Origin: Lysobacterales bacterium
Lineage (GTDB): Bacteria > Pseudomonadota > Gammaproteobacteria > Xanthomonadales > Rhodanobacteraceae
Direction: 5' to 3'
Length of the DNA stretch: 64,000 nucleotides
Assembly (NCBI GenBank): GCA_038205505.1
Contig: JBBRBU010000014.1
Coordinates: 8,067 to 72,066 of the forward strand
Shown: in pieces, positions 1 to 64,000 of the stretch
How positions within the stretch are numbered: position 1 is the first letter of the stretch
Layout of the letters: each line of letters opens with the position of its first letter
Notes under the pieces: model-generated
The model's database searches: none
Told to the model about the DNA's origin: nothing
The model's input: the letters and a program-made list of their open reading frames with translations, nothing else
Program-made: the position numbers and the translations under genes

Positions 1-52
1 CGCACGTCGATATACTTGTCCCAGCGCCGCATCTGTAGCGGCCGGGCTGACC

Positions 53-3000
53 ATGTTGCCTGACCTGAACAAAACTGCCGATCGTCCTCCTTCCGCGCTA
101 GGGACACTGGCCCGTTTCCTGCCTGCCGTGCTGATTTTCGCCATCGCGATTCCGGCCACGGACCCCCTCGTCCTGATCGTGCTTCTCGCTGGCATTGCGC
201 TGATGCTGACTGCTGTCTGCGCGAGTATTGGATTTGCCATGGATGGCCGCTTCGTGCGCAGCATCGCACGCCGAGGCCTGGCCGGTCTGCTCGCGCTGAG
301 TCTGTTCACGGTTTTCCTTGCTGTGCTGTTGCTGGCGCCGACCTGGTGGCTGCTGCGCGAACCCTCATTGAGCGGCGCCCTGGCGTTGTCCGCGGCAATT
401 CTGCTCGGCGTGCTTTCGCTGTGGCGCATCTGGCCCGTGTTCGTGCTGCCATTTGTCTGGGATGACGCCTATCCGGAAGTCGCCGAAGGCTCTTGGCTGG
501 CGACTGCATTGCGCCGCTCGCTGGCCTTCGCCCGGCATCTCACCGGCGAACACGAGCTGTTCTTCAGCCATGGGCTGCCGACGGCGATTTTCGTGATCAT
601 CATCTGTATGGGAGCCTTGGCACTGGCAGCTTTTGGCAGCGTGCTCGATCTGGAAATGCGCATTTCGGCGATCGCGCTGTACGCGCTGCTGGTGGTGCCG
701 CTGGCCTGTTTGTTGATGGTGACTCGTTGCGTCAACGCGATCTTCACCGACGCGCGTTCGCAGCGCTCGCAGCGCAAGCGCGAAGAATTCCCGAATGCTG
801 CTGCGGTCATGGCCGATGCGGTGGCGGAAGAACACGACGAAATGAGCAGTCCGGACGCAACCCTGCTCGCCGCTGCACGCTCAGGTCAGATCGAACTGGC
901 ACTGGCTGCACTCGATGTCGGTGCCAATCCGAACCTTTTGCCTGGCGAGCGTGACCGCGATCAACGCAGCGTTCTCGTGCATGCGGTGATCCTGCCCGAC
1001 CTGCGCCTGTTGCGCACGCTGATCGAGAAGGGCGTCGACGTAAATTGCGCGCATGCCGGCCTGCCGCCCTTGATTGCGGCGACCCGAGACAGCTTTCAGG
1101 GGCGTCCCGATGCGATCATGACCCTGCTCGCCAATGGCGCCGCGCCGACGATAACCGATGCGGTTGGGAATACCGCCCTGCATCATGCCGCCCTGTGCGG
1201 CGAACCCATCGTGGCCGCCCTGCTCGCCGATGCCGGCGTACCGCTTGACGCGATCAATCGTGAAGGCATGACCGCACTTGGCGTGGCCTGTGCCAATCGC
1301 AACTGGACAATGACCACGTTCCTGCTCGATCGAGGCGCGGCGAGCACGGTCGAGCAGTCGCAGCCAGCAATGCTCCTCGCCGCGGATGCAACCGAAGATG
1401 ATGCGGCCGGCGTCAAGCTTTTGCTCAAGCGCAGGGCAGCGGTCGATGCACGGGGTCGGCTTGATCGAACGGCGCTGATGATGGCTGCATTGCATGGCCA
1501 CACGCAGATTGCCGAGAGCTTGCTCGGAGCCGGGGCGATGGTGGACCTGGTCGATCGCAATGGCACCTCCGCGCTGATGGAAGCTGCGCGCTCCGGAGCG
1601 GTTGCGATTATCCACGCACTGGGCCGTCGCAACGTGGCCGTGGATGGCACCGATGCGCTCGGCCGCAGTGCGTTGATGATTGCGTGTGGATCCCGCACTG
1701 CCAACGAGGAGGTCGTTCGCGTCCTGCTCGGACTCGGTGCCGATGCCGGGCTATGCGCCAATGATGGGCGTCGTCCGGTGGATCTGGCCATTGCCAGCGG
1801 GCGTTGGCCGATCGTTGCCCTGCTTGATCCCGGCTATGCCCTGCCGAGCACTCTCAGCGGAGAGCCTCCGACTGAGGTTGAGATTGATCTCGCCCACCTT
1901 CTGGATGCCTTGCGTTTCGGCCATTGGGATGTCGCAGAAGACATGCGCGATGCGATTCCGGTGCGCCCAGAGGCCGAGCTGGCACAGCTCTATCTCGGAC
2001 TGATCGAGGTGCAATACGAACGTGCGCGAAACTGGGTCTGCAACCATGGGCTGAGCGCCGAGACGCGATTCGCAAGCGGAAAAACCCTTGGCGATGTCCT
2101 GCTCGCAGGCCTTCCCGAAAGCGGTGCCGCCCTGCAGCAACTGGTGAATCGGGGTTTTCCGATCGGCGGCGCAGGCGTCGTCGCGCAGATCCTCGCACTG
2201 GCTCCGATGGGCGGCAACAATCGCTGCCTTTCCGATCTGGCCATGAGCCTGGTCGAGCGCGGTGCCGACTGGCTCGCTTGCGCTCCCGGCGAATCGACCA
2301 CGGTCCACCTGGCCAGTTCGCTCGGCGAAAATCGACTGGTCGACGAACTGCTTTCGCGCGGCGCTGATCCGAATGCGCGGGACGCGCGCGGCCTGATGCC
2401 TCTGCACTCTGCATTGAAAGCTTCCGGGGCGCGCTCGGTGGCCGTATCACGGGTGCTGATCCGGCATGGGGCGGATCCTGAATTGGCTTCTGAAAGTGGC
2501 GAGACGCCGCTGGGCCTGGCCCTTTCGAGGGCGCATCGAGATCTGGTCTATTGGCTTAACTGGCCGCGCTGGAAGTTGCCAGGACGTGCCTTGCGAGGTG
2601 CGGATTTGCCAGCCGCCGCGGCCGGTGGCGACATCGACGCCGTCGACAAACTGATTGCGCTCGGCATCCCGATCAACAGCGTCGATCATCAGGGCGCGAG
2701 TGCGCTGATTCGTGCCGCCGGTTCGGGCTTCGCCGGATTGGTCGTGCGCCTGCTCGATGTCGGTGCCGATCCGAAGCAGACCTCGTGGTCGGGAGCCACC
2801 TGTCTTTCCGCTGCTGTCGCAGGCCGTCGCGAAGCGGTTGTGCGAACCTTGCTGCAGCAGGGAATCGAGGCTGACCAGCAATTACCTGGCGGCGGCACGC
2901 CATTGATGATCGCCGCGGCGCTGGGTTTGCCGCGATTGGCCGAACCACTGCTTGAACGCGGAGCCGACCCGAACGCGGCTGATGATCGCGGCAATACAGC

Positions 3001-3466
3001 CTTGCAGGCCGCCGCCTTGTTCGCTTTCGACGGCCGCGATACTGCGACGGCCGCAGAGTTGCTTGATCTGCTGCTGCGTCACGGCGCGCGCATCGACATG
3101 CGCAATCAAGTCGGACAGGATGCATTGCTTCTATTGCTCGGCGTTCGAGCCGAACCCGGCAGTCCCTGTGATGCCCAGCACCTCGCCCACCTCGCCGTCT
3201 TGCTGATTGGAAAGGGGGCCTCGGTCGACGGCCGCGATCAGCGTGGTGTCAGTCCCCTGCACGCCTGCGCCATGCATGGTCTGCTCGGCGTTGCGAAGTT
3301 GCTGAAAGCGCACGATGCCGCGGTAGATCAGCAAGATGGACTCGGTCGAACGGCCGGTGAAGTCGCCGCCCTGCTCGGCTACACCGACGTTGCCAGTGAG
3401 CTTGGTGTCATTCGCAATGCCGCACCGAGTGCGCGCTTGACCTTGCGAAAACGCGTCACGGATTGA
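53..3466 (+). CDS. Membrane-anchored ankyrin repeat protein (N-terminal TM helices plus many ankyrin repeats)
   Basis: 1137-aa ORF. Hydrophobic N-terminal ~230 aa, then repeated ankyrin motifs (GNTALHHAA, RTALMMAA, GETPLGLA, GTPLMIAA, GVSPLHACA). Confidence 0.9.
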   Translation: MLPDLNKTADRPPSALGTLARFLPAVLIFAIAIPATDPLVLIVLLAGIALMLTAVCASIGFAMDGRFVRSIARRGLAGLLALSLFTVFLAVLLLAPTWWLLREPSLSGALALSAAILLGVLSLWRIWPVFVLPFVWDDAYPEVAEGSWLATALRRSLAFARHLTGEHELFFSHGLPTAIFVIIICMGALALAAFGSVLDLEMRISAIALYALLVVPLACLLMVTRCVNAIFTDARSQRSQRKREEFPNAAAVMADAVAEEHDEMSSPDATLLAAARSGQIELALAALDVGANPNLLPGERDRDQRSVLVHAVILPDLRLLRTLIEKGVDVNCAHAGLPPLIAATRDSFQGRPDAIMTLLANGAAPTITDAVGNTALHHAALCGEPIVAALLADAGVPLDAINREGMTALGVACANRNWTMTTFLLDRGAASTVEQSQPAMLLAADATEDDAAGVKLLLKRRAAVDARGRLDRTALMMAALHGHTQIAESLLGAGAMVDLVDRNGTSALMEAARSGAVAIIHALGRRNVAVDGTDALGRSALMIACGSRTANEEVVRVLLGLGADAGLCANDGRRPVDLAIASGRWPIVALLDPGYALPSTLSGEPPTEVEIDLAHLLDALRFGHWDVAEDMRDAIPVRPEAELAQLYLGLIEVQYERARNWVCNHGLSAETRFASGKTLGDVLLAGLPESGAALQQLVNRGFPIGGAGVVAQILALAPMGGNNRCLSDLAMSLVERGADWLACAPGESTTVHLASSLGENRLVDELLSRGADPNARDARGLMPLHSALKASGARSVAVSRVLIRHGADPELASESGETPLGLALSRAHRDLVYWLNWPRWKLPGRALRGADLPAAAAGGDIDAVDKLIALGIPINSVDHQGASALIRAAGSGFAGLVVRLLDVGADPKQTSWSGATCLSAAVAGRREAVVRTLLQQGIEADQQLPGGGTPLMIAAALGLPRLAEPLLERGADPNAADDRGNTALQAAALFAFDGRDTATAAELLDLLLRHGARIDMRNQVGQDALLLLLGVRAEPGSPCDAQHLAHLAVLLIGKGASVDGRDQRGVSPLHACAMHGLLGVAKLLKAHDAAVDQQDGLGRTAGEVAALLGYTDVASELGVIRNAAPSARLTLRKRVTD

Positions 3467-3719
3467 TGCCGGGATGACCAACCGTTCGGTTGTAGCAGGC
3501 CGTATCGAATTGACATGGCCTGTCCCGGAATCGGACCCGATCTCAGGGTAAGCCGCAGGAAGTGACGCCTCCATCGATCCGGGAATCGAAGGGTGTTTGC
3601 AGACAGGACGGAATCACCGCAGGTGATTCCGCGGTTTACGCAAGCATGACGGCGCCTCCTGCGAGCCTCGTGTGGCGGAATCCGCTTCGCGTGTTCCGCC
3701 CTCCCCTTGGTTGCTTGTT

Positions 3720-3809
3720 ACGCTCCTTTGGAGCGCGGCTTCCCTGCCGTTTTTCACTCGCCTCCCGGCCAGCGAGTCACTTCACTTTGAGTGGCCATGC
3801 AAGAGAAGG
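3720..3809 (+). repeat. Single copy of a ~90-bp structured repeat module, also present at 42393-42480 and inverted at 42840-42929
   Basis: acgctcctttggagcgcggcttccctgccg...tcactcgcctcccggccagcgagtcactt aligns by eye with the reverse complement of 42840-42929. Confidence 0.8.
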
Positions 3810-4061
3810 CTGGACGCTCGACACGAATGGCAAGTGGACCAAGACAGGATGTCTCCACACGCAGTGCGGGCAGACACAAACCGAGAAAAGTTACTGGACT
3901 GCTGCCTGCGCAGGGGCGACGAGTTCGATTGCAACTGCGTCAGAAACCCTCTTGAAGTTTCCTGCGGATCCGCCAGCGCCATTCCTCATTTAACAAGCTA
4001 CTGAGGAGTCAAGCAGGAGTCCGCAACGCGACATGCGACAGGCTCAGCCTCCAATCTGGAG

Positions 4062-4700
4062 ATGACGACCCTCATGTCAGTACAGCGCATCCTGCTCTTC
4101 GTCGTGGTCGTCATTGGCGGGATCCCGAATTCGGCCCACGCCGGCGGGCCGTTCGGCTTTGATCACCCGATCGCATATGACAATTCGGGAATCTGGAATC
4201 GCTCGTATCAGAAGGATCTTGTCCTCGGTTCCGCATTGACCGTGCTCGGAGGTGCCCTTTTTGCCGACAACGACACGCGCCTCGGACGCACATTCGATCA
4301 ATCGCTTGATGCAATGATCTTCACCGCCGCAGTGACGACAACGGCCAAGTTTGCGTTCGCGCGAAAGCGCCCGAATCAGACTGACGATCCGAACAGTTTC
4401 TTTGCGGGCCGTGGAAACCAGAGTTTCCCGAGTGGCGAGGTTGGCCAGATCAGTGCAATCGTCACCCCTTTCATTGCCGAATACCGTCACGATCATCCTG
4501 CGGTCTGGTTGCTCGCCGCCCTGCCTGCCTACGATGCGATCGCACGCGTGAAGACTCGTGGGCATTGGCAAAGCGACGTCCTCGTCGGTGCAGCAATCGG
4601 CGTGGGTCTCGGCATCTACGCCCACGAACGAGCCTCACCTTTCTTTGCCGGGTATTTGCCCGGCGGTGGGGCGATGGTCGGCTACACGACGAAATTTTGA
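4062..4700 (+). CDS. PAP2-family phosphatase/phosphotransferase (membrane)
   Basis: Motifs KFAFARKRP (C1), SFPSGE (C2, normally PSGH) and RVKTRGHWQSDV (C3). The start could be 4074. Confidence 0.8.
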   Translation: MTTLMSVQRILLFVVVVIGGIPNSAHAGGPFGFDHPIAYDNSGIWNRSYQKDLVLGSALTVLGGALFADNDTRLGRTFDQSLDAMIFTAAVTTTAKFAFARKRPNQTDDPNSFFAGRGNQSFPSGEVGQISAIVTPFIAEYRHDHPAVWLLAALPAYDAIARVKTRGHWQSDVLVGAAIGVGLGIYAHERASPFFAGYLPGGGAMVGYTTKF

Positions 4701-4822
4701 CGAGGAGTTCTGCATAGTCTGGCTTCCCTCGTGAATCCGGATCTGGCGAGCGACCCATGACTGTTCATCGCAACGACTACCCGATTCCGCGTCCGAACAG
4801 AGTCGACTGGATCGTCGGCCGC

Positions 4823-5494
4823 ATGAAGGTTCTCATCGTCGAAGACGAGCGCGACATCGCGGCGAATATCTGGGACTTCCTCGAACGTCGCGGCCATGTT
4901 GTCGATCATGTGGTCGATGGCAAGCAAGGGCTTGCCCGCGCCATGAACGGAAGCTTCGACATCATCATCCTCGACCTCGGTTTGCCGCGTCTCGACGGAC
5001 TGGAGCTATGCCGGCGCCTGCGAGATGCGGGCAATGGCGTTCCTGTGCTGATGTTGACCGCGCGCGATACGCTGGAGGATTGTCTGAGCGGATTCGAGCA
5101 TGGAGCGGACGACTATCTGGTCAAGCCGTTCGCCTTGCGCGAGCTCGAAGCCCGCATCCGCGTCCTCCACCGCAAGGGTTCGCCGCCAGAAGATGCGTTG
5201 CTCAAGCTCGGAGAGTTGAGTTATTCGCCAACCTCGATGTTGGCGCAGCGTGCCGGACAATCGATTCCGCTGACGGTTGCCCAGGGTCGCATCCTGAGCC
5301 TGCTGATCCGCGAATCGCCGAACGTGATCCGTCGTGAGAGCTTGCGGGTGTCGGTCTGGGGAGAGGAGGGCGGCACCATGGCGGCCCTGCATACGCATGT
5401 TTGCACGCTGCGCGCATTGATCGATCGTCCGTTTTCCAAAGTCATGCTGCAGACCGTGCACGGCATCGACTATCGGCTGGTGGATCCGGAGTGA
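4823..5494 (+). CDS. OmpR/PhoB-family response regulator
   Basis: MKVLIVEDE...IIILDLGLP...MLTARD...DYLVKPF receiver domain plus winged-helix C-terminus. The start may be 4757. Confidence 0.9.
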   Translation: MKVLIVEDERDIAANIWDFLERRGHVVDHVVDGKQGLARAMNGSFDIIILDLGLPRLDGLELCRRLRDAGNGVPVLMLTARDTLEDCLSGFEHGADDYLVKPFALRELEARIRVLHRKGSPPEDALLKLGELSYSPTSMLAQRAGQSIPLTVAQGRILSLLIRESPNVIRRESLRVSVWGEEGGTMAALHTHVCTLRALIDRPFSKVMLQTVHGIDYRLVDPE

Positions 5495-6717
5495 CACAGC
5501 GATCAGTCTCGCTACGCTGGCGCGTGACCCTGGCATTTGGTCTGCTCGGCCTGGTCCTCAGCGGTCTCTTCGCCGGTGCCACGACCTTCATCACCGAACA
5601 CTACGAAGAGCTACTCGTGGACCGCATGCTTGAAAGCTTCTCTGCCGATCTCTTCGCACGTCATTCGAGTACTTCAACTCGCACATTGGCTCTGCCGACA
5701 TCACACACCTTGCAGGGTTACCTGCAGCATGCCGATGGGAGCGGAGCAGTCCCCGAAGCCTATGCCTCCTTGCCACTCGGCATGCATGAGGTCGACCTCG
5801 GTGAAGACCAGGACTTCCGCGTCGGGGTTTTCAATCTGGATGGTGACCGTCTGTACCTCGCCATGAATCTCGCCGACGTCGAACCGCTCGAGACCTACCT
5901 CGAACAAATCCTTGCCGCCATCGTCGTGTTTGGCACGCTGATCGCTTCATGGCTCGGCTGGCTCTTCGCGGGTCGCACGATCGCCCCGGTACGTCGACTT
6001 GCCGAAGCGGTCGAAGCGCTGCCGTCGTACGCGCAGCCAACGCAACTCGCCTTGCACGTGGCCAATGACGAGCTCGGCCGACTGGCCAAGGCCATCGATA
6101 GCTACCAACAGCGACTCATGCAGGCCGATGAGCGCGAGCGAGCATTTTTTGCTGATGCGAGTCACGAGTTGCGCACGCCACTGGCGGTCATCCGCGGAAC
6201 GGCCGAGCTGTTGCTCGACGATGACCAGCTCGAGAATCAGCCACGCTCCCGTCTCGAGCGCCTTGATCGTGGCGTGCAGACGCTCGCCGACCTTCTGGAA
6301 GCGCTGCTCTTGCTGGCCCGTGGCACGAAGAGTCCGCCCGAGTCCGTCGATGTTGTCAGCTGGCTCTCCGAGACCCTGCCGGAGATCAATGCCGCCGGCA
6401 GGCTGGAAGTCCACCGCATGCCGGACACGGGGCCGCTGCTCCTGCGCCCACGCGAGGCCAGCCTTGTCGTTCGTGGCATCGTGCGCCGACTTGATCGCAG
6501 CCTGGAGTTGGCGACGATCCGGGTTGAAGTTCACAGCAAAGAATTGATTCTCGGCATACCCCGCGATTCGACCGTGACGGGCGATTCCGGCCATGCCCAG
6601 GAATCCGGCGACCGCAGACTTGGTGTCACCCTGATCGGCCGCCTGGCTGCGCAGATGGATTGGGTCATTGATGAAAACCAGTCAGCAGCCGGACGCATCT
6701 CGATCCGGCTGTCTTGA
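5491..6717 (+). CDS. Sensor histidine kinase (2 TM, HAMP, HisKA) with an apparently degenerate ATPase domain
   Basis: GTGA overlap with the regulator stop. H-box FFADASHELRTPL is present; N/D/F/G boxes are not recognisable. Confidence 0.8.
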   Translation: MTQRSVSLRWRVTLAFGLLGLVLSGLFAGATTFITEHYEELLVDRMLESFSADLFARHSSTSTRTLALPTSHTLQGYLQHADGSGAVPEAYASLPLGMHEVDLGEDQDFRVGVFNLDGDRLYLAMNLADVEPLETYLEQILAAIVVFGTLIASWLGWLFAGRTIAPVRRLAEAVEALPSYAQPTQLALHVANDELGRLAKAIDSYQQRLMQADERERAFFADASHELRTPLAVIRGTAELLLDDDQLENQPRSRLERLDRGVQTLADLLEALLLLARGTKSPPESVDVVSWLSETLPEINAAGRLEVHRMPDTGPLLLRPREASLVVRGIVRRLDRSLELATIRVEVHSKELILGIPRDSTVTGDSGHAQESGDRRLGVTLIGRLAAQMDWVIDENQSAAGRISIRLS

Positions 6718-7129
6718 ACCGCCGCAAACGAGCCAATGTCCGTCGCATTCGAATTTGCGGCAAAAATATAGATGATCATGAAGCCATGGTCCGTGATCCG
6801 TTCAAGGCTGCTCACGTCAGCGTTCTCGTTGGGCGCTCGCCATGGGATTCCGACGATCGCCGCTAGACGCGCTGCCCTTGCTCGAAAGTGAAGACTGGAT
6901 CCAACCGCTGCGCAACGTGCATTCCGGCCATTGAAAGCCATGCTGGAAGCGCATCATGTTCGGCGTCACAGGAACCACGTCGGCAGCGATGACTTATTGA
7001 ATGGGTGAATTGTTCAGCGCACCATTCGGTGCGTCTATTGAGCGTCTCCGGAGTGACATTCAAGCTGTCGTCTCGCAGCTTCCGCCGGTCTCGGAATCGA
7101 ATTCGCATTCGCATGCAGGACCCGTCCAG

Positions 7130-8329
7130 TCATCGACGACGGACGGAGGTCGCTACCTTGGCCGTGTCCAGCTCGAAATCCACATCGATCTTGTTGCAGA
7201 TACTCGGCTGATCGAGCCAGTTGGTCGAAATGGGCTGATTACCCGAACCATAGGGGCCGTAGACTTCAGGATCGGTGCAACTGAACAGGCCGAAGACGAT
7301 CGGTCCGCGGCTGGCGCAGGCCAAATGCATGATGCCGCAATCCGCCGCGATGAACAGTCGGGTCGCCGCGATGACGGCGGCCATACGCCGTGGATGACTC
7401 GAAAAGTAGCCCGGTACCGAGGCACGAAGACCCGATATGCCATGCGCCGGAAGAAGTTCGACGAATCGCGCCTGCGGATACTTGATGCGAAGGCAATCGA
7501 GCATTCTCAACCACCAATTATCGTCGAAGCACTTGCCTCCGGTTGCGTGGGCAAAGATGGCGATTGTGGGTTGATCTCTCAGGTTTGCCGAGCGGCGAAA
7601 AAGTTCATTCAATTTGGCCTGACCCCAGGAACGCTCACTGGAGGTCAATCCCAGATCGAGTGATGGCATTGCCTCGCTGCCGGTGAAATCCCCACGCGTT
7701 GCTATCGCCCTGCGCAGGAGAACAATTGGCAACTGAGCCATGTGACGAACACGAAGCGGAGCGGGAAGGGCATAGGTCAATCGCTGCGAGGGTTTCCTGC
7801 CATTGAATCCGATTCGATGGGTCGCCCGGCATCGATTGACCAGAAGGCGGCTTGAATAAGAGCTGATATCCGGGTCGATAGCCAGATCGTAGCGTTGGTG
7901 CCGCAGGGTGCGAAGCACGTTGATGGTTCGCCACGGGTGGCGAAATGCGTGGCGCGGCAAAGAGTAGACGGTGCCGACGTTCGGAAAGTGATCGAACAAT
8001 TCCCGACTCTGATCACCGCCAACGACAAGATCGACCTGGCTGCCTGGAAAGCGCGCCTGCAGTTCCACTATGAGGGGCGTCAACAACAGCAGATTGCCAA
8101 GGCGATGATTCGCCCGGCAGATCAATACCCGGTATAGCCCTTGCTGTGGAATTGGAAGGTCTGCAGGGGAATAGTGCGTGCGTCCCTGTATCCAATGACG
8201 GGCGAAGAAACCAATCGTTCGGCGCCGATAGTCTTGAAGGACGGAACCCCACGACGGTCGAGCAAGTTTTGTCTTGACCGCAGTCTTTTCAGTGCGGCGT
8301 CGCATGACAATTCCGGGAAGCAACATCAT
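7130..8329 (-). CDS. Glycosyltransferase family 9 (heptosyltransferase-like)
   Basis: RLGNLLLLTPLI, YDLAIDP and FIAADCGIMHLA motifs typical of GT9. ATGA overlap with the upstream PepSY gene. Confidence 0.8.
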   Translation of the reverse strand: MMLLPGIVMRRRTEKTAVKTKLARPSWGSVLQDYRRRTIGFFARHWIQGRTHYSPADLPIPQQGLYRVLICRANHRLGNLLLLTPLIVELQARFPGSQVDLVVGGDQSRELFDHFPNVGTVYSLPRHAFRHPWRTINVLRTLRHQRYDLAIDPDISSYSSRLLVNRCRATHRIGFNGRKPSQRLTYALPAPLRVRHMAQLPIVLLRRAIATRGDFTGSEAMPSLDLGLTSSERSWGQAKLNELFRRSANLRDQPTIAIFAHATGGKCFDDNWWLRMLDCLRIKYPQARFVELLPAHGISGLRASVPGYFSSHPRRMAAVIAATRLFIAADCGIMHLACASRGPIVFGLFSCTDPEVYGPYGSGNQPISTNWLDQPSICNKIDVDFELDTAKVATSVRRR

Positions 8330-8682
8330 CGGTCCCGTTGCCTGTCGTCATCCTGATCCGACTTGTCATCCCGACTTTTGGTTTCGAACCCGGTTGCGAC
8401 CAATTCGCCGCTGAGCGCATCGATCTGAACTTCATGGACTTCGTTCGAGCCGTGGGGCCGGAGCTGGATCGACCAGATCAGCCGGCCTTGCTCTTTTTCC
8501 AGGTCAGCGCGCTCGAAAGCGCTGTCAGGAAATTGCCCCGAGGCGACCGATCGCGCAACATCCTTCGAGATTCTGGTTTGGCTGGTACCGAATCGGGACT
8601 GATGCGCTTGCGCAGCGGGAAGCACGGGAACGGTTGCAAACAAAGCCAATGAAACGACTGCGGCGGTGATGCAATTTTGCAT
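8326..8682 (-). CDS. Secreted PepSY-domain protein
   Basis: Signal peptide followed by ADLEKEQGRLIWSIQL...EVQIDALSGELV. SD aggag precedes the ATG at 8682. Confidence 0.8.
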   Translation of the reverse strand: MQNCITAAVVSLALFATVPVLPAAQAHQSRFGTSQTRISKDVARSVASGQFPDSAFERADLEKEQGRLIWSIQLRPHGSNEVHEVQIDALSGELVATGFETKSRDDKSDQDDDRQRDR

Positions 8683-8835
8683 GGCGTGCTCCTGCGATGG
8701 AGCTGACAACTTGCACCTTCGTTCGTTAAGCCAACCTCAGGCAAGGCTTGCCATTTGATTTGGAGAAGCTCGATCGCAATCGCGGGTGGTTGGCGTGAGT
8801 TTCGCTAGCTTGTCTGACGGAGTCATGATCGAAAG

Positions 8836-9333
8836 GTGCGAAAACCGCTCACCAACCGTGGATTTCCCTCCGAATGCACAGAGCGTCTGTTGCCCGGGGC
8901 CTGGATTCCCACCCCTCGGGTTGAGGAACATCCCGCATTGGTGCATCCTGCCCGGGTGTCGCTTAGAAACCTCCAGCGCCGAATCATCGCGCGGGTCAAC
9001 TGTCCCCTGGGACAGCTGGCAAGCTTGATCCTGTGCCTGTCGTTGGCGGGCGCTGGAATGCCGACAGCGTCGGTGCATGCGCACGCGAACGGCGATCAAC
9101 AGCATGACCATGCCGTTCATGTGAGCGTTGCCGACCATTCCGATCATGCAACGGGAGGCGATGCCGAAGACATTCTGCATCTGCATGATGTTGGCCTTTC
9201 ATTGGCAACGCTGCCTTCGTTTCCCGAGTCCGTGATCGATGCGTTGGCGCCAGTTTCCCCGGTTTTCGGCGGCGTGATTCCTGCGCCACCCGATGCATAC
9301 CGTTCGCGCCTTCATCGACCTCCCATCGCCTGA
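8836..9333 (+). CDS. CzcI/CopL-like His-rich exported leader protein ending RPPIA (start uncertain, 8836-8956)
   Basis: Hydrophobic signal-like segment, His-rich middle (HAHANGDQQHDHAVH), Pro-rich tail and C-terminal RPPIA. Lies directly upstream of czcC. Confidence 0.7.
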   Translation: MRKPLTNRGFPSECTERLLPGAWIPTPRVEEHPALVHPARVSLRNLQRRIIARVNCPLGQLASLILCLSLAGAGMPTASVHAHANGDQQHDHAVHVSVADHSDHATGGDAEDILHLHDVGLSLATLPSFPESVIDALAPVSPVFGGVIPAPPDAYRSRLHRPPIA

Positions 9334-9390
9334 CAAACGCGGCCGCTGTCCTGCGGCCTGACCAGCTTTGTCTTTCGATAACCCGGAGGT
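9318..9390 (+). promoter_or_regulatory. Predicted mRNA hairpin sequestering the czcC Shine-Dalgarno
   Basis: acctcc (9318-9323, inside the R-P-P codons) pairs with ggaggt (9385-9390). Inner stems: atcg/cgat, gacaaa/tttgtc, ggccgc/gcggcc. Confidence 0.6.
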
Positions 9391-9395
9391 TTTCC

Positions 9396-10642
9396 GTGAA
9401 TTTGCGTTTCTTGTTGATCCTGGCCTTGGCCGGGATCGGCGCTGTCGTCCCGAAAGGACACGCCGCCGAACTCTTGCGCCTTGAAGAGGCGGTTGCCCGC
9501 GCTCTGGCCAAAAATCCAACGCTTGCTGCTGAAGATTCCTTGCTGCAAGCCACTCGAATGCGCGCCGAACGTGGGGCATTGTCGCCGCCCTATGTAATCG
9601 GCGCTGAAGTGGAGAATGTCGCAGGTAGCGGCGCGCTGAGTGGTGTCAGCGGCGCAGAAACGACCCTGCGCATTGGTCGAGTCATCGAACTGGGAGGCAA
9701 GCGCACTGCCCGCCTGGCCCTCGGCGACGCGGAGGTCCGACAACGGCAAATCCTTGCCGAATCCGCTCGAATTGAACTTGCCAGCCGCACCACGCTCCGC
9801 TTCATCGAGGTGCTCGCCGATCAGCAACGCCTGGAGTACGCAAACGAGCGTGTAGAACAAGCCGGGCTCACCCGGAACGAAATTGCGGCGTGGGTAAAGG
9901 CCGCGCGAAACCCTGAATCGGACCTCTTCGCCGCGGAAATAGTCGTCGCGGAGGCGGAGCTGGATCGCGAGCATGCCGAGCACGAGTTGGCGAGCGCGCG
10001 GAGTACATTGGCAGCCAGTTGGGGTGCATTCGCGCCGGACTTCCAGGCGGTCGCCGGGGACCTGAAATCACTACCCGCTATCGATTCGTTCGAGAAGCTG
10101 GCGGAGCGCCTGCCGATGAGCGCAGAGCAACGAGCCTCGCTTCTGCAGGCCGAAACCATTTCCGCCGAACGCAGAGTCGCGGTTGCGAGCGCCAAGCCGG
10201 ATATTTCACTCAGCCTTGGCGTGCGTCGATCGGAAGCTCTTGATGATCAGGCACTCGTTTTGTCGCTGTCATTGCCCTTGGGCAGCAGGTCGCGAGCGGC
10301 GTACTCGGTGTCCGAGGCCGACGCGCGACTAGCAGCACTGGAGGCGCAACGCGATGCTCGCCACTTCGAGCTCCATCAAGCGCTGTTCGAGAAATATCAG
10401 GAGCTCAATCACGCTCGATTTGAAACCGAATCCCTGACTGCGCGGCTTGTACCCAAGGCGGAACAAGCCCTCGATTTCACTCGGCGCGGATTCAACGCCG
10501 GCAGATTCTCCTTCTATTCGCTCGCCCAGGCGCAAAAGACCTTGTTCGACCTGCGCGGCCGAGAAGTCGAAGCTGCCGCCCGCTATCACACCCTGCTGGT
10601 CGAGGTCGAACGCCTCACCGCTGTCGCCACGGAAACCACGCC

Positions 10643-10646
<4 letters not shown>
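9396..10646 (+). CDS. czcC: TolC-family outer-membrane factor of heavy-metal RND efflux
   Basis: Signal peptide and OEP-like sequence (FNAGRFSFYSLAQAQ). First gene of the C-B-A triplet; GTG start with SD ggagg. Confidence 0.85.
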
Positions 10647-15041
<4,395 letters not shown>

Positions 15042-15126
15042 TCGACGGATTTCCGATTTCCGCGCGCGCATTTTCCTGGCTGAAACGATGTGGTGGGATT
15101 TTGTCATCTTGCCGACCAGGTGAAAA

Positions 15127-15582
15127 CTAGCGGTTCGCTTTTTCGAGATCCTTGATCAGAGCTTTCATCTCACCAATCTCGCGGACTTGCGCCTCGATGA
15201 TTGCGTCAGCCAGCTTGCGCACGCGCGGGTCCGAGATGTGCGCGCGTCCGCTCGTCAAAATGGCAATCGAGTGATGCGGGATCATGGCCTTCATGTAGGA
15301 AACATCGTCCACCGTTTGCTGGCTGCGTACCAGCCAGAGTGAGCCGGCAAAAACGAGCACGCTGCCAAGCAGGATGCCCGCGTTGAGGCGCTTGTTGTCA
15401 TACATGCCGAGCATGAACAGCAACATGACGATGGCCATTGTCGCTCCCATCACAAGCGCCATGTAGGCACGTGTCTCGCTGAAAAAGATGTGATCGAGCG
15501 CGTAAGTATTGAGGTACATGAGACCGAACATCACGAGCGTCGATGTGGCAATCATGGCGCTGAATTTCAGATACTTTGACAT
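15127..15582 (-). CDS. DUF305-domain membrane protein (CopM-like four-helix metal-binding fold)
   Basis: YMKAMIPHHSIAI and IIEAQVREIGEMK motifs. SD ggagg upstream. Confidence 0.8.
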   Translation of the reverse strand: MSKYLKFSAMIATSTLVMFGLMYLNTYALDHIFFSETRAYMALVMGATMAIVMLLFMLGMYDNKRLNAGILLGSVLVFAGSLWLVRSQQTVDDVSYMKAMIPHHSIAILTSGRAHISDPRVRKLADAIIEAQVREIGEMKALIKDLEKANR

Positions 15583-15745
15583 CAAGGTTCCTCCCGGGAT
15601 TGCGTTGGCGAACGTCTTTGCGAGGCGGCCGACCACTTCATGCGGCCCTTCATCATGCCGATCGCGCCTGACTCTGCGATGAGCCTGGCCTTGCAGGCGA
15701 TTGGCATCCAGTGAACATTGAAACGAATGGGAGGGCTATCGATCG

Positions 15746-15774
15746 CCTCGCGGGCAGAAAACGTGCCCGCGAGG
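15746..15774. terminator. GC-rich hairpin (11-bp perfect stem), possible terminator or processing site
   Basis: cctcgcgggca-gaaaacg-tgcccgcgagg. No clear U-tract. Confidence 0.4.
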
Positions 15775-15823
15775 GAGGCCGTACTTTCCAGCTCGCGTCA
15801 TGCGTCCAGCGCGATAGCTTCGC

Positions 15824-16357
15824 TCAGGACTTCGGGCGAGACGACCAGTGAATGTGGACGATCTTCCAGCTTTCACCGACCTGCTTGAGGATCATCGTTT
15901 CCGTGCTGCGCAAGGTGGCAGGCTTGCCATCCTTCTGATAATGGATCTCGCTCTCGCTGCCAATCCAGACCAGGTCACCGCTACGCTTGGCGGTACGGCG
16001 GAGCAGCTGCACATGCGCGTCTTTCAGGAACTTCGCGTCGCTGCTCGCGTGATGAGACAAATACTCCTTCCGGCTGCGCTCGGCGCCGCCACTTTCGAGG
16101 ATCAGCACGTCGGCATCGAGCAGCGACTCGACGGCTTTCAGATCACCGGCCTTGAGCGCTGTGCCGAGCCGATCGGCCACGCTGACGGCTGCCTGCACTT
16201 GCACTGACATTTCCGGCGATGCGGCCGTATCCGCAGCCGCAGCATCGTGCGTGTGGCTGTGCGATGTCGACTTGGGTGTTTCTTCTGCGCCAGCGACTGC
16301 GCAACCCAGAAGCAAGGCGGCGAGAAACGGTGTGGCGCGGGAATAAAGCGTGCTCAT
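15824..16357 (-). CDS. Exported NTF2-like (DUF4440-type) protein with a short His-rich N-terminus
   Basis: Signal peptide, HSHTHD, and C-terminal WKIVHIHWSS typical of NTF2-like folds. Part of the cop cluster. Confidence 0.75.
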   Translation of the reverse strand: MSTLYSRATPFLAALLLGCAVAGAEETPKSTSHSHTHDAAAADTAASPEMSVQVQAAVSVADRLGTALKAGDLKAVESLLDADVLILESGGAERSRKEYLSHHASSDAKFLKDAHVQLLRRTAKRSGDLVWIGSESEIHYQKDGKPATLRSTETMILKQVGESWKIVHIHWSSRPKS

Positions 16358-16373
16358 GATCGGTTTTCCTTTC

Positions 16374-17225
16374 TCAATGATCGTGCTGGGGATGGTCGTT
16401 GGCCGGATCGACCGGCTTGATTGGATGTCGCTCTACCGTTCCGTCGGCATGACGATGGGATTTCATTTTCACCTCGCCCGCCTTGTCCGAATCGACGGCC
16501 GCGTCGCCTGCGTGCTCGCGGGTCTCCGAATCGGAATGCGCGCTACCGCTCTCGCCTGAAGTTTCCCCCTCCGCGGAATGCTGATGCCCGACATGCTCGT
16601 CAGCGGTGGCCGCATGATGATCGTCGACTTGTCGAGCCGCGTTGTCATGGAGCTCTTCGCTTTCCGAGTGGGAATTTTCATGCTCTCCGCTTTCACCGCC
16701 GCCGTGGGAATGGCCGCTGCTGTTCGCAACCATTGCCCGGTACTGCGCGGCATCCAGCGTCGGCAACTTCTGCAGAAATGCGGCCATGTTCCAGATGTAG
16801 TCATCAGCCATGCTCTTGCCCCAGGCCGGCATGCCGGAGGCCTTGATGCCGTGCTTGATGACCCAGAACGCTTGCGCCGGCTCGACCTTTTGCGTGGAGA
16901 GATTCGGTGGTGCCGGATACAAACCCTTGCTCAACTCCGTTTCGACCATGCCTGGCGACAGGTGGCAACCGGTGCACATTGCGCTGTAGTTGCCGGCCCC
17001 CTGGGTGATTCTTGCGGGATCGGAAAGGTCTGGAACATCAAGCTTGCCTGCACGCGTTTCGATCGAGCGTTCACGCAAGGTTTCGAGGATGGCGTGAGTG
17101 GCTCGGTAGTGCGGATCATCTGCGCCGATGTTGTAGAGGCCCGACCAGACAAAGGCCCCCGCTGCCAATGCTAGAACAACCAGAGCGACGACGAAGCCGG
17201 TAGTTTTTCCTGTATTCGATTTCAT
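16374..17225 (-). CDS. c-type cytochrome with a long His-rich C-terminal tail
   Basis: Haem motif CTGCH, LYPAPPNL and WVIKHGIKASGMPAW. Tail is rich in His/Glu/Ser. Confidence 0.85.
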   Translation of the reverse strand: MKSNTGKTTGFVVALVVLALAAGAFVWSGLYNIGADDPHYRATHAILETLRERSIETRAGKLDVPDLSDPARITQGAGNYSAMCTGCHLSPGMVETELSKGLYPAPPNLSTQKVEPAQAFWVIKHGIKASGMPAWGKSMADDYIWNMAAFLQKLPTLDAAQYRAMVANSSGHSHGGGESGEHENSHSESEELHDNAARQVDDHHAATADEHVGHQHSAEGETSGESGSAHSDSETREHAGDAAVDSDKAGEVKMKSHRHADGTVERHPIKPVDPANDHPQHDH

Positions 17226-17240
17226 GAGTTGTTCCTTGAG

Positions 17241-18377
17241 CTAAAACCACATGCGCACGCCAGCAACAAGCTGGGTGTCATTGACCTGTCCGAAATCAGC
17301 GCGCGCGTAGTCTGCGGTCTTTCCGAACTTGCGTGACCAGACAACGCCGACGTAGGGCGCAAACTTCCGGGTCACTTCGTATCGAAGGCGCAATGCCAGT
17401 TCGATATCGGAAAAACCAGCTCCGATTCCGCGTGCAGGATCGTCTTTGCCGTAGAAGTTCATCTCTACGTCGGGCTGCAGCACCAAGCGTTGGGTCAGCA
17501 AGAGCTCGTACTCGGCCTCCAGCCGAAAAGCCGTTCTACCTTGCTCACCAACATAGGCCGTGGCATCAACTTCAAACCAGTAGGGTGCCAAACCCTGCAT
17601 GCCAATCGCAGCCCAGTTTCTGGATGGGCCACTTCCGCTGTCGTGACGGGCACCGGATTGAAGGTTCCAGTACGCAGAAATGGCCTTGCTCCACAACAGC
17701 TCCATGCGCATTGTCTCCAATCGCCCGTCGCTGCGTTCGCCTTCCAGCTTGAACCAGATCTTGTTCAAGTCCGATCCAACCCAGGCCTGAGCATTGAGGG
17801 ATTGTCCATTTTCATCGTCGCCGGTGAACTGCTCGAGCTGGTCGATCAGCACGCTGCCGAGTCTGGAATGGCCATGCATTCCGTCCATCCCGATCATGGG
17901 TCCGGAGCTGACCCCATCGGAATAGTCCGGGTTGCGCGCGTCCGCAGGTGCTGATCCACCCTGCATGTCCATGTCGCCATGATCCATGCCCTCCATCTTG
18001 CTGTGATCCATGCCTTCCATCTTGCTGTGGTCCATGCCTTCCATCTGGCTGTGATCCATGCCCTCCATCTGGCTGTGATCCATGCCCTTCATCTTGCTGT
18101 GGTCCATGCCTTCCTTCGGCTTTTGGGCACCGGACTTGGCCTTCATGGCTGGGGTTTCGGATTTCGCCGGTTCGAGTTTTTCACCTGTTGTTTCTTGATG
18201 TATCTCTGGAGGCGTGTGCGCGTGATGCTCGCTCGCCGCGTTCACATCCTCAGCCGGAGATTCTGGCGTCTGTGCCAGAGTGATCAGTGGCCAACCAAGC
18301 GCCATGGCGAATAGCGTCCGCAGCATCCAGCCGGCGGGATTGGAACGATTTGATTGAACGCAATTGATGGTGCTCAT
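17241..18377 (-). CDS. copB: Copper resistance outer-membrane protein CopB
   Basis: ATGA overlap with the copA stop, MDHSxM repeats, GLAPYWFEVD, RLRYEVTRKFAPYVG and terminal WF. Confidence 0.92.
   Translation of the reverse strand: MSTINCVQSNRSNPAGWMLRTLFAMALGWPLITLAQTPESPAEDVNAASEHHAHTPPEIHQETTGEKLEPAKSETPAMKAKSGAQKPKEGMDHSKMKGMDHSQMEGMDHSQMEGMDHSKMEGMDHSKMEGMDHGDMDMQGGSAPADARNPDYSDGVSSGPMIGMDGMHGHSRLGSVLIDQLEQFTGDDENGQSLNAQAWVGSDLNKIWFKLEGERSDGRLETMRMELLWSKAISAYWNLQSGARHDSGSGPSRNWAAIGMQGLAPYWFEVDATAYVGEQGRTAFRLEAEYELLLTQRLVLQPDVEMNFYGKDDPARGIGAGFSDIELALRLRYEVTRKFAPYVGVVWSRKFGKTADYARADFGQVNDTQLVAGVRMWF
17980..18113 (-). repeat. 24-bp coding tandem repeat (GMDHS[K/Q]M[E/K]) inside copB
   Basis: About 5-6 copies of gatccatgcc(c/t)tccatct(t/g)gctgt. 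Confidence 0.9.
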
Positions 18378-20134
18378 GACACCACCACCTGGCGCATCAT
18401 CCCGGCTTCCATGTGGTACAGCAGATGGCAGTGATAGGCCCAACGTCCGACGGCATCTGCGCTGACCCGATAGCTGATGCGTTGCGCAGGCTGCACCATG
18501 ACCGTGTGCTTTCGAACCAGGAAATCTCCATCAGGAGTTTCCAGTTCGCTCCACATTCCGTGCAGATGGACTGGATGCGGCATCATCGTGTCATTCGAAA
18601 GCACAACGCGAAGACATTCACCCAATCGAAAGTGAATGGGTTTGGCGTCGCTGAACGTCGTGCCGTCCATCGACCACATGTAGCGTTCCATGTTGCCGGT
18701 CAGATGCAGCTCTATCTCGCGACCAGGTTCGCGTGGATCGATGGATCCGCCGATCGTATGCAGATCGGCATACGTGAGTACCTTGCGACCGTTGTTGCGC
18801 AGACCGATGCCGGGATCGTCGAGATTGGTTCGGGGCGTGTCGACGCGCATGTCGACACCGGGTCCGTACTCGGTTCGTGCATGGCGGACTGCCGCGGTTC
18901 CCGCCATGTCGCCGTGGTTCGACCCGTGCTGCATTCCGACCATGCCGTCGCTACCGTGCTGCATGCCGGCACCCATGGCCATGGCGCCCATCATGTCGGT
19001 CATGCTCAACCACTGCGGTGGATCGACAGCAGGCACATCGGCCTGCATGCCGGCCCGCGGAGCGAGCGTGCCGCGCACGAATCCGGTGCGATCGATCGAC
19101 TGGGCAAACACCGTGTAGGCTTGTTCATCGCTCGGCTCTACGATCACGTCATAGGTCTCCGCAACGGCGATGCGGAACTCGTCCACGCTGACCGGCTCGA
19201 CATCCTGGCCGTCGGCCGCGACCACGGTCATTTTCAGGCCCGGAATACGGACGTCGAAAATGCTCATCGCCGAGCCATTGATGAAGCGCAGGCGCACTTT
19301 CTCGCCACGCTTGAACAGCCCGGTCCAGTTGTCACCTGCGCTGGCGCCATTCATCAGGTAGGTATAGGTATGCGCGGTGACATCGCCGAGATCGGCTGGG
19401 CTCATGCGCATCTGGTTCCACATCTTGCGTTTTGCCAGGGCCTGACGAAACCCCATTTTCAATGCATCGTTGGCGAAATCGACCGCGGTCGGCTCATTGA
19501 AGTTGTAGTAGTCGCCCATTTTCTTCAGATTGGCGAACAATACTTCCGGATCTTCGTCGGTCCAGTCCGACAGCAGCACGACGTGATCCTGCTGGGTCGG
19601 AAAGCGCTCGCCGTTTTTTGGCGAGATCACGATCGGGCCGTACAGGCCGGTCTGTTCCTGGAAGCGCGAGTGGCTGTGATACCAGTAGGTCCCGCTCTGA
19701 TTGACAGCGAACTGGTACTCGAACGTCTCGCCTGGAGCGATGCCGTCGAAGCTCAGGCCCGGCACGCCGTCCATGCCGGTAGGCAACAGGATTCCGTGCC
19801 AGTGGATCGAGGTCGGTACGCGCAATCGATTGGTCACGCGCAAGGTGACTGTATCGCCCTCGCGCCAGTGAAGTGTCGGCGCGGGCACCGATCCGTTGAC
19901 CGTGGTTGCAGAACTCCGGGCTCCGGTGATGCCAGACGCGGTTTCGCCGATAGTCAGGTCAAATTGTGTGCCGGACAAGGTGTTGGCCTTGCCGGACGGA
20001 TCGCGCGCCCAGGCCATTGGATGCCGAAGCCCGAGGGTGGCGATCGCGCCCCCAGCGAGAAGGCCTTGCAGGAATCGTCGTCGGGATGCCGTCATCGGCA
20101 GGACGACAGGGAAATCAGAAAAACGGGAAGTCAT
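18374..20134 (-). CDS. copA: Copper resistance multicopper oxidase CopA
   Basis: Tat motif SRRRFLQG and Cu ligands HWHG, WYHSH, HPVHLH, HCHLLYH. Confidence 0.95.
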   Translation of the reverse strand: MTSRFSDFPVVLPMTASRRRFLQGLLAGGAIATLGLRHPMAWARDPSGKANTLSGTQFDLTIGETASGITGARSSATTVNGSVPAPTLHWREGDTVTLRVTNRLRVPTSIHWHGILLPTGMDGVPGLSFDGIAPGETFEYQFAVNQSGTYWYHSHSRFQEQTGLYGPIVISPKNGERFPTQQDHVVLLSDWTDEDPEVLFANLKKMGDYYNFNEPTAVDFANDALKMGFRQALAKRKMWNQMRMSPADLGDVTAHTYTYLMNGASAGDNWTGLFKRGEKVRLRFINGSAMSIFDVRIPGLKMTVVAADGQDVEPVSVDEFRIAVAETYDVIVEPSDEQAYTVFAQSIDRTGFVRGTLAPRAGMQADVPAVDPPQWLSMTDMMGAMAMGAGMQHGSDGMVGMQHGSNHGDMAGTAAVRHARTEYGPGVDMRVDTPRTNLDDPGIGLRNNGRKVLTYADLHTIGGSIDPREPGREIELHLTGNMERYMWSMDGTTFSDAKPIHFRLGECLRVVLSNDTMMPHPVHLHGMWSELETPDGDFLVRKHTVMVQPAQRISYRVSADAVGRWAYHCHLLYHMEAGMMRQVVVS

Positions 20135-20257
20135 GGTTATCACCACTCAGTGTCGAAGGATCGACTGCACGTCGCGTGCAGGCAATGACGGCATCTCGAG
20201 CCTCGCGAGAACGCGAGTCGAGTGCAATCGGTGGTGCCCGAAAGCACCAGCAGACAC

Positions 20258-20686
20258 TCAAGCGATAGGAGGGCGACTCAGATGCGGCAGGATCGGCGCT
20301 GGAAGTCCGGCTGCGACCGGACGATCCCTCGATTCACCCATTTCAGCAACGCCGAACCAGGCAAATGACGGCAAGGTTGCCGCCGCATGAACGCAGGCAC
20401 AGTTGCAGTGGGCCGACTTGCAGCAGTCGGGCGCGAGATCTTGAGAAGACGTCGCAGACACGTCCTTCGCCTGCGCGAGAGCTTCGCTCGCTTGGGACTC
20501 ATCTAATGATGGTGGTTCGTGGCATGCAGGCTTTGCCGGGGTATGCGATTCAACGTTTAACGCGCGGGAGTGCATATCAGCGGGATTGTGGGCGCCGGCC
20601 GAAAAGGCGGCCATGGCGAGCGGTGACCCATTCAGGATCACCCCAAGCGCCAACACTACCCGTAGCAGAATTGATCTGAACATCAT
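20258..20686 (-). CDS. copL: CopL-family leader/metal-binding regulatory protein ending RPPIA
   Basis: Signal-like N-terminus, Cys/His cluster DCCKSAHCNCACVH and Pro-rich end PAPILPHLSRPPIA. Sits immediately upstream of copA. Confidence 0.85.
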   Translation of the reverse strand: MMFRSILLRVVLALGVILNGSPLAMAAFSAGAHNPADMHSRALNVESHTPAKPACHEPPSLDESQASEALAQAKDVSATSSQDLAPDCCKSAHCNCACVHAAATLPSFAWFGVAEMGESRDRPVAAGLPAPILPHLSRPPIA

Positions 20687-21012
20687 GTTTCTACAATACA
20701 CCGGTCAGATGGGGATTCAATCGATGGCAGCAGATCCAACATGCCCGCTCGGCGCATCGTTTTCATTCGATCAATGATTGACCCTGGCGCCAGGCATAGG
20801 TTCATTCCCGTCGACTTGACCTGAACACACAATTTCACGCGGGTCGGGTATGCAGGAACGCTGGCCAGGATGCCGGGAACCGTGGTCGGACGCTGCGCGG
20901 CAGAACAAGGGCTGCCGGCTCGTCGGCACTCGCTCGTCCCGGACTGGCTCGCAACCTTGACCGAGCTGCCCTGCGATCAAGCCCGTCGCCAGCTTCAGTT
21001 ATTATTCCCGCC

Positions 21013-21762
21013 ATGAGCAAATCCAACACCACGCATTTCGGTTTTCGCGATGTCGCCGAGAGCGACAAGGCGCGCCTTGTCGGCGAGGTCTTCACCTCGG
21101 TTGCGCGCAACTACGACATCATGAACGACCTCATGTCGTTCGGCGTGCACCGCTTGTGGAAGCGACACTTCGTCGCCACCAGCGGCGTGCGTGCCGGCGA
21201 TCACGTGCTCGATCTGGCCGGTGGAACCGGCGATATTGCGGCACTGTTGCTGCCGCGGGTCGGCAAGGCGGGTCGCATCGTCATCGCCGACATCAATGGC
21301 GACATGCTGCGCGTCGGCCGAGATCGAATGATCGATCGTGGCCTGCTGCGCGGTCTCGATTATTCCCAGGTCGATGCCGAAGCCCTGCCGTTTCCGGATC
21401 AGAGTTTCGATTGCGTGACGATGGCCTTCGGACTGCGCAACGTGACGCGCAAGGAGAACGCGCTGGCCGAGATCCATCGCGTGCTCAAGGTTGGCGGACG
21501 GGCATTGATCCTGGAATTTTCCTCCGTGCGCGAGCCCCTGCTCAAGCCGCTCTACGACTTCCACTCGTTTTCGGTCCTGCCGCGCATCGGCAAGCTGATT
21601 GCCGGCGACGAATCCAGCTATCGCTATCTCGCCGAATCAATCCGCAAGCATCCGGATCAGGCGACCTTGAAGTCGATGATGGAGCAAGCCGGCCTGGCCC
21701 GTGTCGATGTGCGCAATCTCTCCGCAGGGATCGTTGCGATCCATCGCGGGTATCGGGTCTAG
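21013..21762 (+). CDS. ubiE: Ubiquinone/menaquinone biosynthesis C-methyltransferase UbiE
   Basis: [36 protein letters not shown] and [10 protein letters not shown] motifs. Confidence 0.96.
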
Positions 21763-21766
21763 TTTC

Positions 21767-22179
21767 AAGGCATCGCTGATCAAGTTGCGCAATCGTCACG
21801 ACGCCTGTCTGCGTGCTGCTCGCGACGTGCAGGCGCAGATGGTTCGGCCGTCTCGACCTCTGCTCCCGCGTTGCCCTCGACGGCTGTTCAAGGCGCCGTT
21901 CTCGATCGCTTGTTCCCGACGCGGTTCTACCCGATCCATCCAAGGATGCGTGCCTCGTGCATCCCTGCAGCCGCTTCAAGGCTGGCGGCGCGACAAAGAG
22001 ATGCGCGCAGACAGGTGGCGCCTGGTCAGTTGTCCGCAATTGAAGCAGGTGGCGTTCAGAGGGCCCGCGAGTCGCACCGCACGACTCGTCATGGCAGCTT
22101 GCCTTCACTTCGCCTCGCAGCACGACTCGCAGGCCTTCTGAAGGCCATGACGGTTGTGCAACTTGATCAGCGTTGCCTT
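21767..22179. mobile_element. MITE-like non-autonomous element with 32-bp imperfect terminal inverted repeats
   Basis: aaggcatcgctgatcaagttgcgcaatcgtca (21767-21798) matches the reverse complement of 22148-22179 at 29/32 positions. Internal nested inverted repeats; no transposase. Confidence 0.7.
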
Positions 22180-22188
22180 AGGCAAACG

Positions 22189-22228
22189 AAAAACGCTCGG
22201 TCAACGTGATAGCCGACCGAGCGGTTTT
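22189..22228. terminator. Bidirectional intrinsic terminator
   Basis: 9-bp stem cgctcggtc/gaccgagcg with an A-tract on the left and a T-tract on the right. Confidence 0.7.
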
Positions 22229-22330
22229 CGGAAGCAAGAAAAGTCGGACGAGAAGCGGAACGCATCCTGCGGTCCGTTCTCCCCTCGTCCGACTTAGGGG
22301 GAGTGGCGTGATGGCGTGGCCGATCACTTG
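22189..22330 (-). ncRNA. Candidate ~140-nt small RNA downstream of luxR
   Basis: 55-nt hairpin (aagtcggacgag/ctcgtccgactt plus inner stem) followed by a terminator. Putative -10 CATTCT at 22341-22336, with a palindrome ~32 bp further upstream. Confidence 0.4.
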
Positions 22331-22362
22331 CCGACAGAATGCCCGCAATAAAAAGACGGCGA

Positions 22363-22383
22363 TAGCTGTCAGTCTGACAGCTA
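22363..22383. promoter_or_regulatory. Perfect 21-bp palindrome resembling a lux box
   Basis: tagctgtcag-t-ctgacagcta; CT-N11-AG core (canonical lux boxes are CT-N12-AG). Confidence 0.5.
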
Positions 22384-22456
22384 GGTTTTATCTTCAAACT
22401 ATGCTAGGTGTCGCAACGTTTGGCGCAGCCGCAGCGCCTTACAGCGCCGCAGCGCC

Positions 22457-23167
22457 TTACAGCGCGATCAATTCCAGGCGCATCGCGCGCGCGATCGCCT
22501 GGCGGCGACCGATGACACCGAGCTTGCGCGCGCTGTTGTTCAGATGAAAGATCGCGGTGCGTTCAGCAATACCGAGTTTCTGGCCGATTTCCCAGCTGGT
22601 CTTGCCGTCGGCGGCCCAGCGCAGGCACTCAAGTTCGCGCACAGTCAGATGCACCGGTGCCTGGGATTTGCCTTCCTTGCCAGAAAGGCGATGAACGGCC
22701 TCATGGACAACAGACGCCAGCAACTGCAATTCACCAAGCTGTTGGAGATGCGCGGCAGCAGTGGTCGTATCTGCAGTTGCCACGGTCAGCATGCCGGAGT
22801 GATCCGGGCCATGCGTCGGCAAGCCGATACCGGCATTCAGGCCGAAATCGACGGCTTCGCTGAAAAACCCGGTCAGATAACCTGCGCGGCGAGCCAGAGG
22901 ATCGGCTGCCCATAAGCACGGGGTCAAACGCCGACGACAGTGATTGATGACCGGGTCGATTTCAAAATAACCCTGGCGCCGATAGTGATCCATCCAGTTG
23001 TCCGGATAAGCCACCAACGGGCCTTTGAAGCGCGCCAGCGACGTGCCATCCGCGTAGACCCAATGATTGAAACCCAGATGGTGCAGCCGCTCATCAACCG
23101 ACGCGCGTAGACGTTCCGTCGATGCGCATTGCAGCATCTGCTGAAGGTTTTCCCATGAATCGACCAC
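22457..23167 (-). CDS. LuxR-family quorum-sensing-type regulator (LuxR solo)
   Basis: Autoinducer-binding motifs YPDNWMDHY...IDPV...LW...G and HTH LTVRELECLRWAADGKTSWEIGQKLGIAERT. No luxI nearby. Confidence 0.9.
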   Translation of the reverse strand: MVDSWENLQQMLQCASTERLRASVDERLHHLGFNHWVYADGTSLARFKGPLVAYPDNWMDHYRRQGYFEIDPVINHCRRRLTPCLWAADPLARRAGYLTGFFSEAVDFGLNAGIGLPTHGPDHSGMLTVATADTTTAAAHLQQLGELQLLASVVHEAVHRLSGKEGKSQAPVHLTVRELECLRWAADGKTSWEIGQKLGIAERTAIFHLNNSARKLGVIGRRQAIARAMRLELIAL

Positions 23168-23277
23168 GCGACGCCCCCCTTTGCTTCAGAAACCGTGGTA
23201 GCCGACGACCCTGTCCGCCACCTTCATGCCCGACCCTAAAAGGACTGGCATACTGGTTAGCTTGCACCGGAGGAAGC

Positions 23278-25122
23278 ATGAAAGCCAATTACCTGTTTGT
23301 ATTATCCGCGATTTGCGTCACATTCGGCAGCGCCAGGGCCGAAGTGGATCCTCATAGCTATTCCGAGCCGAGCAAGGTTGCGGTGACCGCTGTCGCGCTC
23401 GACCTTGCCGTGGATTTCGACCAGAAAGCGCTCGTTGGCAGTGCTGAGCTGGCGCTGAAGTGGCACGATCAGGCCGCCACGGAGCTCGTTCTCGACACCC
23501 GAGACCTGAACATCGAGTCGATCGAGTCGGTCGCAGCGGATGGCCAGGCGCGCAAGCTCGACTACCACCTCGATGAGCGCGACCCGATCTTCGGGTCGGC
23601 TCTGCACATCAAAATGGAAAAACGGGCGCCGCGGCTGAGAATCACCTACCGCACCTCGCCAAAGGCCTCGGGACTGCAGTGGATGACGCCGGCGCAGACC
23701 GCCAGCGGCAAGCATCCGTTCATGTTCTCGCAGTCGCAGGCAATCCATGCACGCAGTTGGGTTCCGCTGCAGGACACGCCATCGGTGCGCTTCACTTATA
23801 CGGCCCATATTCGCGCGCCAAAATCCCTGCGCGTGGTCATGAGTGCCGACAACGATCTTGATCACCCGCTCGATGGCGACTATCGGTTCAGCATGAAGCA
23901 ACCGATTCCCTCGTACCTGCTCGCGCTGAGTGTCGGCGAACTGTCAGTGCGTTCGACCGGTCCACGGACGGCGGTGTATGCAGAGCCGTCGGTGGTCGCC
24001 AAGGCGGCGAAAGAGTTTGAAGACACCGAGGCGATGATCAAGGCGGCCGAAAAACTCTACGGCCCGTATCGCTGGGAACGCTATGACCTCCTCGTCCTGC
24101 CGGCGAGCTTTCCGTTCGGCGGCATGGAAAATCCGAGGCTGACGTTTGCCACGCCAACCGTCATCGCCGGCGACAAGTCCCTGGTCGGGCTGATCGCGCA
24201 CGAGCTCGCGCATTCGTGGTCGGGAAATTTGGTCACCAATGCCAGCGCGGAGCACATGTGGCTCAACGAGGGTTTCACGACCTATGTCGAGAATCGCATC
24301 GTCGAGTCGGTCTACGGCAAGGAAATCGCGACCATGCAGTTGGTCGTCGATGACCAGGAATTGCGCAAGGACATGCTGGACATGAAGCCGCGCGAGCAGT
24401 TGCTGGTCACCAACCTCGAAGGCATCGATCCAGACGACGGCCTCTCCGGCGTGCCGTACGACAAGGGCCGCTGGTTTCTGCGTTTCCTCGAGTCGCGCTA
24501 TGGCCGTGATGCGTTCGATCCTTTCCTGCGCAGCTATTTTGACCACTTCGCATTCCAGAGCATCACCACTCCGGACTTCCTCAACTACTACAGCGAACAT
24601 CTGGAAAAGAAGTATCCCGGCAAGGTCAGCGCTGCAGAGATGGACGCGTGGCTGCATCAGCCCGGCATCCCGGCAAGTGCACCGATCCCGCACTCCGCGC
24701 GTTTCGATGTCGTCGACAAGGCTGCGGCGGAATTTTTCGCAGGCAAGCTCGCGGCAAAGGATCTTCCGGCGAAGGATTGGGTGACCTATGAATGGCTGCG
24801 TTTTCTCAATGCCTTGCCTGCCAAGCCGACTCATGCGCAGATGAAGGCGCTCGACACGGCCTGGAAGCTGACCGGCACCGGCAACGGCGAGATCGCCTTC
24901 CGCTGGTATGTCGCCACCGTGCGTGCTGGCTATACCGAAGCGCGTCCGGCGATTGCGGCCTTCATCGAGCGCATCGGCCGCCGCAAGCTGGTCATGCCGA
25001 TTTACGAGGAGCTGGCCAAGTCCGACGAAGGCAAGGCATTTGCAATCGATGTCTATCGCACGGCCCGGCCTGGCTACCATCCGATGACTCAGGGCAGCGT
25101 CGACAAGGCGCTGGGTCTGTAG
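23278..25122 (+). CDS. Secreted M1-family zinc aminopeptidase (leukotriene A4 hydrolase-like)
   Basis: Signal peptide, GGMEN and HELAH-x18-E (WLNEG). SD ggagg. Confidence 0.93.
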   Translation: MKANYLFVLSAICVTFGSARAEVDPHSYSEPSKVAVTAVALDLAVDFDQKALVGSAELALKWHDQAATELVLDTRDLNIESIESVAADGQARKLDYHLDERDPIFGSALHIKMEKRAPRLRITYRTSPKASGLQWMTPAQTASGKHPFMFSQSQAIHARSWVPLQDTPSVRFTYTAHIRAPKSLRVVMSADNDLDHPLDGDYRFSMKQPIPSYLLALSVGELSVRSTGPRTAVYAEPSVVAKAAKEFEDTEAMIKAAEKLYGPYRWERYDLLVLPASFPFGGMENPRLTFATPTVIAGDKSLVGLIAHELAHSWSGNLVTNASAEHMWLNEGFTTYVENRIVESVYGKEIATMQLVVDDQELRKDMLDMKPREQLLVTNLEGIDPDDGLSGVPYDKGRWFLRFLESRYGRDAFDPFLRSYFDHFAFQSITTPDFLNYYSEHLEKKYPGKVSAAEMDAWLHQPGIPASAPIPHSARFDVVDKAAAEFFAGKLAAKDLPAKDWVTYEWLRFLNALPAKPTHAQMKALDTAWKLTGTGNGEIAFRWYVATVRAGYTEARPAIAAFIERIGRRKLVMPIYEELAKSDEGKAFAIDVYRTARPGYHPMTQGSVDKALGL

Positions 25123-25146
25123 GCTGAAAATTCACTTGGGCGAAGC

Positions 25147-25174
25147 CGAAGCAAGGGCCCGATGCCCTTGCTTC
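25147..25174 (+). terminator. Hairpin after the M1 peptidase gene, probable terminator
   Basis: 12-bp stem cgaagcaagggc/gcccttgcttcg with a weak U-tract. Confidence 0.5.
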
Positions 25175-25296
25175 GTTCCTCAGTGGCGCGCAACGCGGCT
25201 CGCGCGCCCGGCGAACGACGACCGTGCCAACAAGGAGGTTGCCAGCCAGTTGCGCTGGTGACACGCTTGATCGCTACTGCTGATCGAGACACATCG

Positions 25297-26634
25297 ATGA
25301 AGATCCTGCTTTTTTGCTGCGCCTTTTTTGCCGCCATACCGTCGCTTCTGGCCAGCGAGATTCTGTCGGTACGCGAACAGGCGCGCGTTATCGATGAGAT
25401 CCTTGCCGAGCGTCTCGATACGATTTTGCCTGCGCTGATGCAGCGCAACAAAATCGACATGTGGATCATCGTCTCGCGTGAATACAACGAGGATCCGGTG
25501 CTGCGCACGATGCTGCCGGCGACCTGGCTTAATGCACGCCGGCGCACGATTCTGGTCTTCTCGCGCGGCACGGAAGACAAGTTTGAAAAGCTCGCAGTCG
25601 CGCGCTACAACGTCGGCGAGCGCATCACCGCGGCCTGGGACATGCAACGCTTCCCGCAGCAATGGGAGGCGCTGGCGGACATCGTCACGTCTCGTGATCC
25701 GAAAACCATCGCCATCGATACTTCGGCTGATTTCGCCCACGCCGATGGTCTGGTCAAGACCGATCATGACGAATTGATGCAGGCGCTACCTGAGCGTTTT
25801 CGCTCGCGCATTGTCTCCGCGCAGGATCTCGCGGTTGGCTGGCTCGAAACGCGCAGTGCTCGCGAGATGCAGATTTATCCTCAACTGGTACGCACCACCC
25901 ATGCGCTGATCGCCGAAGCATTTTCGGAAAAGGTGATCACCCCCGGCATCACCACCAGCGACGATGTGGTCTGGTGGTTGCGCCAACAAACCAGCGATCT
26001 CGGCCTCGATACCTGGTTCCATCCGAGCGTCTCGATCCAGCGCGCTGACGGCGATGCCTTCGATCACCTGAAGAGTTTCATCGATCACCCGGGGGCTGAG
26101 ATCATCCGAGAAGGTGATCTGCTGCATGTGGATTTCGGCATCACCTATCTGCGCCTGAATACCGATGTGCAGGAACACGCCTATGTCTTGCGTCCCGGCG
26201 AAACGGATGTGCCGCCGGGAATCGCCAAGGCCATGACCACGGCCAATCGCCTGCAGGACATCCTGACCGGTCAATTTGCTGTTGGGAAAACCGGCAACCG
26301 GATTCTCGCCGGTGCGCTCGCCGAGGCGAACAAGGAAGGAATCCGAGCCACGATCTACACGCATCCGCTGGGCAGTCATGGCCATGCCGCCGGCCCGACC
26401 ATCGGCATGTGGGATCAGCAGGGAGGTGTTCCCGGGAGCGGCGATTTCCCGATGCACGCCAACACGGTTTACTCGATCGAACTGAATGCCGCCTCGGATA
26501 TCCCGGAGTGGAAAAAGGAAGTCCGCATAATGCTCGAGCAGGATGGCGGCTTCGACGGCAGCACCTTTCGCTACCTCGATGGACGCCAGAAGGCGATCCA
26601 TCTCATTCCGCGAGGCGCCCGCTCAGCCGACTGA
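25297..26634 (+). CDS. Secreted M24-family (Xaa-Pro-type) metallopeptidase
   Basis: Signal peptide, HVDFG...TDVQ, HPLGSHGH and SIE motifs of the pita-bread fold. Confidence 0.85.
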   Translation: MKILLFCCAFFAAIPSLLASEILSVREQARVIDEILAERLDTILPALMQRNKIDMWIIVSREYNEDPVLRTMLPATWLNARRRTILVFSRGTEDKFEKLAVARYNVGERITAAWDMQRFPQQWEALADIVTSRDPKTIAIDTSADFAHADGLVKTDHDELMQALPERFRSRIVSAQDLAVGWLETRSAREMQIYPQLVRTTHALIAEAFSEKVITPGITTSDDVVWWLRQQTSDLGLDTWFHPSVSIQRADGDAFDHLKSFIDHPGAEIIREGDLLHVDFGITYLRLNTDVQEHAYVLRPGETDVPPGIAKAMTTANRLQDILTGQFAVGKTGNRILAGALAEANKEGIRATIYTHPLGSHGHAAGPTIGMWDQQGGVPGSGDFPMHANTVYSIELNAASDIPEWKKEVRIMLEQDGGFDGSTFRYLDGRQKAIHLIPRGARSAD

Positions 26635-26895
26635 GCCAATCGCACCCGCCGTTAAAACCCAGGGTGTACAGCATGCTGCAGGCCGGCAAGCTGCGGGGCG
26701 GAACGGCTTGCGGCGAGACTGTCGGGCAGGTCAGGCGCGATCGGTTTGCAATCCTTGAAATCGCCTCGGGTCTGCGGCCCACTTCGACCTGCGGTGGCTT
26801 CAGTCACCTTCTCATGGGCGACGTTATTACGGCGCTCGTGCCAATTGGCGTATGGTATTGCGGGACAGCAGCACAAAAGGTCTGCAGGGGGCTCA

Positions 26896-27615
26896 ATGTT
26901 TCGGATCCTGATCGCCAACAGCAAGGGTGGATGCGGCAAGACCACGCTGACCACGAATCTGGCCGCGCATTTCGCCAACAGCGGAAAAAAAACCGCGTTA
27001 TTCGACTGCGATCCGCAAGGTTCGTCGTTGGCCTGGTGCCAGCATCGGCCCGCGCATCTTGCCGCGATCAACGGGGTCGCAGGCAACGATCCCGCACACG
27101 GGCTCGCGCCTGGCTGGGTGTTGCGTATTCCACCGACAACAGAAGTTCTGTTGATCGATACCCCGGCCGGGTTGCGTGCTCACGAGTTCGATCAGTTCGC
27201 CCGGCATGCCGATGCGCTGATCGTTCCGGTGGTGCCCTCGTCGATTGACCTGCGCGCGACGCTCGGCTTCATCGACATGGTGCGCAAACGCGAGGAGGTG
27301 CGCAAGGGACGCCTGCGCCTGGCCATGATTGCCAACCGTCTGCGCGCCAATACGGTGTCGGCGAGGCAACTGGATTCGGCGTTGGGACGCGTCACGGCTG
27401 CAGCGATGATTCGCGTCAGGGATTCGCAGGTCTACGTCGGCATGGCCGAGCGCGGACACAGCGTCTTCGACAGCGCGACCAAGGCGGTGCTTGCACATCG
27501 AGACGACTGGACGCCGCTGCTCAAGTGGCTGGACTGGTGCGCTGGGGAGTCCGCCCAGCGCAGCAAGATCACGCCGTTGCCGCTTGCCGGTGCGAACTGG
27601 ATGCTCAAGCGCTAG
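26896..27615 (+). CDS. ParA/MinD-like ATPase (orphan)
   Basis: Deviant Walker A NSKGGCGKTT, DCDPQGS and IDTPAG. No parB adjacent. Confidence 0.88.
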   Translation: MFRILIANSKGGCGKTTLTTNLAAHFANSGKKTALFDCDPQGSSLAWCQHRPAHLAAINGVAGNDPAHGLAPGWVLRIPPTTEVLLIDTPAGLRAHEFDQFARHADALIVPVVPSSIDLRATLGFIDMVRKREEVRKGRLRLAMIANRLRANTVSARQLDSALGRVTAAAMIRVRDSQVYVGMAERGHSVFDSATKAVLAHRDDWTPLLKWLDWCAGESAQRSKITPLPLAGANWMLKR

Positions 27616-27634
27616 TTCAGCTGCCAACGTGGCC

Positions 27635-28042
27635 ATGTCGATGCTCGAAGTACTCGCTCTCGCGGTCATTGTCGCGGCCAGTCTCTACTTGATTGTGCTC
27701 GGAGTGTCAGCGTTGATCGTCCCTGCGCAGGCCAGCCGATTTCTGCTTGGGTTCGCCGGCTCCTTGAAGGTCCATCTTGTCGAGCTGTCCGTGCGAATGG
27801 TCGTGGGTTTGGCGCTGCTGATCTACGCTCAGCAGATGTTCGCTCCGGAAGTATTCGAACTGCTCGGCTGGATGCTGATCGCCACCACCGCCTTGCTTGT
27901 CGTTCTTCCGTGGCGCTGGCATCGTCAATTCGCCGAGCTGGCCGTTCCTCGCGCCGTTCGCTACATGTCCCTGATCGGCCCAAGCTCGCTCATTTTCGGC
28001 GCGCTCATCCTGGCGGCGGTCATTCGTGGCAGCGCCAGTTGA
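27635..28042 (+). CDS. Hypothetical 4-TM membrane protein
   Basis: ~135-aa ORF with four hydrophobic segments, 19 bp after parA. Confidence 0.7.
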   Translation: MSMLEVLALAVIVAASLYLIVLGVSALIVPAQASRFLLGFAGSLKVHLVELSVRMVVGLALLIYAQQMFAPEVFELLGWMLIATTALLVVLPWRWHRQFAELAVPRAVRYMSLIGPSSLIFGALILAAVIRGSAS

Positions 28043-28258
28043 TGATGCGACGACGTGGCGCTCGTCGGAGGTGATGCCCGGTTCTTTTGCGATACGCCAC
28101 CCATGACTGTCGGCCATGGTGAAGGAGCTCAATGTTGAGTAACCTGCGTGCCGATTCGGATTACGCCGTTGCGGCGCATTTTTTCTTCGGTAGATTGGCG
28201 CCACTCCGCATCGGCTGGAGATGGCCCGGTTTGGTTTGGTTCCAGGGGAATCGTTCTG

Positions 28259-31090
28259 GTGAATCAATTGATCTTGCGCAAGCACTGGCTCTTGCGGAGC
28301 CTTGCTGCTGTCGTGATGGCAGCCAATGTCGCCGCGTTGGCTGATAACGACGACGAGGGCCGCGACGAAAGCTGGCAGATCGAGCAGCGCCAGCTTTGGT
28401 TCGTCGAATCGAGGGGGCTGCTCGAACACCCCGAAGCCTCACGTCTTCGCGCAGATGCGGTCGGGGAGCTGAAGCGCCAGCGTGAATGGCTGGATCCCGC
28501 GCGTGTCGCCAGCGGCGAAGTATGGGAGGAGCTCGGCCCCTCATCGATGAACATGGTCGATTGGGCCATGGGCCGCGTGGCCGGACGTCTCAACGCGATC
28601 GCGCCGCTACCGGGCAACGATGCAACGGTCTATGTCGGTGCGGCGGCAGGCGGCGTCTGGAAGACCACGAACGCCGGACTGAGCTGGGCACCGATCTTCG
28701 ACCAAGTTGGCACCCTGCCGATCGGCGCGATCACGATCGATGCGGCCACGCCGGACATGATCTGGGTGGGTACCGGTGACAAGAACAGCAGCTGTGGCGA
28801 CTACTTCGGCCAAGGTGTGTTCCTCAGTGAAGACGCCGGCGCGACCTGGAGCCCACGCAATGGCAGCGCGCCGACTGCAATGCCGTTGTCGATCGTCAAC
28901 GCAGTGGCAATCCAGCCCACCGACAGCAACGTGATTCTGGTTGGCGGTGCCGGCAGCTGCAGCAGCAGTGGAAATCTGTCAGGGGCCGGCGTCTGGCGCT
29001 CGGTCGACAGGGGCCTGAACTGGGCCAAGGTGCTCGGCAACAACGTCGAGGACATCGTGTTTGTCCCCGGAACATCGACGGTCTACGCGGGCCTGATCGG
29101 TCCTGGTGTGCAGAAATCCACTGACGGCGGTGCGACCTGGGCCGCGGCGAATAGCGGACTCAATATCACCGGCTCGCGACTGCGCCTCGCGATGGCGCCG
29201 AGCAACAGCAACATCCTTTACGTACTCGCGGGCTCAAAATTGTTCCGCAGCGATGATGGCGGCTCAAACTGGGTGCAGAAGAACGGCTCGGCTTGCGAGG
29301 GCCAGTGCAGTTACAACCAGGCCATCAGTGTGCATCCGACCAATTCGGACACCCTGCTTGTCGGCACCATCCGTGTGGCCCGCTCCATCAACGCCGGCGC
29401 CACGATCACGCCGCTGGTCAGCGGCTGGGGCAGCGCGCAGAAAGTGCATCAGGACACTCATGTCGTGCGCTATTCCCTCAGCAATCCGGATCGACTCTGG
29501 ATTGGCAGCGATGGCGGCATCTGGCGCAGTGACGACAGTGCGGCTACGTTCCGCAACATGAACGCGAATATCAATATCACCCAGTTCTATGACGTTGCAG
29601 TGGATCCGAACGACGCCAACATCGTCTTTGGTGGCGCCCAGGACAACAGCTCCTCGGGTCGTCGTACCAACCTGTTATGGAATCTGACCTACGCCAGTGG
29701 CGACGGTTTCATGAACGCGTTTGACCAGAACGATCCGAATATCGTTTTCCAGACCAGCTATCCGAATGGAAGCCGACCGAGCATCGTGCGCTCGGTGGTC
29801 GGCGGATCGCCGGGCAGCTTCAGTGGCGTTTCGAATACCGGAATAGCGTCAGGACCATTCGAGTGGGTCACGCCGCTGGCCACGGCGGGCAGCCAGCTAT
29901 TCGTCGCTTCAGACGTGCTCTACCGCCGAAGTACCGGCAGTGGCAGTTGGGCGGCGATCAGCGGTTCTCTCGGCAGCGCAGCCGTGGTCATCACGCCGCA
30001 GGCGCTCGGTACCCTGACGCCGACCTGCATTGGCACCAGGAACGGAAAGATCTGGGCAAGCCCCGATGCCGGTATCCCGTCGCCGGTTTTCATTGATGTC
30101 ACCGGCGACTATCCGGGCGGGCGCGTCTCCGATGTGGCGATGGATCCGGCGGACCCGCGAATTGTCTTTGTCACCCGTGGCGATTTTGGTGCATCGCGCC
30201 TGTATCGCTCGACGACCGGTGGCGGAACATGGGCGGCTGTTGGTGCAGGTTTGCCAAACGTGCCGGCAAATTCGGTGGCGATCGATCCGCTCGACAGTAC
30301 AAGAATCTTTGTCGCCACCGATGTCGGCATCTACGAAAGCACCGATAGCGGTGACAATTTTGTCGCGTTCTCTGCGGGTTTGCCGCTTGGCATTGTCGTC
30401 TCCGATCTGGAAATCGACGACTACCCGCATGTTCTCACCGCCGCCAGCTACAGTCGCGGCGCGTGGCGCGTCCTGCTCGCCGGCAGTGTCGGCAATGCGC
30501 CACCGACCGCTGATTTCAATGTGGTCGCCAATGGCCTCGACGCGACCTTCACCGATGCCTCGATCGATATTGACGGCAGCATTGTCGATCTCGTCTGGGA
30601 TTTCGGTGACGGCAGTGAAACGTCAATTGAGGCAAGTCCGATGCATGCCTATCCGGCGCCCGGGAACTACACGGCAAGCGTGACCGTTACTGACAACGGT
30701 GGCCTGAGTGCCAGCTACGGCAGGATCGTGCGCTTCTCGGCACCGCCAGTCGCGCTCGTCAACGGGGTTGCCATGACCAACCAGGTCGCGTCCCAGGGCG
30801 ACGACGTCTACTACACCCTGCAAGTGCCATCGAACGCAGTCAGCCTGCATTTCGAAACAAGCAGCCCGGTCGGCGGAGCCGATGCCGACCTGAAGGTCGA
30901 GTTCAATGGAGAAGTACTCTGCCAGTCGGCAGGCGCATCCTCATCCGAGCAATGCAATTTCCCGACGCCGGCAGCAGGCACCTACACGGCTATCGTCAAT
31001 GCCTATACGGCGCTGTCCAACTTCACGATACTCGGCAGCTTCACGGCACCGGCCGATGCGATCTTTGCCGATGGATTCGAAAATCCCTGA
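28259..31090 (+). CDS. Secreted BNR/Asp-box beta-propeller protein with PKD and PPC-like domains; C-terminal DAIFADGFE
   Basis: About 9 Asp-boxes (e.g. KSTDGGATW, RSDDGGSNW), PKD motif WDFGDG...HAY and a PPC-like tail. GTG start with SD agggg. Confidence 0.85.
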   Translation: MNQLILRKHWLLRSLAAVVMAANVAALADNDDEGRDESWQIEQRQLWFVESRGLLEHPEASRLRADAVGELKRQREWLDPARVASGEVWEELGPSSMNMVDWAMGRVAGRLNAIAPLPGNDATVYVGAAAGGVWKTTNAGLSWAPIFDQVGTLPIGAITIDAATPDMIWVGTGDKNSSCGDYFGQGVFLSEDAGATWSPRNGSAPTAMPLSIVNAVAIQPTDSNVILVGGAGSCSSSGNLSGAGVWRSVDRGLNWAKVLGNNVEDIVFVPGTSTVYAGLIGPGVQKSTDGGATWAAANSGLNITGSRLRLAMAPSNSNILYVLAGSKLFRSDDGGSNWVQKNGSACEGQCSYNQAISVHPTNSDTLLVGTIRVARSINAGATITPLVSGWGSAQKVHQDTHVVRYSLSNPDRLWIGSDGGIWRSDDSAATFRNMNANINITQFYDVAVDPNDANIVFGGAQDNSSSGRRTNLLWNLTYASGDGFMNAFDQNDPNIVFQTSYPNGSRPSIVRSVVGGSPGSFSGVSNTGIASGPFEWVTPLATAGSQLFVASDVLYRRSTGSGSWAAISGSLGSAAVVITPQALGTLTPTCIGTRNGKIWASPDAGIPSPVFIDVTGDYPGGRVSDVAMDPADPRIVFVTRGDFGASRLYRSTTGGGTWAAVGAGLPNVPANSVAIDPLDSTRIFVATDVGIYESTDSGDNFVAFSAGLPLGIVVSDLEIDDYPHVLTAASYSRGAWRVLLAGSVGNAPPTADFNVVANGLDATFTDASIDIDGSIVDLVWDFGDGSETSIEASPMHAYPAPGNYTASVTVTDNGGLSASYGRIVRFSAPPVALVNGVAMTNQVASQGDDVYYTLQVPSNAVSLHFETSSPVGGADADLKVEFNGEVLCQSAGASSSEQCNFPTPAAGTYTAIVNAYTALSNFTILGSFTAPADAIFADGFENP

Positions 31091-31174
31091 AGCCCTTTGC
31101 TGTCGAAGGAAGAAATTCGCGGCAATCATCTGAAGCAAAAATCAATCCGCCGCCTACTCAAGCCACGACTTGAC

Positions 31175-31220
31175 GCGTCGATGGCAGGGTTTTCCGCCGC
31201 ACTACGAATGACCCCATGAA
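31175..31220 (+). promoter_or_regulatory. Putative ECF-type promoter motif TGGCAGGG-N15-CGAATGAC (copy 1)
   Basis: Two blocks identical to those at 33839-33869, with the same 15-nt spacer length but a diverged spacer sequence. Confidence 0.55.
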
Positions 31221-31272
31221 GCGCCCTGATCCGCATGCTCGCGGTTCGGCGACCAACCGGGAGTCACTCAGC

Positions 31273-33522
31273 ATGAAAACGAATTGCAAGCTCGCGATAG
31301 CCGCGGCCTTGTCCGCATTGCTTTTCACGGGCGCGGCGAATGCCGCCACTTTCACCATCAGCACTACCGCAGATGACGCTTTTGCGCACGATACCAATCC
31401 CGGAAACGGCATTTGCATTGACGCGGGTGGTGCTTGTTCGCTGCGTGCCGCGATTGAAGAAGCCAACGCACGTGCCGGGATCGACACGATTCTTTTCTCC
31501 AATACATTTGTCAATGCGACCGTGACTCTGAGCGCGGCGACAAACGAGGGCCCGTTGCCGCCGATCACGGACAAGGTCAATATCCTCGGCATCTCGATCG
31601 ATGCCTACAACTCGAATGCCACGTTGCTGCGCGACGCACCACCGCAGTTTTTCATCAACGGCAGCAACCTGACAGGCAACGCCAGCGGGCTGATTTTCTC
31701 CGGTGCCGGTGCTTCCAGTAGCATCATTTCCGCGATCGGCATCATCGGCTTTCCGAGCCACGGCATCCTTGCGGCCTTTGGTGCCGACAATCTGATCATC
31801 GAGCGCAATTACATTGGCAATCGGGCGAATGGTTCTGCCGCCGGCAACGGTGGCCATGGCGTCTACGCGGCCAGCAGCGGCGGGCACCGCATCGGCAAGG
31901 TGCGCAACGGCGGCAACACCGCGTTCACCGGTCTCGGCAATGTGCTGTCGTCCAACGGCTTGTCCGGGGTCCGCCTCGAGTCCTCGAATGGCAACGACAT
32001 GCGCGGCAACCTGATCGGCATCTCGCCAACGGGTACCAGCGATCGCGGCAATGGCGCGTATGGCATCCAGATCAGTGGCACCGACAACGACATCGGCGAT
32101 TACCTCGCCGCCTCGAGTGCCGGCAACTACATTACAGGCAACAACCTCGGTGGCATTTTCTCGGTCGGCAACAGCAATCGTTTCTATGCCAACACCCTGG
32201 GCATTGGCGAAACCGGCGGCTTCATCACCAGTGAACTCGATGGCATCGTCATCATCGGCAACACCAATTTCATTGGCAACAGCGGCTTGGGCAGGAACAA
32301 GATCGTCGAGCATGCCGGTTCCGCAATCCGCCTCGGCGCAACGGCAGGCACGGCGGCCAACAGCAACTTCGTGCTCAACAACGAGATTGGCAGCTCCGGC
32401 TCGCAGTTTCCGATTCTGCTTTCCGGCAACGGAGCAGGTATCTACGTCGCCAAGGGCAATACCAATGCGATTCTCAACAACGTCGTCATCAACTCCACGG
32501 GCAGTTCCGCGCCGAGTCTGTTTGGCGACGGCATTGATGTGCGTGGCGACGGCAACACGATTTCCGGCAATCAACTCGGGTTCGTCACCTCGATATCCGG
32601 GCCTGTCGCCGAGCCGAACAATCAGGGAATCCATGTGGTCGGCAACAACAACACGATCGGCAGCAGCGACAGCCGCAACCAGGTCGGCGGCAACCACGGG
32701 ATTGGCATCGGAGCGTCGGGAAATGGCAATGCGGCCCGATTCAACTATGTAGGCGTAACCAGCGCTCTTGACGAGGTCGGCAATGGAACCGTCGGTCTGC
32801 AGATGAGCGATGGGTCCGGTATCGGCGTGGAAGGCAATATCGTCGGCAAGAACCTGGTCGGCGTGCTACTTGCCAATGTCATCGACAGCCCATTGATCAT
32901 CGGCAACTACATCGGCGTCAAACCCTCCGGCGGCAACATCGGCAACGCCGGCGACGGCCTGCGCATCATCAATTCCAGCAACAGTGACGTGCAGCAGAAT
33001 CGCATCTCATATAACGGCGGCAACGGCATCGTCACCAATGAAAATGTACTCGGACTGGCCTGGTTCCAGAATCGCATGCACAGCAACGGCGGCATCGGTA
33101 TCGACCTCGGCTTCGATGGCATCACGCCGAATGACGCTGGCGATGTCGATGTCGGACCCAACCGCCTGCAGAATTTCCCGATAATCCAGCAGGTCATTCT
33201 CGACAGCGTTGCCTTTCCACCCACACTGACGATCAGCTACCGCGTGGATTCGAATGCGGGCGCATCCGTCTACCCGCTGTTCGTCGATTTCTACTGGAGC
33301 GACATGGACGAACCCGCCCAGGGGCGCTTCTTCCTCGGTACCGATTTCAACTATTCAACACCGAATGCATTGCGCACGGTCACCTTGAATTTCGTCGATG
33401 GCGTGCCGGGTGGCTGGTTGACTGCAACCGCTCTGGATCAGGATCGCAATACCTCGGAGCTGGCCGCACGCTTCCAGTTCGGCAATCCGTTCGACAGGAT
33501 TTTCGCGAACGGATTCGAATAG
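31273..33522 (+). CDS. Secreted CSLREA-domain parallel beta-helix protein; C-terminal DRIFANGFE
   Basis: Signal peptide, CSLRAAIEEAN, Gly/Asn/Ile-rich beta-helix repeats and DGITPND...GPNRLQNFP. Confidence 0.85.
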   Translation: MKTNCKLAIAAALSALLFTGAANAATFTISTTADDAFAHDTNPGNGICIDAGGACSLRAAIEEANARAGIDTILFSNTFVNATVTLSAATNEGPLPPITDKVNILGISIDAYNSNATLLRDAPPQFFINGSNLTGNASGLIFSGAGASSSIISAIGIIGFPSHGILAAFGADNLIIERNYIGNRANGSAAGNGGHGVYAASSGGHRIGKVRNGGNTAFTGLGNVLSSNGLSGVRLESSNGNDMRGNLIGISPTGTSDRGNGAYGIQISGTDNDIGDYLAASSAGNYITGNNLGGIFSVGNSNRFYANTLGIGETGGFITSELDGIVIIGNTNFIGNSGLGRNKIVEHAGSAIRLGATAGTAANSNFVLNNEIGSSGSQFPILLSGNGAGIYVAKGNTNAILNNVVINSTGSSAPSLFGDGIDVRGDGNTISGNQLGFVTSISGPVAEPNNQGIHVVGNNNTIGSSDSRNQVGGNHGIGIGASGNGNAARFNYVGVTSALDEVGNGTVGLQMSDGSGIGVEGNIVGKNLVGVLLANVIDSPLIIGNYIGVKPSGGNIGNAGDGLRIINSSNSDVQQNRISYNGGNGIVTNENVLGLAWFQNRMHSNGGIGIDLGFDGITPNDAGDVDVGPNRLQNFPIIQQVILDSVAFPPTLTISYRVDSNAGASVYPLFVDFYWSDMDEPAQGRFFLGTDFNYSTPNALRTVTLNFVDGVPGGWLTATALDQDRNTSELAARFQFGNPFDRIFANGFE

Positions 33523-33831
33523 ATCGAGGGGCGGCGCATTCGATCAGCCTGCAAGCGTGCGCGGTAGAGGATTTGCAAGGACTTCGCGGGGCAAAGGCCT
33601 CGCTGACCCTGCCGCCCTGCGTGGATTCATTGGGCGGCGATTCCTGGCGACCCGAGACAGACTCGGGTCGTCCGCGCGGCTCTGCAGTGAAAGCCAAAAA
33701 CAAAGTCAGCGGGCCCTGCCGGCGCCGGCGCCGGGGTGACGCGGGGTGGAAATAAGAGCAGATCCCGGATCTCCGCATTCCGAAAATCGCTTTGACCGCC
33801 GTCCCGCGGCTGCATCCGGTGACAACCAGCA

Positions 33832-33877
33832 GTGTCAATGGCAGGGTTTCTCGCCTATTTCCGAATGACTCCCTGAA
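33832..33877 (+). promoter_or_regulatory. Putative ECF-type promoter motif TGGCAGGG-N15-CGAATGAC (copy 2)
   Basis: gtgtcaatggcagggtttctcgcctatttccgaatgactccctgaa versus gcgtcgatggcagggttttccgccgcactacgaatgaccccatgaa. Confidence 0.55.
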
Positions 33878-33928
33878 TACCCCGATCGGCCGCAGGCGCG
33901 GATCGACCTGACCCAAGGAGTTTTTCGG

Positions 33929-36169
33929 ATGAAAACCACGTTGCGCTTTCTGGTCGCCTCGTTTGGCCTGATGCTGGCCACGTCTGCCGCCGCATCGACC
34001 TTCACGGTCGATACCCCCATCGACGATACCGATGCCCATGATGCCAATCCGGGAGATGGCATTTGCCTCGATACGCTCAATGCCTGCCCGTTGCGCGCGG
34101 CGCTGGAGGAAGCCAATGCGCACGCGGGGCCCGACACGATTCTTTTCGCGAGCAACTGGGTCGACCAGACGCTGGTGGTCAGCGCTCTGGCCGGACCGCT
34201 GCCGGCGATCACCGACCGCGTGTCGATCCTCGGAACATCGATCTTGAGTTACAACGGTGGGGCCACGTTGCTGCGTGATGCACCGCCGATGGTCTTCATC
34301 GATGGCAGCCAGTTGTCGAATGCCGGCGACCATGGCCTGGTCCTCACGGGCGTAGGGGCGGGCGACAGTATCGTCTCCGCGATCGGGGTCGTCGGATTTC
34401 CTGGCGACGGCATCCGCACCACAACCGGCGTCTACAACCTGCGCATCGACCGCAACTACATCGGTGTTCGCGGCGATGGAACGCCGGCAGGTAACGGTGG
34501 CCATGGCGTGCATTCCTTCAACAGCGGCCAGAACCGGATCGGCAAGTCCGTCAACGGCGGCGGCACCGGCTACGTGAGCCTGGGCAATGTCATATCGGCC
34601 AATGTCCGCTCCGGTGTGCGTCTGGACGGCTCTTTCAACAATACACTTCACGGCAATCTGATCGGCATAGCACCGTCAGGCGATGCCGATATGGGCAACG
34701 GCGAATATGGCGTACACATTACCGGCGGAAACAACACCGTAGGCGACTTCATCGATGCCAACAGCGGCGGCAACTACATCGCGGCCAACGACCTCGGTGG
34801 AATCCAGGCTGACGGCGACGCCAATCGCATCTACGCCAACACCCTCGGGCGAGGAGAGACGGGCGGTTTCATTGACAGCGAATGGGCCGGCATTGTCGTG
34901 GTCGGCAATGCCAACACCATCGGCAGAGCGGGCCTGGGCCGCAACCGCGTTGTCCATCATCAGACTTCGGCGATCCGTGTCGGACTCCAGGGCGCGCCTT
35001 CCAGCAATGACAATGAGGTCGCCTACAACGAGCTCGGCAGTTCCGCAGCCGGTTCACCGGCAAATTTTTCCGGCAATGGCGGCGGCATCAATATCGCCAA
35101 CGGCAGCGAAAACGTGATCACCGGCAACCGTGTGATCAACGCGCTGGGCAACGCCGCAGTGGGTATTACCGGCGTCGGCGTCTTCGTGCGTGGCGACGCC
35201 AACACGATCACCGACAATCGGCTCGGATTCGTCGATTCCGTCGCCGGCCCCGTTGCCGAGCCCAACCAGCTCGGCCTGGTCGTGATCGGCAACGGCAACA
35301 TCATCGGCAGTGTCGGCAAGGGCAATCAGGTTGGCGGCAACAGCGGCTACGGTATCGGCGCATTCGGCGACAACAATTACGTGCATTTCAATTTCATCGG
35401 CGTCGATAGCGCGTACGCGCCGATCGGCAACGGCGGCGCCGGCCTCGTCTTGCAGGCGGGATCCGCCTTTTCGGTGCGCGAAAACGTCATCGGCGCCAAT
35501 AGCGGCGGCATGATACTCAACAGCGTCAGCAACAGCCCGCTGATTTTTGCGAACTGGATCGGAACGACGCCAAGTGGCGGCAATATCGGCAATGCGCTGG
35601 ACGGCATCCGCATCGAGGATTCCAACAACATCGATGTCCATTCGAACCGCATCGCGTTCAATGTCGGCAATGGCATCGCCACCGGCAGCAACGTCAGTGC
35701 GATCGCCTGGTTCCAGAACCGCATGTACGGCAATGGCGGCATCGGCATTGACCTCGGCGCAGACGGCATCACACCCAACGATCCCGGTGACTCTGACGAA
35801 GGTCCGAATCGTCTGCAGAATTTCCCGATCATCCAGAATGCCGTGCTCGACACCGTGGCCGTACCACCAACCCTGACCATCAGCTACCGGGTCGATTCGA
35901 ATGCCGGTACCGCTGGCTATCCCATGTTCGTCGACTTCTACTGGAGCGATGTCGATGAACTGGCCCAGGGAAGATTTTTCCTCGGCACCGATTTTGGCTA
36001 CAGCACACCGAATGCAATACGCACGGTCACCCTCGGTTTCGTCGACGGCGTGCCGGGTGGCTGGCTCACGGCAACGGCTTTGGAGCAGAACAGGAATACT
36101 TCGGAGCTGGCTGCAAGATTCCTGTTCGGCAATCCGTTCGGCAGGATATTTGCTGACGGATTTGAATAG
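33929..36169 (+). CDS. Paralogous secreted CSLREA-domain beta-helix protein; C-terminal GRIFADGFE
   Basis: CPLRAALEEAN. Collinear similarity to 31273-33522 over the full length, with a near-identical C-terminal ~110 aa. Confidence 0.85.
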   Translation: MKTTLRFLVASFGLMLATSAAASTFTVDTPIDDTDAHDANPGDGICLDTLNACPLRAALEEANAHAGPDTILFASNWVDQTLVVSALAGPLPAITDRVSILGTSILSYNGGATLLRDAPPMVFIDGSQLSNAGDHGLVLTGVGAGDSIVSAIGVVGFPGDGIRTTTGVYNLRIDRNYIGVRGDGTPAGNGGHGVHSFNSGQNRIGKSVNGGGTGYVSLGNVISANVRSGVRLDGSFNNTLHGNLIGIAPSGDADMGNGEYGVHITGGNNTVGDFIDANSGGNYIAANDLGGIQADGDANRIYANTLGRGETGGFIDSEWAGIVVVGNANTIGRAGLGRNRVVHHQTSAIRVGLQGAPSSNDNEVAYNELGSSAAGSPANFSGNGGGINIANGSENVITGNRVINALGNAAVGITGVGVFVRGDANTITDNRLGFVDSVAGPVAEPNQLGLVVIGNGNIIGSVGKGNQVGGNSGYGIGAFGDNNYVHFNFIGVDSAYAPIGNGGAGLVLQAGSAFSVRENVIGANSGGMILNSVSNSPLIFANWIGTTPSGGNIGNALDGIRIEDSNNIDVHSNRIAFNVGNGIATGSNVSAIAWFQNRMYGNGGIGIDLGADGITPNDPGDSDEGPNRLQNFPIIQNAVLDTVAVPPTLTISYRVDSNAGTAGYPMFVDFYWSDVDELAQGRFFLGTDFGYSTPNAIRTVTLGFVDGVPGGWLTATALEQNRNTSELAARFLFGNPFGRIFADGFE

Positions 36170-36266
36170 CCGGTGAGACCGCGCAATCGATCGGTCCGCG
36201 CTCCTGGATTGCGCCACTCGCCGGAACAGGTCATCTTCGAATACAGCGCAGCATTCGGGAGTCTCC

Positions 36267-39047
36267 ATGATGCACGATGAGGATGTCAGCCAATGGCAGA
36301 AGGCCGTGGCTTTGTATCGCGACGTGCTGGCCTTGTCGGAGAAAGATCGCAAGCGCCGGATCGACACCCTGGACGAGCCGGCCGACGTGATCGCGAAGCT
36401 CGAGCAGTTGCTGCGCGCCACGCAGGCCGGGGAGGCAACTCCGATTGAGGAAAAGGTCGGCCGCCTGATCGAGAGGCTGGGCCGCGAGACCGATGAGGGC
36501 GATCCATCGGATTTCGGCGCCGAGGCCATGCTCGGCCGCGTCATTGGCAACTGGACCGTAATTCGCGAGCTGGGCCGTGGTGGCATGGCGACGGTGTACC
36601 TGGTCAAGCGCAACGATGTCGCATTCGAGCAGTACGGTGCACTGAAACTGCTATCACTCTTGATGCTGGCCAGTGGCGGTGCCGCGCGCTTCGAGCGTGA
36701 GCAGCGACTCCTCGCACGCATGCACCACCCGAACATCGCAATGCTGCTGGATGGTGGCGTGGCCGCGGACGGAACTCCGTACCTGGTCACCGAACTCGTG
36801 GAAGGGCCCGACCTGCGCACGTATTGCGAGCGCGACGGGCTCGGTGTTCGCGACGTGATCAATCTTTTGCTGCAGGTTTGCGCCGCGGTCAGTCATGCGC
36901 ACGGCAACCTGATTCTGCATCGCGACATCAAGCCGTCGAATGTCATGGTGACCACCGACGGCCAGATCAAACTGGTCGATTTCGGCATTGGCAAGCTGGC
37001 CGAAGAAGCCGCCGAAGGCACCCAGACCAAGGTGTTCACGCCGAAGTACGCGGCCCCCGAGCAGCTCAGCGGCGCGGCTGTGACCACGGCGACTGACGTG
37101 TACGGACTCGGAGTTCTTGGCCGCAGCCTGCTTGGCACACCCATCCCGGGCCAGCGCGAACTGGACCGAATCTTCGACATGGCGACGCGCGAGGAAGCAT
37201 CGCGTCGATACGGCAGCGTGGAGAGCCTGGCGCGTGATCTGCGCAACTGGCTTGAGGATCGACCGATCGCCGCTGTCGCCGATTCAGCCCGCTATCGCGC
37301 ACGCAAGTATCTGAGCCGCCACCGCGGTGGCGTGGCCGCGCTTGTCGCCATCGTGTTGACCGCTGTTGCAGGCCTGGCGCTTGTCCTATGGCAGGCCCGA
37401 CAGACGCGCGAGGAACTGGCTGTATCCGAGCGTACGACGCAATTTCTCGTGCAACTGTTCGATCAGGCCGATCCTGTGGTTGCCAAGGGCTCGCCGACCA
37501 CGGCCCGCGATCTGCTCTCCCGAGCGCGCAACTCGCTGACGACCATCAACGACAACAAGGTTCGCAACCGGCTCGTCATCGCCATTGCCCAGGCGTACTA
37601 CGGCATGGCCGATTTCAAGGAGTCCGTGCAAATCCTGCAAAATGAATTGTCGGGGCCGATTGCCGACCAGTCGATCGATGTGCAGTTGCTGTTGGCCCGG
37701 TCAAGCTTTGAGAGCGGCCAGACTGCCGAGTCGATTGGCTTTCTTGAAGCCATGAATCCTCCGCCGGAGAGTGCCTACCGGGTGCATGGCCTGCTGGGAC
37801 GATATTTGAGTTCGGATGGGAAGTTCGAGCGTGCCGACAAGGAGCTGGCCACCGCGCGCGCAGCGTTGCCAGCCGCGGGCTCCGCTCCTGATGTGATCGG
37901 CATTCTCGCCGCGGTGGCACGCAACGATATTCGACAGGCCCGCTACGCCGAATCGCTGCTTGTACTCGAGCAGGCGCTTGCGCAGGCAAGAAACGCACAA
38001 TTGCCGTTGGAGGAAGGCAAGATCGAGCAGATGCATGCGCAAGTCGCCAACATCCAGGGGCGGCATGCCGATGCTCTGACACATACGCAGCGGGTACGCG
38101 AACTGTTCGCGCCGATCTACAGCGAGGATCACAGCGCGATGATCGAGCTCGACAACAAGGAGGGAGATATCCTGAAAGCCCTTGGCAGGCATGCGCTTGC
38201 CGTGGAAACGCTCGAACGCGCGGTCGGCAATGCACGCCGCCACATGGGTGACAGCGCGACAACGTCCAACGCGCTCAACTCCCTGAGCATGGCCTATGGC
38301 GCGGCGGGAAATCTCGAAGCGGCCATCGCCACGGGTCTGGAGGTCAATGAAATCCTGATTCGACTGGGCGATGCCGATCATCCGATCCGTGCAAACGTGC
38401 TTGGAAACGTGGCGGATTATCAGATCGATGTCGGAGATCTCGAAGGCGCCGAGACGAGCCTGGCCGTCGCCCGAAGTATCCTCGCCGATACCCTGCCTCC
38501 CAGTCACCCGGTTTCGATTCATGTGGAGTATCAGGTGCAACGCATTGCCATTCGGCGCGGAAACATCGAAGTCGCATTGAATCGACTCACCGAACTGGCA
38601 CCGATGGCACAAAAGGCGCCGGGACCTGGCAATGGCCTGACCCTGTCGATACTCAGCAGTGCCGGCCGACAGAACCTGCGCCTGGGACGGATCGACGAAG
38701 CAATAGGCTGGTTTGAGAAAGCCAGGAACGGGTCGCGCTCACTTGGCGAGGACTCCAGGCGCTATCTTGGCGCAAGCGCCGATCTGGCAGAGGCGACACT
38801 GGCAGCAGGAAGTGTCGACAAGGCGCAGAGCCTGCTGCAACCCGTGCTGAGGGCGCGCGACTCGGCGATTCCCGATTTCGAGGCCGGCCTGCGCTTGCGC
38901 GAATCGCAATTCGCCCGGCAGCGTGGCGACATCGTTGCACAAAAGGCACTGCTGGATTCTGCACTGGAGCTGATGCCCGAGGGCTCACCGCTACGAGCCG
39001 ATTGGGCACCCGAGATTGCGGCGCTTTCAAAATTTCAAGCTGACTGA
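36267..39047 (+). CDS. Hanks-type Ser/Thr kinase with a TM segment and C-terminal TPR-like repeats
   Basis: GRGGMATVY, ALKLL, HRDIKPSN, DFG, TPKYAAPEQ and DVYGLG. TM at ALVAIVLTAVAGLALVLW; helical repeats follow. Confidence 0.92.
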   Translation: MMHDEDVSQWQKAVALYRDVLALSEKDRKRRIDTLDEPADVIAKLEQLLRATQAGEATPIEEKVGRLIERLGRETDEGDPSDFGAEAMLGRVIGNWTVIRELGRGGMATVYLVKRNDVAFEQYGALKLLSLLMLASGGAARFEREQRLLARMHHPNIAMLLDGGVAADGTPYLVTELVEGPDLRTYCERDGLGVRDVINLLLQVCAAVSHAHGNLILHRDIKPSNVMVTTDGQIKLVDFGIGKLAEEAAEGTQTKVFTPKYAAPEQLSGAAVTTATDVYGLGVLGRSLLGTPIPGQRELDRIFDMATREEASRRYGSVESLARDLRNWLEDRPIAAVADSARYRARKYLSRHRGGVAALVAIVLTAVAGLALVLWQARQTREELAVSERTTQFLVQLFDQADPVVAKGSPTTARDLLSRARNSLTTINDNKVRNRLVIAIAQAYYGMADFKESVQILQNELSGPIADQSIDVQLLLARSSFESGQTAESIGFLEAMNPPPESAYRVHGLLGRYLSSDGKFERADKELATARAALPAAGSAPDVIGILAAVARNDIRQARYAESLLVLEQALAQARNAQLPLEEGKIEQMHAQVANIQGRHADALTHTQRVRELFAPIYSEDHSAMIELDNKEGDILKALGRHALAVETLERAVGNARRHMGDSATTSNALNSLSMAYGAAGNLEAAIATGLEVNEILIRLGDADHPIRANVLGNVADYQIDVGDLEGAETSLAVARSILADTLPPSHPVSIHVEYQVQRIAIRRGNIEVALNRLTELAPMAQKAPGPGNGLTLSILSSAGRQNLRLGRIDEAIGWFEKARNGSRSLGEDSRRYLGASADLAEATLAAGSVDKAQSLLQPVLRARDSAIPDFEAGLRLRESQFARQRGDIVAQKALLDSALELMPEGSPLRADWAPEIAALSKFQAD

Positions 39048-39086
39048 CGCGGCAACCTGATCAATCAAGGCGCTTCCGCAAACCTC

Positions 39087-39635
39087 TCAGGGCGCAAGGC
39101 GGGCGTCAAGAAACGCGCGGGCACAACTCCAGTCACGATGCAGGCTGCGCTCGGAACGACCGGTCAGTTGCGCAATCTCATGCATCGACATGCCGGCGAA
39201 ATAACGCAGGTTCACGAGTTCGAGCAGGCCTGGATCGATCTGTTCGAGCTCGTCCATCGCGGCATCGAGGGCAAGCAACTCGGTATTGGTTTCGGAACTG
39301 GCAACGTCGACGCGATCAAGCGTGACAAAGGCGGCGTCGCCACCGCGTTTCGCCGATGCTGATGCGCGCGCGGCATCGATCAGGATCTGGCGCATCGCCG
39401 CGGCGGCGCAGGCGAAGAAATGCTGACGACTGAGCAGATCGAGTTTCGCCGCGCCGACCAATTTCAGGTACAGCTCGTGGACCAGCGCAGTGGCGGTCAG
39501 GGTCGAGTTCGGCGCGCTGCTGATCCGACTACGCGCCAGGATCTTCAACTCGGCATGCAGGCGACCGAAGACTTCATCAAGCGAATGCTTGGTCCCCGTT
39601 GCCGCCTTGCCCAGCAGTTCGGTGATTTCTGACAC
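39087..39635 (-). CDS. ECF sigma factor of the kinase-associated type (TALVHE motif)
   Basis: ITELL, TLTATALVHELYLKL, AMRQILID...AKRGG and sigma4 LRYFAGMSMHEIA. GTG start with SD ggagg. Confidence 0.9.
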   Translation of the reverse strand: MSEITELLGKAATGTKHSLDEVFGRLHAELKILARSRISSAPNSTLTATALVHELYLKLVGAAKLDLLSRQHFFACAAAAMRQILIDAARASASAKRGGDAAFVTLDRVDVASSETNTELLALDAAMDELEQIDPGLLELVNLRYFAGMSMHEIAQLTGRSERSLHRDWSCARAFLDARLAP

Positions 39636-39743
39636 GCGCATCCTCCGGGCTGCAAAGCGGTGCACAAAGGCACGAACTAAAGCAGGTAGATGGTCAAATT
39701 GGGCCCCGTCCGGCCAGACTAACACCACACGCGTCCGCCTCAC

Positions 39744-40501
39744 TCATGTGCGCAACTTCCAGCCACTGCGAAAGATCCACCAGACGATGCCAAGGCAGAT
39801 GACAAGAAAGCCGAGCGTCATGCCGGTGCTGACTGCGATATGCACGTCGGCGCGACCGGTGAAGCTCCAGCGGAATCCGCTGATCAGATAGACGACCGGG
39901 TTGAACATCGTGATTTTCTGCCATAGCGGCGGCAGCATGCTGATCGAGTAGAACGCGCCGCCGAGAAAGGTCAGTGGCGTGATCACCATCAAGGGCACCA
40001 CTTGCAGCTTCTGGAAATCATCGGCCCACAAACCAATGATGAAGCCGAACAGGCTGAAGGTAATCGCGGTCAACACGAGAAAGCCGAACATCCAGAATGG
40101 ATGGGCGATCTCGTAGTCGACGAAGAAGCGCGCGGTGAGCAGAATCAGAAAGCCGAGGATCACTGATTTGGTTGCCGCTGCGCCGACATAGCCGATCACC
40201 ACTTCGATCCACGATACCGGTGCCGACAGCAGTTCATAGATCGTGCCGGCCCACTTCGGCATGTAGATGCCGAACGAAGCATTCGAGACGCTTTCGCCGA
40301 GCAGGGACAGCATGATCAGGCCCGGGATAATGAAGGCGCCGTAGCTGGTGCCGTCGATATCACCCATGCGCGAGCCGATCGCCGCGCCGAAGACGATGAA
40401 GTAGAGCGAGGTCGACAGCACTGGCGCGGCGATCGACTGCATCAAGGTTCGAAACGTGCGCGCCATCTCGAAGCGATAGATCGCGCGAATGCCATGGATG
40501 T

Positions 40502-40505
<4 letters not shown>
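39744..40505 (-). CDS. ABC-2 type transporter permease (YadH-like)
   Basis: [23 protein letters not shown] and [11 protein letters not shown]. Confidence 0.9.
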
Positions 40506-41482
<977 letters not shown>

Positions 41483-41693
41483 GAATGCCTCGTGTTTTCG
41501 AGTGAAGGCGGACGGTGAGGGGATCGCCTGCCAGGTTTGAATTCCCGCGCTGATCACGACGATCAGGCGTCGAGTATATCGACACGCTATCAATCGCATT
41601 CAGGTCCTTCTTCATGCACGTGCCGGAGTGAAACGTGCATCGTCGTCGGCGACGTGTTGGAATGCGGGTCCCACAAGAATCTGGAAATAGCCC

Positions 41694-42053
41694 ATGAGTT
41701 ATGTCGATGGATTCGTTGTTCCGGTACCGAAGGACAAGCTTGACGACTACAAGAAAATGGCACGCAAGGCCGGCAAGGTCTGGATATCGCATGGCGCGTT
41801 GGCCTATACCGAGTGCGTCGGCGATGACGTGCCGGTAGGCAAGCGCACTTCATTTCCGCAAAGCGTGAAACTGAAGGAAGGTGAGGTCGTGGTGTTCTCG
41901 TGGATCGTCTACAAGTCGCGCCGCGAACGCGACAAGATCAACAAACTGGTCATGGCCGATCCGCGCCTCGCAGAGATGATGGATCCGAAATCCATGCCGT
42001 TTGACGGCAAGCGCATGTTCTTCGGCGGCTTCAAGACTTTCGTCACGCTGTAG
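41694..42053 (+). CDS. DUF1428 family protein
   Basis: MSYVDGFVVPVP, SFPQSVK, VVFSWI and MPFDGKRMFFGGF. Confidence 0.9.
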   Translation: MSYVDGFVVPVPKDKLDDYKKMARKAGKVWISHGALAYTECVGDDVPVGKRTSFPQSVKLKEGEVVVFSWIVYKSRRERDKINKLVMADPRLAEMMDPKSMPFDGKRMFFGGFKTFVTL

Positions 42054-42391
42054 TCGATTGCTTGATGAGTTTGATTGCTGGTGGAATGAGTTTTGTCGAA
42101 ATCGTAGCTGTCTGACATTCACCGCAACACCTCATCCAGCAAACTCCATTACCTTTGCCGTTCGGCATACTCAGGACAGGCTCGGCTTTGCCGAGGCAGG
42201 GGCCCGGTGAGTTTGTTTTGTTTCTTTACGTTTTTGCGGAGCGCGGCATCGTCGCCGACGTTTCACTCGCCTCAGATCGCTCATCATCCCAGCGAAGGCT
42301 GGACTGCACATGCAGGATGCCGAAGCGAACGTTCGCGCAACGAATGGCCCGAAGGGCAAGCGGCAGGAGCGGCGCGCCATCCAGTTTTTAG

Positions 42392-42930
42392 AGCACGCTC
42401 CTTCGGAGCGCGGCATCCATGCCTTTTTTCACTCGCCTCAGGCGAGCGAGTGTCTTTCTCTTGCGTGGCCAAGAGAAAGGCACCACTGCGCCGCAGGAGC
42501 GGCGCGAACAGCGAAGCTGGCCCGCAGGGCGGAGGGCAGGAGCCCGGAGTCAAGAGAAGGCCACCCCGATACAGCGGTCTCCGGGCATTCGGCAACTGCT
42601 CCTGCGTTGCTCTCGACGGCTGTTCCGGACGCCGTTCTACCGCATCCATCCATGGATGCGGACCTCGGGCATCCATGCCTTCACGTGCGCAGCCAAGACG
42701 AAGCAGGTTCTCGCACGCTTTGGCTTCGGCTTTGCGCTGGCATTTCCTTCTCCCGCAAAACGGGAGAAGGTGCCGCAGGCGGATGAGGGGCCTTTGATTT
42801 TGACTTAGGCGCGAGTGTGGGGTGGCCTTTCTTTTGGTCACTTTTCTTTGGCCATGCAAAGAAAAGTGACTCGCTCGCCGGGAGGCGAGTGATACCCCGG
42901 CAGGGATGCCGCGCTCCGAAGGAGCGTGCT
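42392..42930. repeat. ~540-bp composite element bounded by ~90-bp imperfect inverted repeats (MITE/REPIN-like), containing a nested REP-like hairpin
   Basis: gcacgctccttcggagcgcggcatcc... at 42393 equals the reverse complement of the end at 42929. Core 42599-42680 resembles 21863-21968. ccttctcccg-caaaa-cgggagaagg hairpin at ~42746-42770. Confidence 0.8.
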
Positions 42931-43013
42931 TTCGATGAGCCAAATCACAGGACCGCTGCCTCAGCCAAGATGGACCCGTCAGCTAAACAAATCGATCAGA
43001 CTCCCGGAGTCGA

Positions 43014-43652
43014 TCAGCTCTCTTCGCCAGTCAACACAACATCAGCGCGACGCGCCGCAAACAATCCGACCGTGACGACGCCGACGATCTGGTTGATCTC
43101 GCGCTCCAGTGCTACCGGATCGTCGATGCGCAGGTTGTGTACATCGAGAATCCAGTTGCCATTATCGGTGACCACGTCGTCACGCCAGACCGGTTGACCG
43201 CCGAGCAGGACGAGCTGACGTGCGACATAACTGCGCGCCATCGGTATCACTTCGACGGGCAGTGGGAATTTCCCGAGTACCTCGACGCGTTTGCTTGGAT
43301 CGATGATGCAGACAAACTGCTTCGATGCGGCAGCGATGATCTTCTCGCGAGTCAAGGCAGCGCCCCCGCCCTTGATCAAGCAACCTTTCGGGTCGCACTC
43401 GTCGGCGCCGTCGACGTACAGCGCAAGTTCGCCACTCGCATTGAGTTCGACGATCGCAATGCCGCGCTCCTTGAGCAGGCGCGTCGATTGCTCGGAACTG
43501 GAGACCGCGGCCTCGATGTCGACGCGACGCTCGGCCAGCGCATCGATGAAATGAGCGACCGTGGAGCCGGTGCCAACGCCAACAACCATGCCCGGTTCGA
43601 CGTAGCGCATGGCTGCGCGCGCGGCGCGGCGCTTGCCTTCTTCCTTTGTCAT
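43014..43652 (-). CDS. rpiA: Ribose-5-phosphate isomerase A
   Basis: GVGTGST, YVDGADE and [12 protein letters not shown]. Confidence 0.96.
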
Positions 43653-43665
43653 ACGACTGACTCCG

Positions 43666-44124
43666 TTATTCCAAACCGAGGATGAAATCCCATTGTGGGC
43701 GCGTCACCGGCATCACCGACAGGCGGTTGCCGCGACGAACCAGTGCGAACTCTTCCAGTTCCGCGTGACCCTTGAGCTCGGTCAAGCTGATGGTGCGATT
43801 GAGCTTGCGTTTGAAGCGCACATCGACGAGTAGCCAGCGCGGCTCTTCGGGCTTGCTTGCCGCATCGTAATAGTCGCTGCGCTTGTCGAACTGGGTTGGA
43901 TCCGGATGCGCTTCGCTGGCCACTTCAGCGATGCCGACGACGCCCGGTTCGGCGCAGTTTGAGTGATAGAAAAGGATGCCGTCGCCAACTTGCATGCCGT
44001 CGCGCATGAAATTACGCGCCTGATAATTGCGCACGCCGCTCCAAGGCTCGGATTTGACCTTGGCGAGGGCGTCGATGGAGAACTCCTCTGGCTCACTCTT
44101 GATCAACCAGTATTTTTTGCTCAT
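43666..44124 (-). CDS. EVE domain protein
   Basis: [23 protein letters not shown] and RLSVMPV. Confidence 0.93.
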
Positions 44125-44226
44125 CGCAGCGTCGCTCGACATGGCTCCGATTTGACGAGCCGATACCGCATTGTCATGACATGATTGCTCGACATCGCTC
44201 GCTCTTGATCAACCAGCAGCGTGTCC

Positions 44227-44832
44227 TCATGATGTTTCCGCCCGGCAATCGATCAACTCGATCTCGGTGGCAATGTAGTCGAGATGGACATCCCAGATCG
44301 CGGGTTCGATCGCGTCGACCTGCTGGGCGGCATAGCCGATCCCGACCAGCAACGGACGCGCCGCTACTTCGCGCTCATGAACGAATGAGAATGTGGCGTC
44401 GTAGTAGCCACCGCCATACCCCATGCGGTGGCCTTGTCGATCGAATCCGAGCAGCGGCATCAGGACGATATCGATTTCCTGGGCAGCAAGCAGGTCTTGC
44501 TTGGTGCAGACCGGCTCGGGAATGCCGTAGCGGTTGGATTCGAGTTCGACCCCGGATCGCCATTCGACGAATGACAACAGTCTCGGTCCGGTTATACGCG
44601 GCAGGTAATAGTGTTGTCCGCGCCGGCTCAGGTTGCCGACGACGATGTGCAGCGGCAATTCGCCGTCTATCGCCCAGTAGCCGGCGACGCGTTGATCGAC
44701 GATGAAATCGGCGAGCTGTTCAAGCTGGCTGGCGACGCCGTTGGCCGCAGCAATGCGATCGCTGGCGACGAGTGCCTTGCGCCGCGCGCGCAATTCGGCG
44801 CGCAGGGTTTTGCGCTTGTCTTCGAGCGTCAT
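44227..44832 (-). CDS. ygfA: 5-formyltetrahydrofolate cyclo-ligase
   Basis: RYGIPEP and DIVLMPLLGFD...RMGYGGGYYD. Located downstream of 6S RNA. Confidence 0.93.
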   Translation of the reverse strand: MTLEDKRKTLRAELRARRKALVASDRIAAANGVASQLEQLADFIVDQRVAGYWAIDGELPLHIVVGNLSRRGQHYYLPRITGPRLLSFVEWRSGVELESNRYGIPEPVCTKQDLLAAQEIDIVLMPLLGFDRQGHRMGYGGGYYDATFSFVHEREVAARPLLVGIGYAAQQVDAIEPAIWDVHLDYIATEIELIDCRAETS

Positions 44833-44859
44833 GATTGCTGCGAAACGAAAAAAGGAGAG

Positions 44860-45047
44860 GCATCCTCCGCTGTGCCGATGCACATCGAACGACCTTGAAC
44901 CAAAAGGTTCAGGTGGGAGAGCGTTGCGTCGTCATCAGGCTTTCCGCTCACGGCGGACTTGCACACAAACGGTCGCGCTACTGTCCCGGGGTCGATACAG
45001 GAACAAGGCAAAATGTTGAATGGGCTGTCGAACACTGCCGAGGACAC
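44860..45047 (-). ncRNA. ssrS: 6S RNA
   Basis: Canonical zapA-ssrS-ygfA position, ~190 nt. Terminal pairing gtgtcct/aggatgc, a central bubble and the cctgaacc...ggttcaagg motif. Confidence 0.9.
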
Positions 45048-45053
45048 CGGGGT

Positions 45054-45350
45054 CTATTGTAGAGACCTCGACAAACCTGCTTCAAGCTTTGATTTCAACG
45101 CTTGCAGATGTTGTGCCAACTGGTCAGTGCTGGCCGCTTGCTGTTGTTTCAGGCCAAGCAGCTCATGCGCGATGTTCAGCCCGGCCAATACTGCGGTGCG
45201 CTCGAGGCCGCCACCACGATTACTTTCGCGTAGCTCACGCAATTTTCCATCAAGATAGCTGGCCGCGCCGATCAGCTCATTGCGTTCCTCGGGATCGCAG
45301 GCAATCTGGTAATCGCGGTCGAGGATGCGCACCGTTACGGCCTCACTCAT
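45054..45350 (-). CDS. zapA: Cell division protein ZapA
   Basis: VTVRILDRDYQIAC...ERTAVLAGLNIAHEL. Confidence 0.93.
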   Translation of the reverse strand: MSEAVTVRILDRDYQIACDPEERNELIGAASYLDGKLRELRESNRGGGLERTAVLAGLNIAHELLGLKQQQAASTDQLAQHLQALKSKLEAGLSRSLQ

Positions 45351-45574
45351 GGCTGATTCTGCTCCAGTGATTTGAGTCGGCCAATCATCGCCTCGACACG
45401 GCTGCGCGCCTGCTCATTGCGCGCAAGCAAACCCGCGCGCTCGGTAGCCAATTGCTCCTGACTGTGACGAAGAACCCGGTTTTCCTCATCCAGGCGTCGA
45501 CACAATTCGGTCAGCTGATCGACCTGTGAACTGATTTCGGAAAGGGCAGCAAGGGTGGGTGGCTTCTCGGACAT
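45347..45574 (-). CDS. ZapB-like coiled-coil protein (TIGR02449 type)
   Basis: RNEQARSRVEAMIGRLKSLE. ATGA overlap with zapA. Confidence 0.88.
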   Translation of the reverse strand: MSEKPPTLAALSEISSQVDQLTELCRRLDEENRVLRHSQEQLATERAGLLARNEQARSRVEAMIGRLKSLEQNQP

Positions 45575-45582
45575 GGATGGAA

Positions 45583-48500
45583 CTATACACCCGATAGGGG
45601 CTTGCCCAGCTTCGCGCGACGGCGCCGGTCGCGATCTCGAAGAAACCCGAAGCAAGCGTCCGCCGGCAACGGTTTCGATAGCCAATGGCCCTGGATTTCA
45701 TCGCATCCCTGCTCACGCAGGTACTCGGCCTGCTCTGCAGTTTCGACGCCCTCTGCAATCACGTTCAGGCCCAGCGAATGCGCCATGTTGATCACGGTGG
45801 CAGTGATCGCCTCGTCATCCGGATCCGTGGTGATGTCGCCGACGAATTCCTTGTCGATCTTGAGCGTGTCAATCGGTAGCCGACGCAGGTAGCTCAGCGA
45901 AGAGTAGCCGGTGCCGAAATCATCGATGGACAGGGTCACGCCGACCGCCTTGAGTTGCCGCAGCGTGCTGATCGACTGCTCGGCATTGGCCATGACCACC
46001 GTTTCGGTCAACTCGAGCTCGAGCTGGTTCGGCGCGACGTCGTTGGCGGCTAGAATGTCGCAAAGGCGCTGGATCAGATCGCTGCGCTGCAGTTGCAGTA
46101 CCGAGAGATTCACCGACATTGAAATATCGCGCAACCCCTCGCGCTGCCATTGCGCAAGTTGCTCGCAGGCTCGTTCAAGCACCCAGTCACCAATCTCGAT
46201 GATCAGCCCGGATTCTTCCGCGACCGGTATGAATGTCGATGGCGGGACATCGCCGAGTTCCTCACTGTGCCAGCGCAAGAGAGCCTCGACTCCGGTGATA
46301 TGGTCATCGAGGAGGGACAGCTTGGGCTGATAGACAAGGCTGAATTCATTGCGTTCCATGGCCTTGCGCAGGGCGCCGACCAGGGTCGCCCGCAGTCGAG
46401 CCGCCGCATCCATCGATTCGGTGTAGACCATATACGTCTTGCGACCGCGTTCCTTGGCTTGATACATCGCGGTGTCGGCGAACTTGAGCAGATCGGTCGG
46501 CGTCTGCGCATGATCCGGGTACAGGCTGATACCGATGGAAGGTGAGATAACGACATCCTGGCCGTCATTGAGCTCAAGCGGTTTCTCGAACGCACTGATC
46601 AGCTTCTGGGCGACGCGCTCTGCCTCGCCAGCGTCCGCAAGCTCCTCGAGGATGACGGTAAATTCGTCGCCGCCGATGCGCGCAACCGTGTCGCCATCCC
46701 GGATGTTGTCACGCAGACGGTTGCCAGCCGCCTTGAGCATGCGATCGCCGGCCGCGTGGCCCATCGAATCATTGACGTGCTTGAACCGGTCAAGATCGAG
46801 GAACAGCACCGCGACCTTGCGACCGCCGCGGCGCGAACGAATCACCGCGTGGCCCAGGCGCTCGGACAACAGGGTACGGTTGGGCAGCCCGGTCAAGGTG
46901 TCGTAGTTGGCCAGGTAGCGCAGTTCCTGCTCGTTGCGCTTGCGCTCGGTGATATCCGTGAGCACGCCGATGAAGTGGGTGCGCTGGCCTTGCGCATCGC
47001 GCACTTCCGAACTCTGCAGCCAGGAAAGAAACTCCTCGCCATCCTTGCGCCGCTGCCACAACTCGCCACGCCACAGCCCGTCTCGGCAGATCGACTCACG
47101 CAGGTTCAGATAGTAGTCGGTCGAATGCTGGGCGCAATTGAGCAGGTTGGCGGAACGACCGATGACTTCGCTTTCCTGCCATCCGGTAATGCGCGTGAAT
47201 GCTGGATTGACCGCAACGAAATTGAAATCCAGATCGCACACTGTGACCGCTTCGCGCATGCTGTTGATGACTTCCTCGACGACGCGCCGTTCGCGCTCGG
47301 CCTCCCTCGTGGCCGTTATGTTTCGTGCAGTTCCGCAGATCCGCAGGGCCCTGCCCGCCGCGTTGCGTTCGACGATCTTGCCGCGTGCCAGAACCCAGAT
47401 CCAGCTGCCATTGCGCATGCGCACGCGCTGCTCGGATTCGAACAACGGTGACTTGCCGTTGATGTGGTCGTCGAGCCGTTGCGCAATGGCTCGTTGATCG
47501 TCTGCATGCACGTTTTCGCGAACCCAGTCGTAGACCGACTGGATGACTTCCTGCTGCCCTCCGCGCGACCGAGCGGCACTGAGCCTGGTGAGGACGCCAC
47601 TCTCCATGTCGAGATCCCAGAACTCGTCGCTTGATCCCCACAGGGCGAGGCGCAGACGACTTTCGCGATCCTGCAACTCCATGGCATGAAGATGCTGCTC
47701 CATGCGTTTGCGCCTGACCGCCGCCCAAATGCTGAGCGCAAGCAGCAACCCGCAAAGCGCGTAGATCGCCAGCATGAACCGGCCGTTCCACCACAATGGA
47801 GTGACCACGAGGCTGGCCTCTGCACCGGATTCGTTCCAGTAACCATCGTGATTGCTGGCACGGACGCGAAAGGTGTAATGGCCGGCGTCGAGATTGGTGT
47901 AAGTCGCTTCATGACGCGTCCCGGCATCAATCCAGTTCTCGTCGAAACCATCGAGGCGATAGCGGAAACGATTGCGCTCGGGTGCGGTGAAATCGAGCGA
48001 GGCGAAGGCGAAATGGATGACCCGGTCGCGCTGGGCCATTCGAATTTCCTGACCGGACTGGTAGTGGGTCGTCAAGCCATCGCCAATCTGAATGTCGCTG
48101 ATGATCACGGGCGCGGCGAAGCGACTGACCGAAACGGCACCCGGCTTGACCAGATTCAGACCGTTGATACCGCCAAAGGCAAACCTGCCATCAGCGAGAG
48201 ACGCGAACGCTCCGCCGTTGAATTCCTGCCCCTGCAAACCGTCCTTGACCGAAAACTGGTGGGTCGCCCGGGTCGCCATGTCCAACGCGGTGATGCCGCG
48301 ATTCGAGCTCAACCACAGTCGGCGTGACTGATCCTCGAGAATGGCGTAGATCGTCGCATCGGGCAGGCCATCCTGTTTCATGATGCGCTCAAAGCGCGCG
48401 CTGTCCGGTCCAAGCTCGATCAGGTGATTGAGGCCACCATGCGTGCCGATCCAGAAACTTCCGTCAGGACTCTCGTGGATGACACGAATCACGCCACTTG

Positions 48501-50160
48501 AAAGCGAGGTTGGGTCGTTTCGTTCGTGCCGGAACTGACGAACCTGATTGCTATCGGGTTCAATGAGATTGAGACCTTCCGCCGTGCCGGCCCAAACGCG
48601 GCCCCGACGATCCTCGTGCAATGCGAGCACATGATTGTGGCTGAGGCTGCTGGGGTCGCCGTCCCGATGTTGCCAATAGCGCCACTGCTGGCTGAGCGGC
48701 TCATAGCGAGCGACGCCGATATTTCGGCCGGAGAACCAGATAGCCCCGTCACGACTGATGATCAGTGCACGTCGCGGGCTGGTCCCGGCCGGCTCGACCA
48801 TGCCAGGGTCGGGCGGCAGGACGGTGAATTTTCCTGTATCCGGATTCAGATGGCCGACGCCGAGATTACAGGCAAACCAGATCTGTCCCTGGGCGTCCTC
48901 GGCCAGTGCCTCGACCTGGAGAAGGCCGCGGGGTTCGGTCGAGAACGCCTTGAAAACGGCCTCGCCAAAATAGGTGAACTGCCCGCTTGATCGATCGTAT
49001 CGCTTGAGACCGTCTCCATCGGTTCCCATCCACAAACGACCCATTGAGTCTTCCAGGACCGAGCGGATGTTGTTCGTCGTGTCGACATCGCGGGCCGGGT
49101 TGCGATCACTCAAATAGGTGAATGTTGCACCGGTCGGATCCACCTTGCTCAGGCCGAGTGCTTCACTGCCAACCCAGAGCAGACCTGATTCATCGACAAG
49201 CAGTCGGGTGACGGCGCCTTGCGGCAGTCCGCCGGGGAGTTCGGCATCGGGACGAATCCAGCGCGTGCTTCCATCCTTCGGCGTGTAGATGACCAAGCCC
49301 TGGTCGGCGACCGAAAGCCATAACTTGCCCGCATCATCTTCGACAATCGCTACGATCGCTGCGGCTTCCTCACTGCTCCACAACAGGCTCGTAGTCTTGC
49401 CCTTGGCATCAAGGCTCAGCAAGCCATGCTTGCTACCGACGTAGAGCAAATGTCCTTCAGTCTCGAGGATGCTGTAGAAACCGCCCAGCGCATCGCCAGC
49501 GACCAGTTCGAGTTGATCCCCGTCTTTTGCGATCCGCCACAGGCCGGTACTGCTGGCGACCAGGATCGTGCCATCGCCAGTCAGTTTGATGTCGCGAACG
49601 ATGCCGACTTCCCGAATGTTGGCTGCGGCGATGAAATGCTGGCGACCGTTGCTCTCCGAGCTGAGCAGGTCGAGTCCGCCACGGCTGCCAATCCACAGGC
49701 CGCGAGAAGGATCGAGCAGCAGCGCCGTCACCGATTCTCGCGCATTGCGATCAAAGGCACCTCCAGCAAGCGCAAAGGAATCGAAGTGACCGCTGGCTGG
49801 ATCGAGGCGGGCGATCCCGCCAACACTGGTTCCGACCCAGATGCGGCCGTCGAGCGTTTCGGCGAGGGCAGTAATACCGCTGTCCGGAACGCCATTCAGA
49901 TCATCGGCGTCGTGCTCGAACAACCGGAAACGATAGCCATCGAATTGGTGCAATGCGCCCTGCGTGCCTACCCAGATCGTCCCGTCTCGACTCTGGATAA
50001 GTGACAACACCGAGTTCTGCAGCAGACCGCTTTCATTGTCCAGGCGGTCGAAATAGAATTCGCGCTCAATCGCTACACCGGCAAGGCTCATGCCGAGCAG
50101 CATCACCGACAATAGCCAACACGCCACGCGCAAGGCCGGATGCTGTCGCGTTAGCTGCAT
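45583..50160 (-). CDS. Periplasmic beta-propeller/Y_Y_Y sensor fused to PAS-PAS-GGDEF-EAL (c-di-GMP enzyme)
   Basis: Reg_prop-like repeats (LWVG, WIGTHGGLN), YTNLDAGHYTFRV, TM, PAS, RDGD I-site, GGDEF, EALLRW and DDFGTGYSSL. Confidence 0.92.
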   Translation of the reverse strand: MQLTRQHPALRVACWLLSVMLLGMSLAGVAIEREFYFDRLDNESGLLQNSVLSLIQSRDGTIWVGTQGALHQFDGYRFRLFEHDADDLNGVPDSGITALAETLDGRIWVGTSVGGIARLDPASGHFDSFALAGGAFDRNARESVTALLLDPSRGLWIGSRGGLDLLSSESNGRQHFIAAANIREVGIVRDIKLTGDGTILVASSTGLWRIAKDGDQLELVAGDALGGFYSILETEGHLLYVGSKHGLLSLDAKGKTTSLLWSSEEAAAIVAIVEDDAGKLWLSVADQGLVIYTPKDGSTRWIRPDAELPGGLPQGAVTRLLVDESGLLWVGSEALGLSKVDPTGATFTYLSDRNPARDVDTTNNIRSVLEDSMGRLWMGTDGDGLKRYDRSSGQFTYFGEAVFKAFSTEPRGLLQVEALAEDAQGQIWFACNLGVGHLNPDTGKFTVLPPDPGMVEPAGTSPRRALIISRDGAIWFSGRNIGVARYEPLSQQWRYWQHRDGDPSSLSHNHVLALHEDRRGRVWAGTAEGLNLIEPDSNQVRQFRHERNDPTSLSSGVIRVIHESPDGSFWIGTHGGLNHLIELGPDSARFERIMKQDGLPDATIYAILEDQSRRLWLSSNRGITALDMATRATHQFSVKDGLQGQEFNGGAFASLADGRFAFGGINGLNLVKPGAVSVSRFAAPVIISDIQIGDGLTTHYQSGQEIRMAQRDRVIHFAFASLDFTAPERNRFRYRLDGFDENWIDAGTRHEATYTNLDAGHYTFRVRASNHDGYWNESGAEASLVVTPLWWNGRFMLAIYALCGLLLALSIWAAVRRKRMEQHLHAMELQDRESRLRLALWGSSDEFWDLDMESGVLTRLSAARSRGGQQEVIQSVYDWVRENVHADDQRAIAQRLDDHINGKSPLFESEQRVRMRNGSWIWVLARGKIVERNAAGRALRICGTARNITATREAERERRVVEEVINSMREAVTVCDLDFNFVAVNPAFTRITGWQESEVIGRSANLLNCAQHSTDYYLNLRESICRDGLWRGELWQRRKDGEEFLSWLQSSEVRDAQGQRTHFIGVLTDITERKRNEQELRYLANYDTLTGLPNRTLLSERLGHAVIRSRRGGRKVAVLFLDLDRFKHVNDSMGHAAGDRMLKAAGNRLRDNIRDGDTVARIGGDEFTVILEELADAGEAERVAQKLISAFEKPLELNDGQDVVISPSIGISLYPDHAQTPTDLLKFADTAMYQAKERGRKTYMVYTESMDAAARLRATLVGALRKAMERNEFSLVYQPKLSLLDDHITGVEALLRWHSEELGDVPPSTFIPVAEESGLIIEIGDWVLERACEQLAQWQREGLRDISMSVNLSVLQLQRSDLIQRLCDILAANDVAPNQLELELTETVVMANAEQSISTLRQLKAVGVTLSIDDFGTGYSSLSYLRRLPIDTLKIDKEFVGDITTDPDDEAITATVINMAHSLGLNVIAEGVETAEQAEYLREQGCDEIQGHWLSKPLPADACFGFLRDRDRRRRAKLGKPLSGV

Positions 50161-50332
50161 ACCTCTCATGTTGCGATGGAATTCCCCGATACGGGCGCAG
50201 GCAGGCCCGAAGATCAGTGTAGGCAATAGCGCGCGGGCGTGCTACGTCTGGCGTAGCGACGCCGTCGGCAGCGGGTGTTTGTGGCCGAACGATGCAGGCT
50301 ACAATCGGACGATCACTTGAGCCGGGAAAACA

Positions 50333-50908
50333 ATGACTGAAGCGCCGATCAGCCATCAGGATTTTTCAGAAACCCTTGCGAAGTTGGGCGCTGGCGTCAG
50401 CGCCAGTGACTTGCACGGCTCCCTTACCGGTTACCTGGGTGCCGGCGGCAAGGCGACGGAAAATAATTGGGGTGAGGCCCTGGCACTGGATTTCAGCGCG
50501 CACGGCATCGAAGGCAATCCGCTCTTTGCGAAATTCTTCCGCCAATGCCGCGAGCAACTTGATGATGTTGAACTCGGCTTTGTGCCAATGCTTCCGGCAG
50601 ATGATGTCGGCCTGACGATTCGTGCCGAAGCACTGGTCGATTGGTGCCGCGGGTTCCTTGGCGGCATTGGCCTGGCGGGTGCCGGAAAGCGAAGTGGCGA
50701 ACTCTCCGCCGATGCCCGGGAGATCGTCAAGGATTTCGCCACCATTGCCTCCTCGAATCTCGATGTCAACGGTCAGGAGGAGGACGAATCGGCGTTCGCC
50801 GAGGTGGTCGAGTTCGTCCGTGTCGGCGTGCTTCTGTTGTACAGCGAATTGGCACCCGCAGTAGCAAAGCGTTCGCCAAACTCGCCGGGAAGCCGGAGCC
50901 TGCATTGA
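50333..50908 (+). CDS. ygfB: UPF0149 (YgfB/YecA) family protein
   Basis: SDLHGSLTGYL, WCRGFLGG and EVVEFVRVG. Located upstream of pepP. Confidence 0.9.
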   Translation: MTEAPISHQDFSETLAKLGAGVSASDLHGSLTGYLGAGGKATENNWGEALALDFSAHGIEGNPLFAKFFRQCREQLDDVELGFVPMLPADDVGLTIRAEALVDWCRGFLGGIGLAGAGKRSGELSADAREIVKDFATIASSNLDVNGQEEDESAFAEVVEFVRVGVLLLYSELAPAVAKRSPNSPGSRSLH

Positions 50909-52221
50909 AAATCGATTCCAAGGAATTTGCGCGCCGCCGCCGCCAGCTCATGCGCATGGCAGGCCAGGATGCCATCGTAATCGTGCCAGCCGCGCCCGAG
51001 CTGCTGCGCAACAACGATGCACATTATCCGTATCGTCAGGACAGCGACTTTCACTTTCTGACCGGGTTCGGCGAACCTGATGCCGTCCTTGCCCTCGTAC
51101 CTGGCCGCGCCCAGGGTGAGGTCATCCTGTTCTGCCGTGAGCGGGATCGCACTCGCGAACAATGGGATGGCTATCGCGCTGGCCAGGAAGGTGCGGTCGA
51201 TGACTATGGCATGGACGATGCGTTTCCGATCGAGGATATCGACGACATTCTTCCGGGCCTGATCGAAGGACGTTCCCGGGTCTACTATCACTTCGGTCGA
51301 GATACCGATTTCGATCTCGTGCTGATGGGATGGGTCAATAGCGTGCGCTCGAATGTCCGCCAGGGATCCCGACCACCACCGCACGAGTTTGTCGCGCTTT
51401 CTCACCTGCTCCACGATCTGCGCCTTTACAAATCGCGCGCCGAGTTGCGCTTGATGCGCAAGTCCGCGCAGATAGCCGCCGAGGCACATGTGCGCGCGAT
51501 GCGGGCGACGCGGCCGGGCATGAACGAGCATGAAGTCGAAGCCGAGTTGCTGCATACCTTTCGCAAGCACGGCGCGGTGCCAAGTTACGAGCCGATCGTC
51601 GGTGGAGGCGCAAACGGGTGCGTGCTGCACTATCGCGCCAACAATGCATTGCTGCGTGATGGCGACCTGCTGTTGATCGACGCCGGGGCCGAGTATGCCT
51701 GCTACGCTTCGGATATCACGCGCACGTTTCCGGTCAATGGCCGTTATTCACCCGAGCAACGCGCGCTGTACGAGATTGTCCTCGCCGCGCAGCTCGCTGC
51801 CATCGACAAGGTGCGCGCGGGAAATTCGTTCGAGGCCTATCACGAGGCCGCCGTACGCACGTTGACGGCAGGATTGATCAAACTCGGCCTGCTCAAGGGC
51901 AGTCTCAAGACCAACCTCGAGGCGCATACCTACCGCAGGTTCTACATGCACAAGACCGGCCACTGGCTCGGTCTGGATGTACATGATGTCGGCGATTATC
52001 GCGTCGATGGCGAGTTCCGCGAGCTTGAGCCGGGCATGGTTGTCACTGTCGAGCCGGGACTTTACATCGGTCCCGACATGAAAGGCGTGCCGGCGCGCTA
52101 TCGAGGCATTGGAATCCGCATTGAAGATGATGTCATCGTCACCAGCGGTGATCCCGAGGTGATTTCCGCCGGTGTTCCGAAGGACCCCGACGAAATCGAA
52201 GCCTTGATGGCGTTGCGCTGA
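50905..52221 (+). CDS. pepP: Xaa-Pro aminopeptidase
   Basis: YRQDSDF, LIDAG..Y.SDITRT, GHWLGLDVHD, TVEPG and GIRIEDD. TTG start overlapping the ygfB stop. Confidence 0.95.
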   Translation: MKIDSKEFARRRRQLMRMAGQDAIVIVPAAPELLRNNDAHYPYRQDSDFHFLTGFGEPDAVLALVPGRAQGEVILFCRERDRTREQWDGYRAGQEGAVDDYGMDDAFPIEDIDDILPGLIEGRSRVYYHFGRDTDFDLVLMGWVNSVRSNVRQGSRPPPHEFVALSHLLHDLRLYKSRAELRLMRKSAQIAAEAHVRAMRATRPGMNEHEVEAELLHTFRKHGAVPSYEPIVGGGANGCVLHYRANNALLRDGDLLLIDAGAEYACYASDITRTFPVNGRYSPEQRALYEIVLAAQLAAIDKVRAGNSFEAYHEAAVRTLTAGLIKLGLLKGSLKTNLEAHTYRRFYMHKTGHWLGLDVHDVGDYRVDGEFRELEPGMVVTVEPGLYIGPDMKGVPARYRGIGIRIEDDVIVTSGDPEVISAGVPKDPDEIEALMALR

Positions 52222-52237
52222 AGACTCTACGCGGGAC

Positions 52238-52870
52238 TCAGGCGCCGGGAGTCAACAGGTCGGCGGACGCAATGGCCGGTCCGCGCGCGTGCTGCGCCAG
52301 CACCTCGGCACGCCGGCCTCCGGCAAAGCGCCGCGACCAGTAAGGCTCGGAAAGGCTGCTTACGCTGACGCGCTTGCCGCTCGATGGCGAATGGATGAAA
52401 CGCCCGCCGTCAAGATAGATGCCGACATGCGAGACGCGCTTGCCCGAGGTGCGAAAGAACACGAGATCGCCGCTGCGCAGCTCGGCGCGCGCGACCTGAT
52501 GCCCTGAGAGGAATTGGGCTGCGGAGGTTCGCGGCAACTCGACGCCAATGCCGAGACGGAAGACGTAGCGCACGAACCCGCTGCAATCAAAACCGGTCGA
52601 TGGCTGGCGACCGCCGCGCTTGTAGCGGATATCGCGCAGCTTGTTGGCCAAGGTGGTCAGCAGTTGCACCGGCGAAAACGATTCAGCATTGCTCGAAGCG
52701 GCCGGCATCGGCGCAGGAATGCCCGGGAATTCCGAAACTGCCGGGGCTTTGAGTCGCGAAAGATCGAAGCCACGATCAACCGACCACACAGAAACCTGGT
52801 CGGCATGGACGGTTTTAAAGGCAGTCAAGCAGACCAACGCGACCAGCGCGAAAAGGCGGCAGAATTTCAT
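52238..52870 (-). CDS. Secreted NlpC/P60 (C40) cell-wall peptidase
   Basis: Signal peptide and catalytic GFDCSG, SHVGIY, FIHSP. Confidence 0.92.
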   Translation of the reverse strand: MKFCRLFALVALVCLTAFKTVHADQVSVWSVDRGFDLSRLKAPAVSEFPGIPAPMPAASSNAESFSPVQLLTTLANKLRDIRYKRGGRQPSTGFDCSGFVRYVFRLGIGVELPRTSAAQFLSGHQVARAELRSGDLVFFRTSGKRVSHVGIYLDGGRFIHSPSSGKRVSVSSLSEPYWSRRFAGGRRAEVLAQHARGPAIASADLLTPGA

Positions 52871-53007
52871 GGATGGCTGGCTCCGCTCGAGTCGTTTACT
52901 GGACCCGGCTCGGATGCGGGCTGCCCAAGACCTGAAACTAACCGATCCAGGCGATCTAAGTGTTCAATCCCCGTTAGGTGAGCGTTCAGCTGGAAAACCC
53001 GTGCCGA

Positions 53008-53139
53008 TCACCGCGGCGGCGTGTCCTCGTCAGCTATCCGGCTTGCTTCGGCGTCGGCGTGCAACTCGAACCACATCGCATTGAGGATGGCGAAGCTGCA
53101 GGCCAGGCCCACGCCGAGAATCCAGCTGAAATACCACAT
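53008..53139 (-). CDS. cydX: Cytochrome bd oxidase small subunit CydX
   Basis: MWYFSWILGVGLACSFAILNAMWFE, 43 aa, after cydB. Confidence 0.92.
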   Translation of the reverse strand: MWYFSWILGVGLACSFAILNAMWFELHADAEASRIADEDTPPR

Positions 53140-53194
53140 TGATCGGTTCTCCTTGGTCGGACTATTCGAGAATGCGCGAAAAGTCAGGGCTGGA

Positions 53195-54328
53195 TCAGTA
53201 CAGCGAGTGCGAGTCGCGAACATGCTGCAGGTTGATGCGTCCGCGCAGCACCCGATAGACCCAGGTCGTATAGACCAGGATCAGCGGCATGAAGATGATC
53301 ACCGCGATCAACATCAGGCCGAGCGTGTGCTGGCTAGACGAGGCATCCCATATCGTCAGGCTGCTGCGTGGATCGAGGCTTGAAGGCATCAGGAACGGGA
53401 AAAGCGCGAAACCCGCCGAAAACAGCGTTCCAATGACCATGACCGAGCTGGCCAGAAACGCGCTGCGGTGGTGCTTGCGTCGTGCCAGCATGGCGACCAG
53501 TGCGGCCATGAGGAGAGCGAGTGCAGCGATCGTGCAGGCCCAGCCACCAAGCGCACCATCAGCCAGCCAGTTGCCGCCGGTCGCCACGGTTTTCAGCAAC
53601 GGATTCGATGGCACCGTGCCAGTGATCGAACTCGAGATCGAATAGCCGTCGATGCCCAGTAGCAGCCATGCGCCAGCGGCGGCATAAGAGCCGATAAACA
53701 GCGCTGACAGCCAGCCCGATAGGTGTTCCGCTCGCGAGGCAATCGGGTCTTCCGATTTCACTGCAGCCCAGGCGCAGCCATGCAGCATCAACATGGACAG
53801 CGACACCAGGCCGACCAGCAGCGGGAACGGTCGCAGCAGTTCGATCAGGCCGCCCTCGTAGGTCATGCGCAGCGCCTCGTCGAAACGGAACGGGACGCCG
53901 AGAAACAGGTTGCCAATGGCGACGCCGAAAATCAGCGTCGGCACGACTCCGGAAACCGTGATGATCCAGTCCCAGGCATTGCGCCAGCGTGGATCTCCGA
54001 CCTTGTTGCGGAAGCTGAAGCCACCCGGACGCAGGATCAGCGCGAACAGGACCAGCAGCATGGCGAAGTAGAAACCCGAGAACGCCGCCGCATAGAGCAG
54101 CGGCCAGGCCGCGAAGATCGCGCCAGCGCCAAGCACCAGCCAGACCTGATTACCTTCCCAGGTCGGCTCGATCGCTTCGAGCAGGGCACGGCGCTCGCCG
54201 TCGTCCCGGGCCAGCACGCGGACCAGGGCGGCGATGCCGAGATCGAAGCCGTCCATAACCGCAAATCCGGCCAGCAGGATTCCGATCAACAGCCACCAGA
54301 TGATGCGCAGGGTTTCGTAGTCGATCAT
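53195..54328 (-). CDS. cydB: Cytochrome bd ubiquinol oxidase subunit II
   Basis: [16 protein letters not shown] and [11 protein letters not shown]. Confidence 0.96.
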
Positions 54329-54474
54329 GGCCTCAGCCTTTCGCGTCTTTTCGACCGCTTGGAGATTTCATGCTCGCTTTGTTTGGCTTTGGCATTTGTG
54401 CATTCGTCCTTGATCGCGAAGGTCACGAAGCGGCCATCCAAGGCCGCACTGTTCAAAGAGGCGTATCTATTCAT
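54325..54474 (-). CDS. Possible 49-aa basic ORF bridging cydA and cydB
   Basis: ATGA overlaps at both ends (cydA stop and cydB start) and SD ggag upstream. No homology recognised. Confidence 0.3.
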
Positions 54475-56027
54475 TTTGAACTCCCCGGGATGTGTTCTGG
54501 CCACATTCCCAGGCCGTCTGGGCCTTTGCGTGCGTACTTCACCATCAGGTATGCATCTACTACTGCCAGCGCCGTGTAGAAGATCACGAAGCCTATGAGG
54601 CTTGTCCAGACTTGTGTCGCCGATACCGAGGACACCCCGAGCGCGGTTGGCAGGATGCCTTCGATCGCCCACGGTTGGCGGCCGTGCTCGGCAACGATCC
54701 AGCCAAGTTCGGCCGCGACCCAGGGCAGCGGCAGACTCCACAAGGCCATGCGCAGAAACCAGCGGTGCTTGTCGAGTTGGCGCTTCGAGGCCAGCCAGAA
54801 CGAAACCGCAAACAGGGCAATGAAGTAGAAGCCGCAAGCGACCATGATGCGGAACGACCAGAACAGCACCGGCACGTTGGGGATCGTGCTTTCGGCAGCG
54901 CGATCGATATCGGCCGCGGTCGCCTCGAGCGGATCGACATCGAGTCGGGTCAGCAGCAGCGCGTAGCCGAGATCGTTCTTGTGTGCCTCGAACTGCCTGC
55001 GCGCCTCGGCGTCCTCGCGGTTCACGCGCAGCTTCTGCATGGCCGCGTAGGCGAGCTGACCACGCTCGATCCTGGGCACCGTTTCCTCCACAAGCTGGCG
55101 GATTCCGGGCAGGACGCCGTCCAGCGAGCGTGTGCCGATCAATCCCATGAGCCACGGAATATGAATTGCGTAGTGAGTCTTGCGTTCGGCGAGATCAGGC
55201 AGCCCGATCAGGGTGAAGGCCGCCGGCGCAGGTTCGGTTTCCCACATTGCCTCGATCGCGGCGAGCTTCATCTTCTGGTGCTCGGTGATTGTGTAACCCG
55301 ACTCGTCGCCGAGGACGACGACGCTGAGCGCTGCGGCGAGGCCGAAGCTGGCCGCCACGGTCATCGAACGTTTGGCGAAGTCGACGTTGCGGCCGTTGAG
55401 CAGGTACCAGGCGCTGATCGAGAGCACGAACATTGCGCCGAGCACATAGCCGGCACTGACCGTATGCACGAACTTCGATTGCGCGACCGGGTTGAAGAAC
55501 ACCGCACTGAACGAGGTCACCTCCATGCGCATCGTCTCGATGTTGAATTCGGCGCCAACCGGATTCTGCATCCAGGCATTGGCGGCGAGGATCCACAGCG
55601 CCGACATGCTCGTGGCAAGCGCGAGCAACCAGGTCACGATCAAATGGGTGACGCGGCTGAGCTTGTCCCAGCCGAAGAAGAACAGACCGATGAAGGTCGC
55701 TTCAAGGAAGAACGCCATCAGCCCTTCGATCGCCAGCGGCGTGCCAAAGACATCGCCGACATAGTGCGAGTAGTAGGCCCAGTTGGTACCGAACTGAAAC
55801 TCGAGGGTGACTCCGGTGGCGACACCCATGGCGAAGTTGATGCCGAACAGGATGCCCCAGAACTGGGTCATGCGTTTCCAGATCTCGCGACCGGTCATGA
55901 CATAGACCGACTCCATGATCGCGAGCATGAAGACGAGGCCCATCGTCAGCGGCACAAACAGGAAGTGATACATCGCGGTCAGCGCGAACTGCAGGCGGGA
56001 AAGGTCAACGACGGTGTGATCGATCAT
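54471..56027 (-). CDS. cydA: Cytochrome bd ubiquinol oxidase subunit I
   Basis: RLQFALTAMYHFLF, EFQFGTNW and GRQPW. Confidence 0.97.
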   Translation of the reverse strand: MIDHTVVDLSRLQFALTAMYHFLFVPLTMGLVFMLAIMESVYVMTGREIWKRMTQFWGILFGINFAMGVATGVTLEFQFGTNWAYYSHYVGDVFGTPLAIEGLMAFFLEATFIGLFFFGWDKLSRVTHLIVTWLLALATSMSALWILAANAWMQNPVGAEFNIETMRMEVTSFSAVFFNPVAQSKFVHTVSAGYVLGAMFVLSISAWYLLNGRNVDFAKRSMTVAASFGLAAALSVVVLGDESGYTITEHQKMKLAAIEAMWETEPAPAAFTLIGLPDLAERKTHYAIHIPWLMGLIGTRSLDGVLPGIRQLVEETVPRIERGQLAYAAMQKLRVNREDAEARRQFEAHKNDLGYALLLTRLDVDPLEATAADIDRAAESTIPNVPVLFWSFRIMVACGFYFIALFAVSFWLASKRQLDKHRWFLRMALWSLPLPWVAAELGWIVAEHGRQPWAIEGILPTALGVSSVSATQVWTSLIGFVIFYTALAVVDAYLMVKYARKGPDGLGMWPEHIPGSSK

Positions 56028-56039
56028 CGCGGCGTTTCC

Positions 56040-56246
56040 CTATTCCTTGTCGGCTGAAAAATGCCGCTCAATCGCCTCGGGCGAAGTTTCGGCATGCGGC
56101 TGCGGACGGATAACGAGCACCCACAGCAGGGTCAGCAGGATCAGCTTGACTCCGATGATCAGCGCAAATTCAAGCGCAAATCGCCGCCCGCCGCGACCGC
56201 GAAACCAGGATCGAACAGGAATCTTGCTGGAAGCGGATTTCGACAT
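56040..56246 (-). CDS. cydP: Putative cytochrome bd-associated small membrane protein (CydP-like)
   Basis: 68 aa with a single TM (LEFALIIGVKLILLTLLW), directly upstream of cydA. Confidence 0.7.
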   Translation of the reverse strand: MSKSASSKIPVRSWFRGRGGRRFALEFALIIGVKLILLTLLWVLVIRPQPHAETSPEAIERHFSADKE

Positions 56247-56318
56247 GGGACCTCGGTCACCAGTCTAGCCGATTGTCATTCTCGCTCCAGTGGCGAGGTG
56301 TCGCACTCTTTCGCCCAC

Positions 56319-56346
56319 AAAAAACCCCGCACTGGGCGGGGTCTTT
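56319..56346 (-). terminator. Intrinsic terminator downstream of rplM-rpsI-tRNA-Gln
   Basis: Stem accccgc/gcggggt followed by a U6 tract on the minus strand. Confidence 0.75.
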
Positions 56347-56430
56347 CGATGAACTGCCTGATCCGCTGGCATCCCGGTGGACTGCTGCGAGTCCTTGTCC
56401 GGTCTGGCGGTCGGAATCCTTGACCTGGTA

Positions 56431-56504
56431 TGGCAGCCCCGGATGGATTCGAACCACCGATGCCTGAGTCAGAGTCAGGTGCCTTACCGCTTGGCGACGG
56501 GGCT
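56431..56504 (-). tRNA. tRNA-Gln (CTG)
   Basis: Cloverleaf: AGCCCCG acceptor stem, anticodon loop CT-CTG-AC, GGTTCGAATCC T-arm and encoded CCA. Confidence 0.97.
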
Positions 56505-56516
56505 ATTGGCTGTTGA

Positions 56517-56912
56517 TTAACGCTTCGAGTACTGGGTCGCGCGACGTGCCTTGTGCAGACCGATCTTCTTGCGCTCGACCTCGCGGGCGTCGCGGGTCAT
56601 GAAACCAGCCTTGCGCAGCGGCGACTTGAGGTTCTCGTCATACTCGACCAGTGCGCGGGAGATGCCCAGACGGATCGCGCCGGCCTGACCGGTCGTGCCG
56701 CCACCGGTGACGCTGACGAGGATGTCGAACTTCTCGGTCGCTTCGACCAGTTGCAGCGGCTGGCGCACGATCATGCGTGCGGTCTCGCGGCCGAAGAATT
56801 CGTCGAGCGGCTTGCCGTTGACGATGATCGCGCCGCTGCCTTTGCGCAGGAACACGCGTGCGGCGGAGGATTTGCGACGGCCGGTGCCGTAGTTCTGCTG
56901 AATCGCTGCCAT
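56517..56912 (-). CDS. rpsI: 30S ribosomal protein S9
   Basis: [21 protein letters not shown] and [11 protein letters not shown]. Confidence 0.98.
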
Positions 56913-56930
56913 GACTATCGATACCTGAAG

Positions 56931-57359
56931 TTAAATATCCAGCACTTGCGGCTGCTGGGAGGTGTGCGGATGGTTCGGGCCGGCATAGACCTTGAGCTTG
57001 CGATACATCGCACGGCCCAGCGGGTTCTTCGGCAGCATGCCTTTGACGGCAATCTCGATGACGCGCTCGGGATGGGCTGCAAGCAGATCCTTGAGCGCGG
57101 TCGTCTTCAGGTTGCCGATGTAACCGGTGAACCGGTGATACATCTTGTCATTCAGCTTGTTGCCGGTGACGGCGATCTTCTCGGCGTTGACCACAACAAG
57201 GTAATCCCCGGTGTCGACGTGCGTCGTGTAGATCGGCTTGTGCTTGCCCTTGAGGCGGCGAGCTAGTTCGGTCGACAGGCGGCCAAGCGTCTTGTTGGTG
57301 GCGTCGACTATGTACCAGTCGCGCTTTACGCTTTCTGGCTTGGCGCTGATCGTCTTCAT
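56931..57359 (-). CDS. rplM: 50S ribosomal protein L13
   Basis: WYIVDA...LGRL...HKPIYT.HVDTGD and GMLPKN. Confidence 0.98.
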
Positions 57360-57493
57360 ATCAAAACCTTGAATGCCCTTGATGGGCTGGATGCGGCGAA
57401 AGGCGCGGGAGAATATCGGAACGCTCCGCGTCACGCAAGTCCACGCACCGTAAAAGGCGGCGCGCAGCGAGCCGCGAATGATAGCATCAAGTT

Positions 57494-58711
57494 ATGGCCG
57501 ATACGACCCATGCGCAGGCGGACCCCGATCTCGCTGCCCTGACCGACCAATGTGTGATGTGTGGCCTGTGCTTGCCTCACTGCCCGACCTACCGGCTCGA
57601 CCAGCACGAGGCCGAGTCCCCGCGCGGCCGGATTGCTCTCGCGCGCCGGCTTTCCGCCGGTCAGCTCGAGGTTTCCGGGCCTGCCATCGCCCATCTCGAT
57701 CATTGTCTGGGTTGCCTGTCCTGCCAGGCGGTTTGCCCGTCTCAGGTGCAATACGAAGAAATCCTGATCCAGACGCGGGCGCTTCTCAATCCGATACGCC
57801 CGTCGCAGGGGCGGTGGCCTCGCTGGTTGGGAAATCCGCGTGTTCTGCTCCGTTTGGCCCGACTCGGATCCTTGCTGCGCGTGCAGCGCTGGTTGCCGAA
57901 ACTGGCCGGATTGTTGCCCGAGCACTCCTTTTCTTCGCGAATTGCCGGCGAAATTCCGTCGACGCCGAATCCTCTCGAGTTGCCGCTCAGGCCCTCGAAA
58001 CGGGCATCACGAGGCCGAATCACGTTGTTTCCCGGCTGCATTGCCAGCGTGTTCGACCGCGACACCCTGGCCTCGGGCCGATATTTGCTGACCGCGTTGG
58101 GTTATCAGGTGATCGTGCCCGATCAAGTTGTCTGTTGCGGTGCGCTGGCGTTGCATGCGGGCGAGCGCGAGCAGGCAACGCGGATTGGACAAGGCACCCG
58201 CGAGGCACTGCAAGCCTGCAATGCGCCGACCGTGCTGGTCAGTGCATCGGGGTGTCTGGGCAGCTTGCGCGATCATACGATGCGCGGCACTGGGCTTGAA
58301 GTGGCCGACATACTCGGATTCCTCGCTGCCGACCCGCATTGGAACGATCTGCGCTTGCGGCCGTTGAAACAGCGCGCAGCGCTGCATTTGCCGTGCACAC
58401 AGATGAATGTCGGTAGCGGCAGCGGCCCCGTGAGCAAGCTGTTGGCGCGAATTCCTGGGCTGGAATTGTTGCATTTGCCCGACCAGCCCGGCTGTTGCGG
58501 CGCGGCCGGAAGCTACTTCATCGAACAACCCGAACGCGCCGACAGGCTACGTAACGAAAAACTGGATCAGGTCGCGCTGCAATCGCCCGATCTGCTGTTG
58601 ACGACGAATATCGGGTGCCGGATCTTTCTCGGCAACGGCCTGCGTCAACGTGATTCGACGATTCCGGTCCTTCACCCGCTAACCTTGCTTGCTCGTCAAC
58701 TGGAGCCTTGA
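57494..58711 (+). CDS. GlcF-like iron-sulfur protein (2x[4Fe-4S] plus CCG domains)
   Basis: [28 protein letters not shown] and GCCGAAG. Confidence 0.88.
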
Positions 58712-58713
58712 TC

Positions 58714-59355
58714 ATGGATCGACCACTTTCCCGACTCGATCGCGCTCTGGTCGAAATCGAACGCGCGCTGGGCACGGCGCTGGATCCGCAGCCAGCGGCA
58801 AGCCGGCCTTCGCCTTCCATCGGCCTCGGTGAAGCCGAACTCGGCGAGAGCGAGCGCCGCCATGCCGGCGGACTGATGCGCGTCAACCACGTTGGCGAGG
58901 TCTGCGCGCAGGCGCTGTATTCAGGACAAGCGGCGGTGGCGCGCACTCGTGAAGTCCGTCAACAACTGCTCGAAGCGGCAGCCGAGGAAACCGATCACCT
59001 GGCCTGGTGCGGTGAACGCCTGCACGAACTTGGCGACCGACCGAGCCTGCTCAATCCGCTCTGGTACGGCGGTGCCTACACGATCGGCGCAGTAGCCGGA
59101 CTGATCAGCGATCGTCTTAGCCTCGGCTTTGTCGTCGAGACCGAGCGTCAGGTCGAGGCGCATCTCGAAGGCCATCTAAGCAAATTGCCCGAGGCCGACC
59201 AACGCAGCCGCGCGATCGTCAAGCAGATGAAGGAAGACGAAGCCCGCCATGCCGACAACGCTCTGGCTGCCGGAGGCATCGAATTGCCGGGACCGGTCAA
59301 GGGAATGATGCGCCTCGCCGCCAATGTCATGCGCGCGGTGGCGTATAGAATCTAG
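58714..59355 (+). CDS. coq7: Di-iron demethoxyubiquinone hydroxylase Coq7
   Basis: [30 protein letters not shown] and DEARH. Confidence 0.95.
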
Positions 59356-59396
59356 GGAATCGGGAATCGGGAATCGGGAATCGGGAATCGGGAAAA
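59355..59396 (+). repeat. Heptamer tandem array (GGGAATC)x5 plus a partial copy
   Basis: Read directly. Degenerate inverse heptamers occur at ~59540-59568. Confidence 0.95.
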
Positions 59397-59410
59397 CCGA
59401 TGCTCCATCC

Positions 59411-59471
59411 TCGTCATCCCGGTCATCCCGGCTTGACCAGCCAATCGGCTGCTGAGAGCCGCCGGGATGAC
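59411..59471. repeat. REP-like inverted repeat cgtcatcccgg...ccgggatgacg
   Basis: 11-bp arms, with a duplicated gtcatcccgg on the left. The half-site gccgggatgac also occurs at ~3468. Confidence 0.65.
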
Positions 59472-59570
59472 GGTGAAGAAAACTCTGGCCAGAATCCTGT
59501 CGCCGAGATGCCAGGATTTACCTCGCCCGGCTCTTCCTATTCCCGACTCCCCACTCCCGTTTCCCGGCTT

Positions 59571-60356
59571 TTAGGTCAAATTGCGGCCGTGGAACAGTTC
59601 CTCGATCTCGCGACGCACCAGCGCACCGATGCGCTGACGCTCCTTGTATGGAAGATCACTGGCGTTCGCTTCGAACAGATAGGTGTCGAGGTTGAAATCG
59701 CGAATGTGCATCTTCGTGTGGAACATGTTTTCCTGATACACATTGACGTCGAACATGTCGTACTTCTGACGAATGTGCTTGGCCAGGTATTCCTGCACCG
59801 AGTTGATGCGGTGGTCCATGTAGTGCTTGCGGCCCTTGATGTCACGGGTGAAGCCGCGCACGCGATAGTCGGCGATGACGATGTCCGACTCGAAGCTGTC
59901 GATCAGGAAGTTGAGCGCCTTCAGCGGCGAGATCACGCCGCAGGTGGCGACATCGATATCGGCGCGGAAAGTCGCGATACCGTTGTGCGGGTGCGTCTCC
60001 GGATAGGTATGGACGGTGATGTGGCTCTTGTCCAGATGCGCGACGACCGCGCCCGAAATCGTGTCGCGACCGAGTTTCTCGAGAACCGGTTCCTCGGAGA
60101 TCAGGATCGTGACGCTGGCGCCCTGCGGATCGTAATCCTGGCGCGCGACGTTGAGGATGTTGGCACCGATGATGTCGGCCACGTCGGTGAGGATCGTGGT
60201 CAGACGTTCGGCGTTGTAGGCCTCGTCAATATATTCGATGTAGCGCTGGCGCTCATCATCGGACACTGCATAGCAGATGTCATAGATATTGAAACTCAGC
60301 GCCTTGGTAAGGTTATTGAAGCCTTGCAGACGCAGGCGGGGAATGGGTTTGACCAC
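59571..60356 (-). CDS. speD: S-adenosylmethionine decarboxylase proenzyme
   Basis: [20 protein letters not shown] and self-cleavage site HLDK|[10 protein letters not shown]. Confidence 0.96.
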
Positions 60357-60666
60357 AGATCACCTCTCCAACCCGGACCCCGGGGAAACGGCGCGCATTA
60401 TGGGCCATTCGCGCAGGTGAATAAACCTTCTTTGGTTCGATGCTTGAGACGGACCCAGCGGAAAGCCGCCAACAATGCGGTGATATCGATTGCAAAGCTC
60501 GATGCCAAGGGCGCTGCCGGATGCCCGCTTCGACCGGACCGGCGACATGTGAAGGCTGAATTGCAATAAGATTGGTGAATTGCTGCGAATCAGGGGCGCA
60601 GTCGATGGAAATTCTGTCGCGATTGTGTCGCACACGTGCGACGAAACAGGAGGTGCTCGCGTGAAA

Positions 60667-61374
60667 ATGGCTGATTTTCGTTACACTCTGCAGCGCAACG
60701 TATCCAAGGTTCAGGCTCCTGCCTCTCTGATTCCGGATCGGCAGGCGATGGAGAAGTTTCTCGGCATGTGCCATCGCCGACGCTATCCGAACAAGACCGC
60801 GATCATTCGGCCGGGCGACTCGGCCAACATCCTCTATTACGTGATCGACGGTTCGTTGACCGTGTCCTCGGAGGACGAGGAAGGCCGTGAGCTGATTCTG
60901 ACGTATCTCAATCGTGGTGAGTTCATCGGTGAGATGGGCTTGTTCGTCGAGACCCCGCGCCGTGAAGTCATGGTGCGCACGCGCACGCCGTGCGAGCTGG
61001 CCGAGATTGGTTATGAACGCCTTTTCAGCCTGATCGAAGGCCCTTTGAAGGAAGAGTGCCCGAAGCTTCTGTTCGCGATCGGCTCGCAATTGACCAATCG
61101 TCTGCTGCACACCAGCCGCAAGGTCAGCCGCCTCGCTTTCATGGATGTCACTGGCCGGGTCGGCAAGACGCTCATCGATTTGACCAATGAGCCCGATGCG
61201 ATGACGCATCCCGATGGCACCCAGATCCGCATCTCGCGCCAGGAAATCAGCCGCATCGTCGGCTGCTCGCGGGAAATGGTCGGACGCGTTCTCAAGCAAC
61301 TCGAAGAGCAGGGCATGATCACAGTCGCAGGCAAGACCATCGTCGTGCTCGGACCTCGCCCCGATCCGCTCTAG
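60667..61374 (+). CDS. crp: CRP/Clp-family global regulator
   Basis: GEFIGEMGLF cNMP-binding domain and HTH ISRQEISRIVGCSREMVGRVLK. Conserved speD-crp-trp context. The start may be GTG at 60661. Confidence 0.92.
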   Translation: MADFRYTLQRNVSKVQAPASLIPDRQAMEKFLGMCHRRRYPNKTAIIRPGDSANILYYVIDGSLTVSSEDEEGRELILTYLNRGEFIGEMGLFVETPRREVMVRTRTPCELAEIGYERLFSLIEGPLKEECPKLLFAIGSQLTNRLLHTSRKVSRLAFMDVTGRVGKTLIDLTNEPDAMTHPDGTQIRISRQEISRIVGCSREMVGRVLKQLEEQGMITVAGKTIVVLGPRPDPL

Positions 61375-61482
61375 GAGTTTTCGCGCGGGTAGAAAAAATC
61401 CTGGATCGTCTTTCCATCCGATCCGATCCGAATCCTGCCCGGCATACGCACCAAGGCCAGAGGCAGATCAGACCCATCGTCG

Positions 61483-62187
61483 TCAGAACCAGTCGACGCG
61501 CTGTGCCTCGCGCCCCAGGGCGCGGCGCACGCGCAGGCTCGTCCGCGCATCCGCATTGACCAGCACCGCCTCGCGGGCTCTCTTGAGCATCGGGATGTCG
61601 TGCGCCGAGTCGCTATAGGCAAGATCCCAGGGTTCAACGATTCCATGCAGGGCAATCTGGCCCGGTTTGGCCGACCCGAAATTGTGGACTTTCTTGCGCA
61701 TGCCGAGGCGACCTGGGCGCAATTGAGAAGCAATGATCTCGATGTCGGGCAGCCCGACCGCATCGAAGATAGCGCGCACGAGGGTGGCTTCGCAGCCGGT
61801 GACCACAACCACGCGATCGCCGTCGACCAGATGTCGACGCATGGCGCTGATGCCATTGCGGATGAAGATGCGGGGTTGGCCGACGAGCTCGATGGCAAAT
61901 TCACGGATCAGCAATTCGAATCGAGCCGGATTGACGCCGAGCAGGCTGATGCGCACAAACACACCGTTGATCGGCATACGCAATGCGCGGATGGTGTAGA
62001 GCGGCAACAGTGCCGGCAGCACGATCAAGGCCAGCAGTGTTCGCCACCACGAGCGTCGAAACCGCGATAGTACGAAACGCGAAAACGCATCGCCGCGCAT
62101 CAGTACGCCGTCGAAATCAAACAGCACGACGCGCGCAACGGGTGCCGTCGCAGCCTCGCTGGCGACGGGTCCGGCAAGATCGTCCAT
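61483..62187 (-). CDS. HAD-superfamily hydrolase (HAD-IB/SerB-like)
   Basis: FDFDGVL, VVVTG and AYSDSAHDIPML. TGATG overlap with trpC. Confidence 0.9.
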   Translation of the reverse strand: MDDLAGPVASEAATAPVARVVLFDFDGVLMRGDAFSRFVLSRFRRSWWRTLLALIVLPALLPLYTIRALRMPINGVFVRISLLGVNPARFELLIREFAIELVGQPRIFIRNGISAMRRHLVDGDRVVVVTGCEATLVRAIFDAVGLPDIEIIASQLRPGRLGMRKKVHNFGSAKPGQIALHGIVEPWDLAYSDSAHDIPMLKRAREAVLVNADARTSLRVRRALGREAQRVDWF

Positions 62188-62981
62188 CAGTCGGGGAAAA
62201 ACAATTGTTGCAGGGCTGTGCCCGGATCGGCTGCGCGCATGAAGGTTTCACCGACCAGAAACGCATCGATGCCGGCACCGTGCAATCGCGCGACATCGGC
62301 TCTCGTAGCAATGCCACTCTCGCTGATCAGCAGGCGATCCGCCGGCGCTCGCTGGCGCAGGTTCACGCTGGTATCGAGCGACACCTCGAAACTGCGCAGG
62401 TTGCGATTGTTGACGCCGATCAACGGAGCCGGGACTTCAAGCGCGCGCTCGAGCTCTTCCTCGTCATGCACTTCGACGAGCACATCGAGATCGAGTTCGG
62501 CGGCAAGCAGGCTGAGCTCAAGCAAGGCCGAATCGTCGAGCGCAGCCACAATCAACAAGATGCAGTCGGCGCCGATCGCGCGCGCTTCGTAGACTTGATA
62601 CGGATCGATCGTGAAATCCTTGCGCAGCACCGGCAGCGAACAGGCTGCGCGCGCCTGACGCAGGTAATCCTCGCTACCCTGGAAAAAATCGGCATCGGTC
62701 AGGATCGAGAGACACGTCGCACCGCCGCGCTCATAACTTTGCGCAATCGCCGCCGGGTTGAAGTCGGAGCGGATCACGCCCTTGCTCGGGCTGGCCTTCT
62801 TGATCTCGGCGATCACCGCCGGCAGGCCCGATTCGATCTTCGATTCGATGGCAGCCGCGAATCCGCGCGTGTCACCGAGATCAGCCACGCGCGCGACCAG
62901 TTCTGTCATTGAAACCCGCGCACTGCGCTCGGCAATTTCCTCAACCTTGCGCGCAAGGATGCGATCCAGAATGTCACTCAT
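62187..62981 (-). CDS. trpC: Indole-3-glycerol phosphate synthase
   Basis: [31 protein letters not shown] and LVGE. Confidence 0.97.
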
Positions 62982-62999
62982 GATTCCACCACCAATCCC

Positions 63000-63072
63000 G
63001 CGTAGAAGCCCCTTCGGGGGCGAATTTGTCGTCACAAATGCAAGAAATCCTCCCCTGATGGGGCCTCCTGCA
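63000..63072. repeat. Degenerate inverted REP doublet (GTAG-type) between trpD and trpC
   Basis: gtagaagccccttcggggcg versus the reverse complement of the right arm, gcaggaggccccatcagggg. Confidence 0.5.
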
Positions 63073-63073
63073 G

Positions 63074-64000
63074 TTACTCGTTGTCGGCAATCTCTTGCGT
63101 CGCGCACACAAACTCATCGAGTTTCGCGCGCGCTGCGCCGCTCGCAAGGGCTTCGCGCGCCTTGGCGATTCCAGCATCGATCGATGCCGCTGCGTTCGCC
63201 GCATACAGCGCTGCACCCGCGTTGAGCATGACGATATCGCGTGCGACACCCTCTCTGTTGTCGAGCGCCTCAAGCAACCTGGTCCGCGACTCTTCGGCGT
63301 TCTCGACCCGCAGTTGTCGCCCCGAAGCCATCGCGAAGCCGAGCTCCTCGGGATGGAGCTCATACTCGTGCACGACGCCATCGCGCAATTCGCCGACCAG
63401 GGTCGATGCGCCGAGCGAAATCTCGTCCATGCCGTCCTTGCCCCATACCACCAACGCACGCTGCGCCCCGAGCTGCTTGAGCACACGCACGAGAATGCCG
63501 ACCAGATCGGCATGAAACACGCCGAGCAGGATGTTCGGTGCGCCGGCCGGATTGGTCAGCGGGCCAAGAATATTGAAGATCGTGCGCACGCCCATCTCGC
63601 GGCGCACCGGCGCGACCGCCTTCATGGCCGGATGGTGAATCGGCGCAAACATGAAGCCGATGCCGACCTGCTTGATGCAGGCGGCGACCTGTGCCGGTTG
63701 CAGGTCGATCCGCGCGCCGAGGGCTTCGAGCACATCGGCACTGCCGGATTTCGACGACACGCTGCGATTGCCATGCTTGGCAACGCGCGCACCGGCGGCG
63801 GCAACGACAAACATCGAGGCGGTCGAAATATTGAAGCTGTTGCCACCATCACCACCGGTGCCGACGATATCGACGAACGTGCCACGATCGGAGACAACAA
63901 CCGGAGCAGCCAGCTCGCGCATGACTTCAGCCGCAGCGGTGATCTCGCCGATGCTTTCCTTCTTCACGCGCAGGCCGGTCAGGATCGCCGCGATCATCGC
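63074..64000 (-). CDS. trpD: Anthranilate phosphoribosyltransferase (5' end lies beyond the window)
   Basis: [43 protein letters not shown] and DGMDE. Confidence 0.96.

Follow-up and report, generated by a model that had tools for sequence, protein, structure and literature searches.

Genes and features of the locus

A small open reading frame (ORF) ahead of a czcCBA-type operon was analysed in a 64,000-nt stretch of DNA from a Lysobacterales bacterium (the window), and all coordinates are positions in this window. The genes and the parts of the leader were as follows.

8921-8949, + strand: putative sigma-70-type promoter of the leader (-35 TTGAGG at 8921-8926, 17-nt spacer, -10 CATCCT at 8944-8949)
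8956-9333, + strand: leader ORF of 125 aa with GTG start, placed by conservation, and TGA stop; predicted signal peptide, His motifs, spacer and RPPIA-stop
8956-9081, + strand: predicted Sec signal peptide, residues 1-42, by sequence inspection
9076-9147, + strand: first His cluster, H41-A-H43-x6-H50-D-H52 ... H55, H61, H64 (family consensus HAHADGDxxHDH)
9175-9189, + strand: second His motif, L74-H75-L-H77-D78 (family consensus LHxHD), 44 residues before Arg121
9316-9333, + strand: arrest-like C-terminus R121-P-P-I-A125-stop (CGA CCT CCC ATC GCC TGA), marked by invariant residues and codon choice
9396-10646, + strand: czcC-like outer-membrane factor, 416 aa, GTG start (Pfam OEP, 6.6e-25)
10643-11881, + strand: czcB-like periplasmic adaptor (Pfam HlyD_D23; NCBIfam IhpB and CzcB/NccB family, both under the curated cut-offs)
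11892-15041, + strand: czcA-like HME-RND pump, 1049 aa (NCBIfam TIGR00914, CusA/CzcA family, 1567 bits)

The best NCBIfam match of the czcC product was IhpA, a divalent metal ion exporter subunit, under the curated cut-off. The motif DFG-x3-DGA-x3-VEN was read in TM4 of the pump ORF, and we take it, after Nies 2003, to be the divalent-cation pump motif. The His/Asp ligands of the leader would suit divalent metals.

The earlier note had described an exported His-rich leader which started at 8836 and ended in RLHRPPIA-stop. The end was read as CGA-CCT-CCC-ATC-GCC-TGA at 9316-9333 in the frame of 8836, and the His cluster and the signal-like segment (LASLILCLSLAGAGMPTASVHA) were also seen as described. 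The putatively exported leader stood as a conserved family with a signal-peptide pattern, but its start had to be revised. The segment 8836-8955 of the longest ORF was not conserved as protein, and in about 30 homologous loci the leader started with ATG or GTG around 40 codons ahead of the first HxH, a position which corresponds to GTG 8956 in the window. The true start is therefore probably GTG 8956 and not 8836. From this start, the n-region contained R4, R8, R9 and R13, the h-region was LASLILCLSLAGAG, and the probable cleavage site was placed by eye between VHA and HA, which suggested that the leader is exported. AF2 modelling with a 7-sequence alignment gave helices 3-14 and 17-32, confined to the signal-peptide part, and predicted the mature leader to be unstructured (pLDDT < 50). 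The mature leader was free of Cys, and HxH(D) stood at the position equivalent to CXXC. No Pfam or NCBIfam match was found for the leader protein of the window.

A CAT[ACGT]CT hexamer 6-8 nt before the start codon, with TTGnnn 17 nt farther upstream, recurred in about 20 homologous loci. The end of the putative -10 element lay 6 nt from the leader start codon, and no Shine-Dalgarno (SD) sequence was seen at the leader start in the window or in the homologous loci compared. With the putative promoter at this position, the leader mRNA may be leaderless. The consensus promoter scanner made no call for the putative leader promoter. The upstream in-frame 'LRH' and 'VE' were also considered as coding, and this was discarded because the position was not always a start codon (GTA, GTC and CTC were found) and a promoter fitted better.

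Conservation and distribution of the leader family

Homologous loci were gathered mainly by genome searches, and the 9-sequence alignment subset gave 6 loci. The leader family comprised about 40 cluster representatives among 1.8 billion proteins, 100% of which ended in RPPI[AV]. It was found in 35 of 401 genomes of the order and in 5 of 400 of the class, with Lysobacter, Thermomonas and Xanthomonas as named hosts. In most loci the gene 3' of the leader encoded an RND outer-membrane factor at a distance of 61-76 nt (62 nt in the window). A tblastn search of 72,556 plasmid records, among which pMOL30 is perhaps not included, returned no relative at E <= 1e-3.

The family shared a predicted signal peptide, HAHxxGDxxHxH, LHxHD, a spacer of 43-44 residues and the invariant RPPI[A/V]-stop. 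Positions H41, H43, H77, R121, P122, P123 and I124 were invariant at 27-42% overall identity (one relative at 84% excepted). Among 36 sequences, H50, H52 and H75 were kept in at least 90%, while H41, H43, H77 and the R, P, P, I of the C-terminus, two residues from the stop, were kept in all. By this pattern of conservation, the leaders are a real family under protein-level selection, which was previously unannotated in Lysobacterales.

Counted from the second His of the last HxH, the Arg came 44 residues later in 52 sequences and 43 later in 9, out of 63 non-redundant sequences with a spacing of 42-45; in 3 others a far larger distance was measured. The stretch between HxH and RPP was Pro/Ala/Ser-rich and poorly conserved in sequence, but fixed in length, and the HxH-to-Arg spacing may act as a molecular ruler. 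The RPPI ending was also present in otherwise dissimilar Cys-rich leaders preceding other metal genes, and four RPPI-type CutF-like leaders were found in the genome of the window.

Predicted hairpin over the czcC Shine-Dalgarno sequence

In the earlier note, acctcc (9318-9323) had been taken as complementary to the czcC SD ggaggt (9385-9390), with the pairing continued inward by atcg/cgat, gacaaa/tttgtc and ggccgc/gcggcc. Both elements were read, the SD lying 6 nt ahead of the czcC GTG at 9396, and the RNAfold check which the note had proposed returned all of these pairings as MFE and centroid in folds of 9300-9410 and 9250-9450. The pairs were 9317-9323/9385-9391, 9325-9328/9376-9379, 9332-9337/9367-9372 and 9341-9346/9353-9358, arranged in the following elements.

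9317-9328, + strand: 5' arm of the outer helix, anti-SD gaCCUCC plus AUCG, inside the R-P-P-I-A codons (MFE and centroid)
9332-9372, + strand: middle helix 9332-9340/9365-9372 around the GC-rich inner hairpin 9341-9346/9353-9358 (predicted fold)
9376-9391, + strand: 3' arm of the outer helix, CGAU at 9376-9379, a 5-nt internal loop, and SD GGAGG at 9385-9389 plus UU (predicted fold)

The middle helix took in the last two bases of the leader stop codon. The fold energy was -39.3 kcal/mol, compared with -27.6 +/- 3.2 in 200 dinucleotide shuffles (z = -3.64), none of which was as stable. By partition function, the probability of the SD being paired with the last 18 nt of the leader was 1.00 in the window; the leader end paired with the SD at P >= 0.79 in 23 of 32 loci, and weakly or not at all in the other 9. 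In a crude background set of 307 same-strand gene pairs from the same genome with 40-100 nt spacers, pairing of the SD with the last 18 nt of the upstream ORF at P >= 0.8 occurred in 1.6%, and the median P was 0.001. The pairing between SD and leader is beyond chance. Almost every homologous spacer of 61-76 nt contained a GC-rich inner hairpin, of varying sequence, and a GAU element immediately 5' of the SD was nearly universal across the family.

When a ribosome footprint on Pro-Pro was masked, the cost of opening the czcC ribosome-binding site decreased from a median of 12.6 to 6.5 kcal/mol, and from 12.0 to 5.9 kcal/mol in the window. With the 5' arm masked, the SD was still predicted to be about 65% paired via weak alternative pairings.

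The covariation across homologues which the earlier note had proposed to check was found only in part: the outer helix was conserved, and covariation in it was modest because its arms were nearly invariant. RNAalifold on a MAFFT alignment of 28 spacers gave no consensus structure, the SD register and the inner hairpins being misaligned. In the 9-sequence subset the outer helix was recovered with invariant pairs, and hence without formal covariation. Custom duplex, permutation and synonymous-recoding tests were therefore used.

Codon choice at the leader end

CGA was used for the Arg in 21 of 33 loci and CCT (CCU) for the first Pro in 24 of 33, whereas in the remainder of these leaders the two codons had frequencies of 17% and 13% (4e-9 and 6e-15, respectively), and CGA-CCT-CCN encoded only 2 of the 108 RPP tripeptides of the genome. 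The duplex between leader end and SD had a mean energy of -14.5 kcal/mol with native codons, compared with -11.5 for synonymous recodings (Wilcoxon 1e-5) and with -13.4 when leader ends and SDs of mismatched loci were combined (permutation p = 0.006). Where the first Pro was CCA, the pairing shifted to CCC-AUC with a GAUGGGAG SD. The peptide was kept independently of these codons: R-P-P was retained in 9 loci with a first Pro codon other than CCU, in 12 loci with CGC for Arg, and in locus L009, where the anti-SD had moved to just past the stop. Since R-P-P persisted where the pairing was lost, and native codons paired better in the tests above, both the peptide and the RNA are under selection. 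Rare codons kept merely to slow decoding were judged unlikely, as the second Pro was always the common CCG or CCC and the pairing moved along in the loci with CCA. The proposal that the R-P-P codons are the anti-SD of czcC was thus upheld and extended, in that the conserved helix takes its 5' arm from the R-P-P-I codons and the rare CGA-CCU is selected.

Comparison with known leaders

CutF-like leaders consist of a signal peptide, a metal motif, a C-terminal Pro motif and a short spacer (Öztürk et al. mBio 2023; PMC9973294). By the rule set of Öztürk et al. 2023, the leader was of CutF-like size, proline position and neighbourhood (125 aa, PP at 122-123, czcC 62 nt downstream). Like CutF of Rhodobacter capsulatus cutFOG, it is a small (<150 aa) leader with predicted Sec export and a metal-ligand motif, carries Pro-Pro two residues before the stop (PPPRL-stop in CutF, PPIA-stop here) and heads a metal-detoxification operon. 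It is also followed by a short spacer with a stem shielding the SD of the next gene, which in the window appeared in the predicted folds at P = 1.00. The predicted disorder of the mature leader fits CutF, which is undetectable in vivo (PMC9973294). The differences lie in the ligands (CxxxC in CutF, only His/Asp in HAHxxGDxxHxH and LHxHD here), in the proline motif (PPP against R-P-P-I), in the anti-SD (CTTC in the intergenic stem-loop of CutF, here inside the arrest codons), in the target (multicopper oxidase in CutF, here a divalent-cation-type HME-RND pump) and in the leaderless mRNA from which this leader may come. CutF-like leaders most often precede OEP genes annotated CusC/CzcC/SilC, and some have His-only motifs that are probably not copper-specific (PMC9973294), but the His-only clusters of that study neighbour HupE/UreJ and not OEP genes. 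The statement of the earlier note that it knew of no such mechanism shown for a CzcCBA pump holds at the level of experiment but overstated the novelty, as CutF-like leaders before CzcC-type genes had already been reported (PMC9973294).

CruR (Bp2923, DUF2946/PF11162) of Bordetella pertussis (PMC9426467) is likewise an exported uORF heading a metal operon, export being predicted for the present leader. In both, a fixed interval separates the metal motif from the C-terminal Arg/Pro-Pro, namely 45 residues in CruR, where this CXXC-RAPP spacing is functionally required (PMC9426467), and 43-44 here, within 45 +/- 2. Of 40 relatives of the leader, 11 matched PF11162, all below the gathering score of 23.7 bits (E = 0.01-0.02 in some of them, best 0.01 with 16 bits, over nearly the full profile, 5-112 of 117), and the window leader had no match to it at E <= 10. 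The family has HxH(D) instead of the CXXC of DUF2946/CruR, and instead of RAPP three residues before the end it closes with [H/Y]RPPI[A/V]-stop, leaving two residues after PP. The likeness to RAPP-like C-termini drawn in the earlier note did not hold strictly, because the Arg of RPP is one position nearer the prolines. RAPP of B. pertussis is written in frequent codons, whereas rare CGA-CCU is selected here. CruR, which serves an importer and is turned off by copper, relies on Rho-dependent termination across a spacer of 162 nt; in contrast, the 62-nt spacer here would sequester the SD of an exporter.

SecM, ApdA and ApdP also combine an exported leader with C-terminal arrest near Pro-Pro which opens a helix hiding a downstream SD, as would be the case here if export and arrest occur. 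They sense export activity rather than metal, and their RAGP/RAPP has Arg at -3 from the A-site Pro, compared with -2 here. The leader reads H-R-P-P, with Arg adjoining the first Pro, and so departs from R-[A/G]-P-[P/G]. CzcI of Cupriavidus metallidurans czcNICBA is another small protein encoded directly upstream of czcC, proposed as a metal-sensing regulator (as cited in PMC9973294), but it is without a C-terminal proline motif (PMC9973294). The tblastn search of plasmid records with the window leader likewise gave no match to CzcI.

A CopL copy was also present in the window (20258-20701, - strand). CopL of Xanthomonas-type copLAB is a labelled node in the CutF-like network (PMC9973294). It has the same RPPIA-stop and CCU first-Pro codon, shares an ATLPSF-like segment and stands ahead of a metal-resistance gene; it differs in being Cys-rich (DCCKSAHCNCACVH), in preceding a multicopper oxidase and in a spacer of about 110 nt. 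Profile similarity between CopL and the His leader family was weak (hhalign probability 22%, last 41 residues).

Discussion

Our analysis suggested that the 8956-9333 ORF acts in cis as a CutF-type leader, which is exported co-translationally and gates czcC translation, a proposal that we consider moderately probable, and the whole czcCBA operon would probably be gated through czcC. Precedents for the mechanism are CutF (PMC9973294; bioRxiv 10.1101/2025.02.05.636593) and CruR (PMC9426467; arrest shown in PMC12992588). In free mRNA, the sequence from the Arg121 codon to the czcC SD would form one extended imperfect hairpin, closed by pairs of the last leader codons gaCCUCC-c-AUCG with CGAU...GGAGGUU, and the ribosome-binding site of czcC would be shut. 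A ribosome translating the leader would have to melt the 5' arm. If held with P-site Pro122 and A-site Pro123, it would cover about 9305-9334, that is, the full anti-SD arm and the stop codon; the inner hairpin and the SD, 50 nt farther downstream, would stay free, and a 30S subunit could load on czcC. At this point, about 70-80 residues would separate the first His cluster from the peptidyl-transferase centre and the cluster would already be beyond the translocon, while LHxHD, 44 residues back, would be just outside the ribosomal exit.

A pause at RPP and a response to metal, including its direction, are proposed here. A periplasmic divalent metal (Zn, Co, Cd or Ni) held by the His/Asp ligands might make the chain harder to pull; once bound to the His motifs, the metal would then probably prolong the Pro-Pro pause and yield more pump, in the way that copper acts through CutF. 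EF-P normally relieves pauses at plain X-P-P. A long pause at RPP is open to doubt for this reason, and because RPP is not an RAPP/RGPP arrest motif.

The RNA data are explained equally well by constitutive coupling, since any ribosome which passes or terminates at 9316-9333 would melt the anti-SD arm. The leader might then be a functional periplasmic metal binder, a CzcI-like accessory protein or chaperone, with RPPIA as, for example, a docking tail and with no regulated pause. His-rich periplasmic metal binders are common, and Cupriavidus CzcI is encoded upstream of czcC without a Pro motif (PMC9973294). A folded accessory protein, however, would not be expected to keep HxH and RPP 43-44 residues apart across a poorly conserved Pro/Ala/Ser-rich spacer, to end in an invariant R-P-P-I constantly two residues before the stop, to share this ending with dissimilar Cys-rich leaders of other metal genes, or to be disordered as predicted for the mature leader. 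These features are instead hallmarks of CruR and CutF, and we regard plain coupling as rather unlikely. Control of transcription is less likely still. As CruR operates in this manner (PMC9426467), a paused ribosome could protect the transcript, and its release could allow Rho or an attenuator formed by the inner hairpin to terminate before czcC; an inner hairpin rich in GC, with a U/G-rich tract after it (9341-9375 in the window), is indeed conserved in the family. Yet the spacer of 61-76 nt is far from the 162 nt of CruR and almost wholly paired, which leaves little unstructured C-rich RNA for Rho. No U-run follows the hairpin, and an intrinsic terminator in the spacer was rejected because the scanner made a single terminator-like call between leader and czcC, a weak hairpin which covers the SD. 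What is conserved at long range is the sequestration of the SD, and termination before czcC therefore seems improbable. An untranslated ORF, with the frame incidental to a structured 5' UTR that senses metal or binds a protein, would agree with the strong structure (z = -3.6) and with the absence of a Pfam or NCBIfam family for the window protein. Against it, every locus has an open frame of similar length, conservation is protein-like (invariant His, Arg and Pro with synonymous variation, a signal-peptide pattern, 27-42% identity), and Rfam gave no match for the leader/spacer RNA; this explanation is very improbable.

These comparisons leave the CutF-type nascent-chain switch as the best reading, one that we favour without great certainty, while the view of the leader as a His-based variant of the published copper-sensing CutF/CruR switches is well supported by comparison across about 30 loci. 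A wider claim is quite possible, though on balance doubtful: that this is the first non-copper member of the DUF2946/CutF paradigm, in which a His/Asp nascent chain reports Zn, Co, Cd or Ni and sets CzcCBA translation, the arrest codons R-P-P-I serve as anti-SD, the SD is unmasked by the footprint of the paused ribosome, the mRNA is leaderless, and RPPI plus CCUCC is general among Lysobacterales CutF-like leaders. If true, the SD would be unmasked by the paused-ribosome footprint and not by downstream helicase action, and the same four codons would be doubly selected. R-P-P-I codons acting as anti-SD and a leaderless leader mRNA would be features undescribed for CutF or CruR.

The concept itself is already published, and its extension to CzcC-type neighbours had been predicted bioinformatically (PMC9973294). 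The locus offers a clean test system, with a 125-codon leader, a 62-nt spacer, a 44-residue ruler and four codons with separable peptide and RNA roles. The small ORFs of this family ahead of RND operons, which are missed by Pfam and NCBIfam, merit annotation as regulatory leaders. The control of heavy-metal RND pumps is mainly ascribed to two-component systems and MerR or ArsR regulators. If the proposed mechanism is true, a nascent exported leader reading periplasmic metal would give Zn/Co/Cd resistance a further, fast level of post-transcriptional control, and the CutF/CruR principle, described for copper and Cys ligands, would also cover divalent metals and His ligands.

The leader gene and its operon

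The earlier note had read an ORF ending in RLHRPPIA-stop upstream of czcC, and this end was confirmed in the sequence. The features of the locus were as follows.

4757-6717, +, OmpR-type response regulator and histidine kinase
9316-9333, +, RPPIA-stop (CGA CCT CCC ATC GCC TGA) of the leader C-terminus RLHRPPIA-stop, read from the sequence in frame with 8836
9396-10646, +, outer-membrane-factor gene (czcC-like), GTG start, 62 nt after the leader; best NCBIfam match IhpA, below the curated cut-off
10643-11881, +, adaptor gene; best NCBIfam match IhpB, below the curated cut-off
11892-15041, +, CusA/CzcA-family RND pump, 1049 aa (NCBIfam)
within 15127-20701, -, DUF305 protein and SnoaL-like protein
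16374-17225, -, His-rich cytochrome-c-like protein
17241-18443, -, Met/His-repeat CopB-like protein
18374-20146, -, copA-like multicopper oxidase
20258-20701, -, CopL-like leader

IhpA and IhpB were both described by NCBIfam as "divalent metal ion exporter" subunits. The pump protein contained a 15-residue motif characteristic of divalent-cation HME-RND pumps (Nies 2003). The czc operon adjoins an opposite-strand copper/metal island (15127-20701, -).

The leader protein family

Pfam and NCBIfam searches gave no match for the window leader protein, DUF2946 included. Searched exhaustively with HMMER, a set of 1.8 billion cluster representatives yielded 41 proteins, which place the leader in a real, unannotated protein family, and by whole-genome search the gene was present in 35/401 genomes of the same order versus only 5/400 of the class; the named hosts were Lysobacter arseniciresistens, Thermomonas fusca, and Xanthomonas and Lysobacterales MAGs. 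At an overall identity of 27-42% (one 84% relative excepted), a basic then hydrophobic N-terminus, HAHADGDxxHDH, LHxHD and the invariant ending [H/Y]-R-P-P-I-[A/V]-stop were kept. Sub-threshold matches to DUF2946, spanning almost the entire profile, were found for 11 of 40 relatives; judged by the Pfam threshold, the family falls outside DUF2946. The AlphaFold2 model (7-sequence alignment only) predicted helices only in the signal peptide and gave a mature part with pLDDT < 50, weak evidence that the latter may be a peptide not folding by itself.

The homologues start at ATG or GTG about 40 codons upstream of the first HxH, which gives GTG 8956 and 125 residues in the window; the start at 8836 in the earlier note was unsupported. 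No Shine-Dalgarno (SD) sequence was found before the leader (8921-8956, +). In about 20 homologous loci the start codon was preceded, at 6-8 nt, by a conserved CAT[ACGT]CT hexamer and, another 17 nt upstream of this, by TTGnnn. These elements look like a putative sigma-70 promoter from which transcription would start at the start codon itself, so that the leader mRNA is possibly leaderless, with GUG or AUG at its 5' end. The promoter reading would also account for the spurious conservation of "LRH" and "VE" in over-extended database proteins.

An RNA helix sequesters the downstream SD in computed folds

The leader codons complementary to the SD (anti-SD, 9317-9323) paired with the SD at 9385-9391, and pairing extended inward through 9325-9328/9376-9379, 9332-9337/9367-9372 and 9341-9346/9353-9358. 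These pairs were exactly where the earlier note had placed them, and RNAfold gave them as minimum-energy and as centroid structure whether 9300-9410 or 9250-9450 was folded. The fold energy was -39.3 kcal/mol (z = -3.6 versus dinucleotide shuffles); an Rfam search of this region returned no family.

In most loci the gene after the leader encodes an RND outer-membrane factor, at a distance of 61-76 nt. Partition-function folds of each locus paired the downstream SD with the last 18 nt of the leader at P of at least 0.79 in 23/32 loci. As a crude background, 307 same-strand gene pairs with spacers of 40-100 nt were taken from the genome of the window, and only 1.6% of them reached P of at least 0.8 (median 0.001). 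The SD segment bound the last 21 nt of the leader at -14.5 kcal/mol, versus -9.8 for 21-nt segments taken elsewhere in that leader. The helix was conserved; formal covariation, a check named in the earlier note, was limited by the near-invariance of the two arms.

The loci shared one three-tier architecture throughout: the outer helix, then a middle helix located at the stop codon, then an inner hairpin that was GC-rich but varied in sequence. A UGCGUG-like tract after the invariably GC-rich inner hairpin was conserved in the window (9359-9375) and homologous spacers, and pairs with ACGC-like bases after the stop codon as the middle helix. The inner hairpin may contribute stability, a folding nucleus or a pause site. 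Nearly all loci carried a GAU element immediately 5' of the SD, able to pair with AUC, the Ile codon. Where the first Pro codon was CCA, the SD was GAUGGGAG and paired instead with CCC-AUC; in L027, a homologous locus, CUCCCAUCG matched CGAUGGGAG perfectly.

Selection on RNA and peptide

The RNA of the leader end is under selection. Among 33 non-redundant loci, the Arg codon of the motif was CGA in 21 (17% in the rest of these leaders, binomial 4e-9) and the first Pro codon CCU in 24 (13% elsewhere, 6e-15). Genome-wide, CCU encoded the first Pro of Pro-Pro in 9.7%, and CGA-CCU-CCN encoded 2 of 108 RPP tripeptides. The native leader-end/SD duplex (-14.5 kcal/mol) was stronger than synonymous recodings (-11.5, Wilcoxon 1e-5) and mismatched loci (-13.4, permutation p = 0.006).

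The peptide is under selection as well, since R-P-P-I was retained where pairing offers no explanation, namely where Arg was CGC, unable to pair, and where the first Pro was CCG, CCA or CCC. In the class-level relative L009, RPPIA-stop was encoded by CGA CCG CCC, not complementary to the SD, and the anti-SD CAUCUCCA, beginning directly after the stop, paired perfectly with UGGAGAUG; peptide motif and anti-SD are thus separable. The most telling sign of peptide selection was the spacing from the second His of the last HxH to Arg. Of the 63 sequences with a spacing of 42-45 residues, 52 had 44 and 9 had 43, across poorly conserved residues; a much larger distance was measured in 3 further sequences. 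The CruR leader of Bordetella pertussis has a ruler of this kind, with 45 residues from CXXC to RAPP, kept within 1-2 residues in >2000 proteins and required for regulation (PMC9426467).

Other RPPI leaders

The RPPI ending also closes otherwise dissimilar Cys-rich leaders, including the CopL-like gene, a pair on contig C66 of the same genome, and leaders from several families of the order that are more distant. The CopL-like leader, upstream of the multicopper oxidase, was Cys-rich (DCCKSAHCNCACVH), had no Pfam match, shared an ATLPSF segment with the czc leader and ended in the identical RPPIA-stop (CGC CCT CCT ATC GCT). The C66 leaders, both Cys-rich with CCT as first Pro codon, ended in YRPPIA-stop and NRPPIS-stop, bringing the genome to four RPPI-ending leaders. 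Their stop-codon ends were:

9881, + strand coordinate of C66
13511, along the reverse complement of C66

In L014 and L015 (Xanthomonas MAG and Thermomonas fusca, minus strand), a Cys-rich leader ending in LLRPPIG-stop adjoins the His-rich czc leader on the opposite strand; a gene follows it after 104 nt, and the SD of that gene paired with the leader's CGA CCT CCG (P = 0.98). More distant His/Cys leaders of other Lysobacterales genomes (L040-L047) carried LLHFAHCC and LFHAGHHCxH, with endings FRPPIS[AV]-stop, FRPPIAG-stop, LRPPIAA-stop, FRPPIRA-stop and FRPPIT-stop, and several had a CCUCC(G)AU that matches the downstream SD as its complement. Across the order, RPPI appears to be the ending of CutF-like leaders.

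Discussion

The most economical reading of the leader is the model of CutF in Rhodobacter capsulatus (PMC9973294; bioRxiv 10.1101/2025.02.05.636593). The leader would be exported co-translationally, and the ribosome would pause while Pro122 occupies the P site and Pro123 the A site. The footprint of the paused ribosome would cover the entire 5' arm and the stop codon and so set free the SD 50 nt downstream. Masking the footprint halved the computed cost of opening the ribosome-binding site, from 12.0 to 5.9 kcal/mol in the window and from a median of 12.6 to 6.5, with weak alternative pairings persisting. Metal binding would then lengthen the pause and raise expression, a direction preferred because the operon encodes an exporter; release of the pause by metal, as in CruR, seems less likely for such an operon. 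Zn, Co, Cd or Ni are the metals suggested by the His/Asp ligands and the type of pump. The main rival is that translation is simply coupled, the leader encoding a functional periplasmic protein; this accounts for the RNA data but leaves the HxH-Arg ruler and the common RPPI tail unexplained. From sequence comparison, the RNA gate and leader architecture are well supported, and a regulated arrest at the leader end is plausible.

The family, with its predicted signal peptide, fits the operational rules for CutF-like genes of Öztürk et al. (PMC9973294). The anti-SD of CutF, CTTC, lies in an intergenic stem-loop, whereas here the arrest codons would double as anti-SD. Unlike CruR (DUF2946), the family lacks CXXC and RAPP, and its selected rare codons contrast with the frequent codons for CruR's RAPP. 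The earlier statement that no such mechanism is known for CzcCBA holds for experiments but not for the concept, since CutF-like genes most often neighbour outer-membrane OEP genes (CusC/CzcC/SilC), His-only motifs occur in some CutF-like clusters, though adjoining HupE/UreJ genes, and CzcI of Cupriavidus is CutF-like but lacks the Pro motif (PMC9973294). What appears new is a His-only RPPI family on divalent-cation RND operons, arrest codons serving also as anti-SD and selected rare codons in the arrest motif, and possibly a leaderless leader mRNA. The observation itself is confirmed and extends from one locus to a leader family.

Follow-up and report, generated by a model that had tools for sequence, protein, structure and literature searches.

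Directly upstream of the copper-resistance genes copA and copB of a Lysobacterales bacterium lies a small gene, copL, whose product was noted in an earlier sequence-only reading to end in HLSRPPIA, the last five residues being shared with the leader of a czc metal-efflux operon. This raises the question of whether copL encodes a metal-binding protein that acts in trans, or a leader peptide that controls copA from its own mRNA. We analysed both leaders within a 64,000-nucleotide stretch of contig JBBRBU010000014.1 (hereafter the window) and compared them with their homologs. Both open reading frames (ORFs) do end in RPPIA followed by a stop codon. As judged from sequence comparison, the observation goes beyond chance, since the C-terminal motif does not vary within the CopL family and the helix closing the copL–copA mRNA fold covaries. 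Most likely, copL would pause its own ribosome and thereby expose a hidden copA ribosome-binding site.

The copL leader and its C-terminal tail

The copL ORF (20686–20258, minus strand; taken from the ORF list) runs from an ATG at 20686 to a UGA stop codon at 20260–20258 and encodes 142 amino acids. It matches the NCBIfam family NF033807 (CopL_fam; 77.3 bits, cut-off 40 bits), residues 6–142 lying on profile positions 1–129, and a profile search of the organism's own genome gave the same outcome. The gene lies immediately before copA and copB and shares their strand. copA (18374–20134, minus strand; ATG at 20134–20132) encodes a Tat-exported multicopper oxidase (TIGR01480 copper_res_A, 917.8 bits), and copB matches Pfam PF05275. 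The start methionine of copL is the same in its homologs in the family alignment, and the copA start is kept at the nucleotide level in the closest relatives. At almost every one of about 80 loci sampled, a Cys-type leader of this kind precedes copA.

Residues 1–26 of CopL (20609–20686, minus strand) form a hydrophobic, signal-peptide-like segment that ends in SPLAMA/A. Its Kyte–Doolittle maximum (15-residue averaging) is 2.24 at residues 6–20, followed by AMA-A, and the hydrophobic N-terminus is kept across the family alignment. A Cys cluster, CCKSAHCNCACVH (residues 88–100; 20387–20425, minus strand), provides a putative copper-binding site, in and next to which D87, C88, C89, K90, C94, C96, C98 and H100 are unchanged in 16 CopL homologs; the sequence DCCKSAHCNCACVH is present within the protein. 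The C-terminus reads LPHLSRPPIA. The codons for R138-P-P-I-A142 and the stop codon (20258–20275, minus strand) constitute a putative arrest motif, with the two prolines at residues 139 and 140 of 142 and the copA start 123 nt downstream. Length, proline position and distance to the next gene agree with the description of CutF-like leaders by Ozturk et al. (2023), as does the predicted SD-shielding mRNA structure described below.

In the 16-homolog alignment, R138, P139 and P140 never vary and I141 hardly does, and R-P-P-I is unchanged in about 80 CopL loci (45 of 45 when only unique loci are counted). The codons vary synonymously (CGA or CGC; CCU or CCA; CCC, CCG or CCU), and the fixed amino acids despite this variation point to selection on the peptide and not on the RNA alone. 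Codon choice is nevertheless uneven. CGA serves as the Arg codon in 42 of the 45 loci and CCU as the first Pro codon in 35, compared with genome-wide uses of 14% and 10%, respectively; the remaining 10 loci carry CGA-CCA-CCG, which lacks CCUCC, and retain RPPIG. The distance from the last Cys to the Arg of the tail acts as a ruler of 40±1 residues.

Predicted pairing between the end of copL and the copA start

The mRNA region from 20290 to 20120 (minus strand) was predicted to fold with a minimum free energy (MFE) of −64.8 kcal/mol (z = −2.75; 2 of 200 shuffles were equally good), and the second genomic copy of copL gave a similar fold (z = −2.86); thermodynamic predictions are approximate on GC-rich RNA such as this. 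The fold is closed by a long-range helix, P1. Its 5′ strand (20253–20267, minus strand) consists of UAUCGCUU (20267–20260) and AGUGUC (20258–20253) and covers the I-A codons of copL, the stop codon and 5 nt beyond. The 3′ strand, GACACU GAGUGGUG (20141–20154, minus strand), overlaps the copA Shine–Dalgarno (SD) sequence GGUGAU (20144–20139, minus strand), which lies 4 nt upstream of the ATG and in the alignment falls on a GGAG that does not vary in the family. Pair probabilities in P1 range from 0.55 to 0.95. Within the closing helix lie three hairpins. Hairpin 1 (UGGUGCU-UUCG-GGCACCA; 20232–20249, minus strand) follows directly 3′ of the copL stop codon; hairpin 2 (20187–20229, minus strand) contains CUCGCG/CGCGAG and occurs with variable sequence in relatives; and hairpin 3 (20160–20186, minus strand) contains CUGCACG/CGUGCAG.

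The predicted MFE fold thus agrees with the architecture proposed earlier, in which AGUGUC/GACACU closes a multibranch structure around these three stems. The specific pairing proposed for the last codons, 20267–20262 with 20143–20138, is predicted only as a minor register (p about 0.2); in the main register, offset by 3 nt, 20267–20260 pairs with 20141–20148 (p 0.55–0.70). The copA SD is predicted to be buried in both, and the U and G of the copA AUG are predicted to pair also with 20274–20275.

Across the family, the predicted cost of opening the SD was 6.6 kcal/mol for intact sequences, 3.9 when the leader 3′ end was masked and 5.2 when the 5′ strand was shuffled. For copL of the window itself, masking the 5′ strand did not lower this cost (6.0 vs 5.95 kcal/mol), and a small local hairpin took over the SD.

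The long-range helix is also supported by covariation. The copL–copA spacer ranges from 92 to 162 nt across relatives, and the helix shifts relative to the SD. For this reason, a subset alignment and an alignment-free anchored test were used in addition to RNAalifold, which recovered only hairpin 1 (compensatory changes in five of six pairs) from all 40 spacers aligned with MAFFT. In the anchored test, the heptamer following the stop codon paired better with its cognate pre-SD sequence than with non-cognate ones (permutation p < 0.0005, among loci that are phylogenetically related), and the compensatory classes were AAGCGUC/GACGCUU, AAGUGUC/GACACUU, AAACGUC/GACGUUU and AGGGAA/UUCCCU. Within a 22-sequence subset, a 5-bp core was 98% paired, with three pairs altered on both sides, and none of 500 shuffles matched the core and hairpin 1 scored jointly. 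The helix in its common register is missing from about a third of CopL loci. Two cruder measures discriminated weakly: the longest contiguous helix averaged 6.98 for cognate, 6.10 for non-cognate and 5.95 for shuffled pairs, and 30-nt duplex energies were −16.3 for cognate vs −13.6 for non-cognate pairs.

A His-type leader upstream of czcC

The second leader (8941–9333, plus strand) comprises 130 amino acids from an inferred GTG at 8941 and lies upstream of czcC. It ends in RLHRPPIA and is His-rich, with HxH...HxH clusters, the RPPI-x tail and no conserved Cys, which bears out the earlier distinction from the Cys cluster of copL. A word-index protein search returned only two proteins, so that an exhaustive search seeded by this ORF was needed; it yielded a family of 41 representative clusters, for which a cluster look-up returned no names. 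H46, H48, H57, H82, R126, P127, P128 and I129 are invariant in the family, R-P-P-I is unchanged in 33 leaders despite synonymous differences in its codons, and the last His lies 43±1 residues from the Arg. In all 12 loci with DNA, a czcC homolog follows.

The RPPIA and stop codons, CGA-CCU-CCC-AUC-GCC-UGA (9316–9333, plus strand), contain GACCUCC, an anti-SD strand for the czcC SD GGAGGUU (9385–9391, plus strand; start GTG at 9396–9398). Positions 9317–9323 are predicted to pair with 9391–9385 (p 0.70–1.00) across a spacer of 62 nt, and the czcC GTG with 9313–9315 (p 0.5–0.7); the fold has z = −2.88. At each of 13 loci the czcC GGAGG is predicted to be paired with the CCUCC of the R-P-P codons, and masking there always lowered the predicted SD-opening cost (12.8 kcal/mol intact vs 5.1 masked). 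A cognate vs non-cognate duplex test was not significant in this family (p = 0.17), because both strands are conserved. A two-component system is encoded upstream of the czc operon.

The two leaders had been described as otherwise dissimilar, which is essentially right. BLASTP aligned copL with the czc leader over the last 44 residues only (41% identity, E = 0.028), running through ATLPSF..PAP..RPPIA, and a profile–profile comparison of the families aligned only the last 25 columns with a probability of 5.9%. On this basis common ancestry of the CopL and His-type families cannot be claimed, and the idea was dropped. The leaders share an export-like hydrophobic N-terminus, a ligand cluster, a constant spacing from that cluster to RPP and the RPPI-x-stop tail, and the terminal codons of each supply the 5′ strand of a predicted helix in which the SD of the downstream gene is buried. 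The proposal of two parallel switches in one locus is partly supported, by the shared build and the partner genes, and was understated as to number: the genome contains four leaders ending in RPPI-x.

Tentatively, and with somewhat less than even confidence, we interpret the R-P-P-I-x-stop tail as a portable, dual-coded module set on two leader bodies without detectable homology, with ligand chemistry setting metal specificity. The same ~12 nt may encode both an arrest peptide and the anti-SD strand (CGA-CCU-CC), carried by a Cys body before a copper oxidase or by a His-only body before a Zn/Co/Cd RND pump, with rulers of 40 or 43 residues. Cys versus His may set the inducer, as suggested by the kind of gene found behind either type of leader. 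Earlier reports of His-only leaders are confined to the neighbourhood of HupE/UreJ genes (PMC9973294), so that a His-type switch on czcCBA would be a new pairing.

Proposed mechanism, alternatives and known leader peptides

We consider it likely that copL encodes an exported leader peptide that senses metal and acts in cis, as a CutF-like member of the known CutF/CruR/CopL class, and that ribosome pausing exposes the copA SD. In the resting state, the copA SD region of the copLAB mRNA would be paired with the 3′ end of copL, from its final codons through the stop codon, and with the following 5 nt, the three hairpins bringing both helix strands close, and copA initiation would be hindered. Upon induction, periplasmic copper would bind the Cys cluster of the nascent, co-translationally exported chain, at that point 40 residues behind the peptidyl-transferase centre, and the ribosome would pause at the R-P-P-I-x-stop tail. 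Covering the 5′ strand, the paused ribosome would keep the SD free, so that copA, and with it copB, could be translated. The leader of czcCBA has the same build, its R-P-P codons being the anti-SD strand, and would presumably respond to a divalent metal ion (Zn, Co or Cd, for example). We infer the arrest, its metal dependence, the sensing site and the metal specificity. With a spacing of 40–43 residues, the ligand cluster may be near the tunnel exit or the translocon at the time of arrest, perhaps not yet in the periplasm.

Could the tail act on transcription instead? In attenuation as described for CruR, pausing at RPPIA would govern Rho-dependent or intrinsic termination in the copL–copA spacer, with copper altering read-through. 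CruR, a similar upstream ORF with a C-terminal RAPP motif, acts via Rho (PMC9426467), the spacer is long (92–162 nt), and a terminator-like hairpin and short U tract directly follow the third CopL-family ORF of the genome. However, a promoter and terminator scan of 20050–21050 found nothing, terminator-like sites included; the spacer is highly structured and GC-rich, and hence a poor Rho loading site; the czc spacer measures just 62 nt; and what is conserved is the SD pairing. We therefore regard attenuation as unlikely. Slightly less probable still is a pure RNA switch or plain translational coupling, with RPPI kept only for its anti-SD codons, neither arrest nor nascent-chain sensing, and copper control that is wholly transcriptional. 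Such a scheme would agree with the strong preference for CCUCC in the R-P-P codons over the usual Pro codons of the genome; every terminating ribosome unavoidably opens the helix transiently, and the two-component system beside czc could be counted in its favour. Yet the 10 CopL loci without CCUCC still end in RPPIG, third codon positions vary without changing the amino acids, and the conserved Cys and His clusters and the 40- and 43-residue rulers have no role in this model.

The reading of CopL as a mature periplasmic or membrane copper-binding protein, acting in trans as regulator or chaperone with incidental RNA pairing, is to us the least probable of the three. It draws on the NCBIfam name 'metal-binding regulatory protein', on some papers that term copL a transcriptional activator (PMC10312155) and on the putative export signal and the Cys cluster of the protein. 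Against this, copL has neither a DNA-binding domain nor a Pfam match, and the passage of PMC9973294 citing Voloudakis 2005 reports, second-hand, that copL is inactive in trans, acting only in cis in Xanthomonas. Invariance falls on the final five residues, which keep a constant distance to the stop codon and are tied by the ruler to the ligand cluster, properties of nascent-chain sensors; the SD-pairing helix also covaries. What is annotated as 'CopL family metal-binding regulatory protein' is probably no regulator acting in trans but a leader peptide, and this annotation would need correction.

For CopL, the cis-acting leader model has a precedent: Ozturk et al. (2023, PMC9973294) placed it among CutF-like proteins (SSN cluster 29, possibly isofunctional); the His-type czc leader family, unannotated to date, is a modest extension. 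If the model holds, copper and zinc/cobalt/cadmium resistance operons of the Lysobacterales, which include relatives of Xanthomonas, Stenotrophomonas and Xylella, carry a sensor built into the nascent chain, through which periplasmic metal would be signalled straight to the ribosome with no need for a separate regulator. The leader pair in one genome offers a natural experiment, being alike in tail and RNA logic and different in ligand clusters and target operons, which lets ligand chemistry alone be tested as the setter of inducer specificity; the rulers and the covarying helix point to precise mutations.

CutF of Rhodobacter capsulatus (cutFOG operon) is a close precedent in design. Like the putatively exported copL product, this small exported leader is encoded directly before a Tat-exported multicopper oxidase; it has a Cys motif and, two residues from its end, a C-terminal proline motif, and mRNA structure covers the oxidase SD. 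CutF depends on the signal peptide, the Cu motif, the PPP tail and a stem-loop over the cutO SD (PMC9973294; bioRxiv 10.1101/2025.02.05.636593), and its stalling was demonstrated in a 2025 preprint (bioRxiv 10.1101/2025.02.05.636593). Expression is induced by copper and CutF functions solely in cis, as in the model for CopL. The details differ: CutF has CxxxC and ends in GPPPRL, whereas CopL has CCx4CxCxC and ends in RPPI[GA], and where CutF has a single stem-loop, CopL is predicted to have three hairpins enclosed by a closing helix, within some 120 nt of spacer. No sequence similarity between the two was detected in this analysis. The CopL proteins of Xanthomonas and Stenotrophomonas (NF033807) share with that of the window the HMM family (77 bits), the site before copAB and the invariant C-terminus. 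Identity to them is only 36%; their RPP codons are CGA-CCA-CCG, without the CCUCC anti-SD, and the helix is formed by the stop codon and GCGUC.

CzcI of Cupriavidus metallidurans, compared here by description only, is a small exported ORF directly before czcC, as the His-type leader would be, and was grouped as CutF-like by Ozturk et al. (2023). It reportedly lacks a C-terminal proline motif (PMC9973294), unlike the His-type leader with its RPPI-x tail and no Cys. CruR of Bordetella pertussis (BP2923, DUF2946; PMC9426467) resembles copL in lying upstream of the gene it controls, in its Cys motif, in R-x-P-P near the stop codon and in keeping metal and arrest motifs a conserved distance apart (about 45 residues); its export signal has a putative counterpart in copL. 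Membership of the leaders in DUF2946 was considered and dropped, as a Pfam scan of copL, the czc leader and two other leaders gave no PF11162 match at E ≤ 10. Neither SRPP nor RPPI of the S-R-P-P-I-A tail fits the RAPP-like consensus (R/Q/H)(A/G/D)(P/G/S)(P/G) tested for arrest peptides of the SecM/ApdA/ApdP/RQH kind (PMC10987492). CruR also works in the opposite sense to the model for copL, as copper relieves arrest, Rho termination follows and an uptake transporter is repressed; the signal peptide is dispensable and the motif is RAPP, not RPPI. The CXXC-to-RAPP spacing in DUF2946/CruR proteins is 45±1–2 residues (PMC9426467), whereas copL has CxCxC and RPP 40 residues apart.

Leader ORFs of the cop and czc operons

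In the window, copL (20686–20258, minus strand) forms an operon with copA (20134–18374, minus), which encodes a copper-resistance multicopper oxidase, and copB (18443–17241, minus); a cytochrome c gene, a SnoaL-like gene and a DUF305/CopM-like gene follow downstream. CopL scored 77.3 bits against the NCBIfam CopL family NF033807 (cut-off 40); the score of CopA with the model for copper-resistance multicopper oxidases was 918 bits. The czc operon lies on the plus strand, where czcC (9396), czcB and czcA follow a His-rich ORF that ends at 9333 (the czc leader). CzcA scored 1567 bits against the CusA/CzcA family and carries a DFG..DGA..VEN motif, reportedly a mark of divalent-cation pumps (Nies 2003).

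The sequence-only reading had described the two leaders as dissimilar apart from a common RPPIA* tail, and the ORFs bear this out. CopL, which contains DCCKSAHCNCACVH, terminates in LPHLSRPPIA* and the czc leader in RLHRPPIA*; BLASTP similarity was confined to the C-terminal 44 residues (41% identity, E = 0.028), and aligning the two family profiles matched just the final 25 columns (probability 5.9%).

Scanning a single genome for each species yielded 80 CopL loci (45 unique), almost all from Lysobacterales (Dokdonella, Pseudoxanthomonas, Luteimonas, Thermomonas, Lysobacter, Stenotrophomonas and Xanthomonas). All 45 unique loci encode an R-P-P-I-x-stop tail. The RPP codons vary synonymously (CGA/CGC, CCU/CCA, CCC/CCG/CCU) while the residues never change, which argues for selection on the tail as a peptide. 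Among 16 CopL homologs, D87, C88, C89, K90, C94, C96, C98, H100, L136, R138, P139 and P140 are invariant and I141 is nearly so; the last Cys of CxCxC lies 40±1 residues from the Arg. One metagenomic homolog (P0014) reads RPPSG without a stop and continues for ~50 residues; the probable cause is a frameshift, an error in sequencing or an uncommon stop-codon loss. In a Dokdonella sp. MAG (L070, 1501–1713), the gene downstream of a CopL-like ORF ending in MRPPIV* is a 207-residue ORF with a signal-like start instead of copA.

An exhaustive protein search with the czc leader returned 41 representative clusters, none of them named in the queried sources, and the leader itself had no match in NCBIfam or Pfam. 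Matches occurred in 16 of 300 genomes of the order, and a czcC homolog lay 62–76 nt downstream in all 12 loci with a clear leader. No Cys is conserved in the family alignment, where H46, H48, H57, H82, R126, P127, P128 and I129 are invariant; the last HxH precedes the Arg by 43±1 residues. The start of the window's czc leader is uncertain, with the frame open from 8836 (8836–8941, plus); homologs and the hydrophobic segment suggest GTG 8941, which has a GAGGAA 12 nt upstream.

Predicted pairing of leader ends with downstream ribosome-binding sites

The copL–copA junction (20290–20120, minus) is predicted to fold with a minimum free energy of −64.8 kcal/mol (z = −2.75) into the multibranch structure previously described, the proposed stems lying in three hairpins enclosed by a closing helix. 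In this fold, UAUCGCUU (20267–20260) and AGUGUC (20258–20253) pair with 20154–20141. The earlier claim that the end of copL pairs with the copA initiation region holds with a change of register: 20267–20260 with 20141–20148 dominates (p 0.55–0.70), whereas the proposed 20267–20262 with 20143–20138 is minor (p ~0.2). Both registers cover the copA Shine–Dalgarno (SD) sequence GGUGAU (20144–20139), and the last two bases of the copA AUG also pair with the copL Ser-Arg codons.

Across the CopL loci, 92–162 nt separate the stop codon from the copA start. A heptamer comprising the last two stop-codon bases and the following five pairs more favourably with the cognate pre-SD region than with non-cognate ones (permutation p < 0.0005), in the compensatory classes AAGCGUC/GACGCUU, AAGUGUC/GACACUU, AAACGUC/GACGUUU, AGGGAA/UUCCCU and GAGUGUC/GACACU. 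RNAalifold recovered the long-range helix unaided in 22 sequences picked for showing the pattern; within this subset, the helix was 98% paired, both sides had changed in 3/5 pairs, and the values for helix core and hairpin 1 scored together were not attained in any of 500 shuffles. About one-third of the loci have the helix in another register, and the sequences in all these comparisons are related to one another. Conservation within the spacer RNA is highest in hairpin 1 (20232–20249, minus), which lies a few nucleotides past the stop (same position in L005–L084) and usually reads GGCGCC-N3-5-GGCGCC, with compensatory changes.

Opening the SD in the family cost 6.6 kcal/mol with the leader intact, 5.2 with the copL 3′ strand shuffled and 3.9 with the copL 3′ end held single-stranded, as under a ribosome. 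In the window's copL, a small hairpin that forms locally keeps the cost from falling upon masking (6.0 vs 5.95 kcal/mol). Of 45 loci, 42 have CGA as the Arg codon of RPP and 35 have CCU as the first Pro codon, for which CCG and CCC are never used; across the genome that holds the window, CGA accounts for 14% of Arg codons and CCU for 10% of Pro codons. This preference creates CGACCUCC, an anti-SD sequence, and points to an RNA constraint on the RPP codons.

At the czc locus, the czcC SD GGAGGUU (9385–9391) pairs with the R-P-P codons themselves (9323–9317; p 0.70–1.00), and the czcC GTG with 9313–9315. Masking the leader end reduced the mean SD opening cost from 12.8 to 5.1 kcal/mol (13/13 loci), and the third position of the second Pro codon covaries with the nucleotide immediately 5′ of the SD (C:G, G:U, G:C).

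Proposed ribosome arrest and its alternatives

CopL is a member of the already described CutF-like leader class: Ozturk et al. (2023; PMC9973294) placed it in their CutF-like set (SSN cluster 29), reported it inactive in trans and suggested isofunctionality with CutF. Experiments on cutFOG of R. capsulatus showed that function depends on cutF being translated in cis and on three parts of its product (signal peptide, Cu motif and PPP tail), that a stem-loop hides the cutO SD, and that copper-caused stalling overrides EF-P (PMC9973294; bioRxiv 10.1101/2025.02.05.636593). The CutF model is our best reading of the copL locus. On that model, ribosome pausing at RPPIA would occlude the 5′ strand of the closing helix and release the copA SD, and pausing on the czc leader would likewise release that of czcC. 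The fixed ligand-to-tail distance of both leaders has a counterpart in CruR, where 45 residues separate CXXC from RAPP (PMC9426467).

Transcription attenuation of the CruR kind, action of mature CopL in trans, and plain translational coupling without arrest are three alternative explanations, which all fit the conserved features less well than the CutF model. The proposal of two parallel arrest-peptide switches is partly supported: their architecture is backed by sequence and folding predictions, and the idea was already published for CopL, while we infer ribosome arrest, metal dependence, place of sensing and metal specificity by analogy.

In the literature searched, which did not include de Freitas 2019 and Voloudakis 2005, we found no description of a covarying SD-sequestering helix from terminal codons, of CCUCC dual coding or of a His-type RPPI family before czcCBA. 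Ozturk et al. (2023) found outer-membrane efflux genes (CzcC/CusC-type) to be the commonest CutF-like neighbours, His-only clusters only beside HupE/UreJ genes, and CzcI without a proline tail (PMC9973294). CopL gave no Pfam DUF2946 match, and motif comparison placed its tail outside the RAPP-like arrest-motif class.

Further observations

The genome from which the window comes encodes no more than four credible ORFs (≥60 residues) with an RPPI-x* end. Besides copL and the czc leader, these are a second copL and a third member of the CopL family. The second copL, with the tail NRPPIS*, belongs to a copL–copA–copB set on another contig (C66, L004; 8548–8985 and 6621–8447, minus), and its spacer has the same closing helix and three hairpins (z = −2.86). 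The third ORF (L004, 9387–9881, plus; 65.8 bits) has a different Cys motif, CNKFVCAIAC, and the tail YRPPIA*. A terminator-like hairpin lies directly 3′ (GGGCACCG-uuuuc-CGGUGCC, then GCCUUUUG), with a DUF411 gene and a heavy-metal P-type ATPase gene ~460 nt beyond; this ORF may represent an attenuator form of the leader.

The region upstream of the window's copL ATG (20687–20722, minus) has no SD, and a weak promoter-like TTGAAT-16 nt-TATTGT, not called by the consensus scan, ends 6 nt before the ATG; together, these suggest that the translated copL mRNA might be leaderless or nearly so. At a distance of 2.2 kb upstream of the czc leader lies a two-component system of the heavy-metal type (response regulator and histidine kinase; 4757–6717, plus), so the czc operon may be under both transcriptional and leader-based control.

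Follow-up and report, generated by a model that had tools for sequence, protein, structure and literature searches.

A lux box and a conserved structured RNA, probably a LuxR-activated small RNA gene, at the luxR solo locus of a Dokdonella genome

The DNA analyzed here (the window) is a stretch of 64,000 nucleotides from a Lysobacterales bacterium, and positions are counted from its first letter; the source genome is a Dokdonella, family Rhodanobacteraceae. The minus strand of the window carries a luxR gene whose product matched the Pfam domains Autoind_bind (7e-29) and GerE (1.5e-15), with RhlR, LasR, and QscR as the nearest solved homologues. Across the LuxR orthologues, the AHL-pocket residues W58, D71, P72, W86, and G113 are invariant, and Y62 is nearly so. 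A search for LuxI-type synthases (PF00765) gave no matches in the source genome and six sampled congeners, and the absence of luxI 3' of luxR, which had been noticed in an earlier inspection of this DNA (the sequence-only reading), extends to the entire source genome. As the same search detected LuxI in 6 of 121 genomes of the family, the negative result is meaningful. The luxR product is also the only Autoind_bind protein encoded in the source genome (4.26-Mb assembly, 99.98% complete); by these two domain searches, it therefore qualifies as a true LuxR solo of the AHL type.

The promoter region of luxR (23170-23215 in the window; loci L073-L088) is conserved and consists of GCGTATATT, a gap of about 8-10 nt, and a G5 Shine-Dalgarno sequence, a layout that implies a very short luxR leader. 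The conserved upstream neighbor of luxR is a divergent gene for an M1-family aminopeptidase (leukotriene-A4-hydrolase-like; 23272-25122, plus strand), which was also found in a second clade of loci (L069) and recalls the luxR-solo/pip pairing of Xanthomonas; no lux box was seen in the window's intergenic region between this gene and luxR. At the other end of luxR, an 18-bp perfect tandem duplication (CGCAGCGCCTTACAGCGC twice, 22430-22465) covers the last codons and the stop codon, and owing to the extra copy the gap between luxR and the lux box is longer than in the closest relatives. The features of the locus, in the direction of luxR transcription, are as follows:

23170-23186, minus strand: luxR ribosome-binding region AAAGGGGGGCGUCGC, directly upstream of the GUG start, with a G5-type Shine-Dalgarno sequence; predicted pairing partner of the RNA
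22457-23167, minus strand: luxR solo (GTG start), encoding a 236-aa AHL-type regulator of the LuxR family (assigned by Pfam and pocket residues)
22400-22408, minus strand: motif CCTAGCATA, CCTAGCA(C/T)A, 19 nt ahead of the lux box; conserved in the Dokdonella clade
22364-22382, unstranded: lux box AGCTGTCAG-A-CTGACAGCT, 19 bp, predicted LuxR dimer site; the palindrome extends to 22363-22383
22342-22363, minus strand: 22-nt spacer between box and -10-like hexamer, invariant in length and variable in sequence
22336-22341, minus strand: -10-like hexamer CATTCT (family consensus CAnnCT), kept in 30 of 31 loci
22233-22335, minus strand: conserved structured RNA (match of covariance model R1); predicted transcript from about 22329 to about 22233
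22308-22327, minus strand: SL1, 5' hairpin GUGAUCGGCCACGCCAUCAC; all four modeled pairs show compensatory changes
22294-22307, minus strand: single-stranded linker GCCACUCCCCCUAA, holding UCCCCCU (22296-22302) as candidate seed; the C-run is invariant
22243-22293 (22241-22295 with two A-U pairs), minus strand: SL2, 51-nt hairpin with covarying stem and apical CGC-AGGAU-GCG loop
22232-22242, minus strand: U-rich tail UUUUCUUGCUU behind SL2; a U-run is present in most Dokdonella-clade loci
22184-22223, minus strand: second, strong intrinsic terminator of bidirectional form, with a 12-pair stem and TTTTT (inverted repeat I3)

The lux box lies within a perfect palindrome, TAGCTGTCAG-T-CTGACAGCTA, which was located at 22363-22383 with its center at 22373, just as the sequence-only reading had it (on the minus strand, 22383..22363, it reads TAGCTGTCAG-A-CTGACAGCTA). 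By arithmetic, about 0.06 perfect 10+1+10 palindromes are expected per 64 kb; the 15-nt palindrome core by itself is not rare once two mismatches are permitted. The lux box of Vibrio fischeri and the las/rhl boxes follow the pattern CT-N12-AG. The box of NspR1 has the sequence ACCTGGCGGTTCCGCCAGGT (PMC8553950). Like these canonical boxes, the site in 29/31 orthologous loci is a 20-bp inverted repeat, A[GC]CTGT-N8-ACAGCT, at the same place and in a position predicted to overlap the -35 region; the source genome and its closest relative, however, carry a 19-bp version with a CT-N11-AG core. The remark that the core is one base short thus holds for the window, but outside the closest relative the core is the canonical CT-N12-AG. 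The 1-bp central deletion is common only to these two genomes, and comparison of the loci indicates that the N11 core is a recent 1-bp deletion from the canonical 20-bp box. The shortened box might bind LuxR more weakly than the 20-bp form.

The strongest evidence comes from related genomes. Among 60 relatives searched, 16 congeners showed 69-89% DNA identity in the non-coding stretch downstream of luxR, which adjoined a LuxR orthologue every time, with LuxR protein identity at only 45-73%. The regions after 22 orthologous luxR genes all contained one module, composed of CCTAGCAC, 19 nt, AGCTGT-N8-ACAGCT, 22 nt, CATNCT, and the RNA. A scan based on a LuxR alignment, with one genome per species, then yielded 80 loci, to which a covariance model built from 20 RNAs was applied. 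Every one of the 31 LuxR orthologues that reached 45% identity, all from Dokdonella and allied Rhodanobacteraceae, had the RNA downstream and on the same strand, and the model gave no match at the 49 loci of more distant LuxR proteins (Lysobacter, Nitrosospira, and others). Carriers in culture include Dokdonella immobilis CGMCC 1.7659 and Dokdonella sp. MW10, with the module at loci L082 and L086. Co-occurrence was equally strict within a genus sample (13/13 genomes with the LuxR orthologue, 0/7 without it) and family-wide, where matches in 301 genomes were confined to orthologue-bearing genomes with one match per luxR copy. An origin of the RNA from a repeat or mobile element was ruled out by its single occurrence per genome. 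Depending on insertions, the box lies between 31 and 399 nt behind the luxR stop codon, and the module stays intact throughout. The palindrome and hairpin are thus kept beside all 31 orthologous luxR genes, and by comparison of these loci the joint retention of box, spacing, hexamer, and RNA is the real proof of the module.

The minus-strand hexamer CATTCT (22341..22336) lies 32 nt downstream of the palindrome center, in agreement with the sequence-only reading. The gap between box and hexamer is exactly 22 nt in 31/31 loci, with drifting spacer sequence, and the only deviation from the CAnnCT consensus is GATGCT in L087. From this layout, we infer a transcription start near 22329, about 7 nt past the hexamer, which would place the center of the box near -44/-45; with such a start, the RNA would begin at SL1. 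A box near -44/-45 is where LuxR-type activators (LuxR, LasR, TraR) replace the -35 element. Binding of LuxR to the box is predicted from box similarity, geometry, and co-occurrence. A simple sigma-70 promoter scan of the window called no promoter at the hexamer site, where the hexamer is a poor -10 element with no -35 element alongside; such a miss is expected, because an activator-dependent promoter would lack the -35 element.

The source genome was also scanned for further sites, as the sequence-only reading had proposed, and five more lux boxes were identified, four of 20 bp and one of 19 bp. The box A[CG]CTGTCACTTCTTACAGCT is common to three of them. At each of the five, a gap of exactly 22 nt separates the box from a TAnnnT-like hexamer on the side of an ATCGC-like flank, and the geometry of the luxR locus is thereby repeated:

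C121:6224-6243: hexamer TAGCTT; tyrosinase gene downstream (Pfam)
C115:3430-3448: the 19-bp box; hexamer TACCTT; gene for an RHS/DUF6531 protein downstream (Pfam)
C126:4189-4208: hexamer TATCCT; gene for a secreted protein, family unassigned, downstream
C11:61884-61903: hexamer TAGCTT
C194:376-395: hexamer TAGCGT

By arithmetic, a [T/C]A...T hexamer would fall at a given position by chance in about 2% of sites; it was observed at 6/6 sites, and the fixed geometry is therefore not due to chance. Together, the boxes look like a small candidate regulon of the LuxR solo, in which the RNA gene would be the member located at the luxR locus itself.

Model R1 matched the RNA of the window with 98.7 bits (E 1e-22). 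The fold of a 161-nt stretch reached -78.7 kcal/mol (z = -6.6 versus shuffles), and a 276-nt stretch gave z = -8.4 versus shuffles. RNAalifold returned SL1, a single-stranded linker, and SL2 from 20 sequences, with compensatory changes in 13 pairs. Among 30 RNAs aligned to the covariance model, a fit that favors structure and with which an unfitted MAFFT alignment agrees, 97.1% of the cells were paired, compared to about 45% when the partners were slid by 1-3 columns, and 19/26 base pairs showed compensatory changes; these pairing and compensation values were reached by 0/500 shuffles. The lower stem of SL2 comprises 14 pairs (99.8% paired), ten of them with compensatory changes and many with G-U. 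Covariance scores in the relatives were 40-107 bits in the forward and at most 20 bits in the reverse direction. The abundant G-U pairs and this gap between forward and reverse scores therefore assign the RNA to the luxR-sense strand.

Some parts of the RNA have changed very little. The C-run of the linker is invariant in 30/30 aligned RNAs and unpaired in the MFE and consensus folds, and together with the start of SL2 and the GGA of its apical loop it is invariant in both clades. The run reads UCCCCCU, or UCCCCCC in the second clade, where the apical loop is CGGAG with GGA retained. The U-run behind SL2 reaches up to U9 in the Dokdonella clade and is missing from the second clade. The 55-nt hairpin described earlier for 22241-22295 corresponds to the core of SL2 at 22243-22293 plus its two A-U pairs, and the intrinsic terminator described with it was recovered by a terminator scan as a minus-strand stem with T-run (22223..22194). 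The sequence of this second terminator is not conserved; several relatives have a hairpin of their own there and others have none. An RNA of about 140 nt, the length given in the sequence-only reading, would arise if SL2 were read through to this terminator, but the conserved part is predicted to span only about 95-100 nt, ending after SL2 and the U-run near 22233.

An Rfam covariance search of 21700-23300 gave no relevant match at the gathering score or at E values up to 10; the permissive matches in this region were of the chance miRNA/snoRNA type and far below threshold. In the literature on LuxR solos, sRNAs, lux boxes, and Dokdonella, we found no published description of the RNA. It is a new RNA family within a known kind, the quorum-sensing-controlled sRNAs. 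The geometry at 31/31 loci, the sense-strand covariation, and the perfect co-occurrence with LuxR all support the original proposal of an sRNA controlled by a LuxR solo from behind a lux box. We consider it likely that the locus contains a small regulatory RNA gene that is activated by LuxR and most likely acts in trans.

The caveat that the hairpin might simply be 3' UTR structure deserves attention, since it leads to a reading without any separate RNA gene. SL2 would then be the terminator and 3' UTR of luxR or luxI, and the palindrome an operator at which LuxR blocks or tunes read-through. Several observations fit: in most relatives, the box starts 31-45 nt past the luxR stop codon with no terminator ahead of SL2; SL2 and its U-run resemble an intrinsic terminator; covariation is also seen in terminator stems generally; and the RNA could stem from luxR read-through, as luxR of most relatives has no terminator of its own. 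Because most solos lack a terminator between luxR and SL2, SL2 probably ends the luxR mRNA as well as the RNA, and to this extent the caveat stands. However, a terminator leaves the invariant UCCCCCU, the covarying SL1, and the conserved GGA apical loop unexplained, and it does not account for the strict 22-nt spacing to CAnnCT, which recurs at the five other lux-box promoters. The module is moreover separable from luxR, remaining intact where it is parted from the gene by up to 399 nt, by luxI, or by a terminator, which in L085 lies on an insertion directly behind the luxR stop codon. We therefore regard a mere luxR terminator as rather unlikely and retain a separate RNA gene as the preferred reading.

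The sequence-only reading had further suggested that a plus-strand TATGCT could, with the palindrome, drive an antisense RNA into the 3' end of luxR. This hexamer is present at 22400-22405 and would be a fair -10 element for the source genome, and it falls within the CCTAGCA motif that is conserved in the Dokdonella clade, where nearly all loci carry (G)CCTAGCAC(A) 19 nt upstream of the box. In most relatives, though, TGTGCT or GGTGCT stands at the hexamer position, and the critical A is missing; the spacing of 19 nt differs from the 22 nt at every other lux-box promoter; the surrounding motif is absent from the second-clade loci; and the covariance model scores the luxR-sense strand far above the antisense strand. 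An antisense promoter at this site thus has very little probability. As to the motif, inspection revealed no fit to a sigma-54, CRP-like, or good -10 element.

A cis-acting leader or attenuator, or else a gene for a tiny protein, was considered as well. Inspection of the sequence shows that the G-rich 5' arm of SL2 offers the C-run an alternative pairing partner, an arrangement that resembles a choice between anti-terminator and terminator, and an ATG is present in the apical loop of SL2. A cis-leader role is nevertheless excluded, because the RNA is followed in both clades by a convergent gene (ubiE in Dokdonella, an S10-like peptidase in the second clade). A small ORF was rejected likewise, since its ATG is lost in several species (GGACGCG) and indels are not multiples of three. 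Either form of this explanation is highly improbable. In the window, a 413-bp MITE-like insert (21767-22179) with 32-nt terminal inverted repeats (91% complementary) and the bidirectional terminator separate the RNA from ubiE. The insert is absent from the relatives, where ubiE ends 40-110 nt past the RNA hairpin.

The position of the RNA relative to luxI could be examined in six second-clade loci (L090, L091, L093, L094, L097, and L100; Rhodanobacteraceae MAGs), in which luxI (Pfam Autoind_synth, 1e-32) lies between luxR and the box-RNA module. In these loci, luxI has a lux box of its own that overlaps the luxR stop codon (L090:3698-3717, with equivalents in the other five). In the five other second-clade members and in all Dokdonella, luxR is a solo and the module follows it directly. 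The idea that the sRNA occupies the place of a synthase gene was thus not borne out, since luxI precedes the module and the RNA sits after the luxI position. As six relatives carry the order luxR-luxI-box-RNA, we conclude that Dokdonella likely descends from a luxR-luxI-sRNA cassette of which luxI was lost and the RNA kept. Six relatives keep luxI, the others have lost it, and every one of them still carries the RNA; this natural experiment suggests that the circuit can spare signal production more readily than the RNA. The most faithfully linked output of the solo appears to be a regulatory RNA and not a signal synthase. Regarding individual copies, L090 and L100 derive from one MAG with two cassette copies, and the luxI match of L100 is split across two reading frames and may be a pseudogene.

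The following mechanism is proposed on the basis of sequence comparison. The LuxR solo, presumably loaded with AHL from neighboring bacteria, would dimerize on the palindromic lux box (22364-22382), which would stand in for the -35 element with its center about 44 nt upstream of the start, and RNA polymerase would be recruited to the weak CATTCT -10 hexamer. Minus-strand transcription would start near 22329 and end after SL2 and the U-run near 22233 or at the next terminator, resulting in an RNA of about 95-100 nt, or of about 140 nt via the second terminator. This RNA would display the invariant single-stranded UCCCCCU between a protective 5' hairpin and a terminator hairpin, and would most likely pair in trans with G-rich ribosome-binding sites, with Hfq as a likely helper. 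Its best candidate target would be luxR itself, whose AGGGGGG Shine-Dalgarno sequence and GUG start would offer a site for negative feedback on the receptor.

A base-pairing mode of action agrees with the architecture of the RNA. The seed-like UCCCCCU, SL2 with its U-run (which the second clade lacks), and a gene for Hfq are all present, and 5' hairpin, unpaired C-run, terminator hairpin with U-tail, and Hfq together look like a base-pairing sRNA. Another possibility is that the LuxR-driven RNA acts by binding protein, for example by titrating CsrA/RsmA with the GGA loop of SL2. The apex of SL2 resembles a hairpin-loop GGA site of CsrA/RsmA, GGA is found at the tip of the covarying stem in both clades, and the source genome encodes CsrA as well as Hfq. 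Known CsrA/Rsm sponges contain many such loops, however, while here only the single GGA at the SL2 apex is conserved; the RNA has none of the multiple GGA motifs of CsrB/RsmZ-kind sRNAs, and its most conserved element is the C-run and not GGA. Protein titration is therefore improbable, and we continue with base pairing.

The complement of UCCCCCU is AGGGGGA, which amounts to a G-rich Shine-Dalgarno sequence. In 17/20 luxR genes of the Dokdonella clade, a G5 run stands 5-10 nt before the start, behind the conserved -10 element GCGTATATT, and 66 of 3225 crude gene starts of the source genome (2%) have G5 in the same place. The duplex predicted for the RNA linker and luxR AGGGGGGCGUCGCGUGG (Shine-Dalgarno sequence and GUG start) has -24.4 kcal/mol and ranks 4-5 among 3225 starts, in a genome-wide ranking of low specificity based on crude ORF-based gene calls, and is among the best 0.3% of local windows. 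Over the loci, the local rank has a median of 5.5%, the conserved pairing is only about 7 bp, and luxR pairing in the second clade is indistinguishable from background. The two top-ranked targets (C21:23066 and C3:19078, both AGGGGGG(G)TGGCG) depend on a linker segment that varies between species. In light of this modeled pairing, negative feedback of the RNA on luxR translation is a possibility that we advance tentatively. A broader interpretation is offered in the same speculative spirit: the RNA could be the ancestral third gene of a luxR-luxI-sRNA cassette in Rhodanobacteraceae, with UCCCCCU-G5 feedback on luxR. In Dokdonella, where luxI was lost, this feedback would make the eavesdropping solo self-limiting, and the RNA would be the principal conserved output of the solo onto few genes with a G5 Shine-Dalgarno sequence.

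Several known systems bear comparison. The esaS gene of Pantoea stewartii reportedly specifies a small RNA. Its promoter is activated by EsaR (PMC13564444). In both cases, a LuxR-family receptor and a lux-type box at its own locus are connected to the promoter of a non-coding RNA, activation by LuxR being a prediction here. However, esaS and esaR are transcribed divergently, with a single esa box common to both promoters, EsaR needs no AHL to act, and the locus includes the synthase gene esaI, whereas the RNA of the window is co-oriented with and 3' of luxR, whose product is a solo. As Rfam has no model for esaS, the two are likened by description and not by sequence or structure. A second case is RhlS of Pseudomonas aeruginosa, an sRNA of a LuxR/LuxI-type locus that feeds back on the same system (PMC6786874). 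Both RNAs belong to LuxR/LuxI-type quorum-sensing loci, feedback being hypothetical in the present case. RhlS, however, comes from the 5' UTR of rhlI and shares the rhlI promoter, whereas the RNA of the window has its own lux box, follows luxR or luxI, and persists where luxI was lost.

With respect to gene organization, DapZ and MicL are 3'-end sRNAs that have their own internal promoter and share the terminator of the upstream gene. The RNA of the window resembles them in its 3'-end location, its own predicted promoter, and a terminator that is probably common with the upstream mRNA; in contrast to theirs, its promoter is intergenic and not within coding sequence, and would depend on the product of the upstream gene. 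The proposed feedback has a parallel in RsaL of Pseudomonas aeruginosa, the product of a LasR-activated gene at the receptor/synthase locus that exerts negative homeostatic feedback. If feedback on luxR proved true, the RNA would be the counterpart of RsaL in closing a negative feedback loop on luxR. The likeness is limited to this proposed role, as RsaL is a protein that binds DNA and represses the transcription of lasI, and the effector hypothesized here is an RNA acting on luxR translation.

To our knowledge, LuxR solos are very common and their direct targets mostly unknown, and we know of few AHL-type LuxR proteins that directly drive an sRNA. The locus is open to testing: it combines a conserved cis site of constant geometry with a well-delimited RNA, in which a candidate seed is clear, and the source genome adds a candidate regulon. 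Record titles and isolate codes suggest a wastewater or engineered-community origin for several of the matching MAGs, and an RNA switch that eavesdrops on AHLs could matter for community behavior in such habitats. The new RNA family is furthermore available for annotation. Elsewhere in the window, two matches attained the Rfam gathering score, a 6S RNA at 44860-45046 and a tRNA at 56434-56504, both on the minus strand.

Follow-up and report, generated by a model that had tools for sequence, protein, structure and literature searches.

Three tagged genes in the window

The window, a stretch of 64,000 nucleotides from the genome of a Lysobacterales bacterium, contains three adjacent genes for exported proteins that end in nearly the same short peptide. 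This raises the question of whether the tail is a recognition signal and, if so, what reads it. Translation of all three ORFs confirmed the C-terminal ends given in a preliminary description of the locus (Table 1). Its assignment of the proteins to two unrelated folds was also reproduced with Pfam, as protein 1 combines a propeller with PKD and PPC domains (PF15902, PF18911, PF00801, PF04151), whereas proteins 2 and 3 are beta-helix paralogues with 61 % identity. Likewise, the translations of all three begin with credible Sec signal peptides, with predicted junctions at VNQLILRKHWLLRSLAAVVMAANVAALA followed by D, MKTNCKLAIAAALSALLFTGAANA followed by A and MKTTLRFLVASFGLMLATSAAA followed by S. 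Orthologues of protein 1 from Dokdonella sp. share 80-82 % identity with it. For gene 2, an upstream ATG at 31216 is a possible alternative start, and about 10 residues separate its tail from NTSEL(F)S, with which the last Ig-like domain ends.

Table 1. Coordinates of the tagged genes, their tails and the adjoining genes in the window
Feature	Position	Strand	Description
Tagged gene 1	28259..31090	+	GTG start at 28259, 943 aa; Sortilin/BNR beta-propeller with PKD and PPC, exported
Gene 1 Sec signal peptide VNQLILRKHWLLRSLAAVVMAANVAALA	28259..28342	+	Predicted cleavage after ALA; translation and heuristic hydrophobicity scan
Gene 1 GFE tail DAIFADGFENP	31055..31087 (stop to 31090)	+	Immediately C-terminal to the PPC domain
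Tagged gene 2	31273..33522	+	ATG at 31273, 749 aa; CSLREA/NosD-type right-handed beta-helix, exported, signal peptide MKTNCKLAIAAALSALLFTGAANA
Gene 2 GFE tail DRIFANGFE	33493..33519 (stop to 33522)	+	Translation
Tagged gene 3	33929..36169	+	746 aa; paralogue of gene 2, CSLREA/NosD-type beta-helix
Gene 3 GFE tail GRIFADGFE	36140..36166 (stop to 36169)	+	Translation
Ser/Thr kinase	36267..39047	+	PF00069 and TPR_12; one predicted TM segment, long C-terminal TPR region; context
ECF sigma factor, PF07638 type	39090..39743	-	Partner of the kinase; context

Occurrence and conservation of the motif in the host genome

The preliminary description had proposed a proteome-wide count and would have given up its reading if the motif had been confined to these paralogues. 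The host genome (4.26 Mb, Dokdonella-like) was therefore searched with the pattern [ILVMF][FYW]x[DNS]GF[E/D] at most nine residues from a stop codon. A total of 74 tagged ORFs were found, 37 ending in GFE and 37 in GFD, compared with 0-1 matches for reversed or permuted control motifs in the six-frame translation. In the same translation, [ILVMF][FYW]x[DNS]GFE had 41 matches, 37 of which lie within nine amino acids of a stop codon, where about 12 % would be expected. Variants with K, S, A, N, Q or H as the terminal residue reached 1-5 matches, with 0-1 near a stop codon. The 32 tagged proteins that were scanned matched 28 Pfam families, and 23 of the 27 complete tagged ORFs passed a signal peptide test, which is a heuristic. 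The motif is thus not confined to the paralogues, and the description of the tail as a portable module on unrelated folds stands. Chance and paralogy as sources of the tail are excluded by the permutation controls and the number of Pfam families.

The tail has nine conserved positions, among them two invariant Phe. Position -8, which the search pattern left free, is nonetheless Asp in 74 % of the tails, and upstream of it there is no conservation among the tagged tails. The terminal residue is nearly always acidic, with E and D similar in number and other residues rare. As the choice of synonymous codon is free at each position, the tail is conserved at the protein level, where the sequences show the mark of selection. 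A DNA-level repeat, such as a REP element, a terminator or a recombination site, is excluded by the same codon variation. By sequence position, nearly all copies of the motif lie at the extreme C-terminus; a few, in three genomes, directly follow a predicted signal peptide. In one protein the motif lies in the linker between two domains, in the order esterase, PDPIFANGFETPG and GH5.

Comparison with known sorting signals

Isolated tails were compared with NCBIfam and Pfam at E ≤ 10, and no family model covers the tail; for NCBIfam, five tails were scanned with hmmscan against release 20.0. A full-text literature search returned nothing relevant on the tail either. Both results agree with the earlier statement that it matches no described system, and inspection of the sequences bore out that it has neither a TM helix nor a basic tail. 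The P-E-P motif, TM helix and Arg-rich cluster of PEP-CTERM/exosortase substrates are absent from the tails, which stop 0-9 residues past GF[E/D]; a cyano_PEP match in NCBIfam lies upstream of the tail and below threshold (E = 0.13, 12 bits against a cut-off of 21.6). The Gly-Gly, TM helix and basic residues read by rhombosortase were also not found, with TIGR03501 unmatched at E ≤ 10. Among sortase features (pentapeptide, TM helix, positive tail), LPXTG occurs in none of the tails, and NCBIfam gave no match.

The T9SS CTD is a folded beta-sandwich of about 70-100 residues, described by PF18962, TIGR04183 and TIGR04131. Neither PF18962 nor TIGR04183 matched the three proteins, nor are they among the 25 commonest families of the 32 tagged proteins, and the T9SS is not known to occur in Gammaproteobacteria. 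Type I secretion signals span about 50-60 C-terminal residues, usually accompanied by RTX repeats, and stay uncleaved on proteins without an N-terminal Sec signal, whereas most complete tagged ORFs have signal peptides; no RTX repeat family is among those listed for the tagged proteins. The OMP beta-signal, a ligand of BAM or DegS, ends in Phe on a beta-barrel. The tails end in E/D or in up to nine further residues, and the tagged proteins include propellers, beta-helices and peptidases. Ultrashort C-terminal motifs such as the YLP-box (NF050076) were unmatched by the five tails in NCBIfam 20.0 at E ≤ 10, assuming that the release contains the model.

Despite these differences, the tail has features in common with several known systems. 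The tripartite signals PEP-CTERM, GlyGly-CTERM, LPXTG, IPTL-CTERM and MYXO-CTERM are also short, portable, lineage-restricted and found on many unrelated proteins with signal peptides. They span 25-35 residues instead of nine, however, and contain the hydrophobic TM segment and basic cluster that the GFE tail lacks. The tail also differs in that it can sit directly past a signal peptide and in that no sorting enzyme was found near tagged genes. The T9SS CTD, found on dozens of unrelated proteins that are secreted or lie at the surface, has no TM segment either, but it is a folded domain with a known machine and is removed by the PorU sortase, while the GFE tail is a flexible peptide in Proteobacteria. 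Dockerins resemble the proposed tag as C-terminal add-ons that dock many enzymes non-covalently to one surface receptor. They are, in contrast, folded Ca-binding domains of about 70 residues with known cohesin partners. Peptides read by PDZ domains or BAM, such as the OMP YxF beta-signal and the DegS activation peptide, are short, C-terminal and Phe-rich like the tail and are read in the periplasm. The OMP signal places an aromatic end on beta-barrels, whereas the GFE tail places an acidic end, often followed by extra residues, on soluble multidomain proteins. GlyGly-CTERM cargo is reported to leave the cell through a T2SS (PMC12889589).

Homologues from other lineages show what else occupies the position of the tail. 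Among the matches listed for protein 1, 62 of 120 homologues have the tail, and those from outside the order end exactly at the end of the PPC-like domain without it. For protein 3, a PEP-CTERM-like signal is found at this position in Myxococcota, a T9SS CTD in Rhodothermales, Bacteroidota and Zixiibacteriota, an LPXTG-like signal in Burkholderiales and a dockerin (PF00404) in some further homologues. A Thermoanaerobaculia homologue (L118) carries a 20-residue long form, ending in LFADGFESGSTGAWSAASP, which is also present on P0100. This long form (19-20 residues) shares the F-x-D-G-F-E core and the C-terminal position with the GFE tail, but it is about 11 residues longer, has a conserved Trp and belongs to a different phylum.

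As several of these replacements act by cleavage, the GFE tail might itself be a cleaved sorting signal, with a sortase-like peptidase of the periplasm or outer membrane, comparable to PorU, linking the protein to LPS, lipid or peptidoglycan. The conserved acidic end with a small residue before it would suit such an enzyme, and the copy between esterase and GH5 would fit a processing site. Nevertheless, we consider this improbable. A membrane enzyme would find neither a TM helix nor a basic tail by which to keep the substrate in place, a variable stretch of 0-9 residues follows the motif, and no candidate enzyme recurs near tagged genes. Moreover, a cleave-and-transfer signal, which gives up all that lies downstream of it, is incompatible with the copies directly past the signal peptide, where cleavage would lose the whole protein. 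These copies therefore favour a docking peptide over a cleaved tripartite signal.

Distribution of the tail across genomes

At least 20 motif matches were found in 142 of 201 Lysobacterales species and at most 10 in 41 of them, while 245 of 248 other gammaproteobacterial genomes have at most five. Judged by these counts, the tail is lineage-restricted and present in most Lysobacterales. Its carriers include the cultured, non-pathogenic strains Dokdonella immobilis, Tahibacter amnicola and Wenzhouxiangella sediminis XDB06. In genus g18, the G form is replaced by F-x-D-R-F-E, which has 12-83 matches per genome in 11 of 12 genomes compared with 0-6 for the G form, and 24 of 30 sampled R-form matches lie within nine amino acids of a stop codon. 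On this sequence evidence, the G-to-R change is a concerted proteome-wide switch, which argues for a single co-evolving reader. In principle, it could also reflect a shared physicochemical constraint instead of a protein partner.

Association with a second type II secretion system

The preliminary description had suggested phylogenetic profiling for a co-occurring transporter. A comparison of T2SS markers with the tag showed strong co-occurrence with a second (type A) T2SS, with exceptions in both directions. Of the 142 tag-positive genomes, 131 have a Pfam-type GspL or the matching high-scoring secretin, versus 10 of the 59 tag-negative genomes; counted by genus, the ratio is 43/51 versus 3/23. 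PF03934 (GspK) could not be used as a marker because its 63-position model matches unrelated proteins and was positive in 10 of 14 control genomes. The contrast persists within families. In f1, the type A system occurs in 8 of 9 tag-positive genomes, with G087 as the exception, and in none of the 16 tag-negative genomes, including a pair from the same genus in which tag-positive G095 has the system and tag-negative G079 does not. The only tag-positive genome of f2, G136, has a strong GspL match, and the apparent exceptions G022 and G168 both have a type A secretin. The association is confounded by phylogeny.

A T2SS substrate is first exported by Sec or Tat and then released through the T2SS. 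The figures above would fit a cargo-selection signal of the type A T2SS, in which GspC/XpsN or the N-domains of the secretin would bind the tail in the periplasm and load the protein for export. Such a role is unlikely, because tags and system can be separated. No GspL was detected in eight near-complete f8 genomes and in G087, all of which reach the tag threshold, and an order-specific GspL profile found no match in the five f8 genomes checked further. Apart from G181 and G188, the f8 genomes have only an Xps-like secretin. In the five f8 genomes sampled for it, the C-terminal position of the motif was confirmed in 2-5 of 5 matches each. Conversely, genera g24 and g54 and the genomes G188 and G173 have a comparable system and no tags. 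All genomes tested have one T2SS or more, so the presence of a T2SS as such cannot explain the tag distribution. Judged by these markers, the second T2SS is neither necessary nor sufficient despite its strong co-occurrence with the tag, and as a necessary partner it is ruled out by the f8 genomes. Its association with the tag may merely reflect a lifestyle with a large secretome.

Neighbouring genes as candidate readers

No reader gene was found beside the tagged genes: clustering of all ORFs up to 8 kb away from 33 tagged genes returned only signal-transduction families and kinase/ECF pairs. The latter include the genes downstream of gene 3, whose paralogues adjoin tagged genes at three further loci, giving four in total. 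TPR domains are recognised readers of C-terminal peptides, as in PEX5 with PTS1 and Hop with EEVD. The periplasmic TPR domains of these kinases could accordingly sense the tail and signal to the ECF sigma factors, providing DegS-like feedback on cargo, and tag-rich genomes do tend towards many PF07638 sigma factors. We regard this as very improbable, since such loci hold only 7 of the 74 tagged genes, the TPR topology is a prediction, G079 has eight PF07638 sigma factors and no tags, and tag-positive f8 genomes have 0-3. As an obligate reader, the module is ruled out by its genome distribution.

Proposed function of the tail

AlphaFold2 models the tail of protein 3 as flexible and undocked (mean pLDDT 89.9 for the protein, below 50 for residues 741-746); any unconstrained terminus would look the same. 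For an internal motif copy with its Laminin_G_3 domain (L061), considered as strand 1 of the LamG jelly roll, a single-sequence model reached a mean pLDDT of 34.5. Arg and Ser can take the place of Gly in the motif, which weakens the idea that [D/N]-G forms a type I' beta-turn.

A disordered tail with an almost invariably acidic end and no reader among its neighbours could also work without any dedicated partner, as an intrinsic cap against Prc/Tsp proteases or as an aid to solubility or folding. This is quite unlikely, because nine conserved positions with two invariant Phe go far beyond the needs of a cap, and the switch in g18 is hard to explain without a partner. In addition, N-terminal copies cannot shield a C-terminus, and the tail is missing from related lineages whose proteases are similar.

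On balance, and with restrained confidence, the tail D-x-[ILV]-F-x-[D/N/S]-G-F-[E/D], followed by 0-9 residues, is probably a portable terminal tag read by a shared envelope partner. The carriers are Sec-exported enzymes and adhesin-like proteins in most Lysobacterales. After Sec export, the exposed tail would dock non-covalently to one such partner and so be read, possibly by contributing a beta-strand to it. The partner would then direct or retain the cargo, for which the most likely site is the cell surface, reached by crossing the outer membrane through a T2SS. The tail would thus take the role that PEP-CTERM, LPXTG, GlyGly-CTERM or the T9SS CTD has in homologues of other phyla. It has no segment that spans the membrane, and its removal by a transpeptidase is improbable. 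The preliminary description had proposed a recognition signal for surface anchoring or export. Its first part gained indirect support from the proteome- and order-wide spread, the shared position with known signals, the switch in g18 and the flexible modelled tail, whereas no reader or pathway was identified, and surface anchoring or export may be its function.

The docking partner may also be pictured as the catcher of a natural tag-and-catcher pair, with the tail as the donor half and one envelope receptor capturing dozens of exoproteins by either mature end. This picture is rather unlikely. The receptor could be a beta-sandwich without an edge strand or a T2SS-associated domain, and it would co-evolve with the tag, which would account for the G-to-R switch.

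Significance

Short C-terminal tags have repeatedly led to sorting machines, including sortase, exosortase, rhombosortase, T9SS and myxosortase. In most species of this large order, about 2 % of the proteome carries the GFE tail, which was unmatched in the model libraries and literature searched. Given its unusually small size and the lack of a membrane anchor, it is probably read by a new kind of partner. How the T2SS or the cell surface chooses its cargo is a long-standing open question, and a nine-residue peptide with a natural specificity variant, in the G form and the R form, would open it to a direct test. The tail could also find use as a minimal tag for display or secretion. Should its receptor be part of a T2SS, type II secretion would have its first linear signal for cargo selection.

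Tagged proteins of the window and of the proteome

The preliminary description had reported three adjacent exported proteins of two unrelated folds with a shared C-terminal tail, and translation bore this out. The last codons of the three ORFs give the claimed ends, all three ORFs begin with a Sec signal peptide of typical form, and a propeller-PKD-PPC protein (protein 1) stands beside two beta-helix proteins (proteins 2 and 3) that share 61% identity. A single tail, D-x-[ILV]-F-x-[D/N/S]-G-F-[E/D] followed by 0-9 residues (the GFE tail), is therefore common to two unrelated architectures. In an AlphaFold2 model of protein 3 from 25 aligned sequences (mean pLDDT 89.9, pTM 0.87), the final six residues have a pLDDT below 50 and are unpacked against the preceding Ig-like domain. 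As modelled, the tail behaves as an exposed linear peptide. An intrinsic cap that needs no reader, i.e. no partner recognizing it, is an improbable reading of the tail.

Coordinates of features; the tails given for proteins 1-3 end at the stop codon
Feature	Location	Description
Protein 1	window, 28259-31090	Sortilin/BNR beta-propeller, then PKD domain, then PPC domain; DAIFADGFENP
Protein 2	window, 31273-33522	CSLREA/NosD-type right-handed beta-helix; DRIFANGFE
Protein 3	window, 33929-36169	CSLREA/NosD-type right-handed beta-helix; GRIFADGFE
Kinase-TPR/ECF locus	window (contig C14), 36267-39743	kinase-TPR genes of the four loci paralogous
Kinase-TPR/ECF locus	C8, 29988-33363	
Kinase-TPR/ECF locus	C12, 71175-74491	
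Kinase-TPR/ECF locus	C18, 22943-26093	
Second-system secretin	G056, C1, 2264937-2266622	two overlapping pieces
R-form tags, genus g18	loci L165-L194	G006, G038, G047, G056, G065, G082, G090, G098, G106, G166, G187

In six-frame translation, the genome holding the window (4.26 Mb, 202 contigs) gave 41 matches to [ILVMF][FYW]x[DNS]GFE, 37 of them within nine residues of a stop codon, a zone that accounts for about 12% of all residues when ORFs of 60 AA or more are counted; permuted and reversed motifs gave 0-1 matches. A further 37 ORFs end in the motif with Asp for Glu, which brings the genome to about 74 tagged proteins. With K, S, A, N, Q or H as the last motif residue, 1-5 matches were obtained for each, of which 0-1 lay near a stop. 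The tail logo reads D(74%)-R-[I/L/V]-F-A-[D/N/S]-G-F-[E/D], with no conserved position upstream of it among the tagged ORFs. All synonymous codons are in use across the tail, and what is under selection is therefore the peptide, not the DNA. A simple signal-peptide test was passed by 23 of the 27 complete tagged ORFs, and the 32 tagged proteins scanned matched 28 Pfam families, including DUF5122 and other propellers, beta-helices, M28, M14 and reprolysin peptidases, Calx-beta, FG-GAP and CBM96. The proteome-wide count that the preliminary description had proposed thus shows that the motif is not confined to the paralogues of the window. The GFE tail is a proteome-wide tag, a larger finding than first thought.

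The tail in homologues and away from the C-terminus

Among the matches listed for protein 1, 62 of 120 carry the tail (PDxIFANGF[D/E/Q]), with Dokdonella sp., Dokdonella immobilis, Tahibacter amnicola and Rhodanobacteraceae named. Homologues from Pyxidicoccus, Massilia, Burkholderiales and Permianibacter end exactly where the PPC-like domain ends, and so does a Tahibacter paralogue without the tail. Protein 3 homologues keep the tail within the same order. Elsewhere they end in a PEP-CTERM-like signal with VPEP, a TM helix and an Arg-rich end (Myxococcota), a T9SS CTD (Rhodothermales, Bacteroidota, Zixiibacteriota, Neomarinimicrobiota), LPTTG with a TM helix and Arg-Arg (Burkholderiales) or, in one instance seen, a 20-residue long form, VLFADGFESGSTGAWSAASP (Thermoanaerobaculia). 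Judged from these homologues, the GFE tail is an add-on at the site where other lineages put sorting signals.

In some proteins, the motif directly follows the signal peptide (loci L185 in G090, L193 in G047 and L064 in G131). Examples, with a slash before the motif, are GLLGTASA/DPVFKDRFELD, SPSRA/EDVIFANGFEALP and, ahead of an FGE-sulfatase domain in L193, APVALG/QVIFQDRFEPG. A cleaved signal discarding everything downstream could not work there, whereas a docking peptide could, and a cleaved signal with covalent attachment is a poor candidate for the role of the tail.

In the window's genome, one internal copy lies between the two domains of an esterase-GH5 fusion: L034 (contig C114, minus strand) is a 687-AA ORF with esterase and GH5 cellulase domains and the full tag in the linker that joins them (SAPSGPPDPIFANGFETPGAS), and resembles a fusion of a tagged esterase with a gene downstream of it. 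An ORF open at the start of contig C110 holds a tandem pair of tags (PLDRVYADGFDGDPDHIYCDGFEW), then about 100 low-complexity residues, and may be a read-through or frameshifted end. Two large paralogues on C18 and C23 (1359 and 1625 AA) carry an internal VVIFRDGFDP about 150 residues before the stop, which indicates that another domain follows the tag at the C-terminus of both. For an internal copy followed by a Laminin_G_3 domain, AF2 run on the single sequence reached a pLDDT of just 34.5.

Distribution and the R form

When 201 species genomes of the order were searched with a DNA pattern encoding F-x-[D/N]-G-F-E (the G form), the counts were bimodal, and the reversed pattern mostly gave 0-3 matches per strand, at most 7. 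With two patterns added (E/D/Q/H endings and an Arg/Ser variant), 142 genomes had at least 20 matches and 41 had at most 10. The tag-poor genomes are nearly all from family f2, where G136 is the sole exception (75 matches with the broad pattern), and one part of f1, the window's own family. Outside the order, 245 of 248 gammaproteobacterial genomes from about 225 families had at most five matches, which makes the short tag a trait of this order. The only raised counts among the 248 were those of G371, G435 and G271 (12, 13 and 8, irrespective of C-terminal position), mostly of the FADGFE/FSDGFE type in G371.

With 0-6 G-form matches, genus g18 is seemingly tag-free. However, the R form, F-x-D-R-F-E, occurs 12-83 times per genome in 11 of its 12 genomes, and 24 of 30 sampled matches lie within nine residues of a stop; the reduced 1.8-Mb genome G173 has one match. 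Since Wenzhouxiangella homologues of protein 3 (L093-L096, L111) show the R form (ELFKDRFEMP, GIFQDRFEAP and similar ends), g18 may be that genus. If one reader shared by all tagged proteins had altered its specificity, a concerted, proteome-wide change at one position of the tag would be the expected outcome.

Candidate partners

Clustering of the ORFs around 33 tagged genes revealed no recurrent envelope protein beside them. At four loci, tagged genes accompany genes for a Ser/Thr kinase-TPR protein and for a PF07638 ECF sigma factor. The window's genome has at least 10 PF07638 sigma factors versus 0-3 in most tag-poor relatives, but across genomes their number follows the tag only loosely: G079 has eight without tags, and tag-positive genomes of family f8 have 0-3. 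We read this module as regulation and not sorting, and that the tail serves the TPR kinases as a feedback ligand is highly improbable.

An Xps-like secretin, scoring 420-490 bits on TIGR02517, occurs in all genomes examined. A second T2SS is marked by a Pfam-type GspL and a secretin that scores higher, at about 500-575 bits. This second system occurs in 131 of 142 tag-positive versus 10 of 59 tag-negative genomes, and by genus in 43 of 51 versus 3 of 23. A same-genus pair fits the trend (G095 tagged with it, G079 untagged without). However, GspL was undetected in eight near-complete f8 genomes and G087, all of which reach the tag threshold; in five sampled f8 genomes, an order-specific profile found none either, and 2-5 of five sampled tag matches were confirmed as C-terminal. 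Apart from G181 and G188, the f8 genomes have Xps-like secretins only. Conversely, genera g24 and g54 and genomes G188 and G173 have a comparable second T2SS without tags. The association therefore stands, but the second T2SS is neither necessary nor sufficient, and that the tail is its cargo signal is unlikely. Since some T2SS occurs in all genomes tested, T2SS export of tagged proteins is plausible, but it does not explain the tag distribution. The second-system secretin of the complete genome G056 lies in two pieces that pass the cut-off only jointly, and could be a frameshift or split gene.

When isolated tails were compared with Pfam and NCBIfam (release 20.0), nothing relevant came up at E <= 10, and full-text literature searches on the motif, on Lysobacter C-terminal sorting with T2SS and on newly described sorting signals yielded only the known tripartite signals. 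The earlier claim that the tail fits no described system is upheld; the tag is real and explained by no catalogued system. Grouped here with C-terminal sorting tags, the GFE tail is, among the readings considered, most likely a linear address or docking tag, and on balance we favor this reading. Tagged exoproteins would be exported by Sec, and the exposed tail would then be read by one co-evolving envelope partner, serving the secretion or surface retention of exoproteins.

Follow-up and report, generated by a model that had tools for sequence, protein, structure and literature searches.

A conserved candidate promoter motif accompanies an ECF43-like sigma factor and its adjoining membrane kinase in Dokdonella

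In a 64,000-nt stretch of Dokdonella DNA, analysed as a whole and referred to here as the window, two genes for secreted beta-helix proteins (bh1 and bh2) lie beside a transmembrane Ser/Thr kinase gene and a convergent gene for an ECF sigma factor. We consider it likely that this locus forms an ECF43-type sense-and-respond module, complete in itself, in which a bipartite motif ahead of both beta-helix genes is read by this sigma factor. The sequence-only reading had proposed such a self-contained signal-to-surface circuit; the proposal is supported by comparison across genomes, and each of its parts that was open to in silico testing was borne out. The assignment of the motif to this particular sigma factor is likewise supported, and comes entirely from genome comparison.

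The motif, TGGCAGGG-N15-CGAATGAC, was found as two exact copies on the + strand of the window, at 31182-31212 and 33839-33869. Allowing up to two mismatches, a search of the window returned the same two sites and no more, where 0.07 were expected, and the whole 4.26-Mb assembly (G000) contained exactly two perfect copies, both in the window. When the genome was scored with a weight matrix, the two sites reached 46 and 45 bits and the runner-up site 17, a drop of 29 bits from the motif pair to the next-ranked site. Two-mismatch matches elsewhere in the genome were taken as chance because nearly all of them fell inside open reading frames. It had been claimed that both beta-helix genes are preceded by a motif with a spacer of fixed length and diverged sequence, and this was borne out: each spacer is 15 nt long, with 8 of the 15 bases in common and 7 differing.

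The first candidate ECF promoter, P_bh1 (31182..31212, + strand), which is kept in orthologs, has its -35 box TGGCAG at 31182-31187, with G and a T-tract behind it, and after a 17-nt gap its -10 box CGAAT at 31205-31209. Its transcription start site is predicted approximately 6-9 nt beyond the -10 box, within CCCATGAA. The second, P_bh2 (33839..33869, + strand), has the same boxes, with its CGAAT at 33862-33866. The spacing TGGCAs-N17-CGAAT was constant in 14 sites. The layout is that of an ECF promoter, in that the two boxes stand a constant ~16-17 nt apart, the -10 box reads CG(A/T) and the -35 box is followed by a T-tract. ECF -35 boxes usually contain 'AAC'. This element is absent from these sites, whose -35 boxes read GGCA(G/C), and the box is thus group-specific. 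Similar to the sigmaW and sigmaV promoters (tGAAACnTTTt-N-CGTA, with a -35-proximal T-tract; PMC5758882), the Dokdonella motif is built of a hexamer, one base, a T-tract, a spacer and a CG(A/T)A -10 box; its hexamer is TGGCA(G/C) rather than TGAAAC, without 'AAC', and the gap from hexamer to CGAAT is 17 nt.

Both motifs end shortly before the start of a signal peptide, once the start of bh1 is placed correctly. If bh1 began where its longest open reading frame does, at 31216, it would overlap the motif; its true start is the ATG at 31273 (MKTNCKLAIAAALSALLFTGAANA), with GGGAG ahead of the codon. From the end of the motif to the start codon the distance is 60 nt for bh1 and 59 nt for bh2, which corresponds to 63-64 nt from the end of CGAAT. 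The bh1 gene (31273..33522, + strand) encodes a secreted right-handed beta-helix protein of 749 aa; it carries a signal peptide, its N-terminus is CSLREA-like and its C-terminus ends in RIFANGFE. Orthologs of bh1 in four Dokdonella genomes are 72-75% identical. Its paralog bh2 (33929..36169, + strand) encodes a secreted beta-helix protein of 746 aa that ends in RIFADGFE, shares 60% amino acid identity with bh1, and scores above the Pfam cut-offs for Beta_helix and NosD. When an AlphaFold model of bh2 (core pLDDT 70-95) was compared with the PDB, the matches were right-handed parallel beta-helix proteins only, so that, judged on the predicted fold, the 'beta-helix' label holds.

The paralogy of bh1 and bh2 raised the caveat, noted in the sequence-only reading, that the shared motif might partly reflect gene duplication. 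We found that the two genes are 55% identical at four-fold degenerate sites and 30% identical over the upstream 90 nt, while their promoter boxes are identical at 16 of 16 positions. Because neutral sites and flanks have diverged and the boxes have not, the motif is not a relic of the duplication, and the same boxes are kept in other species and genera. That it is mere left-over similarity, contradicted as this is by the comparative data, is hardly credible, and we rejected it.

To the extent that a promoter can be assigned to a sigma factor by comparison, the motif belongs to the one encoded here. Four other Dokdonella species (G003, G016, G017 and G029) keep the order of motif, beta-helix gene, kinase and convergent sigma gene, with variable spacers and unrelated DNA upstream. 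In three further genera, the related sigma/kinase pairs are 45-54% identical, and TGGCA-N18-CG[AT]AT is found ahead of the adjoining secreted gene. Around 25 sigma homologs (464 kb), this pattern gave 13 matches, as compared with none for the reversed control and ~1.4 expected. All but one of the 13 were intergenic, and at 10 of these 12 the distance from CGAAT to the ATG of the gene behind is 37-63 nt, that gene starting with a signal peptide; four motif sites precede operons in the order cargo, sigma factor, kinase. The cargo genes behind the motif in the other genera have no similarity to the beta-helix genes that tblastn could detect, and they have a C-terminal IFxxGF(E/G) motif in common. 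They may be very distant homologs, and the motif loci are therefore not fully independent.

On a tree of 36 sigma factors, all 13 motif-bearing loci fell within one 19-member clade, none of the 17 sigma factors outside that clade had the motif, and no label shuffle out of 500 clustered them as well. Six members of the clade had no motif within 10 kb (L054, L055, L056, which is a short contig, L060, L062 and a G000 paralog on contig C1); a relaxed search found none in L054, L055, L056 and L062, nor in L061 outside the clade, nor around the nine other paralogs of G000. G000 encodes ~10 sigma factors of PF07638, and within this genome alone adjacency is the sole link between motif and sigma factor, so that another sigma factor of the cell, be it one of the roughly nine further ECF43-like paralogs or some unrelated ECF, could be the reader. 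We regard this as improbable, since across four genera the motif adjoins a single sigma subclade, and at four loci the sigma gene is part of the operon that the motif precedes. Near the nine other PF07638 sigma/kinase loci of G000, no site of the TGGCA-N18-CG[AT]AT type was found within 8 kb, and the sigma/kinase pair on contig C8 has a code of its own, TGACAC-N17-CGTTACCC (CGTTA), ahead of its two cargo paralogs. The scan near other kinase-ECF pairs that had been suggested at the outset thus showed a motif that tracks one sigma subclade and is absent near nine other pairs of the same genome. Across genomes the motif co-occurs with its cognate sigma factor, as an ECF promoter should, and the idea that it predicts the promoter of this sigma factor is supported by the genome comparison.

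The start of the motif, TGGCA(C/G)G, resembles the -24 box of a sigma-54 promoter, and rpoN is present in the genome. A sigma-54 promoter has the form GG-N10-GC (TGGCAC-N5-TTGC). The obligatory GC 10 nt after the GG was present in none of the sites read off, in which positions 14-15 are CG, CA or CC and the closest GC is at N9 in some and at N11 in others. In addition, the conserved CGAAT at the would-be start is no sigma-54 feature, and a profile search found no enhancer-binding protein gene in the block. A sigma-54 promoter is thus very improbable and was rejected on its failed spacing.

We also observed that GAATGACyCC, the -10/discriminator block, is the complement of the ribosome-binding site of the gene it precedes. 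At bh2, two arms within 33860..33929 (+ strand) are 81% complementary, one covering the -10 box and discriminator (33860-33875) and the other the Shine-Dalgarno sequence and start codon (33914-33929); bh1 has a weaker counterpart, 31209-31215 with 31259-31266. The block may therefore owe part of its conservation to a role in the RNA. Taken further, the conserved block could be mainly an RNA element or the operator of a DNA-binding regulator instead of a sigma site; transcription could, for example, start further upstream and yield a 5'-UTR in which the Shine-Dalgarno sequence is hidden by the 5' arm GAATGACyCC. For all six Dokdonella sequences, RNAalifold predicts a helix between columns 35-44 and 90-99, a 16-nt inverted repeat is present at bh2, duplex z-scores against shuffles range from -1.2 to -4.75, and the predicted accessibility of the Shine-Dalgarno sequence is 0.09 with the native upstream sequence as compared to 0.30 with a shuffled extension. 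However, the pairs of the helix are almost all invariant and so provide no compensatory evidence for it, the upstream contexts are unrelated, and an Rfam search returned nothing. TGGCA and CGAAT also keep their fixed spacing at loci where these two boxes are outside the complementary stretch (e.g. G177 and G171). Dyad symmetry is absent, and the motif follows a sigma subclade. We therefore think it unlikely that the block is mainly anything other than a sigma site. It is conceivable, though we hold this only tentatively, that the promoter has a second role as a translational insulator. A read-through transcript from upstream would contain both arms and hide the ribosome-binding site, whereas a transcript made by the ECF holoenzyme, starting just past the -10 box, would lack the 5' arm and be translatable. 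If so, the cargo would be made only when the kinase-activated sigma factor fires.

The proteins that would operate a sigma-dependent promoter are encoded directly downstream. The Hanks-type Ser/Thr kinase gene (36267..39047, + strand; 926 aa; Pkinase 7e-37 plus TPR_12) specifies a 96-aa N-terminal extension, a kinase domain, one transmembrane helix (356-377) and ~550 aa of extracytoplasmic TPR, and the catalytic motifs are all present (GRGGMA103, K127, HRDIKPSN218, DFG238 and APE263). Between bh2 and the kinase gene lies a conserved GC-rich hairpin (36170..36224, + strand; core GCGCAAT...ATTGCGC) without a U-tract, and terminator prediction gave no intrinsic terminator at this place. Attenuation or stabilisation of the transcript are possible roles of the hairpin, and the kinase gene is probably co-transcribed in part with bh2. 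The sigma gene (39087..39641, - strand; 184 aa from the ATG at 39641) is convergent with the kinase gene across a 39-nt gap, and its product matches PF07638 (1.5e-40, 139.5 bits, cut-off 21.1) and TIGR02999 (1.6e-51, 174.8 bits, cut-off 126). It carries T49-A-T51-A-LVHE, with the candidate phospho-acceptor Thr51 encoded at 39489-39491; the sigma2.2 tetrad is thus T49-A50-T51-A52, and the acidic DAED is absent. Thr at the third place of the tetrad was invariant in 37 of 37 homologs, a kinase gene adjoins the sigma gene in 25 of 25 homologous loci, and neither the ORF list nor a profile search revealed an anti-sigma-like ORF in the block. The three gene-level claims made earlier, a downstream transmembrane kinase with TPR-like repeats, a convergent ECF sigma factor with TATALVHE and the lack of an anti-sigma gene, all agree with these results. 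By family, missing DAED, position of the Thr, adjoining TM-TPR Hanks kinase and lack of an anti-sigma gene, the predicted sigma factor bears the hallmarks of ECF43.

Only a small number of kinase-activated ECF43 sigma factors have, to our knowledge, been investigated. EcfK/PknS of Xanthomonas citri, a member of the same bacterial order, pairs an ECF43 sigma factor with a TM-TPR Hanks kinase (PMC13147305, PMC6653060). PknS resembles the Dokdonella kinase in its N-terminal extension, kinase domain, single TM helix and periplasmic TPR (PMC13147305), and EcfK resembles the Dokdonella sigma factor in its family, its Thr51 at the same sigma2.2 place (QATE vs TATA) and its lack of an anti-sigma factor. 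EcfK keeps one acidic residue (E52), whereas the Dokdonella tetrad has none, and its output is a type VI secretion system rather than two secreted beta-helix proteins. At the presumed ecfK/pknS locus (G478, located by the pattern QATELVHE), identity was ~33% in both the sigma factor and the kinase, and neither a TGGCA-N18-CGAAT site nor a related motif was found. The ORF list of the Dokdonella locus contains no T6SS genes. Orthology with EcfK/PknS was therefore rejected; at an identity of only ~33%, the Dokdonella sigma factor is a cousin of EcfK. The second system is EcfP/PknT of Vibrio parahaemolyticus, also ECF43 (Iyer et al. 2020, as described in PMC8999054). According to that description, EcfP is intrinsically inactive because DAED is missing, and has its acceptor Thr third in the tetrad (STTA vs TATA), with the kinase encoded alongside the sigma factor as in Dokdonella; its output, in a different organism, is a polymyxin-resistance regulon. 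Thr51 matches the acceptor place of both EcfK (QATE-T51) and EcfP (STTA), as compared by motif strings (PMC13147305, PMC8999054). A literature search, with Iyer et al. 2020 outside its reach, found no published ECF43 promoter consensus.

By homology with these two systems, we infer a phosphorylation switch. The membrane kinase would sense an extracytoplasmic signal through its large TPR domain, autophosphorylate and then phosphorylate the adjacently encoded ECF sigma factor on Thr51 of its region 2.2. Since the acidic residues through which sigma factors ordinarily contact RNA polymerase are missing from this one, the phosphate would supply the charge, allowing the sigma factor to bind the core enzyme. 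The holoenzyme would then read TGGCAG-g-TTTy...(17-nt gap)...CGAAT before bh1 and bh2, leading to production of the two secreted beta-helix proteins. Read-through past the terminator-less hairpin would probably give positive feedback on the kinase and not on the sigma factor, whose gene here lacks the motif; the 'regulon' would be two transcription units, possibly together with the kinase gene by read-through. In other genera, where motif, cargo, sigma factor and kinase follow one another on one strand, the arrangement would be a fully autoregulated operon.

The signalling scheme itself is already known, and the Dokdonella locus is a further example of an ECF43/kinase pair. It offers a compact, testable set, with one kinase, one sigma factor with Thr51 and two near-identical promoters whose spacers differ, and the comparison provides a cross-genus consensus, TGGCAsG-TTT...CGAAT, for one sigma subclade. 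Among the approximately ten sigma/kinase pairs of G000, at least two have different promoter codes, and several adjoin secreted proteins ending in IFxxGFE. This bacterial family thus lends itself to the question of how many kinase/sigma channels run in parallel without cross-talk, and of what these channels export.

A transmembrane Ser/Thr kinase with TPR-like repeats and a convergent ECF sigma factor carrying TATALVHE, with no anti-sigma gene, had been noted downstream of the paralogous secreted beta-helix genes bh1 and bh2, and motif, genes and regulators were all confirmed at the locus. The Hanks kinase (926 aa, 36267-39047) has complete catalytic motifs (P-loop GRGGMA103, K127, HRDIKPSN218, DFG238 and APE263) and one transmembrane helix at residues 356-377, followed beyond the membrane by ~550 residues of TPR, which is the architecture described for PknS of Xanthomonas citri (PMC13147305). 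The sigma gene (184 aa, 39087-39641, minus strand; PF07638/TIGR02999) converges on the kinase gene across a gap of 39 nt, and no anti-sigma-like gene was found among the ORFs and domain matches at the locus. Region 2.2 of the sigma reads T49-A-T51-A-LVHE, and the third-place Thr of this tetrad was invariant in 37 of the 37 homologs collected. In the kinase-activated ECF43 class, such tetrads stand in place of DAED, whose acidic residues make contact with RNA polymerase; the consensus is QTTA, EcfK of X. citri has QATE with phospho-Thr51, and EcfP of Vibrio parahaemolyticus has STTA, of which the second Thr is phosphorylated (PMC13147305, PMC8999054). Orthology with EcfK/PknS was rejected, as the presumed ecfK/pknS locus of a Xanthomonas-like genome is ~33% identical. 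That locus contained no related motif, and the published EcfK experiments therefore carry no weight for the promoter in the window.

The two-box motif, TGGCAGGG-N15-CGAATGAC, occurs on the plus strand at 31182-31212 and 33839-33869, with the end of CGAAT 63-64 nt before the start codons of bh1 and bh2. Within the 4.26-Mb source assembly (G000), in which the window is C14:8067-72066, these were the only exact copies, and a weight matrix made from the motif sites found later in the analysis scored them at 46 and 45 bits, as compared to 17 for the next best position. The sequence-only reading had cautioned that the shared motif could partly reflect duplication of the gene. The upstream regions could be aligned only in GTCrATGGCAGGGTTTyyCGCC..T.CGAATGACyCCnTGAA. 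As that reading had described, the spacers have diverged (8/15 identical), while the boxes are identical at 16/16 positions; identity is 55% at 4-fold degenerate sites (37% expected from composition) and 30% over the 90 nt that precede the motif. A duplication relic was rejected on these grounds, and the caveat falls with it.

The order motif, beta-helix gene, kinase, convergent sigma is shared by four other Dokdonella species (G003, G016, G017 and G029), each with one beta-helix gene at the locus (72-75% identical to bh1; kinase 67-81%, sigma 64-68%). Their motifs read TGGCAG(G/A)GTTTyyCG...CGAATGACyCC, with differing spacers and unrelated upstream DNA, and a single copy was present genome-wide in both G003 and G029. 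A pattern search across the family gave one further near-perfect match, in a different genus (G216), where the CGAAT of TGGCACGGTTTCGCGCGCGATTGCGAATGAC ends 41 nt before a gene for a 597-aa secreted Pmp/beta-helix-like protein; the genes for a sigma (50% identical) and then a kinase come next, in the same orientation. To these loci we added the family's 20 closest sigma homologs, each of which (20/20) adjoins a kinase, for a total of 25 neighbourhoods (464 kb). TGGCA-N18-CG[AT]AT matched 13 times in these, versus 0 in the reversed-sequence control and ~1.4 expected from composition; 12 of these matches are intergenic, and 10 of the 12 stand 37-63 nt (CGAAT to ATG) before a signal-peptide gene.

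In the Pmp-like group (loci L044/G216, L051/G025, L052/G004 and L053/G094), motif, cargo, sigma and kinase follow in this order on a single strand. The beta-helix group (window 31182-39641) instead has an inverted, convergent sigma, which leaves the kinase as the only regulator that can be on the cargo transcript. The cargo proteins of these four loci (540-654 aa) contain weak Chlam_PMP/Beta_helix repeats and end in ...DLGAVE..D.IF..GF(G/E). In tblastn at 1e-8 these proteins did not match bh1 or bh2, although, given the shared C-terminal motif, they may be very distant homologs.

Whether the motif follows this particular sigma was assessed on a maximum-likelihood tree of 36 sigmas, in which 13/13 motif-bearing loci fell inside one 19-member clade and none of the 17 sigmas outside it had a motif. 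The motif label required 4 changes on the tree; shuffled labels needed 10.8, and no shuffle out of 500 did as well. PF07638 sigmas are much expanded in this family (~10 in G000, most beside kinases, and up to at least 16 in relatives, nearly all beside a Hanks kinase). No TGGCA-type site was found within 8 kb of the other nine in G000. One of these nine, on contig C8 (25879-33363), is the first gene of an operon that goes on to encode a kinase and two paralogous cargo proteins; the sigma is ECF43-like, and TGACAC-N17-CGTTACCC precedes each cargo gene. This pattern occurs four times in G000, versus once in the reversed control, the other sites being C77 5009-5036 and C103 2426-2453. The putative C8 motif follows the same hexamer-N17-CGwwA plan in other letters, as would be expected for insulated paralogs. 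About 34 G000 ORFs of at least 200 aa end in [ILVMF]F..GF[EG], of which 7 (on C14, C8, C18 and C12) lie within ~5 kb of ECF43-like sigma/kinase pairs, versus ~1 by chance; those in the window are 28148-31090, 31273-33522 and 33929-36169. The same ending is seen in the cargo at related loci of other genera.

The sites consist of a hexamer, one base and a T-tract, with a CG(A/T)A box placed 17 nt beyond the hexamer. The layout parallels that of sigmaW/sigmaV promoters (tGAAACnTTTt...CGTA), whose -35-proximal T-tract is an established feature (PMC5758882). The usual ECF 'AAC' of the -35 box is absent. TGGCAC/G also recalls the -24 box of sigma-54, and rpoN is present in G000. Sigma-54 promoters have an obligatory GC 10 nt after GG; this was absent at all sites read off, where the nearest GC follows at N9 in some and at N11 in others, and a sigma-54 promoter was rejected. 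No enhancer-binding protein gene is encoded near the motif locus. The region 4.2 helix of the sigma (residues ~160-175, window ~39115-39165, minus strand) reads RSLHRDW(S/A)CA where the -35 box is TGGCAG and RSVNRDWQRA where it is TGGCAC, a possible protein-DNA co-variation.

From the -10 box onwards, the Dokdonella loci carry GAATGACyCC, a segment complementary to GGGAGTCAT in the Shine-Dalgarno/start region. The arms lie at 33860-33875 and 33914-33929 for bh2 (a 16-nt repeat) and at 31209-31215 and 31259-31266 for bh1, with equivalents at the same places in loci L045-L048 and L044. RNAalifold predicted a helix of invariant pairs between the arms, and duplex z-scores ranged from -1.2 to -4.75. 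Predicted Shine-Dalgarno accessibility was 0.09 with native upstream DNA and 0.30 with shuffled DNA, and it reached 0.35 when the transcript began 7 nt after CGAAT; at about half of 11 sites, native DNA hid it in silico more than shuffled DNA did. Should the motif indeed be a promoter, ECF-initiated mRNA would lack the 5' arm, and pairing could silence only read-through transcripts, which we regard as a lead rather than a finding.

The bh1 start codon is the ATG at 31273 (plus strand), where a typical signal peptide begins behind a GGGAG ribosome-binding site. The longest ORF begins directly after the motif at 31216, and an annotation using this start would place the 5'-UTR and ribosome-binding site (31216-31272) inside coding sequence. 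bh2, which starts at 33929 and is 60% identical to bh1 at the protein level, exceeds the Pfam thresholds of Beta_helix and NosD. When its AlphaFold model (mean pLDDT 64, core 70-95) was compared with the PDB, every match was a right-handed parallel beta-helix protein; the matches were PL6 lyases, tailspikes, AlgG/AlgE4 and the adhesin PfbA. The model supports this fold class and indicates no specific activity, because TM-scores were low. Just upstream of bh1, a 980-aa secreted BNR/sortilin-PKD-PPC protein ending in IFADGFE (28148-31090) is encoded at the same position in G029 (79% identity), and its gene in the window has no motif copy. Between bh2 and the kinase gene, a GC-rich hairpin without a U-tract (36170-36224; core GCGCAAT...ATTGCGC) is kept in 5/5 Dokdonella species, followed by a conserved CAT(G/C)TT..A stretch. 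The kinase is probably co-transcribed with bh2, at least in part, across this hairpin.

As far as comparison of sequences goes, the analysis supports the proposal of a self-contained circuit, in which the motif would be the promoter of the adjacent kinase-activated sigma, with an output of two genes. By its sequence, the module belongs to the known ECF43/Hanks-kinase class, and it comes with a well-defined candidate promoter.
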